DNA from: Octopus vulgaris
Lineage: Eukaryota
DNA: 64,000 nucleotides
Direction: 5' to 3'
NCBI GenBank assembly: GCA_951406725.2
Contig: OX597828.1
Location: 6,200,001 to 6,264,000, forward strand
The notes under the pieces are model-generated. The model was not told the origin of the DNA, ran no database searches, and worked only from the letters and a program-made list of their open reading frames with translations. This document shows, one piece after another, positions 1 through 64,000 of the stretch. A program made the position numbers and the translations under genes. Within the stretch, counting starts at the first letter, position 1, and each line of letters begins with the position of its first letter.

Positions 1-1204
1 AAACTTAAATAATAATTTTTTTTACACAAACGCGAACGGGGAAAAGGGGGTGGCGAATTCGATTTACATACCTAAATTTTTTCTTTTTCATGACATTGTA
101 GCAAAATAGTAGTGAATTATATAAATACCAGCAGTACATTTTTTTTTCTGGGGTATTTTTTTCAACCTCGTCACATATTTGCCCCTTTCAATTTAAACAA
201 AGTCTTAATTAAGCAATTACGGCAGCTTAGCAATGGTTTCAATACAGGCGTGACATGTGTATCTCAATTGTTCAAAACCCTTCGAATTTTTTCGCACGTG
301 ATGATATCATAGTGAAAACTTTCAATTACGCGCGCTTAGAAGTACGCTCGCAAATTAATACTACCAAAATTTTGAAGTTCGCGCTCCGCTTGTGTGTGTG
401 TGTGTGCGTGCTTTAGGTGTACGTAGGTATGTGTTTTTGTGTGTGTGTGTCACTGAAGCCATACATACATATATACATACATAACCTCTCTCTCTCTTTT
501 CTCCCTCAGTCACTCACTACAAAAAGTGAATAAAAAAAGTTCAGTTATTTCTGTCTTTCACTCTGTCTGTCTCTTTACACACACTAGCAAAAGCACTTCA
601 CTTACACACCACACTTTCTGTGTCGCACAACCCATCAAACACACACACACACTCACGCACGCACACATGTATATCAATGCTTTCGGAGTGAAATGTTAAA
701 ATATTGAGTTTTCTCGAATTTTGTCTTAATTGGGGGTGAAATTGAAAGAAATATATTATGGCATGACCGAATGGAGTACTTTGAAAAATCTTAGGTAAAC
801 TCTAATTGAAGAAATTGTGTGAGGAGTAAATCGTTATGTATTTATTTGTTTCTGTTTGCTGTGTTTTTTTATTTTTTGAGTAGTGGTTTAAATACTTTCA
901 GTTTAGTCTTCCTCAAATCACTCTGTCGCTATTTACTTTCATTTTATTCGTTGCACACTGTGTGTGTGCGTGTGCGTGTGGTGTAAACCACATTAAGAAA
1001 AGCATTTGACATACACACCAGAATGTGAGTTTTCTGTAAATTTTGCTACATTGGAGTTTAAATTTTAAAAACTGGACCTGGCATGACCCAATGCATTCTA
1101 CTCTTAAAAATGCTAGGTAAATTGTAATTGAAGAAATCCTATATTGTAGATTTCTATAAGTTACAAAGGGAGGCAGATAAAATCTGCCTTTTATAATAAG
1201 AGAT
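1..1204 (-). mobile_element. Probable non-autonomous Helitron-like repeat (5' end at ~1203 on minus strand; other end not in window)
   Basis: Minus strand starts ATCTCTTATTATAAAAGGCAGATTTTATCTGCCTCC (TC start then a GGCAGAT/ATCTGCC hairpin), abutting a (TA)/(CA) microsatellite. Diverged internal duplication ~705-820 vs ~1030-1140. No CTRR end visible. Confidence 0.4.
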
Positions 1205-1219
1205 ATATATGTACACACA

Positions 1220-1325
<106 letters not shown>

Positions 1326-1335
1326 AACTCACACG

Positions 1336-1561
1336 CATATTAATCCCGCAATCATCGCGGGCGTTACATTTCGAAACCCCCCGCAATAGTCGAAAATCTG
1401 CGAAATAGAAGTAGTAATTTAGTGTATATTCTTTTTTATTATTTTTTTAGTTATTTAGTTATTTTATTATATAGTTATTTTATTATATATGGAAAACAAC
1501 ATCACGGTGGAATCGACGTAAGCTTAAATAATAAACCGCGATATAGCGAGGGATTATTGTA
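1336..1561. mobile_element. Tigger/pogo-like MITE (Tc1/mariner superfamily)
   Basis: Imperfect TIRs TAATCCCGCAATCATCGCGG (~1341) and CCGCGATATAGCGAGGGATTATTG (~1536-1559) followed by TA; no ORF. Confidence 0.6.
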
Positions 1562-1728
1562 CTTTGCCTTTCATCCTTTCAATTTACCTCCGTGCTCTTT
1601 CCACCTCCATCTTTCTTATATACATACATTCATATATATATATATATATATAAATATATATACATATATATACGCACACACACACACACACGCACACACT
1701 CCCACACACACATATATATATATATATA

Positions 1729-2335
1729 TAATTTTAAAATAGGATGAAATATTTATAAGAATTTATCAAGTAGTTAGCGTGAAAAACCTCATAAGAAAAA
1801 AAGAAGCATCAATTTTTTTCTGTTAAATGTATTCATTTTTATTTTATAGAGGGCATTATTACACATAAATGCCTCACGCTAGGAGGGACATTCAAAGTCA
1901 AAACTACTAAAGTAAACATATCCTGCCGAAAGCAAATCTCGAAGCAATCATTTAGAAAAAGAATTTAGCTGCAGATCACTAGTGATTTCGTAATTAGCGC
2001 AGTTATATGCACTCTTCACTCATCGGTGCAAGTATAATTCAAGATCTATAATGAATGAGCAAAACCAACATACCAGACGAAGAAACTGTCGTATCTCGAA
2101 AATGTTCACTCCTTACACATCTATGTAAATGGCGGGCATTTTCGAATTGTATTTCGGTAGGAACGTGCTTATTCGGAATACAAATTCATTATTGAATATA
2201 TTCAGTTAAATTTATAATTTTAAAATAGGATAAAATCTTTATAATTTATCAAGTAGTTAGCGTGAAAGAGAAAACAAAACATTTTTTTTCTTTTAAATGT
2301 ATTCATTTATATTTTATAGATGGCATTATTACATA
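1729..2335 (-). mobile_element. Penelope-like/retrozyme-like non-autonomous element, partial tandem (~485-bp unit plus ~120-bp repeat)
   Basis: 1729-1865 recurs as a diverged direct repeat at 2214-2335; flanked by (TA)n; contains the hammerhead motif at 1969-2031. Confidence 0.6.
1969..2031 (-). ncRNA. Type I hammerhead ribozyme-like motif (CCGAUGA core)
   Basis: Minus strand: TTGCA-CCGATGA-GTGAAGAGTGCATATAACTGCGCTAATTAC-GAA-ATCACTAGTGAT-C-TGCAG. Stem I TTGCA/TGCAG, stem II GTGA..TTAC with inner AGTGCA/TGCGCT, perfectly palindromic stem III, AUC cleavage triplet. Confidence 0.75.
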
Positions 2336-2337
2336 TG

Positions 2338-2374
<37 letters not shown>

Positions 2375-2399
2375 GATGGAGTTGGGAATAGCACAGAAG

Positions 2400-2522
2400 T
2401 AAATTGAAAGGATGAAAGGCAAAATTGACCTCGGCGGAATTTGAACTCAGAATGTAAGGACAGACGAAATACCCCTAAGCATTTCGTCCGGCTTGCTAAC
2501 TTTTCTGCCAGCTCTCCGCCTT
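2400..2522 (-). mobile_element. tRNA-derived SINE family A, 5' part
   Basis: Reverse complement of the GGCGGAGAGCTGGCAGAAAAGTTAGC...GAGTTCAAATTCCGCCGAGGTC head seen at 3722. Confidence 0.8.
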
Positions 2523-2725
2523 ACACAGCACAATGTATTATCACACATCTTGTCCAGGAAGAGGATTTTCTGCCAATAACATTTCCGTTGCGAGAAGTCT
2601 CCCACGTTCGAGTGTATTCCAATGTATTAAATGTGACTTACACACACAAACACGCATTACGCGCACACACAAATACACACACACATGTATGTATGAATGC
2701 CTGTGTGTGTGATATATCTATCTGT

Positions 2726-2924
<199 letters not shown>

Positions 2925-3102
2925 AGTTTCTTTATTGGCCACACAGGGCTGCACACAGATGGGACAAGTTACAAGGTAGAGCTTTTCTTTTGGGGGATGA
3001 AAAAAAAAAAAGGGGGGTGGCGTAGGTTTTCGATCAAGAGGGATCGTAAAAGGGAAGAAAAAAAAATAATAAATAAATAAATAAATAGAATAAAAAATAA
3101 AA
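2925..3102 (-). mobile_element. Short 3'-terminal remnant of a Tx1-like LINE inside (GATA)n
   Basis: Minus strand ends CTTGTCCCATCTGTGTGCAGCCCTGTGTGGCCAATAAAGAAAC and runs into (TATC)n; resembles the Tx1/SINE tail at 40622-40682 and 4080-4139; (GATA)n on both sides. Confidence 0.5.
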
Positions 3103-3104
3103 AG

Positions 3105-3176
<72 letters not shown>

Positions 3177-3721
3177 AGATAGGAGGGATGAGAAAATTTT
3201 AAAAAATTACGTATGCCCATATATCAGCGTATATGTATGTCAGTGGCTCTTTGTATGTTTCTGTATGTGTTGTGTCTTTGTGCCTGTATTTGTCCTTCAC
3301 CACTCCTTGACAATCGGTGTTGTTGTGTTTACCTCCATGTAATTTAGTAGATCAGCAAAAGAGACCGATACAATAAATACCAGGTTTAAAAAGAAAATAA
3401 GTACTAGTGTCCATAAGTTTGACTAATGACTGAAACTACTAGAAGCTAAAAGCTAAATGAATAATTATAGAGCAACACCATCGGAACATCAAATGGTTGA
3501 CTAGCGTCAAAGTGTATCGAGAAGTGGAAATTTTCAGAAACGTTCACTCGGACTGGCTCTATACTTCACTTAACTTAACACCGGTAACTATTGGCAGGAA
3601 ACTGAAAGAAGTGAAATGAACTGTTTTATGGGAACAATCTGAAAATCTTCACCGTGAACGATAATAAACAAACTGACCTACTAACATTAGGAAAAAGTTT
3701 CAGTGATATTGTAAAATAGAA

Positions 3722-4338
3722 AGGTGGTGAGCTGGCAGAATCGTTAGCACGCCGGGCGAAATACTTAGCAGTATTTCGTCTGCCGCTACGTTCTGAGTTC
3801 AAATTCCACCGAGGTCAACTTTGCCTTTCATCATCTCTGAGTCGATTAAATAAGTACCAGTTACGCACTGGTGTCGATATAATCGACTTAATCCGTTTGT
3901 CTGGCCTTGTTTGTACCCTCTGTCTTTAACCCCTTGTGGGTAGTAAAGAAATAGGTATTTCGTCTGCCGTTACCTTCCGAGTTCAAATTCCGCGGAGGTC
4001 GGATTTGCCTTTCATCATTTCGGGGTCGATAAATTAAGTACCAGTTACGCACTGGGGTTGGTGCAATCGACTTAATCCCTTTGTCTGTCCTTGTTTGTCC
4101 CCTCTATGTTTAGTCCCTTGTGGGCAATAAAGAAATAAGAGACGTTAGCACGCTGGGCAAAATGCTTAGCGGTATTTCGTCTGTCTTTACGTTCTGAGTT
4201 CAAATTCCGCCGAGGTCGTCTTTCTCTTTCATCCTTTCGAGGTTGATAAATTAAGTACCAGTTGCGTACTAGAGTGGATCGAATGGTCTGGCCCCCTCCC
4301 CTAAAAGTTCGGGCCTTGTGCTTATAGTATAGAAAACA
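3722..4338 (+). mobile_element. tRNA-derived SINE family A trimer: two units with Tx1-like tails followed by a third unit with the ordinary tail
   Basis: Head with A-box-like TGGCAGAATCG and B-box-like GAGTTCAAATTCC. Core TTTCATC..GTCGAT..AAGTACCAG repeated three times. Units 1-2 end in TTGTTTGT(C/A)CCCTCT...AAAGAAATA(G/A). Confidence 0.85.
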
Positions 4339-5099
4339 TTGTAAAATAGAGTCTTTTGTTAGATGTGTTCTAACGCTGTAAAGATAGGTGTAAGAATACC
4401 GTAACACCAGACACACCTTGATAGTACCATCGAAATCAAATACTTAATCAAGAAGGATCAACTAGTTAGTCATTAACTAGTCAAATAGATCAACTAGTTA
4501 GTCATAACAGGTAAGTTTCGAAAATATTGTTACAGGAGAGTAAAAATGATTCAATGACTTGTAGCCGATTTGATACAATTAACATGTTAGATTGGTTGCT
4601 GTAGCTCACAGTTTCAGCATCATAATTTGGACTATTAATGGAATTTAGAAATGAGATACTAAAGCAAGAAAATGATTGGCGATAGCCATGATGCAAAATC
4701 CAAAATTAATAGTAACAGTGTTTATAGTAAAGTAGAAGGCAATTCTAAATAATCTACAAAACCACCATCATAATTCTAGATACTTCATCTATCATTCAAC
4801 ATCACAAACACCGGTCGCGAAATTGTGAAACAATACGTTGCAGGAGAAATCTATATTCCATCATGAAGTACTTGGAGAAATTTTCACCGGAATTGAATAT
4901 TCCTGAATTAAAAAAGAATGAACACGAAACAATGGAATATTTTGCACGCGAAATAAAAGGAAAGGTAAAACAACAGGCTCATTGACTAATGAGGACAATT
5001 GCGTTGTAAAAGTCCTGGTGCGGTAAATAACCGCAAAGCTTTTGATCAATAGTAGAATATCATCAACACAAAAATATAATGATTTCAATTTTTTTCATA

Positions 5100-5280
5100 A
5101 GGCAAGCTATTTCGAATCGATTACAGTGACACATGTGCTTAAATGGTACTTATTATATCGCCCCCAAAAATGAAAATTAAATTCAACATCGGCAGCATTT
5201 GAACTAAGAACGTAAAATATCGGAAAAAATGTTGCTAAGCACTTTGCTCAGCGTCCTAACTCCGCCTTCTCCCCGCTTTA
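5100..5280 (-). mobile_element. Degenerate SINE family A
   Basis: GGTACTTATTATATCG...TTTGAACTAAGAACGTAAA...GCTAAGCACTTTG matches the reverse complement of family A. Confidence 0.65.
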
Positions 5281-5309
5281 ATACAAATTTGTTAAATTCA
5301 ATGCGAAGC

Positions 5310-5830
5310 TGAAGGACATTGTCATCTCCGTCCAAGATGAAAATCATACGTTCATGTCATCGTTAAAGATAGCGCGTGCACTGTGCGTAGAATATGTGGC
5401 GTCATTAATCGCGTCTTCCTGGTTGTTGGCAACATGAACAAATGTAAAGGAGAATAGATCCGTCTACCAGAGAGCTACAAAGCCACAATGAAAAAATGCA
5501 GGTTCTCTAACATTAAGTTCTTTGAAAATGGTATTATCGCTAACTAGAGACGGTTGCCAAGAATTTAATGGTAGCATGGTATGGGCTATGTCAGTGCATG
5601 CAGATCAAAACAAAAGGGAGAAATGCAATAATTTCGAAACCAACAAAAATAAAACGTGTATACTGATTGATATGACAATACCGGCTGACTGTGAAACCCC
5701 AGCTAAGTTCAGAAAAGAAATGATTGATAGACATACAGATTGAAATCTCTGGAGTGTTGAACAAAGCTGATTGCACCATACCAGTAATAACAGAATGAAT
5801 TGCATTGACAAAATCGGTTTGGAAAAATTC
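5310..5830 (+). pseudogene. Highly degenerate RLE-type (R4/Dong-like) LINE C-terminal fragment
   Basis: ORF 5522-5743 contains KTCILIDMTIPAD, homologous to RTCLLIDMTVPID at 14635-15063; TIPVI remnant downstream. Confidence 0.55.
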
Positions 5831-5984
5831 AACAAATTCTCAAAGAGTAGTGACTCTACTAAAAAACAAACTGACGAAAACGATATATGAAAAACTATAG
5901 ATATAATAGGGAGGGTAGTGCCTTCAAAGTAACACCTACCGTTTATATATTCAGGGACCTGTTATGGATCCGCTGATACAAAAT

Positions 5985-6222
5985 GCTGCTGCTGCTCCAC
6001 CCCTCCTCCTCCCTTCCACCTCCTCCTTTTCTTCTTCATCGTTTTCTTCATCTTCTTCTTCTTCTTCTTCTTCTTCTTCTTCATCATCATCTTCATCTTC
6101 TTCATCTTCTTCTTGTTCTTCATCATCATCTTCTTCTTCTTCTTCTTCTTCCTCCTCCTCCTCCTCCTCCTACTACTACTACTAATAATAATAATAATAA
6201 TGATAATAATAATAACAATAAT
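5985..6222. repeat. Compound trinucleotide microsatellite (CTT/CAT/CCT/ACT/AAT)
   Basis: Direct reading. Confidence 0.95.
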
Positions 6223-7357
6223 AAACCACGAAGCCATTTTTAAATGCGTGACGGTCTTATATGAGATAAATGTATCTTTCTCTACAGTATTACTGCTACT
6301 TATCGTACCTACGTCAATATTGGAAGGTGTAAGTCGATAAATAATAATTGACAATAAACGCACTTTATACAAATGTATCACATTCAAAGAGATTTTGGTA
6401 ATGCTGTTACATCATTCTAAAGCATAAGGAAAAGGCACGGGATATATAAGGTTCATGTCTGGCTTTCCTAATGACCTCTCTGACGAAAAGGAAGTAAATT
6501 CTACAATCTTGTCATTTCCATAAATATTTGTGTTTTAAAACTTTCTAAAAGTGGTGACTACGAATATTTTTAGAGTATTGATCTAAAGGCGTTAGAATAT
6601 TTAATTCCGAGTTCGAATCCTAAGTGATAGTATCTTTGAGGAGGCGTCGATAAAATGAGTAGCGGTTGAGCAAATCGATTGCATGCCCAGCTTTCACTAT
6701 ATATTATTGGGTCTAATCAGAAGAAACCACTATTGAAATACAGAAAACGTTATGCAGAACGTATTTTCCTGTCGATATTGTTTTCTGCACACTATCTCTT
6801 CTCTACGCTCTACACACCAATATTACAGACAATTTTCTCACACGATCGATTGCCTGAAAACATCAAATGCAAACTACATGGTTATTTCTTAATTCAAAAT
6901 TAACCATTAACCATTCTTCCATATTTTCTTAACGTAATATTCCTAACAATATACGAAATATAGAAAATGTTTCCGAACTGACAATTCGTCTATAATTGAT
7001 AACCGGTTTACATAAAATGTGCATTTTACTCCATCAAGAATATTTCGTGTCCTTCTTTTAGTTCTTGTCTCATGTTTTTAATTATTTCTGTTCTTATAAG
7101 TTCTCCTCCATTACTAACAATATTCTTTTATCTTTTATATTCCTTCTTATATCATCTCTGTAATTATGTCACCTTCAGATCTTCACTTCCATCTTTTCAA
7201 TGAATTCCCAACTCCTGTTATTTCTTATTTCACTACTTTCATAACTTGCCTTCGTCATCAATCAATCTCTAGTATTTCTGTGCATGAATATCTATTAGAG
7301 ATATCGGTATATAGCAATGCTTGTACGCACCTCCACCGTGCACTCACATTAACTCTC

Positions 7358-7402
<45 letters not shown>

Positions 7403-7408
<6 letters not shown>

Positions 7409-7512
7409 CGTTCTCATACACACTGTAATACGTGTGAGCACGCATATGACATAGTGTCTCTCTGTCTTTCTCTATGTCTCTTTCTCCTTATTCACTTAAA
7501 CTCTCCTAATAT

Positions 7513-7563
<51 letters not shown>

Positions 7564-7820
7564 CTCACATATATATATATATATATATACATATACATAC
7601 ATATATATATATATATGCATGTATATGTATATATATGTATATACATATACATACATATATATATATGCATGTATATGTATATATATGTATATATATATGT
7701 ATATGTATATATTAGGAGAGGTTAGGTGAATAAGGGAGAAAGAGAGATAGAGAAAGACAGAGAGACACTACGTCATATGCGTACACACACGTATTACAGT
7801 GTGTATGAGTACGCTTATAT
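7403..7820. repeat. Inverted duplication (~115-bp diverged arms) around a TA/CA microsatellite
   Basis: 7403-7516 is the reverse complement of ~7705-7820 with scattered mismatches. Confidence 0.85.
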
Positions 7821-8087
7821 GCGTATGTGTGTCTGAGCGTGTGTGTTGTCCTGTTTGGACGTTATGGCACTCATTGCCGAACTGCACATAAACTACCTCT
7901 AAACAAAATCTGGTCCTTTGCTCACGATAATATCTTGAGAAAATACAATAAGCTTAATGACCCACTTAACCACATGCATCTCCGCAACTATTCAATCCCA
8001 CGGATGAAGCAGGATATTAACTGTTGTTCTTTCATCCGTTTTTTCTGGAGCCTGATTTTGGGTTCCCCTTGACTATTCAACTCCGGT

Positions 8088-8278
8088 CTTCTTCTTCTTC
8101 TTCTTCTTCTTCTTCTTCTTCTTCTTCTTCTTCTTCTTCTTCTTCTTCTTCTTCTTCTTCTTCTTCTTCTTCTTCTTCTTGCTCTTCTTCTTCTTCTTCT
8201 TCTTCTTCTTCTTCTTCTTCTTCTTCTTCTTCTTCTTCTTCTTCTTCTTCTTCTTCTTCTTCTTCTTCTTCTTCTTCT
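8088..8278. repeat. (TTC)n microsatellite
   Basis: Direct reading. Confidence 0.95.
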
Positions 8279-10547
8279 ATCTCCTCCTCCTCATCGCCGT
8301 CATCATTGAAATTCCTCGATGTCTTCGCCCATAAATGATGCACAATTGACGTTAAGGCAGGATGTAAGCCTGATTTCTTTAACTCTTTGCTTTGCTACTA
8401 CGATCTTACAGTATAACAGATCGAAGCAAAGTCACTTCCAATAGCTTCGGGTTCATAACTAATAAGTGAAACTGGATAGATTGGAAACAGCATAGAAACA
8501 TCGCATGGAATGTATTTGTAATCCAAAATTACAGCCTACTCTTAACTGTGTGTCGTTGATTATGCTTGATAATTTTGTTAAGGGTAAAACATATCTGTAG
8601 AATGTTCGGCTACAAACACTTTAATTCAAGAATAAAGGAATATATAAGTCAGTTGATCGAATGACTGAATACACCATCATATTTATCAAAACAGACACGT
8701 TTCCTCTTTCAGCTTTGTAATGAAAAGAAGTGCATGGTTGGTTACGACGGTATTGCGAACTCGAACCCGAATTGCTAAAGAAAATGTTATAAAACATCTC
8801 AACAAGTGACTGACAAGGGACCCTGAACACTTAAGATCCCACGGGAGATGATCCACAATCCGCACCACAAATATTGCACATAAGAAAAACATAAGCTCCA
8901 CTTAATCTCGCCGTCTTTACTTCATATAAACGAAGCCTTGTGTCTCTATAAGAAATCAATAATATATTCATTAGAAACTGCGATCCATTTTTAACAACGA
9001 GAAGTAGTATTAGTTCGGTATTTTAATGATCTTTATTTTATTGATTTTAAGATATCAAAGAGGAAAATTAGCATGGCTGGATTTAAACTACAATGAGTAA
9101 TTAACGCTAATGTACTCAGAAACCAATACCGTTTTATATTGTCTCAGCCATAACTGCTATACTACATTAAGTAAATATTGCTTGTTGATATTATTGCAGT
9201 TATTTTTGTAGTTAATTTTTAATGTCGCTAATATTGCTGCTGTTGTCATTGCTTTTGTTGTTGCTTAGCGTCATATCAAAAGCTAAACATAGCACGCATC
9301 TATGTTTAGCTCTTTATATAATCATATGCATTTTAGCCATAACCGTAACATTTTCTTTTAAACATTTTTCTTTATATTGTAATTTTATATATTTAAATAT
9401 TGTAATAAAATAGTCCGGCGGAAAGGCTCTTTTGCATGGTCTTCGCAGGACCGCTGAAAGAGAAACGAACACATGTAGCATCGCTCTGAACAGCTTCAAA
9501 TTGATCACTGTAAGATAAACTTGAGCAGAAAAGAAATTCCAGAGATTTACCATCCTGGGAAGGGAAAATAGGTTATGGTGGTTAACATAGACTCTGGGAA
9601 ACCAGACGCAATATGTTTGAAAAGAGAGGTGAATCGCCCAAGTAAATTAATTGCTGATTAGTTGACATAACATCACGCATTTTTGATGTCCTTGGGTAGC
9701 ACGATTTTTGTCCTTGGGTAGCAACTGTTATTTTCTATTTGTTTACCGCTAGAAAGTATGAAAAATAGCTTATATTTCCTTCAACCTTTGCTTGAGTAAT
9801 ATTTATTCGAACGACAAAGAATCCCCTGCTACTCCTGCCCATGATCAGAGATGCACATACTGTCAGCCATTAAAGAACATGTTCAAGTGGTTATGGTTAA
9901 CTTACTGACAAACAAATCTGTGGTACTGAGTAGAATTTTTGCTAGAGCGATATTTCTTCATCAGCAACTCAGCGTTGAATCTGTCTGAAATGAAATGGAG
10001 GAAAATAGTTCAGTTTCAAACCATTGATGTCCAGATCACAAAAGCAAAGTTTGAAGAGAATAGTAGTTATTTCTTTTGAATTTTACATAGAAGCAAAAAG
10101 GAAATAACGCTTACTGACTAAAGGAAAAAAGAAAAAAAATTCAGCTTGTGATTAGTGGCTAGCGCGAAGAAGTCGCAAAGTTTGAGTGAAGAGTTAATAG
10201 ATCTGTGAGTTAGAGGTTAAACATCTTTGGCGAAGAGCTACACGTTAGTAAAACAAATGGTCTGTTTTTCTATGCAGTCTTAGATGTTTCACATGTGAAC
10301 GTTATAGCTTCTTATGGCTCTCGCATGAGCTTCCTAGAGTCCAACAGCAATTGGCAACTGAAAGATTTAATGGAATTAAAAAGGAAGACCTGTGTGTGTG
10401 TAATATTTTCATTGCTACGTTGAACGTGTACTATCGACAGTAAGAATTATTAGTGATGATGAGACTTAGCACTTAAAATTACATTAAGATTTGTAATCAC
10501 GTGTTATTCATATTGTTATGGTTACAGCATTGATTTCTTTAATATAT

Positions 10548-10760
10548 TTAATTTGTGTCTTCGTGCAGTTGAAATAGATTAACATAGCCACAATTTAGAT
10601 TATTTATGAAATCTATTAATATGTGGCAGGACACGTCTGCTTTGATTGCATGTAACTGACGTGTGGTGCAGATGATGAAGGATTTATGAAGATTGGCATC
10701 AGCTGTATACAGGTAGGCTTTAGTGGAGTAACTCAAGTAAGACATTCTAACATTGTGTCA
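10548..10760 (-). pseudogene. Degenerate CR1/L2/Jockey-type LINE RT fragment
   Basis: LYTADANLHKSF...IDFINNLNCGYVNLFQL resembles the YADDxxLHxSF...DLxxIxxWGxxNLVxFN RT segment. Confidence 0.35.
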
Positions 10761-11479
10761 AATCGTAGTTCATATTGTACGTGTCAGGAAAAGCATAGTA
10801 TGATATGAAATGACAAACTATCTCTGCTACATGTGTTGAGAAATGGCACCCATAGCTCGATTCAAATCATTTCATATGTTAAAACAATTTCGCAGCTCTC
10901 TAAAAGAAGAGAGCTGAGAATAAGACTCAGACTGACTCCTGAATGCATTGCCGATATCATGAATGCGTTGCTGATATCAAGCACTACAACAGTATTTTCA
11001 CGAAATTCATCTTGGTCAAAGACCTGCGCTGTCCATTTGTTCCAACTGAAACTAGCTATTATTCAGGAGAGAGAATGCATCAGTTAGTTAATGACTGCTC
11101 GACACCTTTGAGGTATACAAAGTGTGGTAGAACGATTCTGCCAGCTCGCCGTTTAGTGTACATTATTATATTACAAATAAGAAGTGACAAACATGCTTTA
11201 AGATTTATAATTGGAAAGCCCCTCGATAAGTGGTGTTCTGTGATTCTGGCTTAACATTTTCACAAGAATGCCCTGAAATTCGACTATTTCTTTCTGACTG
11301 GGACGACAAAGTAGAAGTCTGCTTACACCGAAAGGCAATAAAGAGGGAGGAAAAGGCAATAATCTTAGGATTATTAGCTGCTTATCAGTACTCAGATAAT
11401 TAACTTTTGTCATATCAGGTGAACTTTAAAGCCTTCTTGAGATGAGGAATCAATTACCAGAGCAGCAAAAGTGATCCAA

Positions 11480-13130
<1,651 letters not shown>

Positions 13131-13167
13131 CAGCAGCTGCAACAACAATACCCAAATGGGGCAAGAG

Positions 13168-13392
13168 CTTTTCCTCAAGCCATTGGCGTATAATGCCAAC
13201 TTCCTAGAATTTGTTGCACATATATCCCCCATCTCTGGACTGATCATTTTTCCGTTGCAGGAGAATTCATTTCTGTCATGGGATTGGAATGGGAAGAGAA
13301 GTATTTTGTTGAATAAAACAAAGATTTCACAGGTCCAGGGATCGAAACCACAATCTCACGATTATGAGTGCAAACACTAAGCCATGTGTCTC
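13168..13392 (-). mobile_element. Degenerate tRNA-derived SINE (family C-like head)
   Basis: Minus strand head with B-box-like GGTTTCGATCCCTGG, similar to the heads at 46402 and 46950. Confidence 0.55.
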
Positions 13393-13404
13393 TCAAACTA
13401 CGAC

Positions 13405-13907
<503 letters not shown>

Positions 13908-13966
13908 AAATAATAATAATAATAATAACAATAATAATGTTAATAATAATAATAATAATAATAATG

Positions 13967-15427
<1,461 letters not shown>

Positions 15428-15456
15428 AAGAAGAAGAAGAAGAAGAAGAAGAAGAG

Positions 15457-16484
15457 GATAACACCGGGGACGTTTAACACATGAGACCTATAAAACACTG
15501 CCGCGAAAGCTATCCAAAGCTATTGGGAATAAATACATCATGTGGAGCCAAAAATAACTGTGTGTTGGACTATAGCCGAGTAAGTATTAGTCATCGAAAT
15601 TTATTACAATTTTCTAAATGAAATAATGTATTTTAACTAGATATCATCTCCATTGCTCGCACAGCACATGTAAGTACGTTCTACACATTATAATCCAATC
15701 TACACCAGACCATCTCCGTCCCCAAACACCATGCACAAAAATTTTTTTAAATAAATTAAATAAGACCTGTATTATTCAACACAAGAATAACAATCGCGAA
15801 GTACGTACTTTAAACTTGTTGCACAAAAACTACGAAAAACTATACGTGCAAAACAATGTAACACCCGAAATAAACGGACCGTTATCCAACGAAAATGATG
15901 ACCGTCAAAATAAAGAGCCGGGCGTTATTCCTCATTCCCTGCATGGACCCTAATAAACTAGCTAACATACGAAAATATATTCTTAAAAAAATCCATATAA
16001 GAAATAGAAATACAACACTTAAAAGGAAAAATACATCAGGAAAATATAGACAATAACCACACAGCAATGCCAAATAATATCATAAGCACTGGGACTGTAA
16101 AATGCGAAGACAGACATAACTTTTCCACCAGAAGATAAGTAAAGAACTAAAGACAACAAACCCAGACCGTAGGAATGTTTAATGAACAAAACGCACCAAA
16201 CCAGAACACCACAGCCAAAGTATGAGCGGGACAGAATACGAAACATGTCTAAAGCCTGGAAACTGTGAAGGTGACATTAATGATTATGATTCTATAAAAA
16301 TTAGCATAATCAAAGAAATGAGAGCCACAGATCTTAGTATGGACCACCGATTGGACCTCCCAAAAATTAAAATTAATAATAAAACAACATCAGTAATAAG
16401 TAGCATGAACCTAGCCGTCACAGAACTAATAGCCACGTAAAGATTCCAAAGAAATGTGCCTTATCGTTTTGTCCGACGCGCTAA
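15457..16484 (+). pseudogene. Degenerate RLE LINE pieces (3' end then N-terminal ORF remnant)
   Basis: IARTAH-like 3' motif near 15650; DPNKLANIRKYILKK near 15945 resembles the N-terminus of R4-type ORFs; bounded by AAT/AAG arrays. Confidence 0.4.
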
Positions 16485-16539
<55 letters not shown>

Positions 16540-16542
<3 letters not shown>

Positions 16543-18162
16543 CCTCCTTATCTTTGTACTGTGCTTGATACCACTAACACTGATTCTGAGGAAAGCAAAA
16601 GCTGGATATGTATTACAAAGCCGCCAACTAAAAGTCGGCCATTTGTTATTCATGGATGACCTCAAACTTTATGATAAAGATGAATTCCAAGTCAGTTCTT
16701 TCGTTGATACGGTGTATACTTTGAATGCTGATATCAGATATCGAACTGATAAAGTGTGGTTTGTTAGTCTTGAAGAGAGGCAAAATCAAATGTATGGACG
16801 GACTAACGTTACCGTCCGGGGAGGTTAAAAGCAGATAGAAGAGACGGGTTATATATACTTGGAGATTTTGGAAATGGATAAATTGATGGAGAAAGAAATG
16901 ACAGAAAAATTTGAGATGGGGTACTTGCACAGATTGAGACTGATTTTTAAGTCGAAATTAATCGGGCGGAATAAGATTGAAGCTATCAATACCTAGGCGG
17001 TTTCACTCCATAGATATGGAGCAGGGATAATCTCATGGACAGTAGATGCACTAAATAGCTTCGACAGAAAGACAAGGAAGTTGCTAACTAGATATGGGTC
17101 ATTCCACCCAGAAAGTGACACAGGCAGATGGTATGTACCAAGAGAAATAGCGGGAAGAGGACTTATTGGATCGAACACAGCATTGGAGCAAAAGAAAACA
17201 ACACAGCATGGTATGTAAAAAAATTCAACAGTAATTCTATTTTTAGAAGTAAGAAAGTCTGGCTTGTGTAGGATGAAAGATTGCAAAAATAGAACGCTAT
17301 ACAAGTAAATTGAAATCGAATGAAACTGAAAATTGGTAGGTAAAGAAAATAACGCATGGCCAATTTCTTACCTTCATATGTTGAAGATAAGACAGAGAAA
17401 AAAATGGCTGTGGATGACTGAAAGTGATTTAAAACCGGAAACGGCAGCTCTGATCTGTGCTGCTTAAGAGCAGGCACTAAGAACAAATTACATAAAATAC
17501 AGAATAGACAGCACATCGGAAAGTGGTAAGTGCAGAATTTGTGGACAAAATTTTGAAACCCTATGGCATATTACTATTCAATGTGCGCCTCTAGCCCAGA
17601 AGGAATATAAGAGATGCCACGACAATATTGCATAACTTGTCCATTTGACACTTTGTAACAAGTATGGAGTTGACAGAGAAAAAAATTGGTACGGCCATAA
17701 CCCAAAGGCATCATCGAAAATGTAAATACAAAGATCTTGTGGGATTTTATGATTCAGTACGACCATGAGGTAGAGAATAGGAAGCCAGACAGAGTGTTAA
17801 TTGAGAAAGAAAGGAAGCTATGCTGGATCCTAGATATAGCATGTCCAGCAAACAGCAAGGTATGCGATAATTAAGAAATAAAGTGGATAGGTATGACAGG
17901 TTAGATTGGAAAGTTAAGCAGCTGTGATCTATGAAAAAGGTAGTAGCTGTCGGAACCCTGGGAACAGTGAGTAAAAATCTTGAGAATTACATGGAACAAA
18001 TAAGGGCTGCAATAAGTGGAGCACTTGCAGAAAACAACAATGTTTGGAACCGTTCGAATACTCCGGGCGGTGCTCGAAAAATAGGAAGTGTTACTTTAGT
18101 TCACTGGTAGTGAATAGCTGACACAGTAGTACATCTCCAGCGTTAGAAGCTGTGCAAAGGCG
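16540..18162 (+). mobile_element. R4/Dong-like RLE LINE, RT core to 3' end, degenerate
   Basis: IPLTLILRK...HLLFMDDLKLY (RT), YIYLGILE, NKIEAINT, FHPESDTGRWYVPR..GRGL, LKPETAALICAA.EQALRTNYIK, CRICGQ, RKPD; starts directly after (AAT)n. Confidence 0.85.
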
Positions 18163-18195
18163 ATAATAATAAAGATGATGATGATGATGGTGATC

Positions 18196-18233
<38 letters not shown>

Positions 18234-18240
18234 AGTGATA

Positions 18241-18761
18241 ATTTCATTTATTTCTTTGCCAGAAGAGTGACGGATGTGGGGAACAATACAAAGACAGACA
18301 TAAAGTGTGGGGATTTACATATAATGAAATGATTTTAAAAATGCTAAGTATTTACGGTATCTACTGAAGAAGAAAGGATATACATAGTATACAAAGGTTA
18401 AAAAAAGGTGGGGGGCATGATAGAGGAGGTCCTCTAAGGATAACTGAGGAACTCCACAGTCCGAAATTTCCCCGAACACCAAGAGCAAGTATCCTCTCCA
18501 TTTCCTTCTCTCCGACTTACAGATCTAAACTGAGAGAGGAGCCATCCATTCTTGCCATTTTCGCAACTTCCACCTTTCAATAAACTCACTCGAGGCGTGC
18601 AATTCCGTCTCTACTCTCAATTTCCTTTCAAGTGAAACTTGAAGAAGGCAATGAGAGCTCTACCAAAGAGGAATGTATCTGTCCTATCGCCTTTCAGTCT
18701 TGTCCACCAAACAACCTCTTTCGTCACAGCCATTAGGCAAAGGAAAACTGCCTTGCCTAAC
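18241..18761 (-). mobile_element. Tx1-like LINE 3' fragment
   Basis: Minus strand encodes GKAVFLCLMAVTKEVVWWTRLKG..TFLFGRALIAFFKFHLK, homologous to the ORF2 C-terminus at 40220-40450; tail TGTCTGTCTTTGTATTGTTCCCC...TGGCAAAGAAATAAATGAAAT runs into (ATC)n. Confidence 0.8.
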
Positions 18762-18974
18762 AAACCCTTCTATGAGCACATAGTATGAAATTTTCGGGGA
18801 GGTTTTTAGTCGATTGGATCAACTCCAGTGCACCATAATGTCTTCTTTTTATTGACCCCGTCAGAATAAAAAGGCAAAATTGACCTCAGTTGCATTTGAA
18901 GTCAGAACATAAAGAACCGGAAGGAATGCCGCTAATCATTTCATCCGGCGTGCAAACGATTATACTAGCTAGCC

Positions 18975-18977
<3 letters not shown>
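18762..18977 (-). mobile_element. SINE family A (ordinary tail)
   Basis: TTTTATTGACCCCG...AGGCAAAATTGACCTC..ATTTGAAGTCAGAAC...CCGGCGTGCAAACGATT. Confidence 0.75.
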
Positions 18978-19049
<72 letters not shown>

Positions 19050-19934
19050 TGTTGACCAGAAGCAAACCAATCAGTGGCTACGGAGCTCAGGGCTAAAAGC
19101 AGAGAGCGAAGGTTTCATCCTGGCTGCTCAAGATCAAAGCCTATTAACCCGGAACTACCAGGCCAATGTGATGAAAAATGGAGCAGACCCAAAATGCCGA
19201 TTCTGCAACGACATGATTGAAACAGTGGACCACCTAATCTCTGGATGTAAAGTCTTAGCACCAGTAGAGTATATATTAAGACATGACAGAGTTGGCCAAT
19301 ATCTACACTGGCTAATAAGTCGGCATTACAATATCAAAACTACCGACAAGTGGTATAATCACCACCCTGAGGCTGTAACTGAAGGAGAAAATGTAACCAT
19401 TCTGTGGGACTTTCCAGTACATACAGACCGAACCATCAAGGCCAATAAACCAGATATTGTTGTGAAAGACCAAAACAATAAAGTTTGCTTATTGATCGAC
19501 ATGAGCATCCCCTGTGATCATAATATCTCAGCGAAAGAGTTTGACAAGCTCAGAAAATATAAAGACCTACTCATTGAAATTGAGAAAATGTGGCATCTCA
19601 AGGCGGTTACAATACCAGTGATCGTAGGAGCACTAGGAATGATCAAGAAGGGAACCGAAAATTATATGAGAATGATCCCTGGCTTACCATCCCTGCAAGA
19701 AGTGCAAAAGATTGTCTTAACTGGAACATCACACGTATTGAGAAGAGCATTGTCGATGTGAGAACTGTTGCTGCTCATGTATTTTAATTTAACTTAAAAA
19801 AAAAAGGTTTAAATGAACGAACTATTGAGTTTGGTTTAAGGGCCTACCAATGTATACTATGAGTTTCTTTGCCCTAGGAGTCGGGAAGACACTCGGCAAG
19901 AAATGGAAGCAAATTTGAAAGAAGAAAAAAAAAG
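19050..19934 (+). mobile_element. 5'-truncated R4/Dong-like RLE LINE in (TAA)n with an open C-terminal frame
   Basis: GLKAESEGFILAAQDQ then ORF 19168-19761 with CRFC..ETVDHLISGC, RHD, KPDIVV...LIDMSIP...K..KY, IPVIVGALG; (TAA)n on both flanks. Confidence 0.9.
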
Positions 19935-21502
19935 TAATAATAATAATAATAATAATAATAATATATTCTGTACATCATGGCCACCATTTAGTGGTGAAGC
20001 ATCGATGTATTGACTACAATCTGCTATGTTATTGAGAGCAAATGAAACTAATAATATAATAATGATTTGTATCATAACCACAAACGCACAAATGCCAGGA
20101 GTGGGTATAGACAATTATATCAATCGCAGTACCTGGCTGGTTTCATATAGCATCCATCTCACGAGAAGGAAATGCTAAATCTACAAAGCTGGAATTTGAA
20201 TTTAGAACAAGAGAAGGATAAGTAAACCTCTAGGGCATTTTTTAATGTTCAAAACTTTGCTTCTACACAGCATTACTCGCTACAGAACTATTGACAGACG
20301 ACTTCAGATATATATTGAAAAGCGCCTAGATGACTGTGCAACGTTCATAAATTATATATTTCAAATACATTAGTAGCATTAGTATTGCTCTGAAATTTAA
20401 ACATAATATAATAACAAACTCCATTCCCCTGGAGTTACATTATGTAACAGTTCATAAGATGTCGTAGATTATTCGATTAAGAAGCAGCTGGCGTTCAAGA
20501 AGGGCTTCACTGACTAAAGAACTAGATACATTATATACAGATTTACATTGTAATTACACGTGGATTATTTTGGATGGTTTCAGTATACCCACCATCAGTG
20601 TATCGATTATTTTTACTCAGCCAATATTATTATTACCGTTACTATAACAACAACTATCGATGCAACGCTTGGAGTCTTTTGTGATAGCCTTTGAGGCTGA
20701 TTATTGTTGACAATAAATGAACGCGCGTACGTATGTACTTACGTATATAAATGACCACGTATGCACATACATTTGCATCTTTATACATAGATATACACTC
20801 ACAAATGCGTGTGTCAGAGCATGTATGTATGAATACTAAATGTGTTCTAAGAGTACTTTATAGTATATCGGATGATAAAATGGAAACACAATGCAGTAAG
20901 CATTGTAATGTGTGCAACAGGTTTTGTGTAATATGTCGGTTCTCTTTTATGTCACCTAAAACATATTCAGTTTCGTAGATACTGCATAGTAAAATCAGTG
21001 AAGTAAAAAGTACAGCTGCCTTAACTTGAGTGCAATGAGAATCTTAGAATATATTCCGAGATATATTGATAGTGATTGTTCCCTGAGTCTGGTGATATAA
21101 CAAGCTTGCACGACTTGGTATGGAAATGAACATTATCGCATGGTGTCGAACAATATTGCTGAACATAAATACATTATTACGTTGCAATAACTCATTCGGT
21201 GCCGTCGAGTGGTTGATGTTCATATTGTTAAGCATATAGAAGATAGACACATATTGGAGTATTATAGAAAAGATTACAGTTATAGATCGAGAGGTGTAGG
21301 TGTGAAAGTGACGTTCAATTGCTGAACAACTGGTTAAGGAGACACTATTAGATACATCTTTCTCTGTATCTCGGGAAATATCAGTTTAGGTATATTGAAA
21401 AACTCGTCTCTTCCAGTCACATACACATATACACACATACACAAATATATACAGGCAACCATGTATAGCAAATGTATGCATGTGTGTGTATGTATATCTA
21501 TT

Positions 21503-21579
<77 letters not shown>

Positions 21580-21601
21580 TATACACATATATATACACAT
21601 G

Positions 21602-21645
<44 letters not shown>

Positions 21646-22157
21646 GCATACACGTGAGTGTGTATCTGTGTGTCTGTTTCTGTCTGTGTTTATATGCACT
21701 CACACAAGCAGTAATATATGGGTCTTGATTATCCTATGACGTGTACGTGTTTAAGTATATTGAGCTTTAAAAATTGGTTATTATTCCAGCAATAGTTATG
21801 CAAAATCATGATATATGCATGCACACACGCGCAGGCGCACACATATATATTGTACGTAGATAGATACAAGCATGTACATACAACCACTTATACAAGCAAT
21901 CATGCATAAAGATTTGTATATAAATGTAGTGAATATTTCACGCTCGTTACCCACTCTAAATATTATACATATGCTATCATTAGTGTATATATCTCTTTGT
22001 TATATGCATACACCTGTACAACTACCTTTATCTCCAGCTCTCCGGTATATATTTACACATATGTTATATACATACATATATACATACATGCATACATACA
22101 TACATACATACATACATACATAAATGCATGCATACATACTTACATACATGTGTACAC

Positions 22158-22966
22158 GAAGCGCAGACTCTCTTGGACACAGCACACTTTGAAGGCTATG
22201 CGTTTGCAATCTAGGAACAGGAGATTGCCACGAAGTACCTGGGGAACAAGAGATACAGTGACGATCTTCTAATCCGAAGGTGCAACCGCATGTAAAGGCT
22301 TTGACGTGTTTCTGTGGAAAACATCACAGGTGTCCTAAAATGCCGTCACGGTACTACCTCCCTATGCGGCGCAATGTTGTTGCTAAATCAATTTGCAATG
22401 TCATCCGCAAAAATGATTGTCTTGAAATAAAATTAGAAGATCCCTCTATTACGGAATACATTCATAAGCACCAACTCAAGGATTACTGGTGGAATATTCC
22501 ATTAAAAACTTCTGTCAAATGTTAACATAACAGGCCAGATATCATTGTTTGGGACAGGGGGGCAAAGATATGTACCATCATAGAAATCGTGCGGATATAA
22601 GTAGCTCTTTGAAAACAAAAGGAAAAGCGGATATCTGTGGACAACTGCTTCGAAACCTCCAACTACTAAATCCAGACTATGAATTCATATTCATGCCAAT
22701 AAAAATTGGAGCACTATATTTTGCTGGTAAATGCTTAGAAGATAATCAGGATAAACTGGGATTACAGAAAGAGAAATCGCCTGGCTAATTTGTACACTAC
22801 AAGTGCAATTTGTGAATGGAACCGTAAACATACTCAAGGCTTTTCTAAAATTCTATATGTGAATTTGTCTGTGTTAGCTACATCCCAAAGATGGAGCCGT
22901 GTATCTTTGTAGGAAATCGGCTCCATCACGAATGGAAGAGTTGTAATAATTGAAAAATAGAAGAGG
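22158..22966 (+). mobile_element. Degenerate RLE LINE 3' part, (CATA)n-associated lineage
   Basis: AHFEGYAFAI.EQEIATKYL, CPKMPSRYYLPMRRNVVAK, YWWNIP..T, RPDIIVWD, QLLRNLQLL; flanked by (CATA)n. Confidence 0.75.
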
Positions 22967-23099
22967 CATACTTGTATACATAAATACATACATGTGTGTG
23001 TATATGCATTCGTACACACATACATACATACATACATACATACATACATACATACATACATACATACATACATACATACATACATACATACATACATAC

Positions 23100-24877
23100 T
23101 TGTTAAGCAAGTCTGAAGGATATTTTACTGGTTCAAAACGAAACAGAAATACCAAAATTACACACTGTTTCTTTGTGGATGACTTTAAACTTTATGCAAA
23201 GAATATGCATGAGATGAAAAAGAGCCTTGACGTAGTTACAACATTCTCAAAGGATGTAGGATTGGAGTTCGGTGAGGATAAGTGTTGCTATATGGTTGTG
23301 AAAAGGAAAAAAAAACTATAGACTAGACTAGTAACATCTCCATTAATGATTTGACTATTTCCCCTTATCTGACGAGGAATGTTACAGGTATCTAGGGCTG
23401 GATGAAAATACATCTGACAATGGCACCCGTGACAAAACACGTGTCACAAAAGAATATCAGCCGAATAAAGAAAATTTGGACCTCAGAACTCCCCGCTTTC
23501 AATAAAACAGTGGCCCACAATGTGTTTGTAGTGCCAGTACTCATACCAACATTTGGGCTGCTTGATTGGACGCTTGATGAAATCCGAGCCATTGATGTGT
23601 AAACAAGAAAAATACTAACAAGCACATAATTTCCATATAAACAGTGAAGTAGACCGCTTATGCCTAAAACGAAAACAAGGAGGGGGAGGAATAACATCGA
23701 TCCAAAATGCATTTGAATGTCGCATCATATCCCTTCGGCAACATCTTTTAACCACCAAGTGTCGAAGGTCGTCATCCCTTGACCAAGTTTGCACACACGA
23801 GGCAGATAATATCATAAAACTTGCAAGGCAGCTGCTTGAGTAATACTCTTTGTCTGCTAACCTAGAATACATGGTCAAAGAAGTCACACAACTCTACCGC
23901 AACGTATCATCAGATGAAAGGATGAGCCTATATGAGCAGAAGAATATGCATGGATATGTTAGAAAGCTCCTTGATGATGGTAACTTCGATCATCAAAGCA
24001 GTTTATCGTAGACGAATAGCCGGATTATTACCTCCCACTTTGAAGGGTATGCGTTTGCAATCCAGGTAATATCAACCGAAGGAATATCAACCAAAGGGAT
24101 TGAGATGCAGGTAAAGCCGTTAAGTGTGACAACCGGTACAGACTTTGTGGAGTTCACACTGAATATATCACCCACAACATAAGCAGTTGTCCGAAAATAT
24201 CATCACGGTATTATCTACCTATGAGACATAACGTTGTAGCTAGGACAATGAAATCTGTCGAAAAGATAATCCGGAGGACAAACAAATAAGAACACACTCA
24301 TAATACCAGTGAAGACCTTATACCTGATATAATGATTTGGGATAGAGAAGATAAACTGCACAGTTGAGGAAATTAGCTGTCCAGCGGATGTTACCATAAA
24401 GCTGAAGATCAGTGAAAAAGAGAACATCTATGCTGAACTATTGAGAAATCTGCAGTTACTCAATCTATATTACAGGTTCAGTTCTATTCCTGTAAGTACT
24501 GGGGCCCTGCGATATATAACACGTTGCCTAAGTACCAATCTTGAGAAATTAGGCTCCTCAAAACCAGAGAGGAAAAAGCTAATTCAAAGACTACAGATCC
24601 AATCCATCACTAGAACTGTAAAAATCTCTAAAACTTCCTAGAAGTTTATCATTCTAATATATATGGTCATGTCTCGATATGTTACTATATGCATGAGAAT
24701 ACATACATAAAACATACAAATCTGCACATACATACGTACATACATACATACATACATACATACATACAAAAATACCTTGTTGTTGATGTTGAAATTTCAA
24801 TGAAGGAACCTTGGAACTTGGTAAGAAACCGGTTCTTTCTCTATTGGCAAGAAATCTTGAAATAAGTTGAATGATGA
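23100..24877 (+). mobile_element. RLE LINE (RT to 3' end), (CATA)n-associated lineage, degenerate
   Basis: THCFFVDDFKLY (RT), GLEFGEDKC, NKTVAHNVFVVPVL, SEVDRLCLKRKQGGGG, SHFEGYAFAIQ, YYLPMRHNVVA, ELLRNLQLL; starts after (CATA)n and ends GATGA-CATACATACAT. Confidence 0.85.
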
Positions 24878-25189
24878 CATACATACATATCCACACGTTC
24901 ACACACTTGTATGTAAGCATCTTTGTTTGCGTGTATGTATATATTTGTGTATGTATTTCTATATATATATGTGTACATTCAACTTGTATGAACGTCTGTG
25001 TATGTTATGCTCACATCGTTTTTGTGTTTTATTTCATCAAGGATTTCCACTTTCGATTTTTAATATCATTGATTTCATTACATTTAATTCATCTTGTCTC
25101 TTTTTGTCTTTGTTTTTTTTGTCTTCTCGCATTGCATTCATGTTGTTTGTTCTTTGTTTCTGCGTGCCTCTACCTGCATATCGTTATTA

Positions 25190-25410
25190 AAACGGCAAGT
25201 TGGCAGAAATGTTAACACGCCTGGCAAAATACATCAGCTGCATTACGTTCCTCTTTACGCTCTGAGTTGAAATTCCACAGAGTTCGGCTTTGTTTTTCAT
25301 CGCATGGGAGTCGATGAAATAAGTACCAGTCGTACAGTGTGTCGACGTAATCGATGTACCCCTTTCTCCGAAATTGCTGGCTTTGCACCACCATCAAATC
25401 TAGCAACTAT
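25190..25410 (+). mobile_element. SINE family A (ordinary tail)
   Basis: GGCAAGTTGGCAGAAATGTTAACACGCC...GAGTTGAAATTCC...GTCGATGAAATAAGTACCAG. Confidence 0.75.
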
Positions 25411-26307
25411 AAATAACATATGCACCCCCACTATATTCAAGAAGGTGAATACTTTTAGTTTCTTGACCTCTCACACTCTAACACAGGAGGTAACTGCCTT
25501 ATAACCATCTCAAAGATCAACCAGACTAGACTTAGTTTCGCCTATACGTCAGTGGCGACTGAGCGAACGGCTCGTGACCGGCTAATTATGTGTGCCAGCT
25601 TATATATATATATATATATTTACCATAAAAATTTATGGTTGATTTAGTGAAATGTTAATACGTATACTAGAAATTAATATAAACTGTCAGGCGCAACGTG
25701 ATACCATAAAGGAAAAAAAATCAATGGTCACTAGCGGTGACTAACGGTACAGAGGCACCTACGTTGCTAGAAATAAGAGTTGAAATACTTTTAATATTGT
25801 CAGAAGAGCACAAATATATACATGTCCTTACAGGGCAGGTAAACGTCATGTACATAGTATAGTCTCTGATTATGTGGTCCATTTAGGCATATTGGTTATA
25901 TCTGCAGTCCATAAATGGTGTGTTGGGTAGATGGGTGTTTTTGAATGATTGTAATATGTGCTAGGTAGTTGAACATCCCCGTTTAGTTGAGTGGATGTAT
26001 GAGAAGCTACATCTAATATGGTAAGTCCAATGATACGTGACTATATTTCTCCTTGGAACTGTTCAAAAAATGGAGCCAAATAGATACAGAAAACAATTCT
26101 AATAAATATGCTTAGAGAATTACATTTTGAAAGTGTTTATTACTATCAAGTAACTTTTTAGACCTAACACTTGCAAATATCACCTCTGTATAAAGTCAAA
26201 GAAAGACATCGCATACGCGAACACAGTGTAAATCCCGTACCGGTTATATGAGTGTGTGAGTGAATGTGTGTTTTGTGTTAGTGAGTGTGTGAGTGTGTGC
26301 ATGCATG

Positions 26308-26343
<36 letters not shown>

Positions 26344-26344
<1 letters not shown>

Positions 26345-26371
26345 GTGTGCATGTGTATGTATGTATGTGTG

Positions 26372-26417
<46 letters not shown>

Positions 26418-26445
26418 CACACATACATACATACACATGCACACA
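26344..26445. repeat. Palindrome centred on (TA)n
   Basis: TGTGTGCATGTGTATGTATGTATGTGTGTATG-(TA)n-CATACACACATACATACATACACATGCACACA. Confidence 0.8.
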
Positions 26446-27391
26446 AAGAGTATATGTATTTATGTATCTATGTATGTATGTACCTATGTATGTATGTATG
26501 TACGTAGGTACGTATGTATGTATGTATGTATGTATGTATATATGTATAAGACAGCCACCTGACTAACCACTATCCGGTTTGTAAGTGCAGAAATCCCTCG
26601 GGCAGTCCCTTTAAAATATGACGAAGACGATATTATATAGTGTAAGATTTGTAAAGAATTATCAGTCATCATTATGAATAGCCCGAGCATATAATATAGC
26701 TAAACTATACAAGCAGTTATCAATATTTATTAACAAAGACAATACAATTACTTTAACTTAATTCGTTGACAAATTAATCGAACAAGTTGAATAAGGTAAT
26801 CCGTTTCAATAACCGGATATGTAACTACAGGCTTTGCTCAACTGTTCATATTCTAATAAATATAAATAAGGATTCTACTCAGGGATATTTCATAGTTATT
26901 AGTATGTTAGTATATTCATTGATAGCTCATAATTTTTAGTATATTATGTCTCTTTCACGCCCCAAGTCTGCAGGTCTTTTGCTAGGCCTTGTCTTGATCA
27001 TGCAAGATCGTATCTCTATATAACCGAATCATTCTCAGAATATCGAAAGATAATGGTTTCCATTTCTAAAATATGAATATCCAAATATAAGCTGAGTTGT
27101 TCGCAACCAAGGTGCTAATCCGCACTTATGAACAGAGTAATCAACACGTACTAAAGTCATCCATTATAGAATGACGCAAAATAGCACCTGAGTGCTAGGG
27201 TGGATGAGAACTGACTCAGCTGGTCTAACATTGATATCACCGTTGATTCAGGACAGCACAAGTTGTTAAATTTCCAATAGAAACAGGGTGAATTATGGGG
27301 TGTGCATAATTCAAAGTTTTATCATTTGCAGTAAGGAAATACAGGCACGCATACCTAAGCCCCCCCCCCCCCCCTCACACACGCATGCACG

Positions 27392-27432
<41 letters not shown>

Positions 27433-27658
27433 GCGTGCACATTCTTCGCACTCACACCAACACTCACATATATGTATAAATATTCTGTGCAGAAACGAAA
27501 TTGGCATGACATAGAATGATTGTTCGGATCATTGTGACTCAATATATACACAAGAAAATATAGTACATTGACATACCGATTGATCTACACACACTCACGC
27601 ACGCACGCACACATGCACACACACATACACACGCACACAGATATACACACACATACAC

Positions 27659-27781
<123 letters not shown>

Positions 27782-27835
27782 CGTACACAAACATATATAT
27801 GTATATACATATGTATAAGTGTGAATGTATGTGTG

Positions 27836-27867
<32 letters not shown>

Positions 27868-28043
27868 AGACAGAATGAGAAAGAGTGAGTGAGTGAGAGA
27901 GAGAGAGAGTATACGAATGGGTTAGGTCGAGAAGAAGATTAATATGTAGATAAGTTCAACTAAAGTATCAGAGGTATTTCAGAATGAGTCTATCTGTGTG
28001 TGAGAGAGTGCGTATGAGCATTGTGTGCCTCTGTATGTATGCA

Positions 28044-28099
<56 letters not shown>

Positions 28100-28598
28100 T
28101 TTCTATATATATACACATATATATACACCCACATGTTAGCATATGTACGCACACATATACTTATATATAAGCATATACGTGCATACATAGACACGTATAT
28201 TCATATGACAGACACATACGTAAGTTCACTGATAATTTGTTCCGTTGATTTATTATTTGACTAATTAATTGTTCGACTTAAGTGTAGAGAATCGTCTACA
28301 CATTAAAATTATGGAAGATAATTCAAAGGTAGATTAATAAATAATGGATAGGAATTATCAATAAATAATATTTCACGGTATTTATATGTAATACAATAAA
28401 CAGCAATTCCCCAAAGATTTCCATCCACACCGATGGCTAAGCAAGTATTCTATGCATGGCGCAACAGGAACATTAGCTATTCCTATAGTCAAATGATGTT
28501 GAGTTATGTTGATGAGCATTACGATATTGACGCAAAGACAATTACAACTATACAGAAATATGTATATATGGATATTGAATTTTCTTCAGCCATATATG

Positions 28599-28633
<35 letters not shown>

Positions 28634-31150
28634 GCTTTCAAAGATACAGTACAGTACCCGTTAAAACTGAGCAGGTTTATCTTGCTCTCTTGGAACGATT
28701 GTTATTGATTTTGTTTCAAAGTATTGTAGCATTTTCGTCTTGCGTCTGTTCGACTTCTGTCAGCTACTCTTATATTATTTACCTCATCTGACGCTCTTTT
28801 ATACTCTACACTAGCTCTCATATTTATTATTCATTCTGGTTCGCTCTATCTCTCTCTCTCTCTCTCTCGCTCTCCCTCTCCCTCTCTGTTTATTATGCAT
28901 ACACACACGCACAAATATATATAGATATGTGTGTTTATGTAATAATGCAAATATACTTTAAGTTGTGCAATAGAATCCGATACAAATTTAAATATGTTGT
29001 CCAGGGTGAATAGATATATTTTCTACATCATAGATTGGTGCTCTATTCTAATGTTTCATCCTTGGCTCTTTACAACAGTCGTGAACAATTCAGACTGGAA
29101 TTCAACGGGGAGTGTTATCTTTCGATATTATATACTTGCTATGCTGCACTGGGCATACATGTATAGATTTGATCTGCTTCCAGCTGATCTGAAAATGGCA
29201 AATGAATAGGCACCCATAAAAATTTGCAACACAATGAAACTATGGATGTAGTTTGTGAAATATGAGTCTCTGAGTATTGGCAGAGTGAAATTTTGCTTTT
29301 CACTGGGTAACTAAGCATCCCAGTACTGCAGCAAAAATTTTATATTGACTATATTTCGTATCTTTGAAACAGTGCAATGCATGGAAATAAATATTTAAAT
29401 GATAATAAATAAATAACATACGAGGAATGATGTAATTGATGTAATGTAACTCAGAAGAGACAATAAAGAAATAAAACATTACGTATTAGTATAGTCTGTC
29501 GCTGAGCAGAGTGGCATAGCGAAAGTGATTGGTTCTAGATGTCAGTCGATCGAAAGCTAATTTCTGCGAAAAATGAACAAAAGTTTTCATCTTCATAAAA
29601 ATCGCAGATGAATCGTCTACAAATATTTCAACTCTAACCATGTATATATACATACAGGGGTAGGAATAAATTATATTCTGCAACAGACATGTATATAGGA
29701 CCGAAGGATCGCCAACCGACTGTCATATATTAAAATTTAAATAATGTAGTAGGCGGAGACAACAACAACAACGGGACTTTTCGGTTAGTACATAAATTAC
29801 ATATATATATACACAAATGAGTACACGATAGCAATTAGTTATCTATGACTTCAACCACACAGCACCTGAAAGAGACTCGTAACCATGCAGTGGACCAGAT
29901 AACCATAGCTATTGCCTCCTATACTACATTTTCTCTGCGCCTAAACTGATAACGTTCTGCCTTTCAAATCTGTGATACTTGCCACACTTGCAACAAGAGG
30001 CTCGCAGTCTGTGGTTCCAAGAAGTTTCAGCCATCAGTTAGGAATCCTAGCTGACTCTGGCTGACTCTGTAGTACTTAACGAAATGACGCAGTTATGTGC
30101 AGGGGAAAATATCCGCAACTGCTTCCGTCTATAACAAACCTTAAGCACGCCTGAAACAACAGAATTGTCTGCATTTTCTTGTTTCAGATACATAAAATGC
30201 CCCAGCCACCACAGCTGGAAATTTAACTCTTAGTTGAAGGTCTGTGCCACATTTTCTTACTCGTTAAACTCAGATGCCGAATTTGTTTTTTCTAATTGAA
30301 AGCGAACTTCACGCACTCAGGACTCATGCTTTGTCAAACAACACGCATATTAACAATACTAAATTTAAAACAAATGAGATCTTATGATAATACAGTAGAT
30401 TGCCAAGGCAGCTGAAGGAACTTCACATTCCTTATAGTACCATCGATCTTGGTGAATTTTTACTTTCTAACGCATCATACTAGAATTTTGCCCTGCAGAC
30501 AATGGTTCCAACAGCATGATACAGGTCGCCTCTATTAGTCTTCTGCGTTCAACTTCAAAGCTGTGGAGATGAAAAATATTCATATTCTTCTCTATGTCTC
30601 ATTTGAACACTAATCATACAATCATACGCGAACATAGTTAATGTGCATATACTTCTATTATTGGTTGTCTATTGTTTTCCCTGACTTCAGCTTCTCATTG
30701 AAAGGCCTTGTTTTCCAACCTGCAGTATATTGAAACTTACCATTCTCATCCAAGCAAGCATGGTGCTTTTGCCAGTTTATCTCCGACGATCCAACCACGC
30801 AATTGGTTGTACCGAGTTCCATGTTATTTATAGCACTTTCAAGTGACTTGAAATTTTGCACTATTACACATATATACTCCAGGTCACGCACTGATCGTAA
30901 CTCTGGTATTATGATGCTTACCAGTCCCTGAATACTAATTGCGTTTATGATGAAACATCTCTGAAATTTGTCCGTCTTAAATTGTATGTTCTTTTCCTCT
31001 GCCGTGTCGTCTAAAATTGGTTGCCTGAATGATTGTCTGATAGTACTACTGCAAACAGCAATCAGACGAAATTCCCTCACGTTTGTGTTCTTTCATTTGA
31101 AGATAGAAAGATACAGACAAACAAAGAGACAGACATAAATAAATAAATAT

Positions 31151-31378
<228 letters not shown>

Positions 31379-32131
31379 AAGTATGAATGTATGTATGTAT
31401 ATATGGGGATGTACCCTACCCAATTATTAATCGTAAAATAGCAGTTTGAACATATAGTCCTAATTGTGTTGAAGTTATGTGATGTAATTAAGACGCGAGT
31501 TAAAGCAGTCCTGTCATGCAGTCACCAAGAATTAACCACTATCGGTTTCTCTATGAAAATTCATTCAATGAGTCCACAGATACAGGGACCAGAGATATAG
31601 GCTACTAACTTTAAGTATAGGCTATAAGAAAAGGGCATTCTACATCATATAATTCGACGTTTTTGCGAAATTCCCACAAGGTACGATGCACTGGAAAATT
31701 TGCTTGAATAGCTTAGCAAATGTTATTTTACATGGTTTCTGAGAAAATTGTAGGAATTCCATCGAGGCCAGTTGCTGGGTTTAAAATCAATTCATCCGTG
31801 AATAATATGATATGGCTCTCCTTTATGTCTATATAACTGATGGTTGTCGTTTCCATATGTGAAGGTAGGAATAAATAAAAATATCATCTGGTTTGTTTAT
31901 TTACATTTGTCTCTCTCTCTCTCTCACTCTTTCTCTCTAACTATCTATCTAGCTATCACTTTCTTTCTTTCTTTCTCTTTCTATCTTTCTTACACTCTCT
32001 CTCTCACAAACACGTGGACACGCACACACAATCAGATGCGTAAAATGGATATCGTTATGTATGTATATTTATATATATTACGATATATATATATAAATAT
32101 AATGTGATATATAAATATATATAGTTGTGCT

Positions 32132-32223
<92 letters not shown>

Positions 32224-32393
32224 CACATATTTGTATATATACTTTTATATATATTATATTTTACGTAAAAATACATGTATATCTTCATATATAAGTATGT
32301 GTATGTATGCATATATATATAAATCTATATATATCTACATATATATACATGGATACATATATTTACATATGGATATATATATATATATATATA

Positions 32394-32618
32394 CTTTATT
32401 AAAAAGCAGAAAAAATATCACAAAATCTGTTACTCAGAGTTTCACGTTCCCGTTCGTCGGACACATTCTAAACATATCTGTCCGACGACGGGAACGTGAA
32501 ACTCTGGTTGACGTTTTTTTCTGATATTTTTGCTCCCCTTTAATAAAACATTACTCTATTTCTGGTATTAGAGTACTATTTCTTCCACCTTGTTTCGCAT
32601 TTATGTGCTTACTCTGGT
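32394..32618. mobile_element. Penelope-like terminal repeat with inverted truncated 5' copy; two hammerhead-like motifs
   Basis: 32394-32463 is an inverted copy of 32478-32548; the plus copy continues to 32618; inserted in a TA/CATA microsatellite. Confidence 0.65.
32427..32463 (-). ncRNA. Minimal type I hammerhead-like motif (CCGACGA core)
   Basis: TGT-CCGACGA-ACG GGAA CGT-GAA-ACTC T GAGT-A-ACA(G); palindromic stem III, GUA triplet; degenerate plus-strand twin at 32478-32510. Confidence 0.7.
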
Positions 32619-32633
32619 ATATACATACATACA

Positions 32634-32717
<84 letters not shown>

Positions 32718-32913
32718 CACACACACAGTATTACATACACTTACATGTGCGCACGCGTGCGATTGTGCAATCATTTCTACGGATGAGCTCTTTCTGCTTC
32801 AGCAGGTCACTCTACCCTGTCTTCTCTTGAGTATGAATACGAAAAAAATTGTCTTACCTGCTTCACCAGCCATAACACTATACTATCCTCTTACGCGCAA
32901 ACACATGCAAGCA

Positions 32914-32957
<44 letters not shown>

Positions 32958-33452
32958 AACGAACCTAAACATATGCTTATATTCACACATCCATCATATG
33001 TGTCACAGTCTATATAATATAAAATGAAGGTAAATGATTCAAAACATAAGCAAAACCGAACTTTATGAAAACAAACAACGATGAAACATTGAAATATATG
33101 TGAATATATTCTATATTGTTTTTCGCAGTTGTTTTCCATAAGTTACTCACTTGAGCAGGTTGTTCTCGGTTTCAAACCAGATCGTTTGTTCTGATCAAAA
33201 GGTAGTTGTTATTATTTAATGCAATATAGGCAACCATATACACCAAATGTGCTCACCAGATCAATATATTTATATGCATTAAATATATGCAACACAATAG
33301 GTGTATAAACGCCTGCATGCACTTGTAAGCACGCAATGTTACATTCATGTAGCTAAATGTATCTTCGTGTTGCGTCCGGCTTTTTGTACTTCGTAATTGT
33401 GTGCGTTTCTATCCTCTGCATGTATGCATATATATATATACGTATATGTATG

Positions 33453-33541
<89 letters not shown>

Positions 33542-34952
33542 ATGTGGTGAGTGAGATTGACTGTAATAGAGATATTCAATTGCACAAAAGAATAAGTATG
33601 TATGCTGGGTTTTGAATTGTTTTATATATGTACATATATACGTGCGCAAATGCGCACGTAAAGGAGTATATGCATGTATACATGCACACACCCACATGTC
33701 CACCCACACATATCATATTAACAGGAAAGGAAATTATTTTCTGATAATATGTCTTCAACATGAAACATGAAATATGTATTGTGTTAAAGTGGATATCGTT
33801 GAGAATATGCAAAAAAAAACATCAAAGAAAAACAAATGTTAATCAAAACTTTTTTGCCTTCTCTGTGAAGGGAAAAAAACTGTTAATTAAGCTTTAGTCC
33901 ATATTCCAACTGAATCACCCTTTTAAACAGGTAATAAAGACAATACCAACGATTTCTTGAATGAGGATCCAGTGCATTCCTCGGTTTTCTGGTGCATGCT
34001 TTGTCTTGCTAGAGTTTATTTAAATACTATCAACCGGATTAAAGCCAAGTATTTTCCACTTAAATTCCAAAGCATGGTAGAATTTGCACACAGAAATTCA
34101 ACACCAGTTGAACTGAAGAAATAATATAGATTTTGTGATTGCTGAAAGAATTCGTAGGCTCTTTCACATTGAAGAAATCTGCAATTGTGAATGGGGAGGC
34201 ATTACTCATTTACTATTCCAGTTCCAAACGGTTGACGGTGGCAATAATGTGGCACCGACGTCATAAGTAAGTATACTATATGAGGCTTCTTATTATCCGA
34301 GAAATTGTTAAGAGTGGATGCACGGTTCCAGAGAAAAATAGAAACTATATTATGTGATTGCATTGTATTCTTTTTAATAAATGTATATTTCATGAAATGA
34401 GGCGAGGACACAGAATCTGCTCAGATATTCGGGATATATAATCTTGTAGTCTAATGTGATCCTAAGAATGTTGGTTCTAAGGAATAGGCCATTAGGTGGC
34501 AATTGAGCGTGACAGATTTCACATCACATTTCAGTTAGCTACAAATTAATATCTATTCTGACTAATCTTTTCCGAGCGTATGCTTCGCATTACACTCTGC
34601 TCGAACATACACGAACACAAACACAAACACAAACATAAACACAAACATACACACACACACACACACACAACACAAATACAAAAACGAACGCATATGGGCA
34701 CTATTAAACGGATACAGATGCGAGCAAATACAAACACGCGTACATAGATAGAATTATATAAGTAAGCGTGCATTCCCTAGAAGTCACATTCCCAGGTAAT
34801 ATTAGACTATAAGAATATATTTTCCGATCATCTGATCAGAAGATCACTATGAAATATACAACTATAGAAAAGGTTACAAAACAATTAAATGCGTAAAGTA
34901 ATAAACACGCACGCACACACACATATATACACACGCAGGTATATCATGTAAA

Positions 34953-35009
<57 letters not shown>

Positions 35010-35016
35010 CTATCTT

Positions 35017-35061
<45 letters not shown>

Positions 35062-35086
35062 ATATCTATCTATCTATTTATATACT

Positions 35087-35490
35087 CTTATAATTTTATA
35101 CTTGTTTCAGTCATTTGACTGCGGCCATGCTGGAGCACCGCCTTTAGACGAGCAAATCGACCCCGGGACTTATTCTTTGTAAGCCCAGTACTTATTATAT
35201 CGGTCACTTTTACCGAACCGCTAAGTGACGGGGATGTAAACACACCAGCATCGGTTGTCAAGCAATGCTAGGGGGACAAACACAGACACACAAACATGTA
35301 CACATACACTCATATATATATATATACATATATACGACGGGCTTCTTTCAGTTTCCGTCTACCAAATCCACTCACAAGGCATTGGTCGGCCCGGGGCTAT
35401 AGCAGAAGACACTTACCCAAGATGCCACGCAGTGGGACTGAACCCGGAACCATGTGGTTGGTAAGCAAGCTACTTACTACACAGCCACTC

Positions 35491-35492
<2 letters not shown>
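35087..35492 (-). mobile_element. tRNA-derived SINE family B, full length
   Basis: Minus strand AGGAGTGGCTGTGTAGTAAGTAGCTTGC...GGGTTCAGTCCC (A/B boxes), internal TA/CA microsatellite, tail AATGACTGAAACAAG. Confidence 0.9.
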
Positions 35493-35580
<88 letters not shown>

Positions 35581-35582
<2 letters not shown>

Positions 35583-35700
35583 CGGGAAGCTTTATGAAAA
35601 TAGACAAAAGACGAAGGCAGGTGGAAAACAAACGAACAATTGTATTAGTATGGCGCTCAGGAAATATAAATAAAACAAGTCTTTAACGTATCGAGCCTAC
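35581..35700 (-). mobile_element. Truncated copy of the hammerhead-bearing element at 41112-41620
   Basis: Differs at only two positions from 41112-41231; breaks inside the hammerhead stem II. Confidence 0.8.
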
Positions 35701-35739
35701 CACAACATTGTCGCAGTCTAATGTCTGAAACAAGTTATT

Positions 35740-35941
35740 CTTTTACTCTTTAACATTTTTCAGTCATTTGATTGCGGCCATGCTTCAGCACCGCCTTAAA
35801 ATGCTTCAGTCGAACAAATCAAACTCAGGACTTATACTTTCTATGTCCTAGTACTTATTCTTTAGCCAAACTGTTGCTACGTTACGGGGACAAAGACATG
35901 CCAACATCGGTTTTCAAGCGATGATGGGGAGACAAACACAG

Positions 35942-35960
<19 letters not shown>
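35740..35960 (-). mobile_element. SINE family B 3' half, diverged
   Basis: CAGTCATTTGATTGCGGCCATGC..CAGCACCGCCTT...GGGGAGACAAACACAGACAC. Confidence 0.75.
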
Positions 35961-35981
<21 letters not shown>

Positions 35982-35995
35982 GTATGTGTTTATGT

Positions 35996-36041
<46 letters not shown>

Positions 36042-36051
36042 ACATAAACAC

Positions 36052-36085
<34 letters not shown>

Positions 36086-36095
36086 TTGTCTCCCC

Positions 36096-37055
36096 AGGAT
36101 TGTAGAAGCCCCGCCGGACGTAGATCCGGTAGAGGTAGTGGCCGCCCTGTTATATAAAAGGGCGGACAAAATAAAAATACTACAAGTAACATGCTCTGCC
36201 CCTCTATTTTGGCTCGGGCGTAACATTAATATATTAATTCAAGGAACAGCGGAGGACCTGCAGCTCCTTCCTGAGAGGGTGCTCGTGGGCGAGAACGTAG
36301 CCCTCAGGGTACAGGTCGAAGGCCGAAAACCCACCTGTTACGCCTGCGGCAAAAAGGGCCACATTCGTGTAGACTGTCCAGACAAGCAAAAGAAACCGCA
36401 GACACCAGGCCCCTCAGATAATAAAAAAGTCCCTACCCTTGCAAACACACCTACCCCTACAAAAACAAAAAATCCCACTCCTGCTGTTACGGTGCCAACC
36501 CCAAAACAGACTGAAGAAAAAACCCAGCCCTCGCACTCACAAACCCCTACACTATTAAAACCTCCCACCCCCCTAAAAACTGCGGCGCCTACCGAACAAA
36601 CTATTGCTACCCCAGACGATACCATGGAGGTATCAGAGGGGGGATTTACACCAGTTCGTAAAAGAATTCGTGCAGCATCCCCGTCCACATCCCCTACAAA
36701 AAATAATAAAAACAAAGACACACCACAGACACGGAAAAAAAAATCCCGCTCAACTGGCCCAGAAAAAGAAGACAAAAAAGAAAATGAACTCATATTAATT
36801 GAATTCGACACACAAGACAAATGCATAAACGATATTGTGGTTCAGCATCAGTCAGCAAGACTGTACAAGAAATACAAAGATCGAAATAGACACGCGTGGA
36901 TTGCGGAAACAACGTTCAAACAATTAAAAGACAGACACCCAAACGCCATCCGGCATATCGCGAACTTGCCGAACTATCTGAAGAAAGAGGAGAAAGAAGG
37001 GGCCCACAAACGTGTAGTGAGGTCGGCCCCCAACTCTCCAACGAAATGTAAGTAG
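36096..37055 (+). CDS. Tx1 ORF1 (gag-like, CCHC zinc knuckle), N-terminus missing
   Basis: [25 protein letters not shown] followed by a Pro/Thr/Lys-rich region; the track's MCVCVC start is microsatellite. Confidence 0.8.
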
Positions 37056-40000
37056 AACTTTTACTTTTTGTAATGGCTTCGCTTAACCTTGGTTGTTTAA
37101 ATGTGCGTGGTCTGAGTTCGAAGTGGAAGCAGGCTTGTTTCCTCGACGACCTCAGATCACATGATATACATGTGATGGTTGCTACAGAGACCAAGCTGGA
37201 CAGCCTAAAAACCTTCTCGCCTCTCCTGAATGGCTACGAGAAAATCATGTCTCCTGGCCAGACCGGAGGGCGAGGGGGCGTAGTGGTACTGATCCGTAAA
37301 GACTTGGCTCTACAGACAAGTACAGTCTATGTAGACCCAGAAGGTGGGCTGGTCGTCCTTGATGTGACATACAGCAGTAAGGCCTTCAGGTTGATCGGAC
37401 TCTATGCACCTTGTGCTAGAGGTTTCCAAACTCATTTTTATCGGCGCCTAGAGGGCTTTCTCGTGACGTCGAAGACTTTAGTGATATTAGGGGACTTTAA
37501 TGCTATCGTTGACGTACACATCGATAGCGTTGGCTCGATCTATAGGAAAGTGAACTCACGTCTCGTGGATCTGCTTAAGCGGTTTCAGCTGGCAAATCGT
37601 TACAGACTTGACCATCCGAACGTCCCAGAGTGGACCTGGATGAGTGGCGACGGAAGGTTCAAGTCTTATCTAGACAGGATGGTGATAAGAACTAGAGATA
37701 AGTCTAGTTTTAGTTGTCCACAGCTCGTCCAGGTGCCCTATACTGACCATAGAATGGTCACGTGTAGACTGGACATAGATAGCACACTTAAGATAGGAAC
37801 CGGCTACTGGAAGCTGAACAAGTCTATTTTGACACGCGAGGCATACCGTAGCCGGATTAAGGTGTTAGTGCAGAGGGCGTTAACCGGAGCCGTGGTTAAT
37901 AACCGGTGGTGGTTCACCCTCAAAAGAGCCATTCGATTCGAGTCCATTAGATTTAGTAAACAACTAAGACTAGATAGGGCTAGAATAGAAGGGCAACTAG
38001 TTAAGAACTTAGAGGAGGCGTTGAGGTTGGGCTCTGCATCTCACATTTTAGCGGCGAGAACGGCATTAGACCGTCACCTCAAAACCAAACATGAGGGATG
38101 TAGAGTCCGGGCTAAAGTACGAGCATTGGGCCGTGAGGGAATTAATGTTGCCGGATGGGCCCGTACGATAGAAACACAGCGTGGAAACGATGCCACAATT
38201 GGGTCTCTTGTTGATGAAAACGGATGCACGATCAAGAAGCTGGACGAGATGTGTGAGGCACTTCACAAGCACTTCGCCGAGTTGTTCGGGAGGTGCGGGA
38301 CGCTGGATCATGGTGAGGCCCTTAGGGACTTCGTGTCTGGTGGCCCGCGCCTCTCGACACGAGAAGCTGAGTGCTGTGAAGGGCCAATCACAGCCGAGGA
38401 AGTAATCGAGGTGTTGGGCAAGTGCCCCGGGGAGAAGTCGCCGGGTCTCGATGGTCTGCCCTATGAATTTTATGAAAGTATGCCAGACTTGTTCGGGCAC
38501 CTGCTGGCTAGCGTCTACGCCAACTGGCAGCAGAATGGGATTAATTCCCAAGTCTGCGAGCCGGGGGCGGTGACGTTGATCAGGAAGGACCCGAACAAGG
38601 GGGACGAGATAGGGAACTTCAGGCCCATAACTCTGTTAAACACAGAGTTAAAGATTCTGGCCAAGGTGCTAGCAAAAAGGTTGGCGCGGGTCGTGGACAA
38701 ACTTGTCGGGGAAGCGCAAACGTGCGCTATCCCCGGCAGAACGATCCACGATAATCTCCACCTTATACGCTACTCCTTAGAGAGGGTGGGGAAGCTTTCT
38801 GGCGCAGGGGGAGCACTGGTACATTTAGACCAGTCCAAAGCATTTGATAGGGTCGACCATCGGTACCTGGCGGCGGTCCTCGGAGAGGCTGGCCTAGGCC
38901 CGACCTTTCGAGGTTGGATCGCTGCTTTGTATAGCGACATCGAGTCTGTAGTCAAGGTGAACGGTTCCTTTTCGAAGCCGTTCAGGATCGAGCGTTCAGT
39001 TCGTCAAGGGTGTCCCCTGTCCTCTCTCCTATACGTATTGGCTCTTGAGCCTTTGCTGCGGAAGTTGGAGGCACTAGGGGGCGCGCCGCATGATCTATGG
39101 TGTGGAAGAGGAGCTACGGCGTATGCGGATGACACCTCCATCATCGTGGCAGACGAAGGCCAGCTTCCAGTGGTGGAAGAGGCCATCAAAAGCTACGAGG
39201 CGGTGGCAGGAGCAAAGGTTAACAAGGACAAGTCGGTCGGATTGCAACTCGGCACCTGGAGGGGCAAGCCGATGCCGTCCAATAACGTCGTAGGGCGTTG
39301 GACGGAAGGTCCTGTTAAGCTGCTCAGAGTCTGGTTCGGGCCAGACCTCCAGATTGAGAAAAATTGGAGTGAGGTGGCCAACAAGGTGACCGCTCTAACC
39401 CAGACCTGGTCTGGGCGGGCGTTATCCCTGCTAGGGAAGGCGGAGGTGGTGCAGATGTTTATAGCATCAGTAATCACCTACCGTCTGACCGTGGTGCCTT
39501 GCCCCGATTTGTGGCTGAACAAGTTGGAGAGAATCATTTTCCGATTTTTGTGGAAAGGAGGAAAGCCACTTGTAAAGCGCTCTGTCTGCTGCCAGAAACC
39601 GCTAAAGTGTGGGCTAGGGATGCCTTGGCTGAGGATGCGAAAACTCGCGTTAAGGTTGAGGCACCTCTGGCTTTACCTGGATGGAGAGCAGGTGTGGTCA
39701 CCGCACGTCCGGGTCTACCTTCCCCAGTTAACATCCCTAACGGACATCGGTGCATGGATCAAGCGGAGACCTAAACTGAGTGAAAGGCATTTGGAGTGCC
39801 GTCAGGCGCTCCAGCTACTATCTCGGGTGGGCAACGCCGGCAACAGGAGTTCCACCACGGATTTCTATAGCGGGTTAGTGGAGATTAAGTCCGAAGACGC
39901 CTTAGGGGAGACCCTGGGCTACGATGAAAATCAGTTGGTCAACCCGGGGTATCTGGATAATTACCAGAAATCCCTGGCCTGGCAGTGTTTCCGTGCGGCT

Positions 40001-40682
40001 TTACCTGTTCGCGACAAGCTGTCAAGGCACGGTAGTGCCGTCTCGCCGACATGCCCGCGATGTGAGCAGGATAGGGAGACCGTCTTGCACGCATTCGTGG
40101 AGTGTCCGGAGTTATCGGAACTGATAGCTTTTGTTGAACAACTGTTGTCAGTGATGGGAAGAGTACAGCTATCAGCTGAGTCTATCATCGAGATTGTGCC
40201 GCCCCCTTTCCTTAACAGGGAAAGAAAGGCTTGTTTTTTCTGTGTAGTAGCCATACTGAAAGAAACAGTATGGAAGACGCGTACGAAAGGTATAGTGACA
40301 GGCACCTTTGTCTCCGGCCAGGGGTTGATTAACTTTTTTAGTTACCACCTCAGTAGCAAAATCAGGCTGGAGAAGAGGTGTCTGTCACGAGATATGTTTG
40401 TGAAAAGATGGAAGCCTGTGGCATACAAGATGGGTATGTTTGGCACCAGGTAAGTGTGACCGGATCAGAAAGTAAAGGTTCTACCCGGATGGCTGGGTGT
40501 CCGTCCTTCGACATGATCATTAATATTTTTAAACATTGCCTTCGTAAAATTCATTGTTTATAATCTTATCCGTAATTTCATTCGAAAATTGTAACTGTGT
40601 TAAGCTACTTCACCCTTTATATTTGTCTGTACTTGTTTGTCCCCTCTTTGTAAATGCCTAAATGGCAAATTATATGAAATAA
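36097..40682 (+). mobile_element. Tx1-type (L1 clade) non-LTR retrotransposon, 5'-truncated within ORF1, intact 3' end
   Basis: ORF1 with CCHC knuckle, 17-nt spacer, ORF2 APE-RT-zf, ~230-bp 3' UTR; clearly more GC-rich than the flanks. Confidence 0.93.
37073..40453 (+). CDS. Tx1 ORF2: AP-endonuclease, reverse transcriptase, C-terminal zinc finger (1126 aa)
   Basis: NVRGL, ATETKL, GDFNA, YLDR, TDHRMV (APE); KSPGLDG, FRPITLLN, LDQSKAFDRVDH, VRQGCPLS, YADD (RT); CPRC..ETVLHAFVEC (zf). Confidence 0.93.
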   Translation: MASLNLGCLNVRGLSSKWKQACFLDDLRSHDIHVMVATETKLDSLKTFSPLLNGYEKIMSPGQTGGRGGVVVLIRKDLALQTSTVYVDPEGGLVVLDVTYSSKAFRLIGLYAPCARGFQTHFYRRLEGFLVTSKTLVILGDFNAIVDVHIDSVGSIYRKVNSRLVDLLKRFQLANRYRLDHPNVPEWTWMSGDGRFKSYLDRMVIRTRDKSSFSCPQLVQVPYTDHRMVTCRLDIDSTLKIGTGYWKLNKSILTREAYRSRIKVLVQRALTGAVVNNRWWFTLKRAIRFESIRFSKQLRLDRARIEGQLVKNLEEALRLGSASHILAARTALDRHLKTKHEGCRVRAKVRALGREGINVAGWARTIETQRGNDATIGSLVDENGCTIKKLDEMCEALHKHFAELFGRCGTLDHGEALRDFVSGGPRLSTREAECCEGPITAEEVIEVLGKCPGEKSPGLDGLPYEFYESMPDLFGHLLASVYANWQQNGINSQVCEPGAVTLIRKDPNKGDEIGNFRPITLLNTELKILAKVLAKRLARVVDKLVGEAQTCAIPGRTIHDNLHLIRYSLERVGKLSGAGGALVHLDQSKAFDRVDHRYLAAVLGEAGLGPTFRGWIAALYSDIESVVKVNGSFSKPFRIERSVRQGCPLSSLLYVLALEPLLRKLEALGGAPHDLWCGRGATAYADDTSIIVADEGQLPVVEEAIKSYEAVAGAKVNKDKSVGLQLGTWRGKPMPSNNVVGRWTEGPVKLLRVWFGPDLQIEKNWSEVANKVTALTQTWSGRALSLLGKAEVVQMFIASVITYRLTVVPCPDLWLNKLERIIFRFLWKGGKPLVKRSVCCQKPLKCGLGMPWLRMRKLALRLRHLWLYLDGEQVWSPHVRVYLPQLTSLTDIGAWIKRRPKLSERHLECRQALQLLSRVGNAGNRSSTTDFYSGLVEIKSEDALGETLGYDENQLVNPGYLDNYQKSLAWQCFRAALPVRDKLSRHGSAVSPTCPRCEQDRETVLHAFVECPELSELIAFVEQLLSVMGRVQLSAESIIEIVPPPFLNRERKACFFCVVAILKETVWKTRTKGIVTGTFVSGQGLINFFSYHLSSKIRLEKRCLSRDMFVKRWKPVAYKMGMFGTR

Positions 40683-41059
40683 AGTAGCTTGCTAACCAAC
40701 CACATGGTTCCGGGTTCAGTCCCAGTGCGTGGCAACTTGGGCAAGTGTCTTCTGCTATAGCCCCGGGCCGACCAATGCCTTGTGAGTGGATTTGGTAGAC
40801 GGAAACTGAAAGAAGCCTGTCGTATATATGTATATATATATAAGTGTGTCTGTGTTTGTCCCCCTAGCATTGCTTGACAACAGATGCTGGTGTGTTTACG
40901 TCCCCGTCACTTAGCGGTTCGGCAAAAGAGAATGATAGAATAAGTACTGAGCTTACAAAGAATAAGTCCCGGGGTCGATTTGCTCGACTAAAGGCGGTGC
41001 TCCAGCATGGCCGCAGTCAAATGACTGAAACAAGTAAAAGAGTAAAGAGAATAAAAAGA

Positions 41060-41060
<1 letters not shown>
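40682..41060 (+). mobile_element. SINE family B lacking its first ~17 nt (joined to the Tx1 3' end)
   Basis: Starts AAGTAGCTTGCTAACCAACCACATGGTTCCGGGTTCAGTCCC; collinear with the reverse complement of 35087-35476. Confidence 0.9.
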
Positions 41061-41111
<51 letters not shown>

Positions 41112-41112
<1 letters not shown>

Positions 41113-41498
41113 ACGGGAAGCTTTATGAAAATAGACAAAAGACGAAGGCAGGTGGAAAACAAACGAACAATTGTATTAGTATGGCGCTCAGGAAATATAA
41201 ATAAAACACGTCTTTAACGTTTCGAGCCTACGCTCTTCAACAGAAAGATACACAGAGAGAAAAAAACACAGAAAGAAGGAGAGAAAAAGAAATGCGTGCA
41301 GTAGCTAACGAATCAACATGGCGATCTGATTTCGGCCAGAGGTCAAAGATCAAACATGAGACGCGAGAGCGAAATAAGGGGAGATAATAGGGTTGATAAT
41401 AGGGTTGATAATAGGGTTGAAGGACCAGCTAATAGTGCGTAGGATGGGTCTGGACGTGTGTATGTATAGGGTTGGTGTATGTATTAGTATGTATAAGT

Positions 41499-41542
<44 letters not shown>

Positions 41543-41620
41543 AGAGAGTATAAGTGCGTATGAGGGGTCTGGACGTGTGTATGTATAGGGTTGGTGTATG
41601 TATTAGTATGTATTAGTATG
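41112..41620 (-). mobile_element. Penelope-like terminal-repeat element in (TA)n
   Basis: Contains the hammerhead-like motif at 41211-41248, a (GATAATAGGGTT)x3 array and an internal ~50-bp duplication (41446/41565). Confidence 0.55.
41211..41248 (-). ncRNA. Minimal hammerhead-like motif (CUGUUGA core variant)
   Basis: TCTTT-CTGTTGA-A-GAG CGTAGG CTC-GAA-ACGT-T-AAAGA; palindromic ACGT stem III. Confidence 0.6.
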
Positions 41621-41691
41621 TATTAGTACGTATTACATATATATACATATATATATACATATACATACAATATATATATATATATATATGT

Positions 41692-41763
<72 letters not shown>

Positions 41764-41909
41764 CAAAAATTTAGATCGAGATGAATTAGGTACTTAATTT
41801 GGGGCACCAGAATTTAGTTCGGTATTATCAAAACAATTTCAAAATAAGGTGGATATAATCAAAATAAACAACAAGGATATCCTTGTTGCTTATTATGATT
41901 ATATATATA

Positions 41910-41949
<40 letters not shown>

Positions 41950-42752
41950 ACATATACAAACCTCCCTGATCGTTAGCACACACGCCTTTATATAGCTTTT
42001 ACCAAACTTACCTTATCACCCCATGAAATAAATATTAATTATTTAATTTTTTTTGGGAAACCTTAACCTAATAAATCCCCTACTATTTAATTGTAACTCC
42101 TATGCCTACATAATTTAACATTAAGATATTTTCTCCATTCACGTCTACCTACACACCCATAACCCCATTGCTAAAAGTAATTCTACAGCCACTGACATTA
42201 GCCAGAACGGACACAATATTTACTAGTAGATTTCCTCTCCAACCTCTATTGACTAGAAGAATACCACTGACACCCGCTACTCTATAAATTCCTTTCATTT
42301 TACTTTATTTTGTTTATTTGTTTTTACTTTATCTTCCTTTACATCCTCCTCTTTTTGTACACTATATACTTATACACACTGTTTTTATATATACCTTACT
42401 TTATCCTTAACGCCAATCCTTAACTTCCTCCCTCACTCATACTACCCCTCTTTCTATTTATTTATTTTTCTTTCTTTTTACCACTTAATAACCACCTCCG
42501 ATACCATTCTGTTTTTGAATGTTGATGTGTTTGCGTCTATTTCTGGATTTTTACTCTATCAGGACTTTAACCTACGTAGATTTACGCAAGATTGCCCCTA
42601 AAGAAATACGGACTTACTTATACAAGATCAGGAAGTTGAAATGTGAACTTTTAGGCTTCTTTTTCCTTCTCTTTCTTCATCTCAGTATTCCTTTACTCCT
42701 GTATTCTATGTCATCATTTCATCAATCTATACCTTTCTCATTTTCCTTATTT

Positions 42753-42808
42753 GTCTCCGATGATGGAATATGCTATACTCTGGGATATCCTAGAAACAGA
42801 TGTAAGAC
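42753..42808 (+). ncRNA. Type I hammerhead-like motif (CCGAUGA core)
   Basis: GTCT-CCGATGA-TGGAATATGC...GATATCCTA-GAA-ACAGATGT-A-AGAC; stem I GTCT/AGAC, near-palindromic stem III, GUA triplet; ~70 bp upstream of (TA)n. Confidence 0.65.
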
Positions 42809-42876
42809 TTTGAAATTTGAGATGTTTGCCTTGCCTTAAAGTTTTTTGTCCTCTTTAACAATAATGTATCTATGCA

Positions 42877-42912
<36 letters not shown>

Positions 42913-43097
42913 GGACTAAAATAGGTTTACAGTTATTCAACTATCTGTTTCGCATTCCATTCTTAACAGTTTAGATAAAAATTATCAAACCATTATTCTA
43001 TGTTAATTTAGTTAATTGGAAGATAGAAATTTAAATGTTTAAAAAAAAAATTGAAATGATAAATGTAAACATGCTTTTGGGCCACTGTGTGTGTATG

Positions 43098-43178
<81 letters not shown>

Positions 43179-43202
43179 GTATATATATATGTACATGTAT
43201 AT

Positions 43203-43458
43203 GCATGTATACTGTTGTATCTGGGGAGAGTCATTTTCTTTTCGTGCCTTATTATGTAACACACTCACCGGTAACATTTCCACTTTTTTTCTTATTTTTA
43301 TTGTCCTAAAATAAGAAAAAAAGTGGAAATTTTACCGGTGAATGTGTTACATAATAAGGCACAAAAAGAAAATGACTCTCCCCAGACACAACAGAATATG
43401 CTTCAACACACGAACTCATATAAAGAATCTTACAAACCAATCTCAAAGCGAAATATGG

Positions 43459-43460
<2 letters not shown>
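43203..43460. repeat. Hairpin (~95-bp arms) with the right arm extending to (TA)n
   Basis: 43206-43298 is the reverse complement of 43308-43400. Confidence 0.85.
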
Positions 43461-43489
<29 letters not shown>

Positions 43490-44173
43490 CAGAGTGTGTA
43501 GGCTATTTAAGAATATATAAATTTTGAGTTATTAGTTTTTTAAAATTGACTTTATGTCATGTAAATTTTAGAAAATAATAATGGCAGACGCTTTGCTTAT
43601 TCGGGAAAGGGAAAAACCATACTGTAGTCTTAACCATAAATGTTTGACACAGCAATTGAAGACAGTTAAAATCCAAGAAGATCATGTTATCATTTGTTTT
43701 GTTTCTTCCTTTTTAGTTTTTGTCACAAACATTTTGTACAGAAAAAATGACAAATGGTTATGTTCAGACTCTTCTGAAGTTCCAGCGGTGATGCACGCAA
43801 AATTTCCTGCAACTGTCAAGTTGTCAGTAATGAAGGACAGGTGATGACTCATCTCTTCTTTCCACATGGTCCTAGAGTTAATTCTGTAAGTTACATTCAG
43901 GTTCTGTAAACAGTTGTCAAATCTTGGATAGATAAATTACGTAATGGGAAGTCGTACGTGTTTCAGTCGGACACTGCGCAATCACATTATTCTCAAGCAT
44001 GACAAGAACAGATAGCTGACAATTTTTATGACCACTTGTTTCCTAAACTTTGACCTGCAAGCTCATCAGATCTCAATCCGTTGGACTTTTATCTGTGCAG
44101 CGTTGTTGAGAGAGAAGCCAATCAACATACTCGTAATACCAAGGATACATTGAAAACCGCCATAGTAAAGTAA

Positions 44174-44680
<507 letters not shown>

Positions 44681-45099
44681 TAGTAAAAGTAATGTCCGAT
44701 ATGAATCAGTACCACTTAATCTTACAAACCAAATCCCAAAGCGAAATATGGATATATATATATTTTTTTAAAGCGATTTTTAAGCGATTATCTCCCTTAC
44801 ACCGGAAGAAATCACTCACTACCTTCCCTTATTTAGAACTCTCCTGTACATAAACATAACGAAAACTCTATTCAACATAGACATAACGTCGCAAGAAATT
44901 TGAAAAGCTACACGCGAAACCGGTCTTTCTTTTAAATTATGTCATTATAAGAGAAAACATTTTTTTTTTTAATTTTCTAATATTCTTCAGACATATTGAC
45001 GCAAATATATATATCTTTTAACATTTAAGCCTTCTGTAGTTTTTTCACTCTTTACTATTTTCTATATATTCACCCACGTGCTTTCACAAACCAACTTTC

Positions 45100-45130
<31 letters not shown>

Positions 45131-45533
45131 CAAAGAGAGTGTGTAGGCTATTTAAGAATATATAAATTTTGAGTTATTAGTTACCCATAGAAATACTAAT
45201 CAAATCTGAAGCTGGCTACATTGATTAAAGAAGACAGTGTAGTTTATATGTACAATTTTTCCATTACTGAAGTTGTTTGTACGTTATTCCAAAAAGAGAA
45301 TGACAAATTTGTCCTCGTATAGCTTACGCACGCATTGTATCTATCCATAAATACATACATATATACTTTTCTCGCTGGATTAAGTCTTCGTTTCTCTTTT
45401 TGTCTTCTGCAAATTTATTTTTGGATCTTCTATATATATGAAGAATTTTCCTCCGTCTGGCTGTTTTTCTCTCTACAAAACGGGAAGTTGCATTATGGAA
45501 CAGTCATTTTAACGAGATTTTTTAAAATTATTT

Positions 45534-45638
45534 ATCCCCCCGATGAGATACGTCTGCACCACCAGATACTCCTGAACCAGTTTTTGTGTGTCCCACAAGA
45601 GGAGTCGATGCTAGATGTGTCGAAACAATTGCTGTGAT
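45534..45638 (+). ncRNA. Hammerhead-like motif with long stem II (CCGAUGA core, decayed)
   Basis: CCGATGA-GATACGTCT...AGATGTGTC-GAA-ACAATTGC; 9-bp stem II (with G-U pairs), near-palindromic stem III, weak stem I. Confidence 0.5.
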
Positions 45639-45681
45639 TAATAATATATTCTCGTATATTCCATCTTCTGTCTTTCATTTG

Positions 45682-45711
<30 letters not shown>

Positions 45712-45714
<3 letters not shown>

Positions 45715-45918
45715 CTTCAAAAATATAAGGAATGGCCATAATAGGACATTCGACTCACTAGAAACAGCAGCCAAACTCAGCCAAACTAGTGAGTCGAACG
45801 TCCTATTATGGCCATTCCTTATATTGTTGAATGTATATTATATAGTCTTTGACTATCTTTTCATTCTCACTGGACCGCTGGTAGCGGAGAATTTTTTGCT
45901 ACCCTTATATTTATTAAT
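45712..45918. repeat. Hairpin element (~45-bp arms) in (TA)n, right arm extended
   Basis: TTCAAAAATATAAGGAATGGCCATAATAGGACATTCGACTCACTAG mirrored by CTAGTGAGTCGAACGTCCTATTATGGCCATTCCTTATATTGTTGAA. Confidence 0.8.
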
Positions 45919-46032
45919 TATATATATATATATATAATTCTATTTATAACTTCACTTTTAAAGGCATTTTTTTTTAATATGCCGGCCACTGGTAATTTTT
46001 TTTAATTATCTTAAATTTGAAGTATATATGTA

Positions 46033-46402
46033 TCGTCGTGGCACTCCGTCGGTTAGGAAAACGAGGGTTCCAGCTGATCCGATCAACGGGATATCCTCCT
46101 CATAAAATTGACGTCCAAGTGGCTGAGCACTCCACAGACACTTGTATCCCTTAACGTAGTTCTCGGGGAGATTCAGTGTGACAGAGTGTGACAAGGCTGG
46201 CCCTTCGAAATACAGATACAACAAAAACAAGAAAAAAGAGTGAGAAAAAGAGTACAGCAGGGTTTACCACCACTCTACGCCGGAACCTTGTGGACGTTTA
46301 GGTGTTTTCATTCTATAAAATCTCGCAAAAATGCTCTGGGAATCGAAACCGCGAACCTACGATCGTGAGTCCGCTACCCTAACCACTGGGCCATTGCGCC
46401 TC
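46033..46402 (-). mobile_element. tRNA-derived SINE family C
   Basis: Minus head GAGGCGCAATGGCCCAGTGGTTAGGG...GGTTTCGATTCCC. Confidence 0.8.
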
Positions 46403-46483
46403 ACAGACACACACACACACATAGATACAAACACACAGACACAGACACACAGACATTCACACACGCATGCACACACACTCACA

Positions 46484-46553
<70 letters not shown>

Positions 46554-46651
46554 CCAAATCTTTGGTTACAAGTTGATCTCCTAAGTCCTTTATTATAGTA
46601 AAAGATACTTGGTCCAGGTGGTATGCAGTAGGTCTGAAGCCGAAATCCAGT

Positions 46652-46950
46652 TGTCACGTGACCGACCAGGCTATCAGATGTTGCTACACATCGCTGGTCA
46701 CAATGCGCTTCGCATTGTTTTAGCCTTCAAATGACGCCACCCCGCTGACTAAGCGAGCAGACCAACAGGAGAAAAAGGGAGAGGAAGTGGCGGTGAAAGA
46801 GTACTGCAGGGATCGCCACCACCCCCTGCCGGAGCCTCATGGAGCTTTAGGTGATTTCGCTCAATAAACACTCACAACGCCCGGTCTGGAGATCGAAACC
46901 GCTATACAACGATAACGAGTCCGCTGCCCTAACCACTGGGCCATTGTGCC
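46652..46950 (-). mobile_element. tRNA-derived SINE family C variant
   Basis: Same head (GGCACAATGGCCCAGTGGTTAGGGCAGCGGACTC...GGTTTCGATCTCC) and shared body; different 3' part. Confidence 0.8.
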
Positions 46951-47982
46951 ATCATTTATGTATTCTAAATGATACATTTCGTGAGGGAGTAAGCAAATCA
47001 TTGAACACCAAGGAAATGTGTTTATGGAGTGTATAAAAAGTATCGATAAGTAATCAAAAGAATGACAATATGACCTCATAGTTGATAAAACAATTAATAT
47101 AAATTGAGAGAAGTCCTTATTATCATTCTTTAGATTTAATATGTATTTTATACATTCTTTGAACACTCCTTGCACATTGTGAACTGAGAAATTATGTTTA
47201 GCTTGTCTTTATGGGTGTGCATATTTGTTTGTGTGTAGGTGGGTGTTCGTGGTATTTGTATTTGTGTATTTGAGTTTGCGCGTGTTTATGTGTTAATTGA
47301 AATAAATATAGAAGAAAATAATAGATTTGTGTGTGTGGTGTGTTGTGGTCGCATGAGATTGTCTGTAATTCTGAATGTGTTCAATAAATGTGCTTACCTA
47401 TTGATATGCCTCTCTGTTAAAAGGAAAGATATGTTAACACGGCACTAGTGAAACAATACAAAAGTTTAAATTCATCGATTGCCAATCATTAACAATATAG
47501 TAAGAATTCTCTCTGCTGAATTGAACATGTTAATCTCGCATATAAAATTGATTGAACACCCCCTCCTCACACACATATTTACAGATGCATAAACACACTT
47601 ATACAATCGTGCAAACATACACTAATATACAAACACACCACCACACGCGCATACAAAAGACGCACACAGACACACACAATCCTAGTGATATCCATCGTAC
47701 AGACTGTGGTTTTAAAGAATGATACTTTGCAATTACCTGCATAGAACACATTTAATAAATTCGATGGTGGTATACATGGCATTGTTTATATCTATCATTG
47801 CATGTTTATTGTTCTTGCTGCTGCTATTGTTAGTGCTGTTGCCGCTGTTGTAATTGAGGCTGTTGTGTCGTTTTGGTCAACGTTGTTTGGACTGAAGCGT
47901 ATGGAGGTATATGAAGACTGTAAAAAATAATATCGTTGTTTGTAACAAGAAAAGAAATATGTAGTATTTCGGTACAGGTTTG

Positions 47983-48375
47983 TTATTTCTTTGTTGCCCA
48001 CAAGGGGCTAAACATAGAGGGGACAAACAAGGACAGACAAAGGCATTAAGTCAATTACATCGACCCTAGTACGCAACTGGTACTTAATTTATCGACCCCA
48101 AAAGGTGGCATTTGAGATCAGAACGTAACGGCAGGCGAAATACCTATTTCTTTACTACCCACATGGGGCTAAAGATAGAGAGGACAAACAAGGACAGACA
48201 AACGGATTAAGTCGATTACATCGAACCCAGTGCGTAACTGGTACTTAATTTATCGACCCTAAAAGGATGAAACACACAGTCGATCTCGGCGGAATTTGAA
48301 CTCAGAACGTAGCGTCATACGAAATACCGCTAAGCATTTTGCCCGGTGTGCTAACGTTTCTGCCATCTCGCCGCA
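47983..48375 (-). mobile_element. SINE family A dimer with Tx1-like tails
   Basis: Reverse complement of units 1-2 of 3722-4139, with the same junction TAGTAAAGAAATAG|GTATTTCG. Confidence 0.85.
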
Positions 48376-48618
48376 TTAGTAAAGGTTTCAGTTGAGGATT
48401 GTGTTCTACGTCATACGTACATATTACGGGTATTTCTCACACATTTCACTAATGTTATAACGAAATGTATATTAGAAATTTATAGTGAAATGTATTGATA
48501 TAATACAGCGGCGAGCTGGCATCGTGGAAGCATTTTGTCCCACGGTCTAATGATTCTGTCAGCTTGCGTTTTCGCAAGATACATAACGTAATGCCCAAAT
48601 AAAACAATCAGTGTACTT

Positions 48619-48686
<68 letters not shown>

Positions 48687-49119
48687 ATATATATATATAT
48701 ATATGTATATATAATATATATATATATGTATGTATGTGTGTGTGTATGCGTGTGTGTGTGTGTGTGTGTGTGTGAGTGTGTGTGTATCAGGTTGAGTAAA
48801 AAGTAAGCAACGTTTTGAACCATGAAGAATTTGTACCGGATTTTTGCAGTTTGGCATTTTTTAAAACCGTTGTTACAGTCATCTCTCTGACCGAGTTGAT
48901 CATAATTTTTGTTTGTGCGCTGTTCGAAAGGTTTGGTGTAAGTTGTAATATTTGGGCATAATTGTTGAATTTGCACCGTTGATTTATTACGTTGTTGAAC
49001 TTTTGTTGAGTGTTGTTTAAACACCAATGTTTCTGCTTGTGGCAGATCATTGTTAACGTTTACCCCTTGTGTGAACCGGGAAAATATTGTATTTAAAAAA
49101 GAATAATAAATAAAGACAA

Positions 49120-50453
49120 ATCCCCTTTTACAACCAAGACCAGTAGTGAACCAGGTACAAGTAAAAATATCAGAAGCGGAGAATCCAGCACAGTTTTAAT
49201 TAGCATGCCAACAGGAAAACGGGTTTATGCAAGGAAGAAAAGCTTGCAATTTTGCAGCAGCGGGCGGTGTTTAAAAAAAGGCAATGAATTGTGGAAGAGA
49301 TGAGCTCGGAAAATACAAAGGTTTCAAGAAAAGGGAGGGGAGCGAAACAGCGATTTCCCTTCTCAGTGAAACGACGTAGAATGACCAAAGTAAAAAAAAG
49401 AAAAGGATAACGCAAGTAAATAGGCGGTGGAGCTGTGTCTCCATCCAGTTTGGAACGACGTGACATAAATCACCAGGGGAATGATATGCCACTATAGAGG
49501 TCCGATTTAAAACCGAGGAAAAGGCAAAACAAGCATCAACGGAGCCATTAAAAACTGCGGAGATGGTTCTCCTATATACTTATCTTGAAGACGGAATTCC
49601 AAGATTAAGGTAGGTGACATCCCACTCGAAGTCGATCCCGCTTGGCTGGTTGCAGTCATAATAAACGGCTTGGAGGATTAGATCACAATTCTCTAAGCCT
49701 CAGCGCTTGGACTGTAGAATTAGCAGGGGAAGGCCTCGAAATGATTATTCAGGCTGCCCCGGCTCGTTTAGATAATATCATAGAAACTATACAGGTGGGA
49801 AAAACTAAACTTCGAGTCAAGGTAGAGGGGACGATGCACCGTTGCTACAAGTGCAGTCAAAAAGGCCACATTAGAGCCAAATGCAAACCTCCTCCCGAAA
49901 AAGCAACAATTCCCCACTTGAAGAAATACAAAAAGAAGCTACAGGTGAAACGCAGGATGAGACTTCGGAAAATGAAACAGAGGAATAGGATACAGATGAA
50001 GCCCAAGGAGAAAGGTGGGAAATTTTCTCTAGAATAAACGAAAAAGACCCTCACCATAGAACCCCACTAGCCCTACTTCAAAACAATGCAAAGCAAAAAA
50101 AAAAAAAAAAAAAATCACACAACTACAAAAAAGTAACCAAAAACTACGAGGGGAAAAACAACCCTCAAACCATTGATATTTATAAAATAGACAGAGCCAA
50201 TTATAACATGTTGGCAAATGGATTTAAAAACTTGGACCCTCTGAGGAAAGACTTTTCCCTACTAATGTTTCAGGGCGAAAATCAAAAGGAATGAGATGAA
50301 CATACCACCCCATCTCATACTGTAAGTATAACCATTATGGATATTGTTAATGTAGGGTGATTGAGTGTACGAGGCCTGGGGTCAGAATGGAAAGAATGTC
50401 GTTTCCTAAACGACCTCAGGTCGTATAGAATGGGTATTATAGTTACCGCAGAG
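49120..50453 (+). pseudogene. Degenerate Tx1-like LINE 5' part (ORF1 plus first ~39 codons of ORF2)
   Basis: KIKVGDIPLEVDPAWLVAVI and LRVKVEGTMHRCYKCSQKGHIRAKC match ORF1 at 36096; 50337 reads MDIVNVG*LSVRGLGSEWKECRFLNDLRS, matching the ORF2 N-terminus. Left boundary approximate. Confidence 0.8.
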
Positions 50454-50970
50454 TTGCCTCCCCACTTTGCCCCATCCTCCCACTGCAGACGCCAACCCTC
50501 ACCCGCCCCACCTATAACTACAAACACATAGGAGCCCCAAATTTCCCAAGCCTTATCTTGCGAAAAAGTTGCATTATTTTTTACAACCAGCCACTCGATG
50601 AGTTGTGTGAGGAATCTGGACGAGTTAATAAAAGTCGATATTAAAGGGTGTGAGGGAGTGACCGCTTTTAAAAATGTATTGATGGACAGAAAGAACTCGC
50701 AAAGATTAGGTGAGGATTACGGGAGAAATGTCATTATCTCACAAAAGGAAATTGATATCATGGAAGTGCAGTCAAAGTTAAGCTAACATGAACTTTTAAT
50801 TATTCACTTGCGCTATTTATTTACGAAAGATAAAAAAAAGGAAAGAGTTCCATGGTCGAATTTATCTCTCTTCCTTACGTCAGTCGGCGTAGCATCTTGG
50901 CCAAGTGTATTCTGCTATATCCTCAGGCTGGTTAAAAGCCTTGTGAGATTGAAACTGAAAGAAGCCCATC

Positions 50971-51028
<58 letters not shown>

Positions 51029-53182
51029 ACGCACACAAGCACAAGCATACACACTCACGTACATGGATGTATATACCTGTGTGTTTACGTGAGAGGCATG
51101 TCTTTGTGTTTATGTGTTCTTTAAGTTACTCTCGGCGTCTGGCTGCCGTATTGTACCTTAGGGATGTGACAAGAAGGATCGTTAAATCAAATAAGGATGA
51201 CTGGTCATCGTCTGATGGGTAAAAAGCTTTCATCTCTCTGGGTGTCCAGTTTAGGCACAATCCAAATAAATTCCGTAACGGAAACAATCAAAAGAGTAAA
51301 ACACTCCCAAGATGCCTGGTATCTAAGTTAACTGCAGTTATCATATTTTCCATTGGATTAAATTGCGCCATGAAATAACTCAAAATGTAGTTTCAAATTT
51401 AATCATGAACATTATTCTCAGAAGCATTATTTTTTTCTCTCGGTGCTGATAACTTAAATCCTGCTCTAATTTCATTTGAATACCACAGATATTTTCTGAA
51501 ATCCGAATGTTTGTACCTTGTCTTATATTTAGGTTAGTATTAGCGAGAAGTGGTATGGTTTTATTTTTAGAAGAGCAAAAATTAGAACACGATGACAGTT
51601 TACTAATTTTAGCTCAATACTGTTTATATAAAGAGGATAGGCACTATCATTTTATTACATACGTAAGGAAGACAGATAAATTCGACCATGGAACTCTTTC
51701 CTTTTTTTTATCGTTCGTAAATAAATAGCGCAAGTGAATTAATTCTGTGTATTATCTGTACAATCTGCCCATCCTGGTTTTTTGACTTTACTTACGTTTG
51801 TTAATTTTTACGTTAATAGATGTTCGCAATATGTTTGATAGATACTTTTTCTAAGGTTGTGTATATCATCCGTGCATTTCTTACAGTATTGTAAAAACTT
51901 TCTAGATTTCACTACTGTATGCGAATTGATGACATGCATTTTTCTTTTTGACGTCTTAATATATAAGACACCAAGTCGCATTTTTTTGGGGTGGTGTTGT
52001 CGAGGGGAAGCCACGTTACCGGAATGAACATAGGGTAAAAGCCGGAGAAAAAAAAAAGCAAAGAGCAAATGTTATGTGGAACAGAGATTAGAAAGATGGA
52101 TAAAGATCTTTGATTTAAAAAGCCAGGAAGAGTAATGCTAAGACAAATAGTAAGCAAGAGAGACAGACAAAAGAGAAAAAACAGTGACATATAAGGCAGG
52201 AGGAAAAGATAGATTGCAAAAGAAAAATGTCTGCATAGAATGATATGTAGAAAGAAGACACAGAGTTTTACAACGGAGATGGAGTGTTATAAAGGCGAAA
52301 CGAACTACAGAGAAAATGATAAGTTTAGTTAATGTAACAGAATGATATTAATGGATAATATCGACTTCAGATGTATAAACATTGGGAAATGGATAAAAGA
52401 GGCAAAGATAGATTTTAATTAAAAGCAAAAAGAGAAAAACAAATGTAAGATGTACTTACATACATATACGTTTGTGTATTGTTTGATATATATATATATA
52501 TACTTCGAAATATAAATATACATTCACCTACTTTGTCGAAATGCAGGCATGTTAAATTTATCTATTTCTCTGTAGTTTGAAAAGTGCTGAATAGCCATAA
52601 TTTGTTTTAGGTACACATTGGGGGTCTCGTCAGAAGTGTCTATAACATTTGACCTACCAATCACGTGCGCACGCTCACGCACGCACTCACAAAACCATAT
52701 ACGCATATATGTATGTATTTATGTATGTGTGTATGTATGTAAGCGTGAATAAATGTAGAACAGCTTTTGGTTTAGTCTTCATATATTGAAAACACAAATA
52801 CATTATAATGCGTATTTATACTTTTATTGTTATATTTTCTCATCCACCTATCATAGTTCGCTGGGAGTAATAATATTTCTAAATTCATTTTTACCATTAT
52901 TTTGAAGCTATCTAAACCAGAATTTCGGGGTTTGGAGTGATTTTGGATTTTGCAGTGCATCTTTTCTAGTGCTTTTATTCAGACTTTACAGCCACAATTT
53001 GACTGTTGGAAACTTAGAGTTCCAAGTTGAAGGATAAACATTTTGGCCGTCAACCGCCATGTATTTTCCTTGGGTGTGATGTGTATACATTATATGTTAA
53101 TTAAAGTTCTCTCCTATGACATGAGTGAAGTTTCCATAAGAAAACCGTATAACCGTGCGGAATGCTATAAAGCATGAATAAG

Positions 53183-53261
53183 TGATGTCTTCTAATATAG
53201 CTTCGGGCCGACCAAAGCCTTGTGAGTGGATTTGGTAGACCGAAACTGAAAGAAGCCCATC

Positions 53262-53334
<73 letters not shown>

Positions 53335-53560
53335 TGTATGTGTGTGTGTGTATTTATGTGTTTGTGTTTGTCCCCCAACATCCTTGACAACCGATGGTGG
53401 TGTGTTTACCTCCCCGTCATTTAGCGGTTCTGATAAAAGAGACCGATATAATAAGTACTAGGCTTACAAAGAATAAATCCTGGGGTCCATTTGCTCGACT
53501 AAAGCGCGGTGCTCCAGCATGGCCACAGTCAAATGACTGAAACAAGTAAAAGAGTAAAAG
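53183..53560 (+). mobile_element. SINE family B, 5'-truncated
   Basis: GCCGACCAAAGCCTTGTGAGTGGATTTGGTAGAC...GCTCCAGCATGGCCACAGTCAAATGACTGAAACAAGTAAAAG. Confidence 0.85.
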
Positions 53561-56254
53561 AGTATCTGTCTCTGCTTTAAGATGTGCGATGTCAAGTGTT
53601 CTTATAGTCTTTTTTTCTGAAATGCAGGGTGAGCTAGCAAGAGAGTGTGGTAATTGCGTGACTAATGTAAATGCACGGTAAACGTACGAGAAGGCATGTA
53701 CGTGTCTGTTTAATGTAACACAATCGAGAAATTTGTAGCTTTCTGTTTTAAAGTTCAATTTATGTATTACATTGGCCACTTGTAGTTTATTCTCGGGTTT
53801 ATATATCTGTAGTGTGTTGGTAATGAGAAAGTTTTTAACATACATACACACACACAGAGGAGGGGAGAAAGTGTGAATGAGGGATAGATTAGTGTAAAAG
53901 ATGAATAGATACAGAAATTAAGTTTTTGGAGGATTCAGCGAAAATAATACAGGATCAAAATGGTGTGTGTATAAATGAGGAAACGAAGATAATCTTATAA
54001 ATATACGGAAGGATGAAGAAATTCTTAGTCATAGAAAAAAAAATGTGGGAGGGTTTCACAGACAGAGCACAAAGTTCGACGGTTACGGTAAAACAACAAC
54101 AAGAAAAACGAGAAGTGTTGTAAAACAATGATAATCACAAGAAGACGCAGAAAGAAGGGTTGGAATAAACGGAAAGAAAAAGTGAAATAATACTTAATAC
54201 AAGAGCAAAAATGGAGCAAGCTTTGTAGCAGAAACATTCAGAAGTAATAAAAGGAGACAGAAATAAACCTCATCGTTTTTTACTGTTACTACTTCAATTC
54301 TTTCATAATTGCTATGTCACGTTGCTGTAAGAAAAGCACAATAAAAACCAGAATACTTTTTGTCGTTAATTTTCATCTTGAAATCTTTGTTTCCTAAATC
54401 CATTTCATTTATTTCAAATTACTTTCTTTTTATAATTTCTGCTTTAAATTAAATACGAAGAAACCATTTCAGCCTGCAGGCTCACAGAACTTACTGGAAC
54501 ATAAATGTTTAATTAGTAATTGCTGAGTAAGCATGGTTTTAAACTGGAATGGGCAAATCGTCACACTTATTTTAGTTTATCTTCATTAATGATACTGTAA
54601 GACTATAAAACGTTGTGTTTCTCTGTTTCCGAAATAATGGAATTTTCAAAAATTTCAAATTATTTTTGGACGTATTTTAGAGATTTCTATAATCTTTTTT
54701 ACGACATGCATATGAAACAATATAAAAGAGAGGAAATAAATAAGAAGAAATGAGAAAGAGGTGGAGAGAGAAATGAAAACTAGATAAAACGAGGGAAATA
54801 GAGGAGTGTAGGGGATGCTTATATATGAAAGGGGAAAAAGAGAAAGTGAGCTCGTCATATGCGTGGAGTACAAGATAGAGAGTAAATACAAAAGAGGTAG
54901 AATAACGAAGCAGTGAATTGTGAGAGCCTCTGTTTCCGAAAAACTGTGAAATCAACAGATAGAAGCACGAAAGAGAAAGGATTGAATAATAAAAAAAAAG
55001 AACAAAGAGAGAGGGGGGAGAGAGAAGAGGTATAACAGGATGTGAAAGTATAATGAATTAAACCAGTAAAATAGATAATGATCGTGGAAGATGATAAGAA
55101 AATTGGGTAAAATTTATAATTGGAAAAGATGAGTGTGAAAACGTTAATATACAAAAGAGGCTTTGTTTGAAAAATAGTCATAGAGATTAGAAAAATATAC
55201 TTATAAATGTAGAATAGGATATATTCTGGTGATTAAAGTAATGCTGTAGAATTGTCTTTAAATTACTGCCTGCACGAATAAGAAAAATTCAGAGGATAAG
55301 AATTGGCTGTGAGAAATAGCTACATAATGCAATGTAATATTATATATGAAAGAGTGACAGAAAGAGTGAAAGAGCGAGAAAGAAGATAAATATTCGAAAA
55401 GAGTGCCTCAAAAAGAATAGAGAGTTGTAAAGACAGAAATGAGAGCTTGTGCTGAAATATAATAGATGCGTAAGCATTGATATTTTATAGGGCTGGCTCA
55501 AATATTTTCAATAATGCAATGATATTGAGTTGTTTTCAATATTCAATCAAAATCGAATAGTATTGTTTATATTTTAATAAAAAGGTAGTTTTCATAATTT
55601 TTTTCTTATTTTATTTTACAATGTTATATAGATTTGAACAGAAACCTGGAAAGTGTTAAATTGCTTCATTGTAAATGAAATAGTGTCACAGCAGCAATGT
55701 ATGTTTCGGGAGAAAAAAAAAGAGGCTTTCATAATATACATTACAGTTCAAATACCACAAACGCATATAATTAAACGGTTTAGAGAAGATACATTGCATG
55801 AAAGCTATTATAAGGACGACCTTCAATTGTAAATTACGAAATTACACTTTTCAGACAATTGTTATATAGGAAACAAAGCCAAAATTTATCGGGATATGGA
55901 AGCGTCTAAACAGTTTCATTTAATAAAGAGATTATTTCGTAACAAACTGGCATAAGATATTTGCATAATGTCGGTTATGCAAATACTACAGAAAACTGAC
56001 GTTCCAAAAAAGCATGATAAGTGAAGAATCAAACGGATCTATTGAATCACAAGTCGATAACTTAGAATTCCGTATAAAATGTTTGATGAAAAAGTAAACG
56101 CCTCCATTAAGCACGCTGTTTTAATAGAATGAAATGTTCTTATTTTAATATTTACTTTAGAATGGTGTATGAAACCATTATAATCACATTGGTTAACACT
56201 CATTCTCTTTGATTCATATATACACATACATACAGACACGCACACGCACACACA

Positions 56255-56320
<66 letters not shown>

Positions 56321-56341
56321 CATAGAACATATATGTTTGCG

Positions 56342-56386
<45 letters not shown>

Positions 56387-56882
56387 ACGTATGTATGTAT
56401 GTATATTCATTGAGTGAGAAGCGATAAATTATAGCTTTCATTATAGTATTCTTTAATCCATTGTAGCTGAAGGGATCTTAATCACAGTACTCCGAGTTAT
56501 ACGTATCCTTTCGCTCAGTTGGAAATCAAATTTTGATTTCCCCTCGAAATATTTGTTAGTTCAATCTATGTTTTTGAAATACTATATGGAATTTATGAAG
56601 AAAGCATTTATCGGTGTTCTTGAAAAAAATTAAAAAAACAAAAAAAAAAACAAGCAAACGAAGAGAAAGTCAATTAAAAACACAATGCCTGTTGTAAGGT
56701 GATGTCTTTAACTTCATTTCTGGTACTTGTGGGAAAATTCTAAACTTCACTCAAGCTAGGTTTTTCTAATAAATTTTCTTGTGAACATGTGCGCTTTGCG
56801 TGTATCGGTTTACATACATGTATATATATATATATACACATACACACATGTACAGACACTCACACACATATTTGTATATATA

Positions 56883-56916
<34 letters not shown>

Positions 56917-56921
<5 letters not shown>

Positions 56922-57491
56922 ATACAATATGTTACATTACTCGGTAGTCAAGATAAAACTCTGAGTTTCAGATGCCGAAGTGGAAATCCACAACACCATC
57001 TCTTCGGTTATCTGGCTATTTGAAAACGTTATGAAAAAATACCGTTAAAAATGAAGGGAAATTACTCTGTTATAACTCTGCTTTGCCTGCGTACTTATAC
57101 ATCGCTCGCATTTTTCGTCATAAAAATTATATAAAAATACATAAAAATATATAAAAATATATAAAAATATATAATATATTTTTATATATTTTTATATATT
57201 TTTATGTATTTTTATATAATTTTTATGACGAAAAATGCGAGCGATGTATAAGTACGCAGGCAAAGCAGAGTTATAACAGAGTAATTTCCCTTCATTTTTA
57301 ACGGTATTTTTTCATAACGTTTTCAAATAGCCAGATAACCGAAGAGATGGTGTTGTGGATTTCCACTTCGGCATCTGAAACTCAGAGTTTTATCTTGACT
57401 ACCGAGTAATGTAACATATTGTATAGATAAATTTCCTCTATTTACATAATATTGAGGTCTCTTTCTTTCTTTTGTTATCTTACCGTTTTAT

Positions 57492-57494
<3 letters not shown>
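56917..57494. mobile_element. Perfect 513-bp palindrome (56917-57429) of a hammerhead-bearing Penelope-like terminal repeat
   Basis: 256-bp arms identical by eye with a 1-nt centre at 57173; the plus arm continues 57430-57494 into (TA)n. Confidence 0.85.
57333..57395 (+). ncRNA. Type I hammerhead-like motif (CCGAAGA core); identical minus copy at 56951-57013
   Basis: AGATAA-CCGAAGA-GATG..GTGG ATTT CCAC..CATC-T-GAA-ACTC A GAGT-T-TTATCT; 6-bp stem I, palindromic stem III, GUU triplet. Confidence 0.7.
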
Positions 57495-57555
<61 letters not shown>

Positions 57556-58305
57556 GCACACATACGTGCGCGCACACACACACACACATGTATATATTGA
57601 GAGAGTGAGAGAGTATATTTCCTTTCACTAGGTCCTTCATCTGTCCTTTTGTTCCATCTCCCCCATTCCCTTGACAACGAAATCCCCCCTCTCTACCTAT
57701 ACCCTAACCATGCTTCTCGTCGGTCCTAATACGTACGCACATTTCTCTTCTCACCGCTTTCCATCTGTCCTCTACGTCCACGTACTTTGCTCGACTTCTC
57801 TCTAGAATCTCTCCCCTTCGTTCGTTTCCCTATCTATTTTTTATACCATTATATAGATATATACAATATCTCCTACCATGCATTTCCTCTTCTTCTATAA
57901 AGTCAAAGCCATAACTCTATTGCGAGGAGATTTCAAAATTCGTGCAACGAGAAAATTGCTTCTGTTCTACTTTACATTCCATAATATGCATTATTATTTC
58001 AAACAGTCATTGATCGTTAGAAACGAGTTTAATAGTACGAAGTGTTACATCATGTGAATTGCCTAAGAAGTTATTCACATAAATATATATACCCTACATC
58101 CGTAATCGTGTGTATGTCTTCCTATTTTCTTACCTGATCGATACCAATCGTACTTCAAGTCGACTGTTCGACGTCTAGACTACTTTGTCATGAGAAGGAA
58201 ATTAAAATTTAGCAATGTGACATTTCTGAGCACTAAACGGTGAATATCTATAATGCGACTATTAAACTACTATTTTATCACTCATTTTTCATAGACATGC
58301 ATACT

Positions 58306-58340
<35 letters not shown>

Positions 58341-58379
58341 ATGTGTGTGTGTGTGTGTGTGTGTGTATGTGGATTTAGG

Positions 58380-59504
58380 AGACTTCTACGTGATTACCTT
58401 CCTTCAACTCGTCAAATGTACGGGGCTTATGCGCATACACACGTGCTTTGAAGTTTCCCCCACAAGAAATAATCACATATGGACAAATCAGGAGACCGAG
58501 AGTGCCAAGGAAACCTAGAAATGAGGCGGTCACCGAAGAGAGCGCGCAGAAAGTTCATTGTTCCTCTGTTTGCGTGGACCTTCGCCCTATCCTGCCAAAA
58601 CCATATGCGTCGAATAGGCATATATCCTCGTAGTAATTCAGGCACAACGAAGTTGTTTATCATCTCGATATAACGCTAAGAGTTCACAGTAACAGCTTCT
58701 CCATTATTGTCTTCAAAAAGTAAGGACAAAGGACGTTAACGTTTCCAACAGCACACCAGACCGTCACTTTTGGGCTGTGTAGTGCTTTTTCGTGCGGTTC
58801 TATCGGATTTTCAAGACCAAAATTAAGACAGTCCTGCCGATTCATCATGCAATTGAGATGAAAAAGATCTTCGTCACTCATTAACAAAATGAGGTTGTCA
58901 GATGTCTCAAAAATTGCTTCCATCTGACGTGCGAACTTAAGCCGCTGTGCATAGTCAGTTGGTTTCAACTATTGCCCAATAACAAGTTTGCACGGGTCGA
59001 AATGCAGGTCTTCATGCAAAATACGCCTGACCGATCGGTTACCGATACCAAGGTCAGTGACGGTTCCGTATCGTTCGTGGGGACCCATCACCTTCCTATC
59101 CATTAGTTTATCTTGTGTACGAAGTGCATTCACCGAACGTAAGATTGTATTACGGGTGTGAGGGCCTGATTTCGGTGAAGGTTGAAGTGGCACCGAAATT
59201 CAAGCTGAACAGGTGTGACACACTCGTTATTCTTCATGTAACTGTCATAGCATTTTTGCTTGTTGCAAAATCAGCGAATGTTTGTCACTTGGAATTATAT
59301 AAATTGTGAGCAGAAGCGAACTAGTGCCATGTCTGTGGCTGAAATAGCTCGAAACCAGGCTGATCTGCTGGTCCCGTCGCTAGAAGGTGTTAGGCGTTTG
59401 CTCGCCTGCTCACAATATCTCGGATACAGCTGTACATCTTTAACCAGCTAGAGATGTCCTTTTGGGGTTAAAAAATCGCGGTAAATTTCGTTCGAACGGA
59501 CAGC
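58380..59504 (-). pseudogene. Tc1/mariner transposase relic, rosa/DD41D-like
   Basis: RRILHEDLHF, LMSDEDLFHLN, HSPKVTVWCAV, WFWQDRAKVH, PWHSRSPDLSICDYFLWGKL across ORFs 58427-59193. Confidence 0.8.
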
Positions 59505-59628
59505 GATATTGAAGTATCAACGAACATTATTTGCTTGTACAACTACTGCATTGATCTCCAAGGGAGATTTTAGAACAGTCGTTTTTGCTTGTTGCCAAAT
59601 CAGTGACTGTATGTCATTTGCACTTATA

Positions 59629-60842
59629 TTGTGCCATCCCATAAATAATGCGGCTTTTTATAATCTTTTATTTAAATGAAGATAAACAAAGTTCTCTTTT
59701 AATCTAAAATATGCTCTCATTCATTTTCTACAATGCTCTTCCATCTATCTGGTAGACTTGCAAGGTCCCTCTTCCAAAATTCACTTTCTGTGACGAAAAA
59801 TACTCCCCCACAACTATTCCGACCTCGTCTACAGAATTCATATATTTTCCGTCCAAATGATTTCAAAGACTGTGGAATAAATGATAATTAGATGGACCAA
59901 TATCCGGCAAATATGGTGGATGGGGCATCGTTTGTCATGCAAAGTGCAGCAGCCTTTGAAATATCATCCACGCTGTATGTGGCCAAGTATTTTACTATTG
60001 GAAGAACATATTTCGTCTTGAAAGCAAAGATGGTAGTTTTTTTTCTAGTGCTGACTTAAGCCGCTCAAGCTGCTCGCAGTAGATCGTCTTTGTTATCGTT
60101 TGGTTTGGGTTTAACAGTTTGTGTGAATTAAACCTTTCCTATCTCATCAAACAGATAACAGATAACAGAACCTTACGTGGGTGAACACCTTCTTTAGCCT
60201 GTGGACCTGGTGCTTTTCGTTTCCCTACCCACCATTTTCGGCACCTAACATTTTTATAGAGGACCAATTTGCCGTCACCAGTTTCGAATCGACCCCAAAA
60301 AGGTTCATTTGTGATTAGACTGGAAAATTTTGTGACGAACCTATTGACTCAATTTGCTGACATTTCCGGTGTCACGCATGTGCAAATGAATGGTTGAATG
60401 GGCAATTCGAAGTTTTTCAGCTAGTTCCTCAGCGCTTGCGATGTGATTTTCTTCCACCAGGATTTGCAGGACGTCCTCATCGAACCCTACAGATATTTCA
60501 GAGGATCGTCTTCTAAGCTGTAGTTTCCGGCTCGGATTTTCTGGTTGATATTGGCTTACGCTTATTGTCTGATTCTCATATACTGAATTAATATTCCTTG
60601 CACTTTTCAATGCAGTGTTGCCTTGATTGAACTTACAAAGCAAAATATGTCACTTTAAATATAGCTTTCAAACAATAACTGTTAAAATCGAGCTGCACTT
60701 TTCAAATCTTGCATTAAGAGAAAGTACGTGGTAATATTACTGCCTGCTTTTACAGCTATTTGATGCAGTCTGTTTATACCGCCCCCTACGACTTATAGCT
60801 CATACAGCTGGAAAAAACTACGTTATTTATGGGATGACATAA
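59629..60842 (-). mobile_element. mariner (Mos1/Hsmar-type) element, full length, decayed
   Basis: TIRs TTGTGCCATCCCATAAATAATGCGG and (reverse complement) TTATGTCATCCCATAAATAACGTAG with TA on both sides; HTH N-terminus (ORF 60341-60643) and PHPPYLPDIGPSNYHLFHSL near 59870-59927. Confidence 0.88.
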
Positions 60843-61291
60843 TACATATTGGAAGCAAAAGTGAGCTACTGTAATCTGTAGCAGAAGTGGTGTCCAGTAC
60901 TGAAGAGAGGCAGAAATTGCCAGAAACCAGGCTAGTCTGTTGGTTCGGTCGCTAGAAGGTAAGGCATCGTTCCCCTGCATGAAATACCACGAATGCAGCT
61001 ATACATCGTTAACCAGTTCTAACTGGTTAAAAGAAGAATGATTTATATAAATTCTAAATCTGTAACTAAACCGGAGGTAGTCAACATCTCTAGATGTCCT
61101 CTTGCGGTTAAAAAGATCAGTAAAATACTTTCGACGGACAGCCATGTAAATTTCAACTATATGTGTGTGTGTGTGTGTGTGTGTCTATACATTCTTTAAC
61201 TTATTTCAGCTAGAAAGATGTGGTCGTTACGGGGCACTATCTACGGCTTTTCTACACCAATATTTGAAACCTCCACTCATATCTATATATT

Positions 61292-61383
<92 letters not shown>

Positions 61384-61384
61384 T

Positions 61385-61428
<44 letters not shown>

Positions 61429-61429
61429 G

Positions 61430-61672
61430 TTTAGATGGGCTGGACACGTCGCCCGGCTCACCGATAATCGGTGGACCCGCGCAGTTGTTGAGTGGTACCC
61501 GCGCGAGCAGAAACGACCACCCGGAAAGCCTCCACGACGGTGGAGTTACGATTTCAAGAGGACGATTGGGATCACGTGGACGAGAAAGGCGGGATCCAGA
61601 GAGGAGTGGACAGCGTGCTGTGACCAGTGGTGCCAAATGGACGCCTGACGGCCTAGTCGGTCAAGGTGATCA

Positions 61673-61678
<6 letters not shown>
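61430..61678 (+). mobile_element. RTE-clade LINE 3' fragment in (TA)n
   Basis: [39 protein letters not shown]...W...A..REEW is the typical RTE ORF C-terminus. Confidence 0.85.
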
Positions 61679-61719
<41 letters not shown>

Positions 61720-62940
61720 ACAAATATATACATGTATCGATGTATGTATGCACACATATATGTATGTATCTATGTACGTATGTATGCATGTATGTACGCA
61801 TATATATATGTCTGTAAGCGTATTATATTTGTTGTAAAATATTCGTGGCTATATGTTTATGTGCATCATTGATGGTAGACTCCTTGTTTTAAGTTGGCTT
61901 TCTCTGTGGTTGTATGCGGTGAGAAATATGACTGAATGTTTTTTTTCTTTTTATCATTCGACAAAGATATATTAATATACATCCACATGTTTTCAATGTG
62001 GGCATAAGTACAGATGACTTAATGGATAAACACAATTGGGGAGTGTTATGAATATTTCCATCTGCTTAAATATGAGGGTGTGCGTATGCATTTATGTATG
62101 TATGTATGTACATGTGTTGGCGTTTGCAATTATGAAGCTTGCGTGCGTAGGCGAATATTACCTCTTTATATTCCACGTTTGAAGTATATAGTGTGAGACA
62201 CTTAGGCAACTGTATATCAATATGCATGTATAAATGTATGTATGAATGTATGTATGTATCTATCTCAATATGTGCGTATGTATGTACATATGTGTGTATA
62301 TACATGCATTCATATGTATATATCCATATGTGTGTGTTTACATAAATAGGGAGGGAGTGAGAGAGAGAGGGGGAGGTAGTGTGTATTTTTATATTATACA
62401 ATTATGAATTTTCGCATGGCAATGCAAATAAGTGCTAATTATACGGAAGAACATGTGCGCTTACGCATGTAAACGACTGCAAGTAAGCTATAAAGATACC
62501 TTTATATATATATGTATATACACACGCATATACATATATACATGTGTGTGTGTGCGTATTTTTGTATATATGTATAAGCGCGTTGAAGAAAATGGATGCT
62601 TGTGACGTTGTCGATTCTTGTATAATTAGCGGAGATATTCCTTAAACAGTATGAACAAAAGTACGACACCAGTTATGATGACGAAAACATCGTAAAAAAG
62701 ACGAATGGATTACAAATATTCTAATATTTACCGCTATCAAAACACATACTCATAAGAACAATCTGTAATAAATTTATTTGTGTTTAATTAATTATTCGGC
62801 CATATCCTTATTTTTCGTTAAAGGCATTCGATTCGAAACGAATTTAACCATAAAAGGTGGTCCAGGTATGTATGTGATTTATTCATTGTTTGTATAATTG
62901 AACGATGAAAATAGATTTAGTGAAGTTTGTGTGTGTGTGT

Positions 62941-62991
<51 letters not shown>

Positions 62992-64000
62992 TGTGTGTGT
63001 GTGTTTACTCACACGCACATATACACATATACATACGGATATAAGTATTTTCCCCATCGCCCCATTTTTATGAACGCCCCTTTGGATGTTAATACAGCCC
63101 CCTTTTGGAACTACGGTTGTAGAATGATATTATAAATGGTTCTTGTCCTCGTCTGACTAAGCTATAACATTGAATAATGAGTCGTTAAGTATTCACGATA
63201 AATTTGGATCTGTTATATGTGACTGAAAGTTCATCATGAAAATATAACGCTATTGTTCGTGGTGTTCTTTAGTAAAAGCTCTACTACGATCAGACTCCAT
63301 GGTGAATTAGTTTACACGAGTAAATATACTAAAACATACATTTAGCCGGGTTTTTTTTATAAAAGCACATTCTGTAAAACGAAGAGTAAAACTGCTTCAT
63401 TAGCTATATTTTTCAATTCCTATACATTTAGTGAGAAAGAGCAATTGACAAATACATATAAACATTTTTCTGAATAGCATGCAACAAATCATATATATAT
63501 ATATATATATATGCATATGTATTTGTAAGTGCGTGTGTGTGTGTGTGTTTGTATGTGTAAATTTGTGTGTGTGTATGTGTGTGCGTGTCTATATATTGTT
63601 ATACTTTGAGATGGTCATTTGCTTTGCCAATTAAACATACGAACGTCGGTTTAAATGGTTAGCACACATGTCGCGGGAACATAGATATGTAGGTTCGAGT
63701 TTCACGCGTACAGGAAAACCTACTTTTTTCCGCTGAGGGCTTATATGCCCAACTATTAGAATATTTTCTTTAGTCATTACGCGGTGATCGCCCACAAGCG
63801 TTACACTCATAAAATACATTTATTGTTATTTACAGAATATCAAAACCACCGCACACTCAAACGCACATACACACACACAAAAACACACACACACAAAAAC
63901 ACACACACACATATATTTACTGTATATATGAAACGAGTCGACAATGTCACACACAGGTACTCTCAGTGAAATTATTGCACCGCACTCAGTAGACTCAAGA

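Follow-up and report, generated by a model that had tools for sequence, protein, structure and literature searches.

A Tx1-type LINE tail on an abundant octopus SINE, and a one-letter tail variant that goes with the landing sequence

Relaxed template choice that depends on poly(A) has its textbook example in elements of the L1 clade. The eel elements UnaSINE and UnaL2, of the L2 clade, form a stringent pair in which the stem-loop of the tail is read by the partner LINE. For that pair this was shown by experiment; for the octopus elements described here recognition is proposed from sequence comparison. Among 58 SINE/LINE pairs, the accessible part of Ohshima 2012 (PMC3472496; 2013 review, PMC3747384) gives three L1-tailed SINEs, from plants and an alga: maize ZmSINE2 and ZmSINE3 with LINE1-1_ZM, and Chlamydomonas SINEX-3_CR with L1-1_CR. 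As far as that source is available, the octopus case resembles these pairs in that about 50 nt of 3′ end are common to the SINE and an L1-clade LINE, the putative hairpin has a variable stem and stringent recognition is inferred (PMC3472496). It differs in coming from an animal, in involving Tx1-type LINEs that lack poly(A), in having several partner families with different targets and in a target tied to the tail variant. In crocodilians, mobilisation of SINEU by Tx1 families (Tx1-Mar) was inferred from a shared preference for another transposon, and different Tx1 families were suspected for different subfamilies (Kojima 2015, PMC4494074, available portions). SINEU carries snRNA heads, and according to the same portions of that paper no LINE was detected that has the 3′ terminus of SINEU-1; in octopus, SINE and LINE have the tail in common, and the insertion target is a SINE, often the element itself. 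For the rDNA-specific elements R1 and R2, the available text of PMC4494074 also states that co-transcribed flanking target in the RNA strengthens site-specific integration, while the present case concerns a non-autonomous SINE, dispersed sites and an effect of 3-6 nt that differs between subfamilies. The accessible part of Kojima 2018 (PMC5786205) describes non-autonomous LINEs that have ORF1 only, HAL1 among them. The available text of a 2026 O. vulgaris annotation (PMC13282606) reports L1-Tx1 families and mostly unclassified SINEs, and does not contain the word 'target'. In the openly readable parts of the literature, including PMC4758252, PMC5804259 and PMC7245038, we found neither a Tx1-tailed SINE in octopus nor trailer-linked SINE targeting. 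The link between tail variant and target is the new element here.

The DNA analysed is a 64,000-nt stretch of the Octopus vulgaris genome (the window), in which a sequence-only reading had taken a SINE at 3722-4338 to carry the tail of a Tx1 LINE with ORF2 at 37073-40453. We use working labels: the SINE is family A, its Tx1-type tail is T1, its other tails are T2a and T2b, and a second SINE family is SINE-B. The coordinates of all features are collected in Table 1.

Table 1. Features of the window that bear on the SINE and the LINE
Feature	Position	Strand	Basis
Another Tx1-type family, 3′ end within (TATC)n, related tail	2928-3030	-	same tail after ORF2 in L186
5′ copy of the 13-nt target-site duplication enclosing the whole composite	3708-3720	+	sequence; partner copy 4338-4350
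Family A unit 1: head, body and T1 tail 3896-3953 (T-stem variant)	3721-3953	+	sequence
A-box-like and B-box-like motifs within the head of unit 1	3733-3740 and 3797-3807	+	read by eye
Headless unit 2, starting at a GGTA site and ending in a C-stem tail	3954-4137	+	7% from unit consensus
Tx1-type tail of unit 2	4080-4137	+	pyrimidine tract 4080-4109, hairpin 4113-4125, A-rich end
Remainder of a family A copy from the head site, ending in older tail T2a (about 4288-4337)	4138-4337	+	
3′ copy of the outer 13-nt duplication	4338-4350	+	sequence
ORF1, 5′-truncated, CCHC zinc knuckle	36095-37055	+	Pfam zf-CCHC; begins at position 850 of the 5454-nt unit
ORF2, 1126 aa: APE endonuclease, RT, zf-RVT	37073-40453	+	domain matches
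9-nt 3′ UTR stretch complementary to the start of the downstream target	40602-40610	+	predicted helix with read-through target
Tail of the LINE, without poly(A): tract that matches the SINE, then hairpin 40655-40667	40622-40682	+	
Remainder of SINE-B from the LINE's fixed target base	40683-41060	+	
Second two-unit Tx1-tailed SINE, dispersed site	about 47984-48375	-	

The SINE locus proved to be a composite. It ends in T2a, so its terminal tail is not the Tx1-like one and the T1 part was nested or carried along; the terminal tail and the outer duplication belong to the T2a part. The T1 tail is present twice in this locus and twice more in the minus-strand copy, and its stem ends in GGGT in unit 1 and GGGC in unit 2. 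Other family A copies had been read as having different tails, and this was seen at 4138, 18970-18762 and 25190. The T1-tailed SINE is short, non-coding, dispersed and of high copy number. Neither ARAGORN nor Rfam matched a tRNA in the family A head. Head-deleted family A copies were considered as truncated self-insertions and this was ruled out, as they are internal deletions; many of the copies L263-L292 have such short deletions just behind the head. Directly behind the family A copy at 18970-18762 starts a decayed 3′ fragment of Tx1 type (18250-18754, minus strand).

The LINE has an L1/Tx1-type layout, with an ORF2 of APE, RT and a C-terminal zinc-binding domain and with a CCHC knuckle in ORF1. 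The closest solved relative of ORF2 is human L1 ORF2p (E 9e-62). The label 'Tx1' rests on ORF layout and target specificity; our trees contain this genome's families and unnamed proteins, and no named Tx1 protein was found among the homologues. A search with the 3′ end of this family returned 741 candidates in the 2.8-Gb genome, the best 40 at 99-100%. Among the best 30 of these 741, all 30 carry the tail segment, which is thus not a stray SINE piece; the earlier view of 40622-40682 as the LINE's own 3′ end was upheld. In the same 30 copies the tail is always followed by AGTAG, after which 28 continue in SINE-B and two into a further element. Reading 17 single copies through to the 5′ end placed the head of SINE-B upstream in 16, and insertion of this family is sequence-specific, into a repeat. 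At the 5′ junctions of L093-L110 there is an apparent 15-nt duplication. Seven copies have a host that differs at positions 10-15, and at 12-15 all seven show the element's version. Consequently, the duplication proper spans about 9-10 nt, and the 5′ end of the element carries target-like bases. Besides its 5′ truncation by 850 nt, the window's copy has a 21-nt deletion relative to copy L095. The LINE is flanked at 35576-35700 and 41107-41231 by the first 125 nt of one other repeat (98% alike), each time after (TA)n; together with a 5′ joint in the middle of SINE-B without duplication, this suggests local rearrangement. Head-to-tail stacks occur at the SINE-B site in L091-L092 (G000:C9, about 2.66-2.68 Mb), L096 and L102; they comprise at least three LINE units, and also other elements with related ends stacked at the same base.

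The reported match between the SINE tail at 4080-4109 and the LINE 3′ UTR at 40622-40651 was reproduced at 28/30, while the best of 2000 shuffles of the LINE 3′ UTR reached 21/30. Most copies of the window's family match the T1 consensus at 29/30 over these first 30 nt. The shared ending stood in part: GGCAA...GAAATA(A) closes both tails, yet over the final 28 nt only 15/28 positions are identical. The tail consists of a pyrimidine tract, a 4-bp hairpin and an A-rich end without poly(A), and none of the Tx1-type tails compared ends in poly(A). Tails of the T1 type are common to at least six Tx1-type families and one ORF1-only passenger, and eight of ten Tx1-type tails score above all 500 shuffles against the SINE tail. 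The earlier view that the tail is of Tx1 type is thus supported. The families that carry it are only 55-64% alike in ORF2, and the SINE subfamily is only 4% diverged, which argues that the tail passed from LINE to SINE, as had been proposed. That the LINE took the segment from the SINE, or that the match is chance in a GT-rich tract, is hardly credible, although SINE copies are about a hundred times as numerous as those of the LINE family and a 21/30 look-alike of the tract lies in SINE-B. The motif occurs across deep LINE branches, where the stem changes are paired, and the SINE subfamily is young by comparison, while shuffles go no higher than the look-alike; transfer from SINE to LINE, or chance, is largely refuted.

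When the 58-nt T1 consensus was compared with all these tails, the highest match was to the ORF1-only passenger (49/58), followed by the L161 type (47/58, with an 11-nt gap), L246 (45/58) and the window's family (44/58; 29/30 in the first half and 15/28 in the second), the remaining Tx1-type tails giving 36-42. The shared 3′ end that marks a stringent SINE/LINE pair was thus found at 44-49/58 with four Tx1-type elements. Within the Tx1-type tails surveyed, the expectation that Tx1 3′ ends match the SINE tail held, but some other Tx1-type elements equal or exceed the window's family in this match. Tail-bearing relatives include a family in (ATT)n tracts, young and older families in (TATC)n tracts, the single copies L197 and L246, and the dispersed, older L161 type, in which ORF2 lies upstream in 24 of the best 30 candidates. 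In a quick tree the window's family, L246 and the L161 type form one branch (support 98), and a second tree grouped the window's family with L246 at 0.98; this branch has the best-matching tails among ORF2 families. Two of the Tx1-type families, L061-L090 in (ATT)n and L203-L232 in (TATC)n tracts, are young with a long open ORF2, and the first forms arrays with a period of about 5.9 kb.

The passenger (L383-L412) is dispersed, with 1308 candidates. Among the best 30 of these, ORF1 matches were found in the three longest copies, ending about 390 nt before the tail end, and no ORF2 match was found in any of the 30. It therefore consists of ORF1 and then the tail, without ORF2, as in an ORF1-only non-autonomous LINE of the HAL1 kind; going by the accessible part of PMC5786205, it differs in being Tx1-type and in having a tail that is the closest match to a SINE tail. 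Its duplications are 13-24 nt in 16/30, and its targets mostly start GAG. An ORF2-coding family with the SINE's exact tail was not found, the closest tail being that of a non-autonomous element: a pattern excluding the SINE body gave 138 matches, and the 30 fetched of these contain no ORF2.

A stem of 3-5 bp closed by a loop of 4-6 nt is possible in all compared tails. Stem positions were paired in 82.5% of cases on ten real copies, compared with 17-50% for slid controls. Covariation was weak, with two-sided change in 2/4 pairs and values as high in 25 of 500 shuffles, in an alignment that is not structure-aware. The T2 tails keep a hairpin, GGC-CTTGT-GCC. In two of 20 comparisons a T2 tail exceeded all 500 shuffles: T2b when compared with the L197 tail, and T2a when compared with that of the ORF1-only element; among 17 non-SINE matches we found no LINE with a T2 tail. 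These tails give hints that family A may already have ridden Tx1-type LINEs before T1. For the proposal that a tail swap let this subfamily hijack Tx1, the outcome is mixed. T1 units are younger than the other-tailed SINEs, as replacement requires, but 'hijack' is doubtful when older tails have a like hairpin and one resembles the end of another Tx1 family; the swap was probably between Tx1-type tails.

Ages were taken as non-CpG divergence. T1 SINE units are 4.1% diverged (4.3% in the 43 units of an unbiased sample), and T2a and T2b SINEs about 11% (17 and 13 copies), so T1 is the youngest form of family A, which fits tail replacement. LINE ages come from the best 30 of 741-1308 candidates and thus lean young, and older copies of the window's family may exist. 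On this basis the window's family is 0% diverged (maximum 0.6; best 30 of 741), the L161 type 3.5% (best 30 of its candidates) and the ORF1-only passenger 2.2% (best 30 of 1308). The concurrent activity expected of a SINE/LINE pair was not found between the SINE, at 4.1%, and the window's family, at 0-0.6% among its best 30 of 741.

The driver of the SINE is very probably a Tx1-type element. That 37073-40453 represents it, as originally suggested, was not supported. It is improbable that this family or its direct ancestor drives the SINE, even though it gives the best match over the first 30 nt, has the same terminal GAAATA and shares its exact target base with SINE copies at about 680-fold over a random estimate for AGAAG and about 11-fold for AGTAG (adjusted to 94:6). 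Its tail agrees poorly with that of the SINE in the hairpin half, as given above, and the passenger and the L161 type score higher over the whole. It lies at AGTAG in 30/30 copies (best 30 of 741), a start found at 3/92 dispersed SINE sites, and its true duplications are shorter than those of the SINE, which is mostly dispersed with a median duplication of 16 nt. In addition, the 31 SINE copies at SINE-B sites are at least 1.4% diverged (median 3.4%), compared with 0-0.6% for the best 30 of this LINE family. The L161 type, with duplications of 14-19 nt in 8/30, fits the SINE in age, duplication length and hairpin, but not in the first target bases, as its targets start with neither AGA nor GGT. 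As a first guess, we suppose that the driver is a family outside our sample that serves the SINE as well as the ORF1-only passenger.

To describe where the SINE lands, 600 kb were taken at fixed steps, and unbiased counts rest on this sample. It contains 44 T1 units, of which 16 are internal, one is at the head site and none is at the SINE-B site. This density corresponds to about 10^5 elements genome-wide, mostly dispersed. Duplications were found in 49/92 dispersed copies. Genome-wide, 296 exact junctions place the T1 tail at the LINE's base in SINE-B, a sign of kinship with the LINE in targeting, and 2685 exact junctions, of the class seen at 4137/4138, join it to family A's own head site. 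Sample densities predict about two of each, a rough figure from small counts. The SINE-B junctions are a small share of all SINE copies and use the same base as the window's family in another variant: AGAAG was found in 94 of the first 100 listed, while in the sample AGTAG sites, which the LINE uses, are commoner than AGAAG sites (20 to 5). The SINE-B host head lies upstream in 26/30 of the T1 junction cases, read by eye, and the 5′ joints vary, so these are separate events. Hosts at the head site (n=40) carry T2a in 19 cases, T1 in 14 and T2b in three, with four unclear; hosts were not clearly older than the inserted unit (12/19, 7/14 and 3/3).

We then compared the two tail variants at 92 dispersed sites; the seven-unit array at L392 was left out, as was any copy that runs on into family A or SINE-B sequence. 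With C-stem tails the target starts AGA 19 times and GGT four times; with T-stem tails it starts AGA once and GGT 19 times (p=2e-7). TATA starts number 11 and 12 of 46. The unbiased sample alone gives 6/0 versus 0/2 (p=0.04), and makes up 8 of the 43 AGA/GGT sites. Within tandem arrangements, the head site follows a C-stem tail 13 times and the internal unit does so 10 times; for T-stem tails the counts are 2 and 100. The dispersed target starts are the bases that follow the same variant in tandem arrays. The leading bases are present in both duplication copies in 34/49 and are thus part of the target and not of the element. Target match beyond four bases is above background (6/18, p=0.01; 5/16, p=0.02) and extends to six bases. 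In four clear cases extra TA bases are missing from the 5′ duplication copy, which points to RNA beyond the tail. From these comparisons, a one-letter tail difference goes with the landing sequence, likely via a few bases transcribed past the tail that pair with the site. The 9-nt UTR stretch of the window's LINE, predicted to pair with read-through target, may be a related trait.

A rival reading keeps Tx1-type drivers but ascribes targeting to protein alone. Separate Tx1-type families would recognize C-stem and T-stem hairpins and nick at AGAA or GGTA, and the tandem arrays would be a result rather than a cause. Targets do vary strongly among the Tx1-type families here, from the SINE-B head through (ATT)n and (TATC)n to dispersed sites, genomic leading bases fit either model, and two endonucleases with different preferences would yield the same link of variant to target. 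We regard this as rather unlikely, since the match reaches six bases and the extra TA bases indicate RNA beyond the tail. Moreover, three patterns for a LINE at the SINE's head or internal site (AGAAAC / GGTATT), which would miss LINEs with other end letters, gave 2, 206 and 102 matches, and the 2, 30 and 30 fetched are SINE derivatives.

We favor, with moderate confidence, copying of the SINE by an older, loosely targeted member of the window LINE's lineage, and not by the young family, with the site partly chosen by trailer pairing. A family A SINE with an older tail would have acquired T1 from a Tx1-type RNA by template switch or recombination, and ORF2 would bind the tract plus the hairpin, giving stringent recognition. 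From tandem master copies, T-stem transcripts would run on into GGUAUU, C-stem transcripts into AGAAAC and a third class into UA repeats. The trailer could then anneal to the nicked target strand and prime reverse transcription. Such annealing would favor sites starting with the trailer's bases, so that the SINE's own head would become the best site, and joining of the 5′ end by homology would produce self-insertions with a single head, as at 3721-4337. Tentatively, this may be extended to a poly(A)-less Tx1 lineage that recognizes its passengers by a hairpin tail, each passenger steering its own landing via the bases past the tail, with the one-letter variant marking the trailer and tandem self-insertion feeding back on target preference. 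If true, an APE-type retrotransposon would have RNA-programmed target choice, which could be followed over some 10^5 dispersed insertions, and strict specificity like that of the window's LINE would evolve along such a route. Should part of the target be set by the trailer, L1-like enzymes would have in the RNA 3′ end a separable, testable site determinant beside the endonuclease. Natural variants for testing when stringent recognition was lost are offered by this Tx1-type radiation, whose families have the folded tail in common with a very abundant SINE and with an ORF1-only passenger. The array at L392 consists of at least seven T1 units joined via the same foreign spacer.
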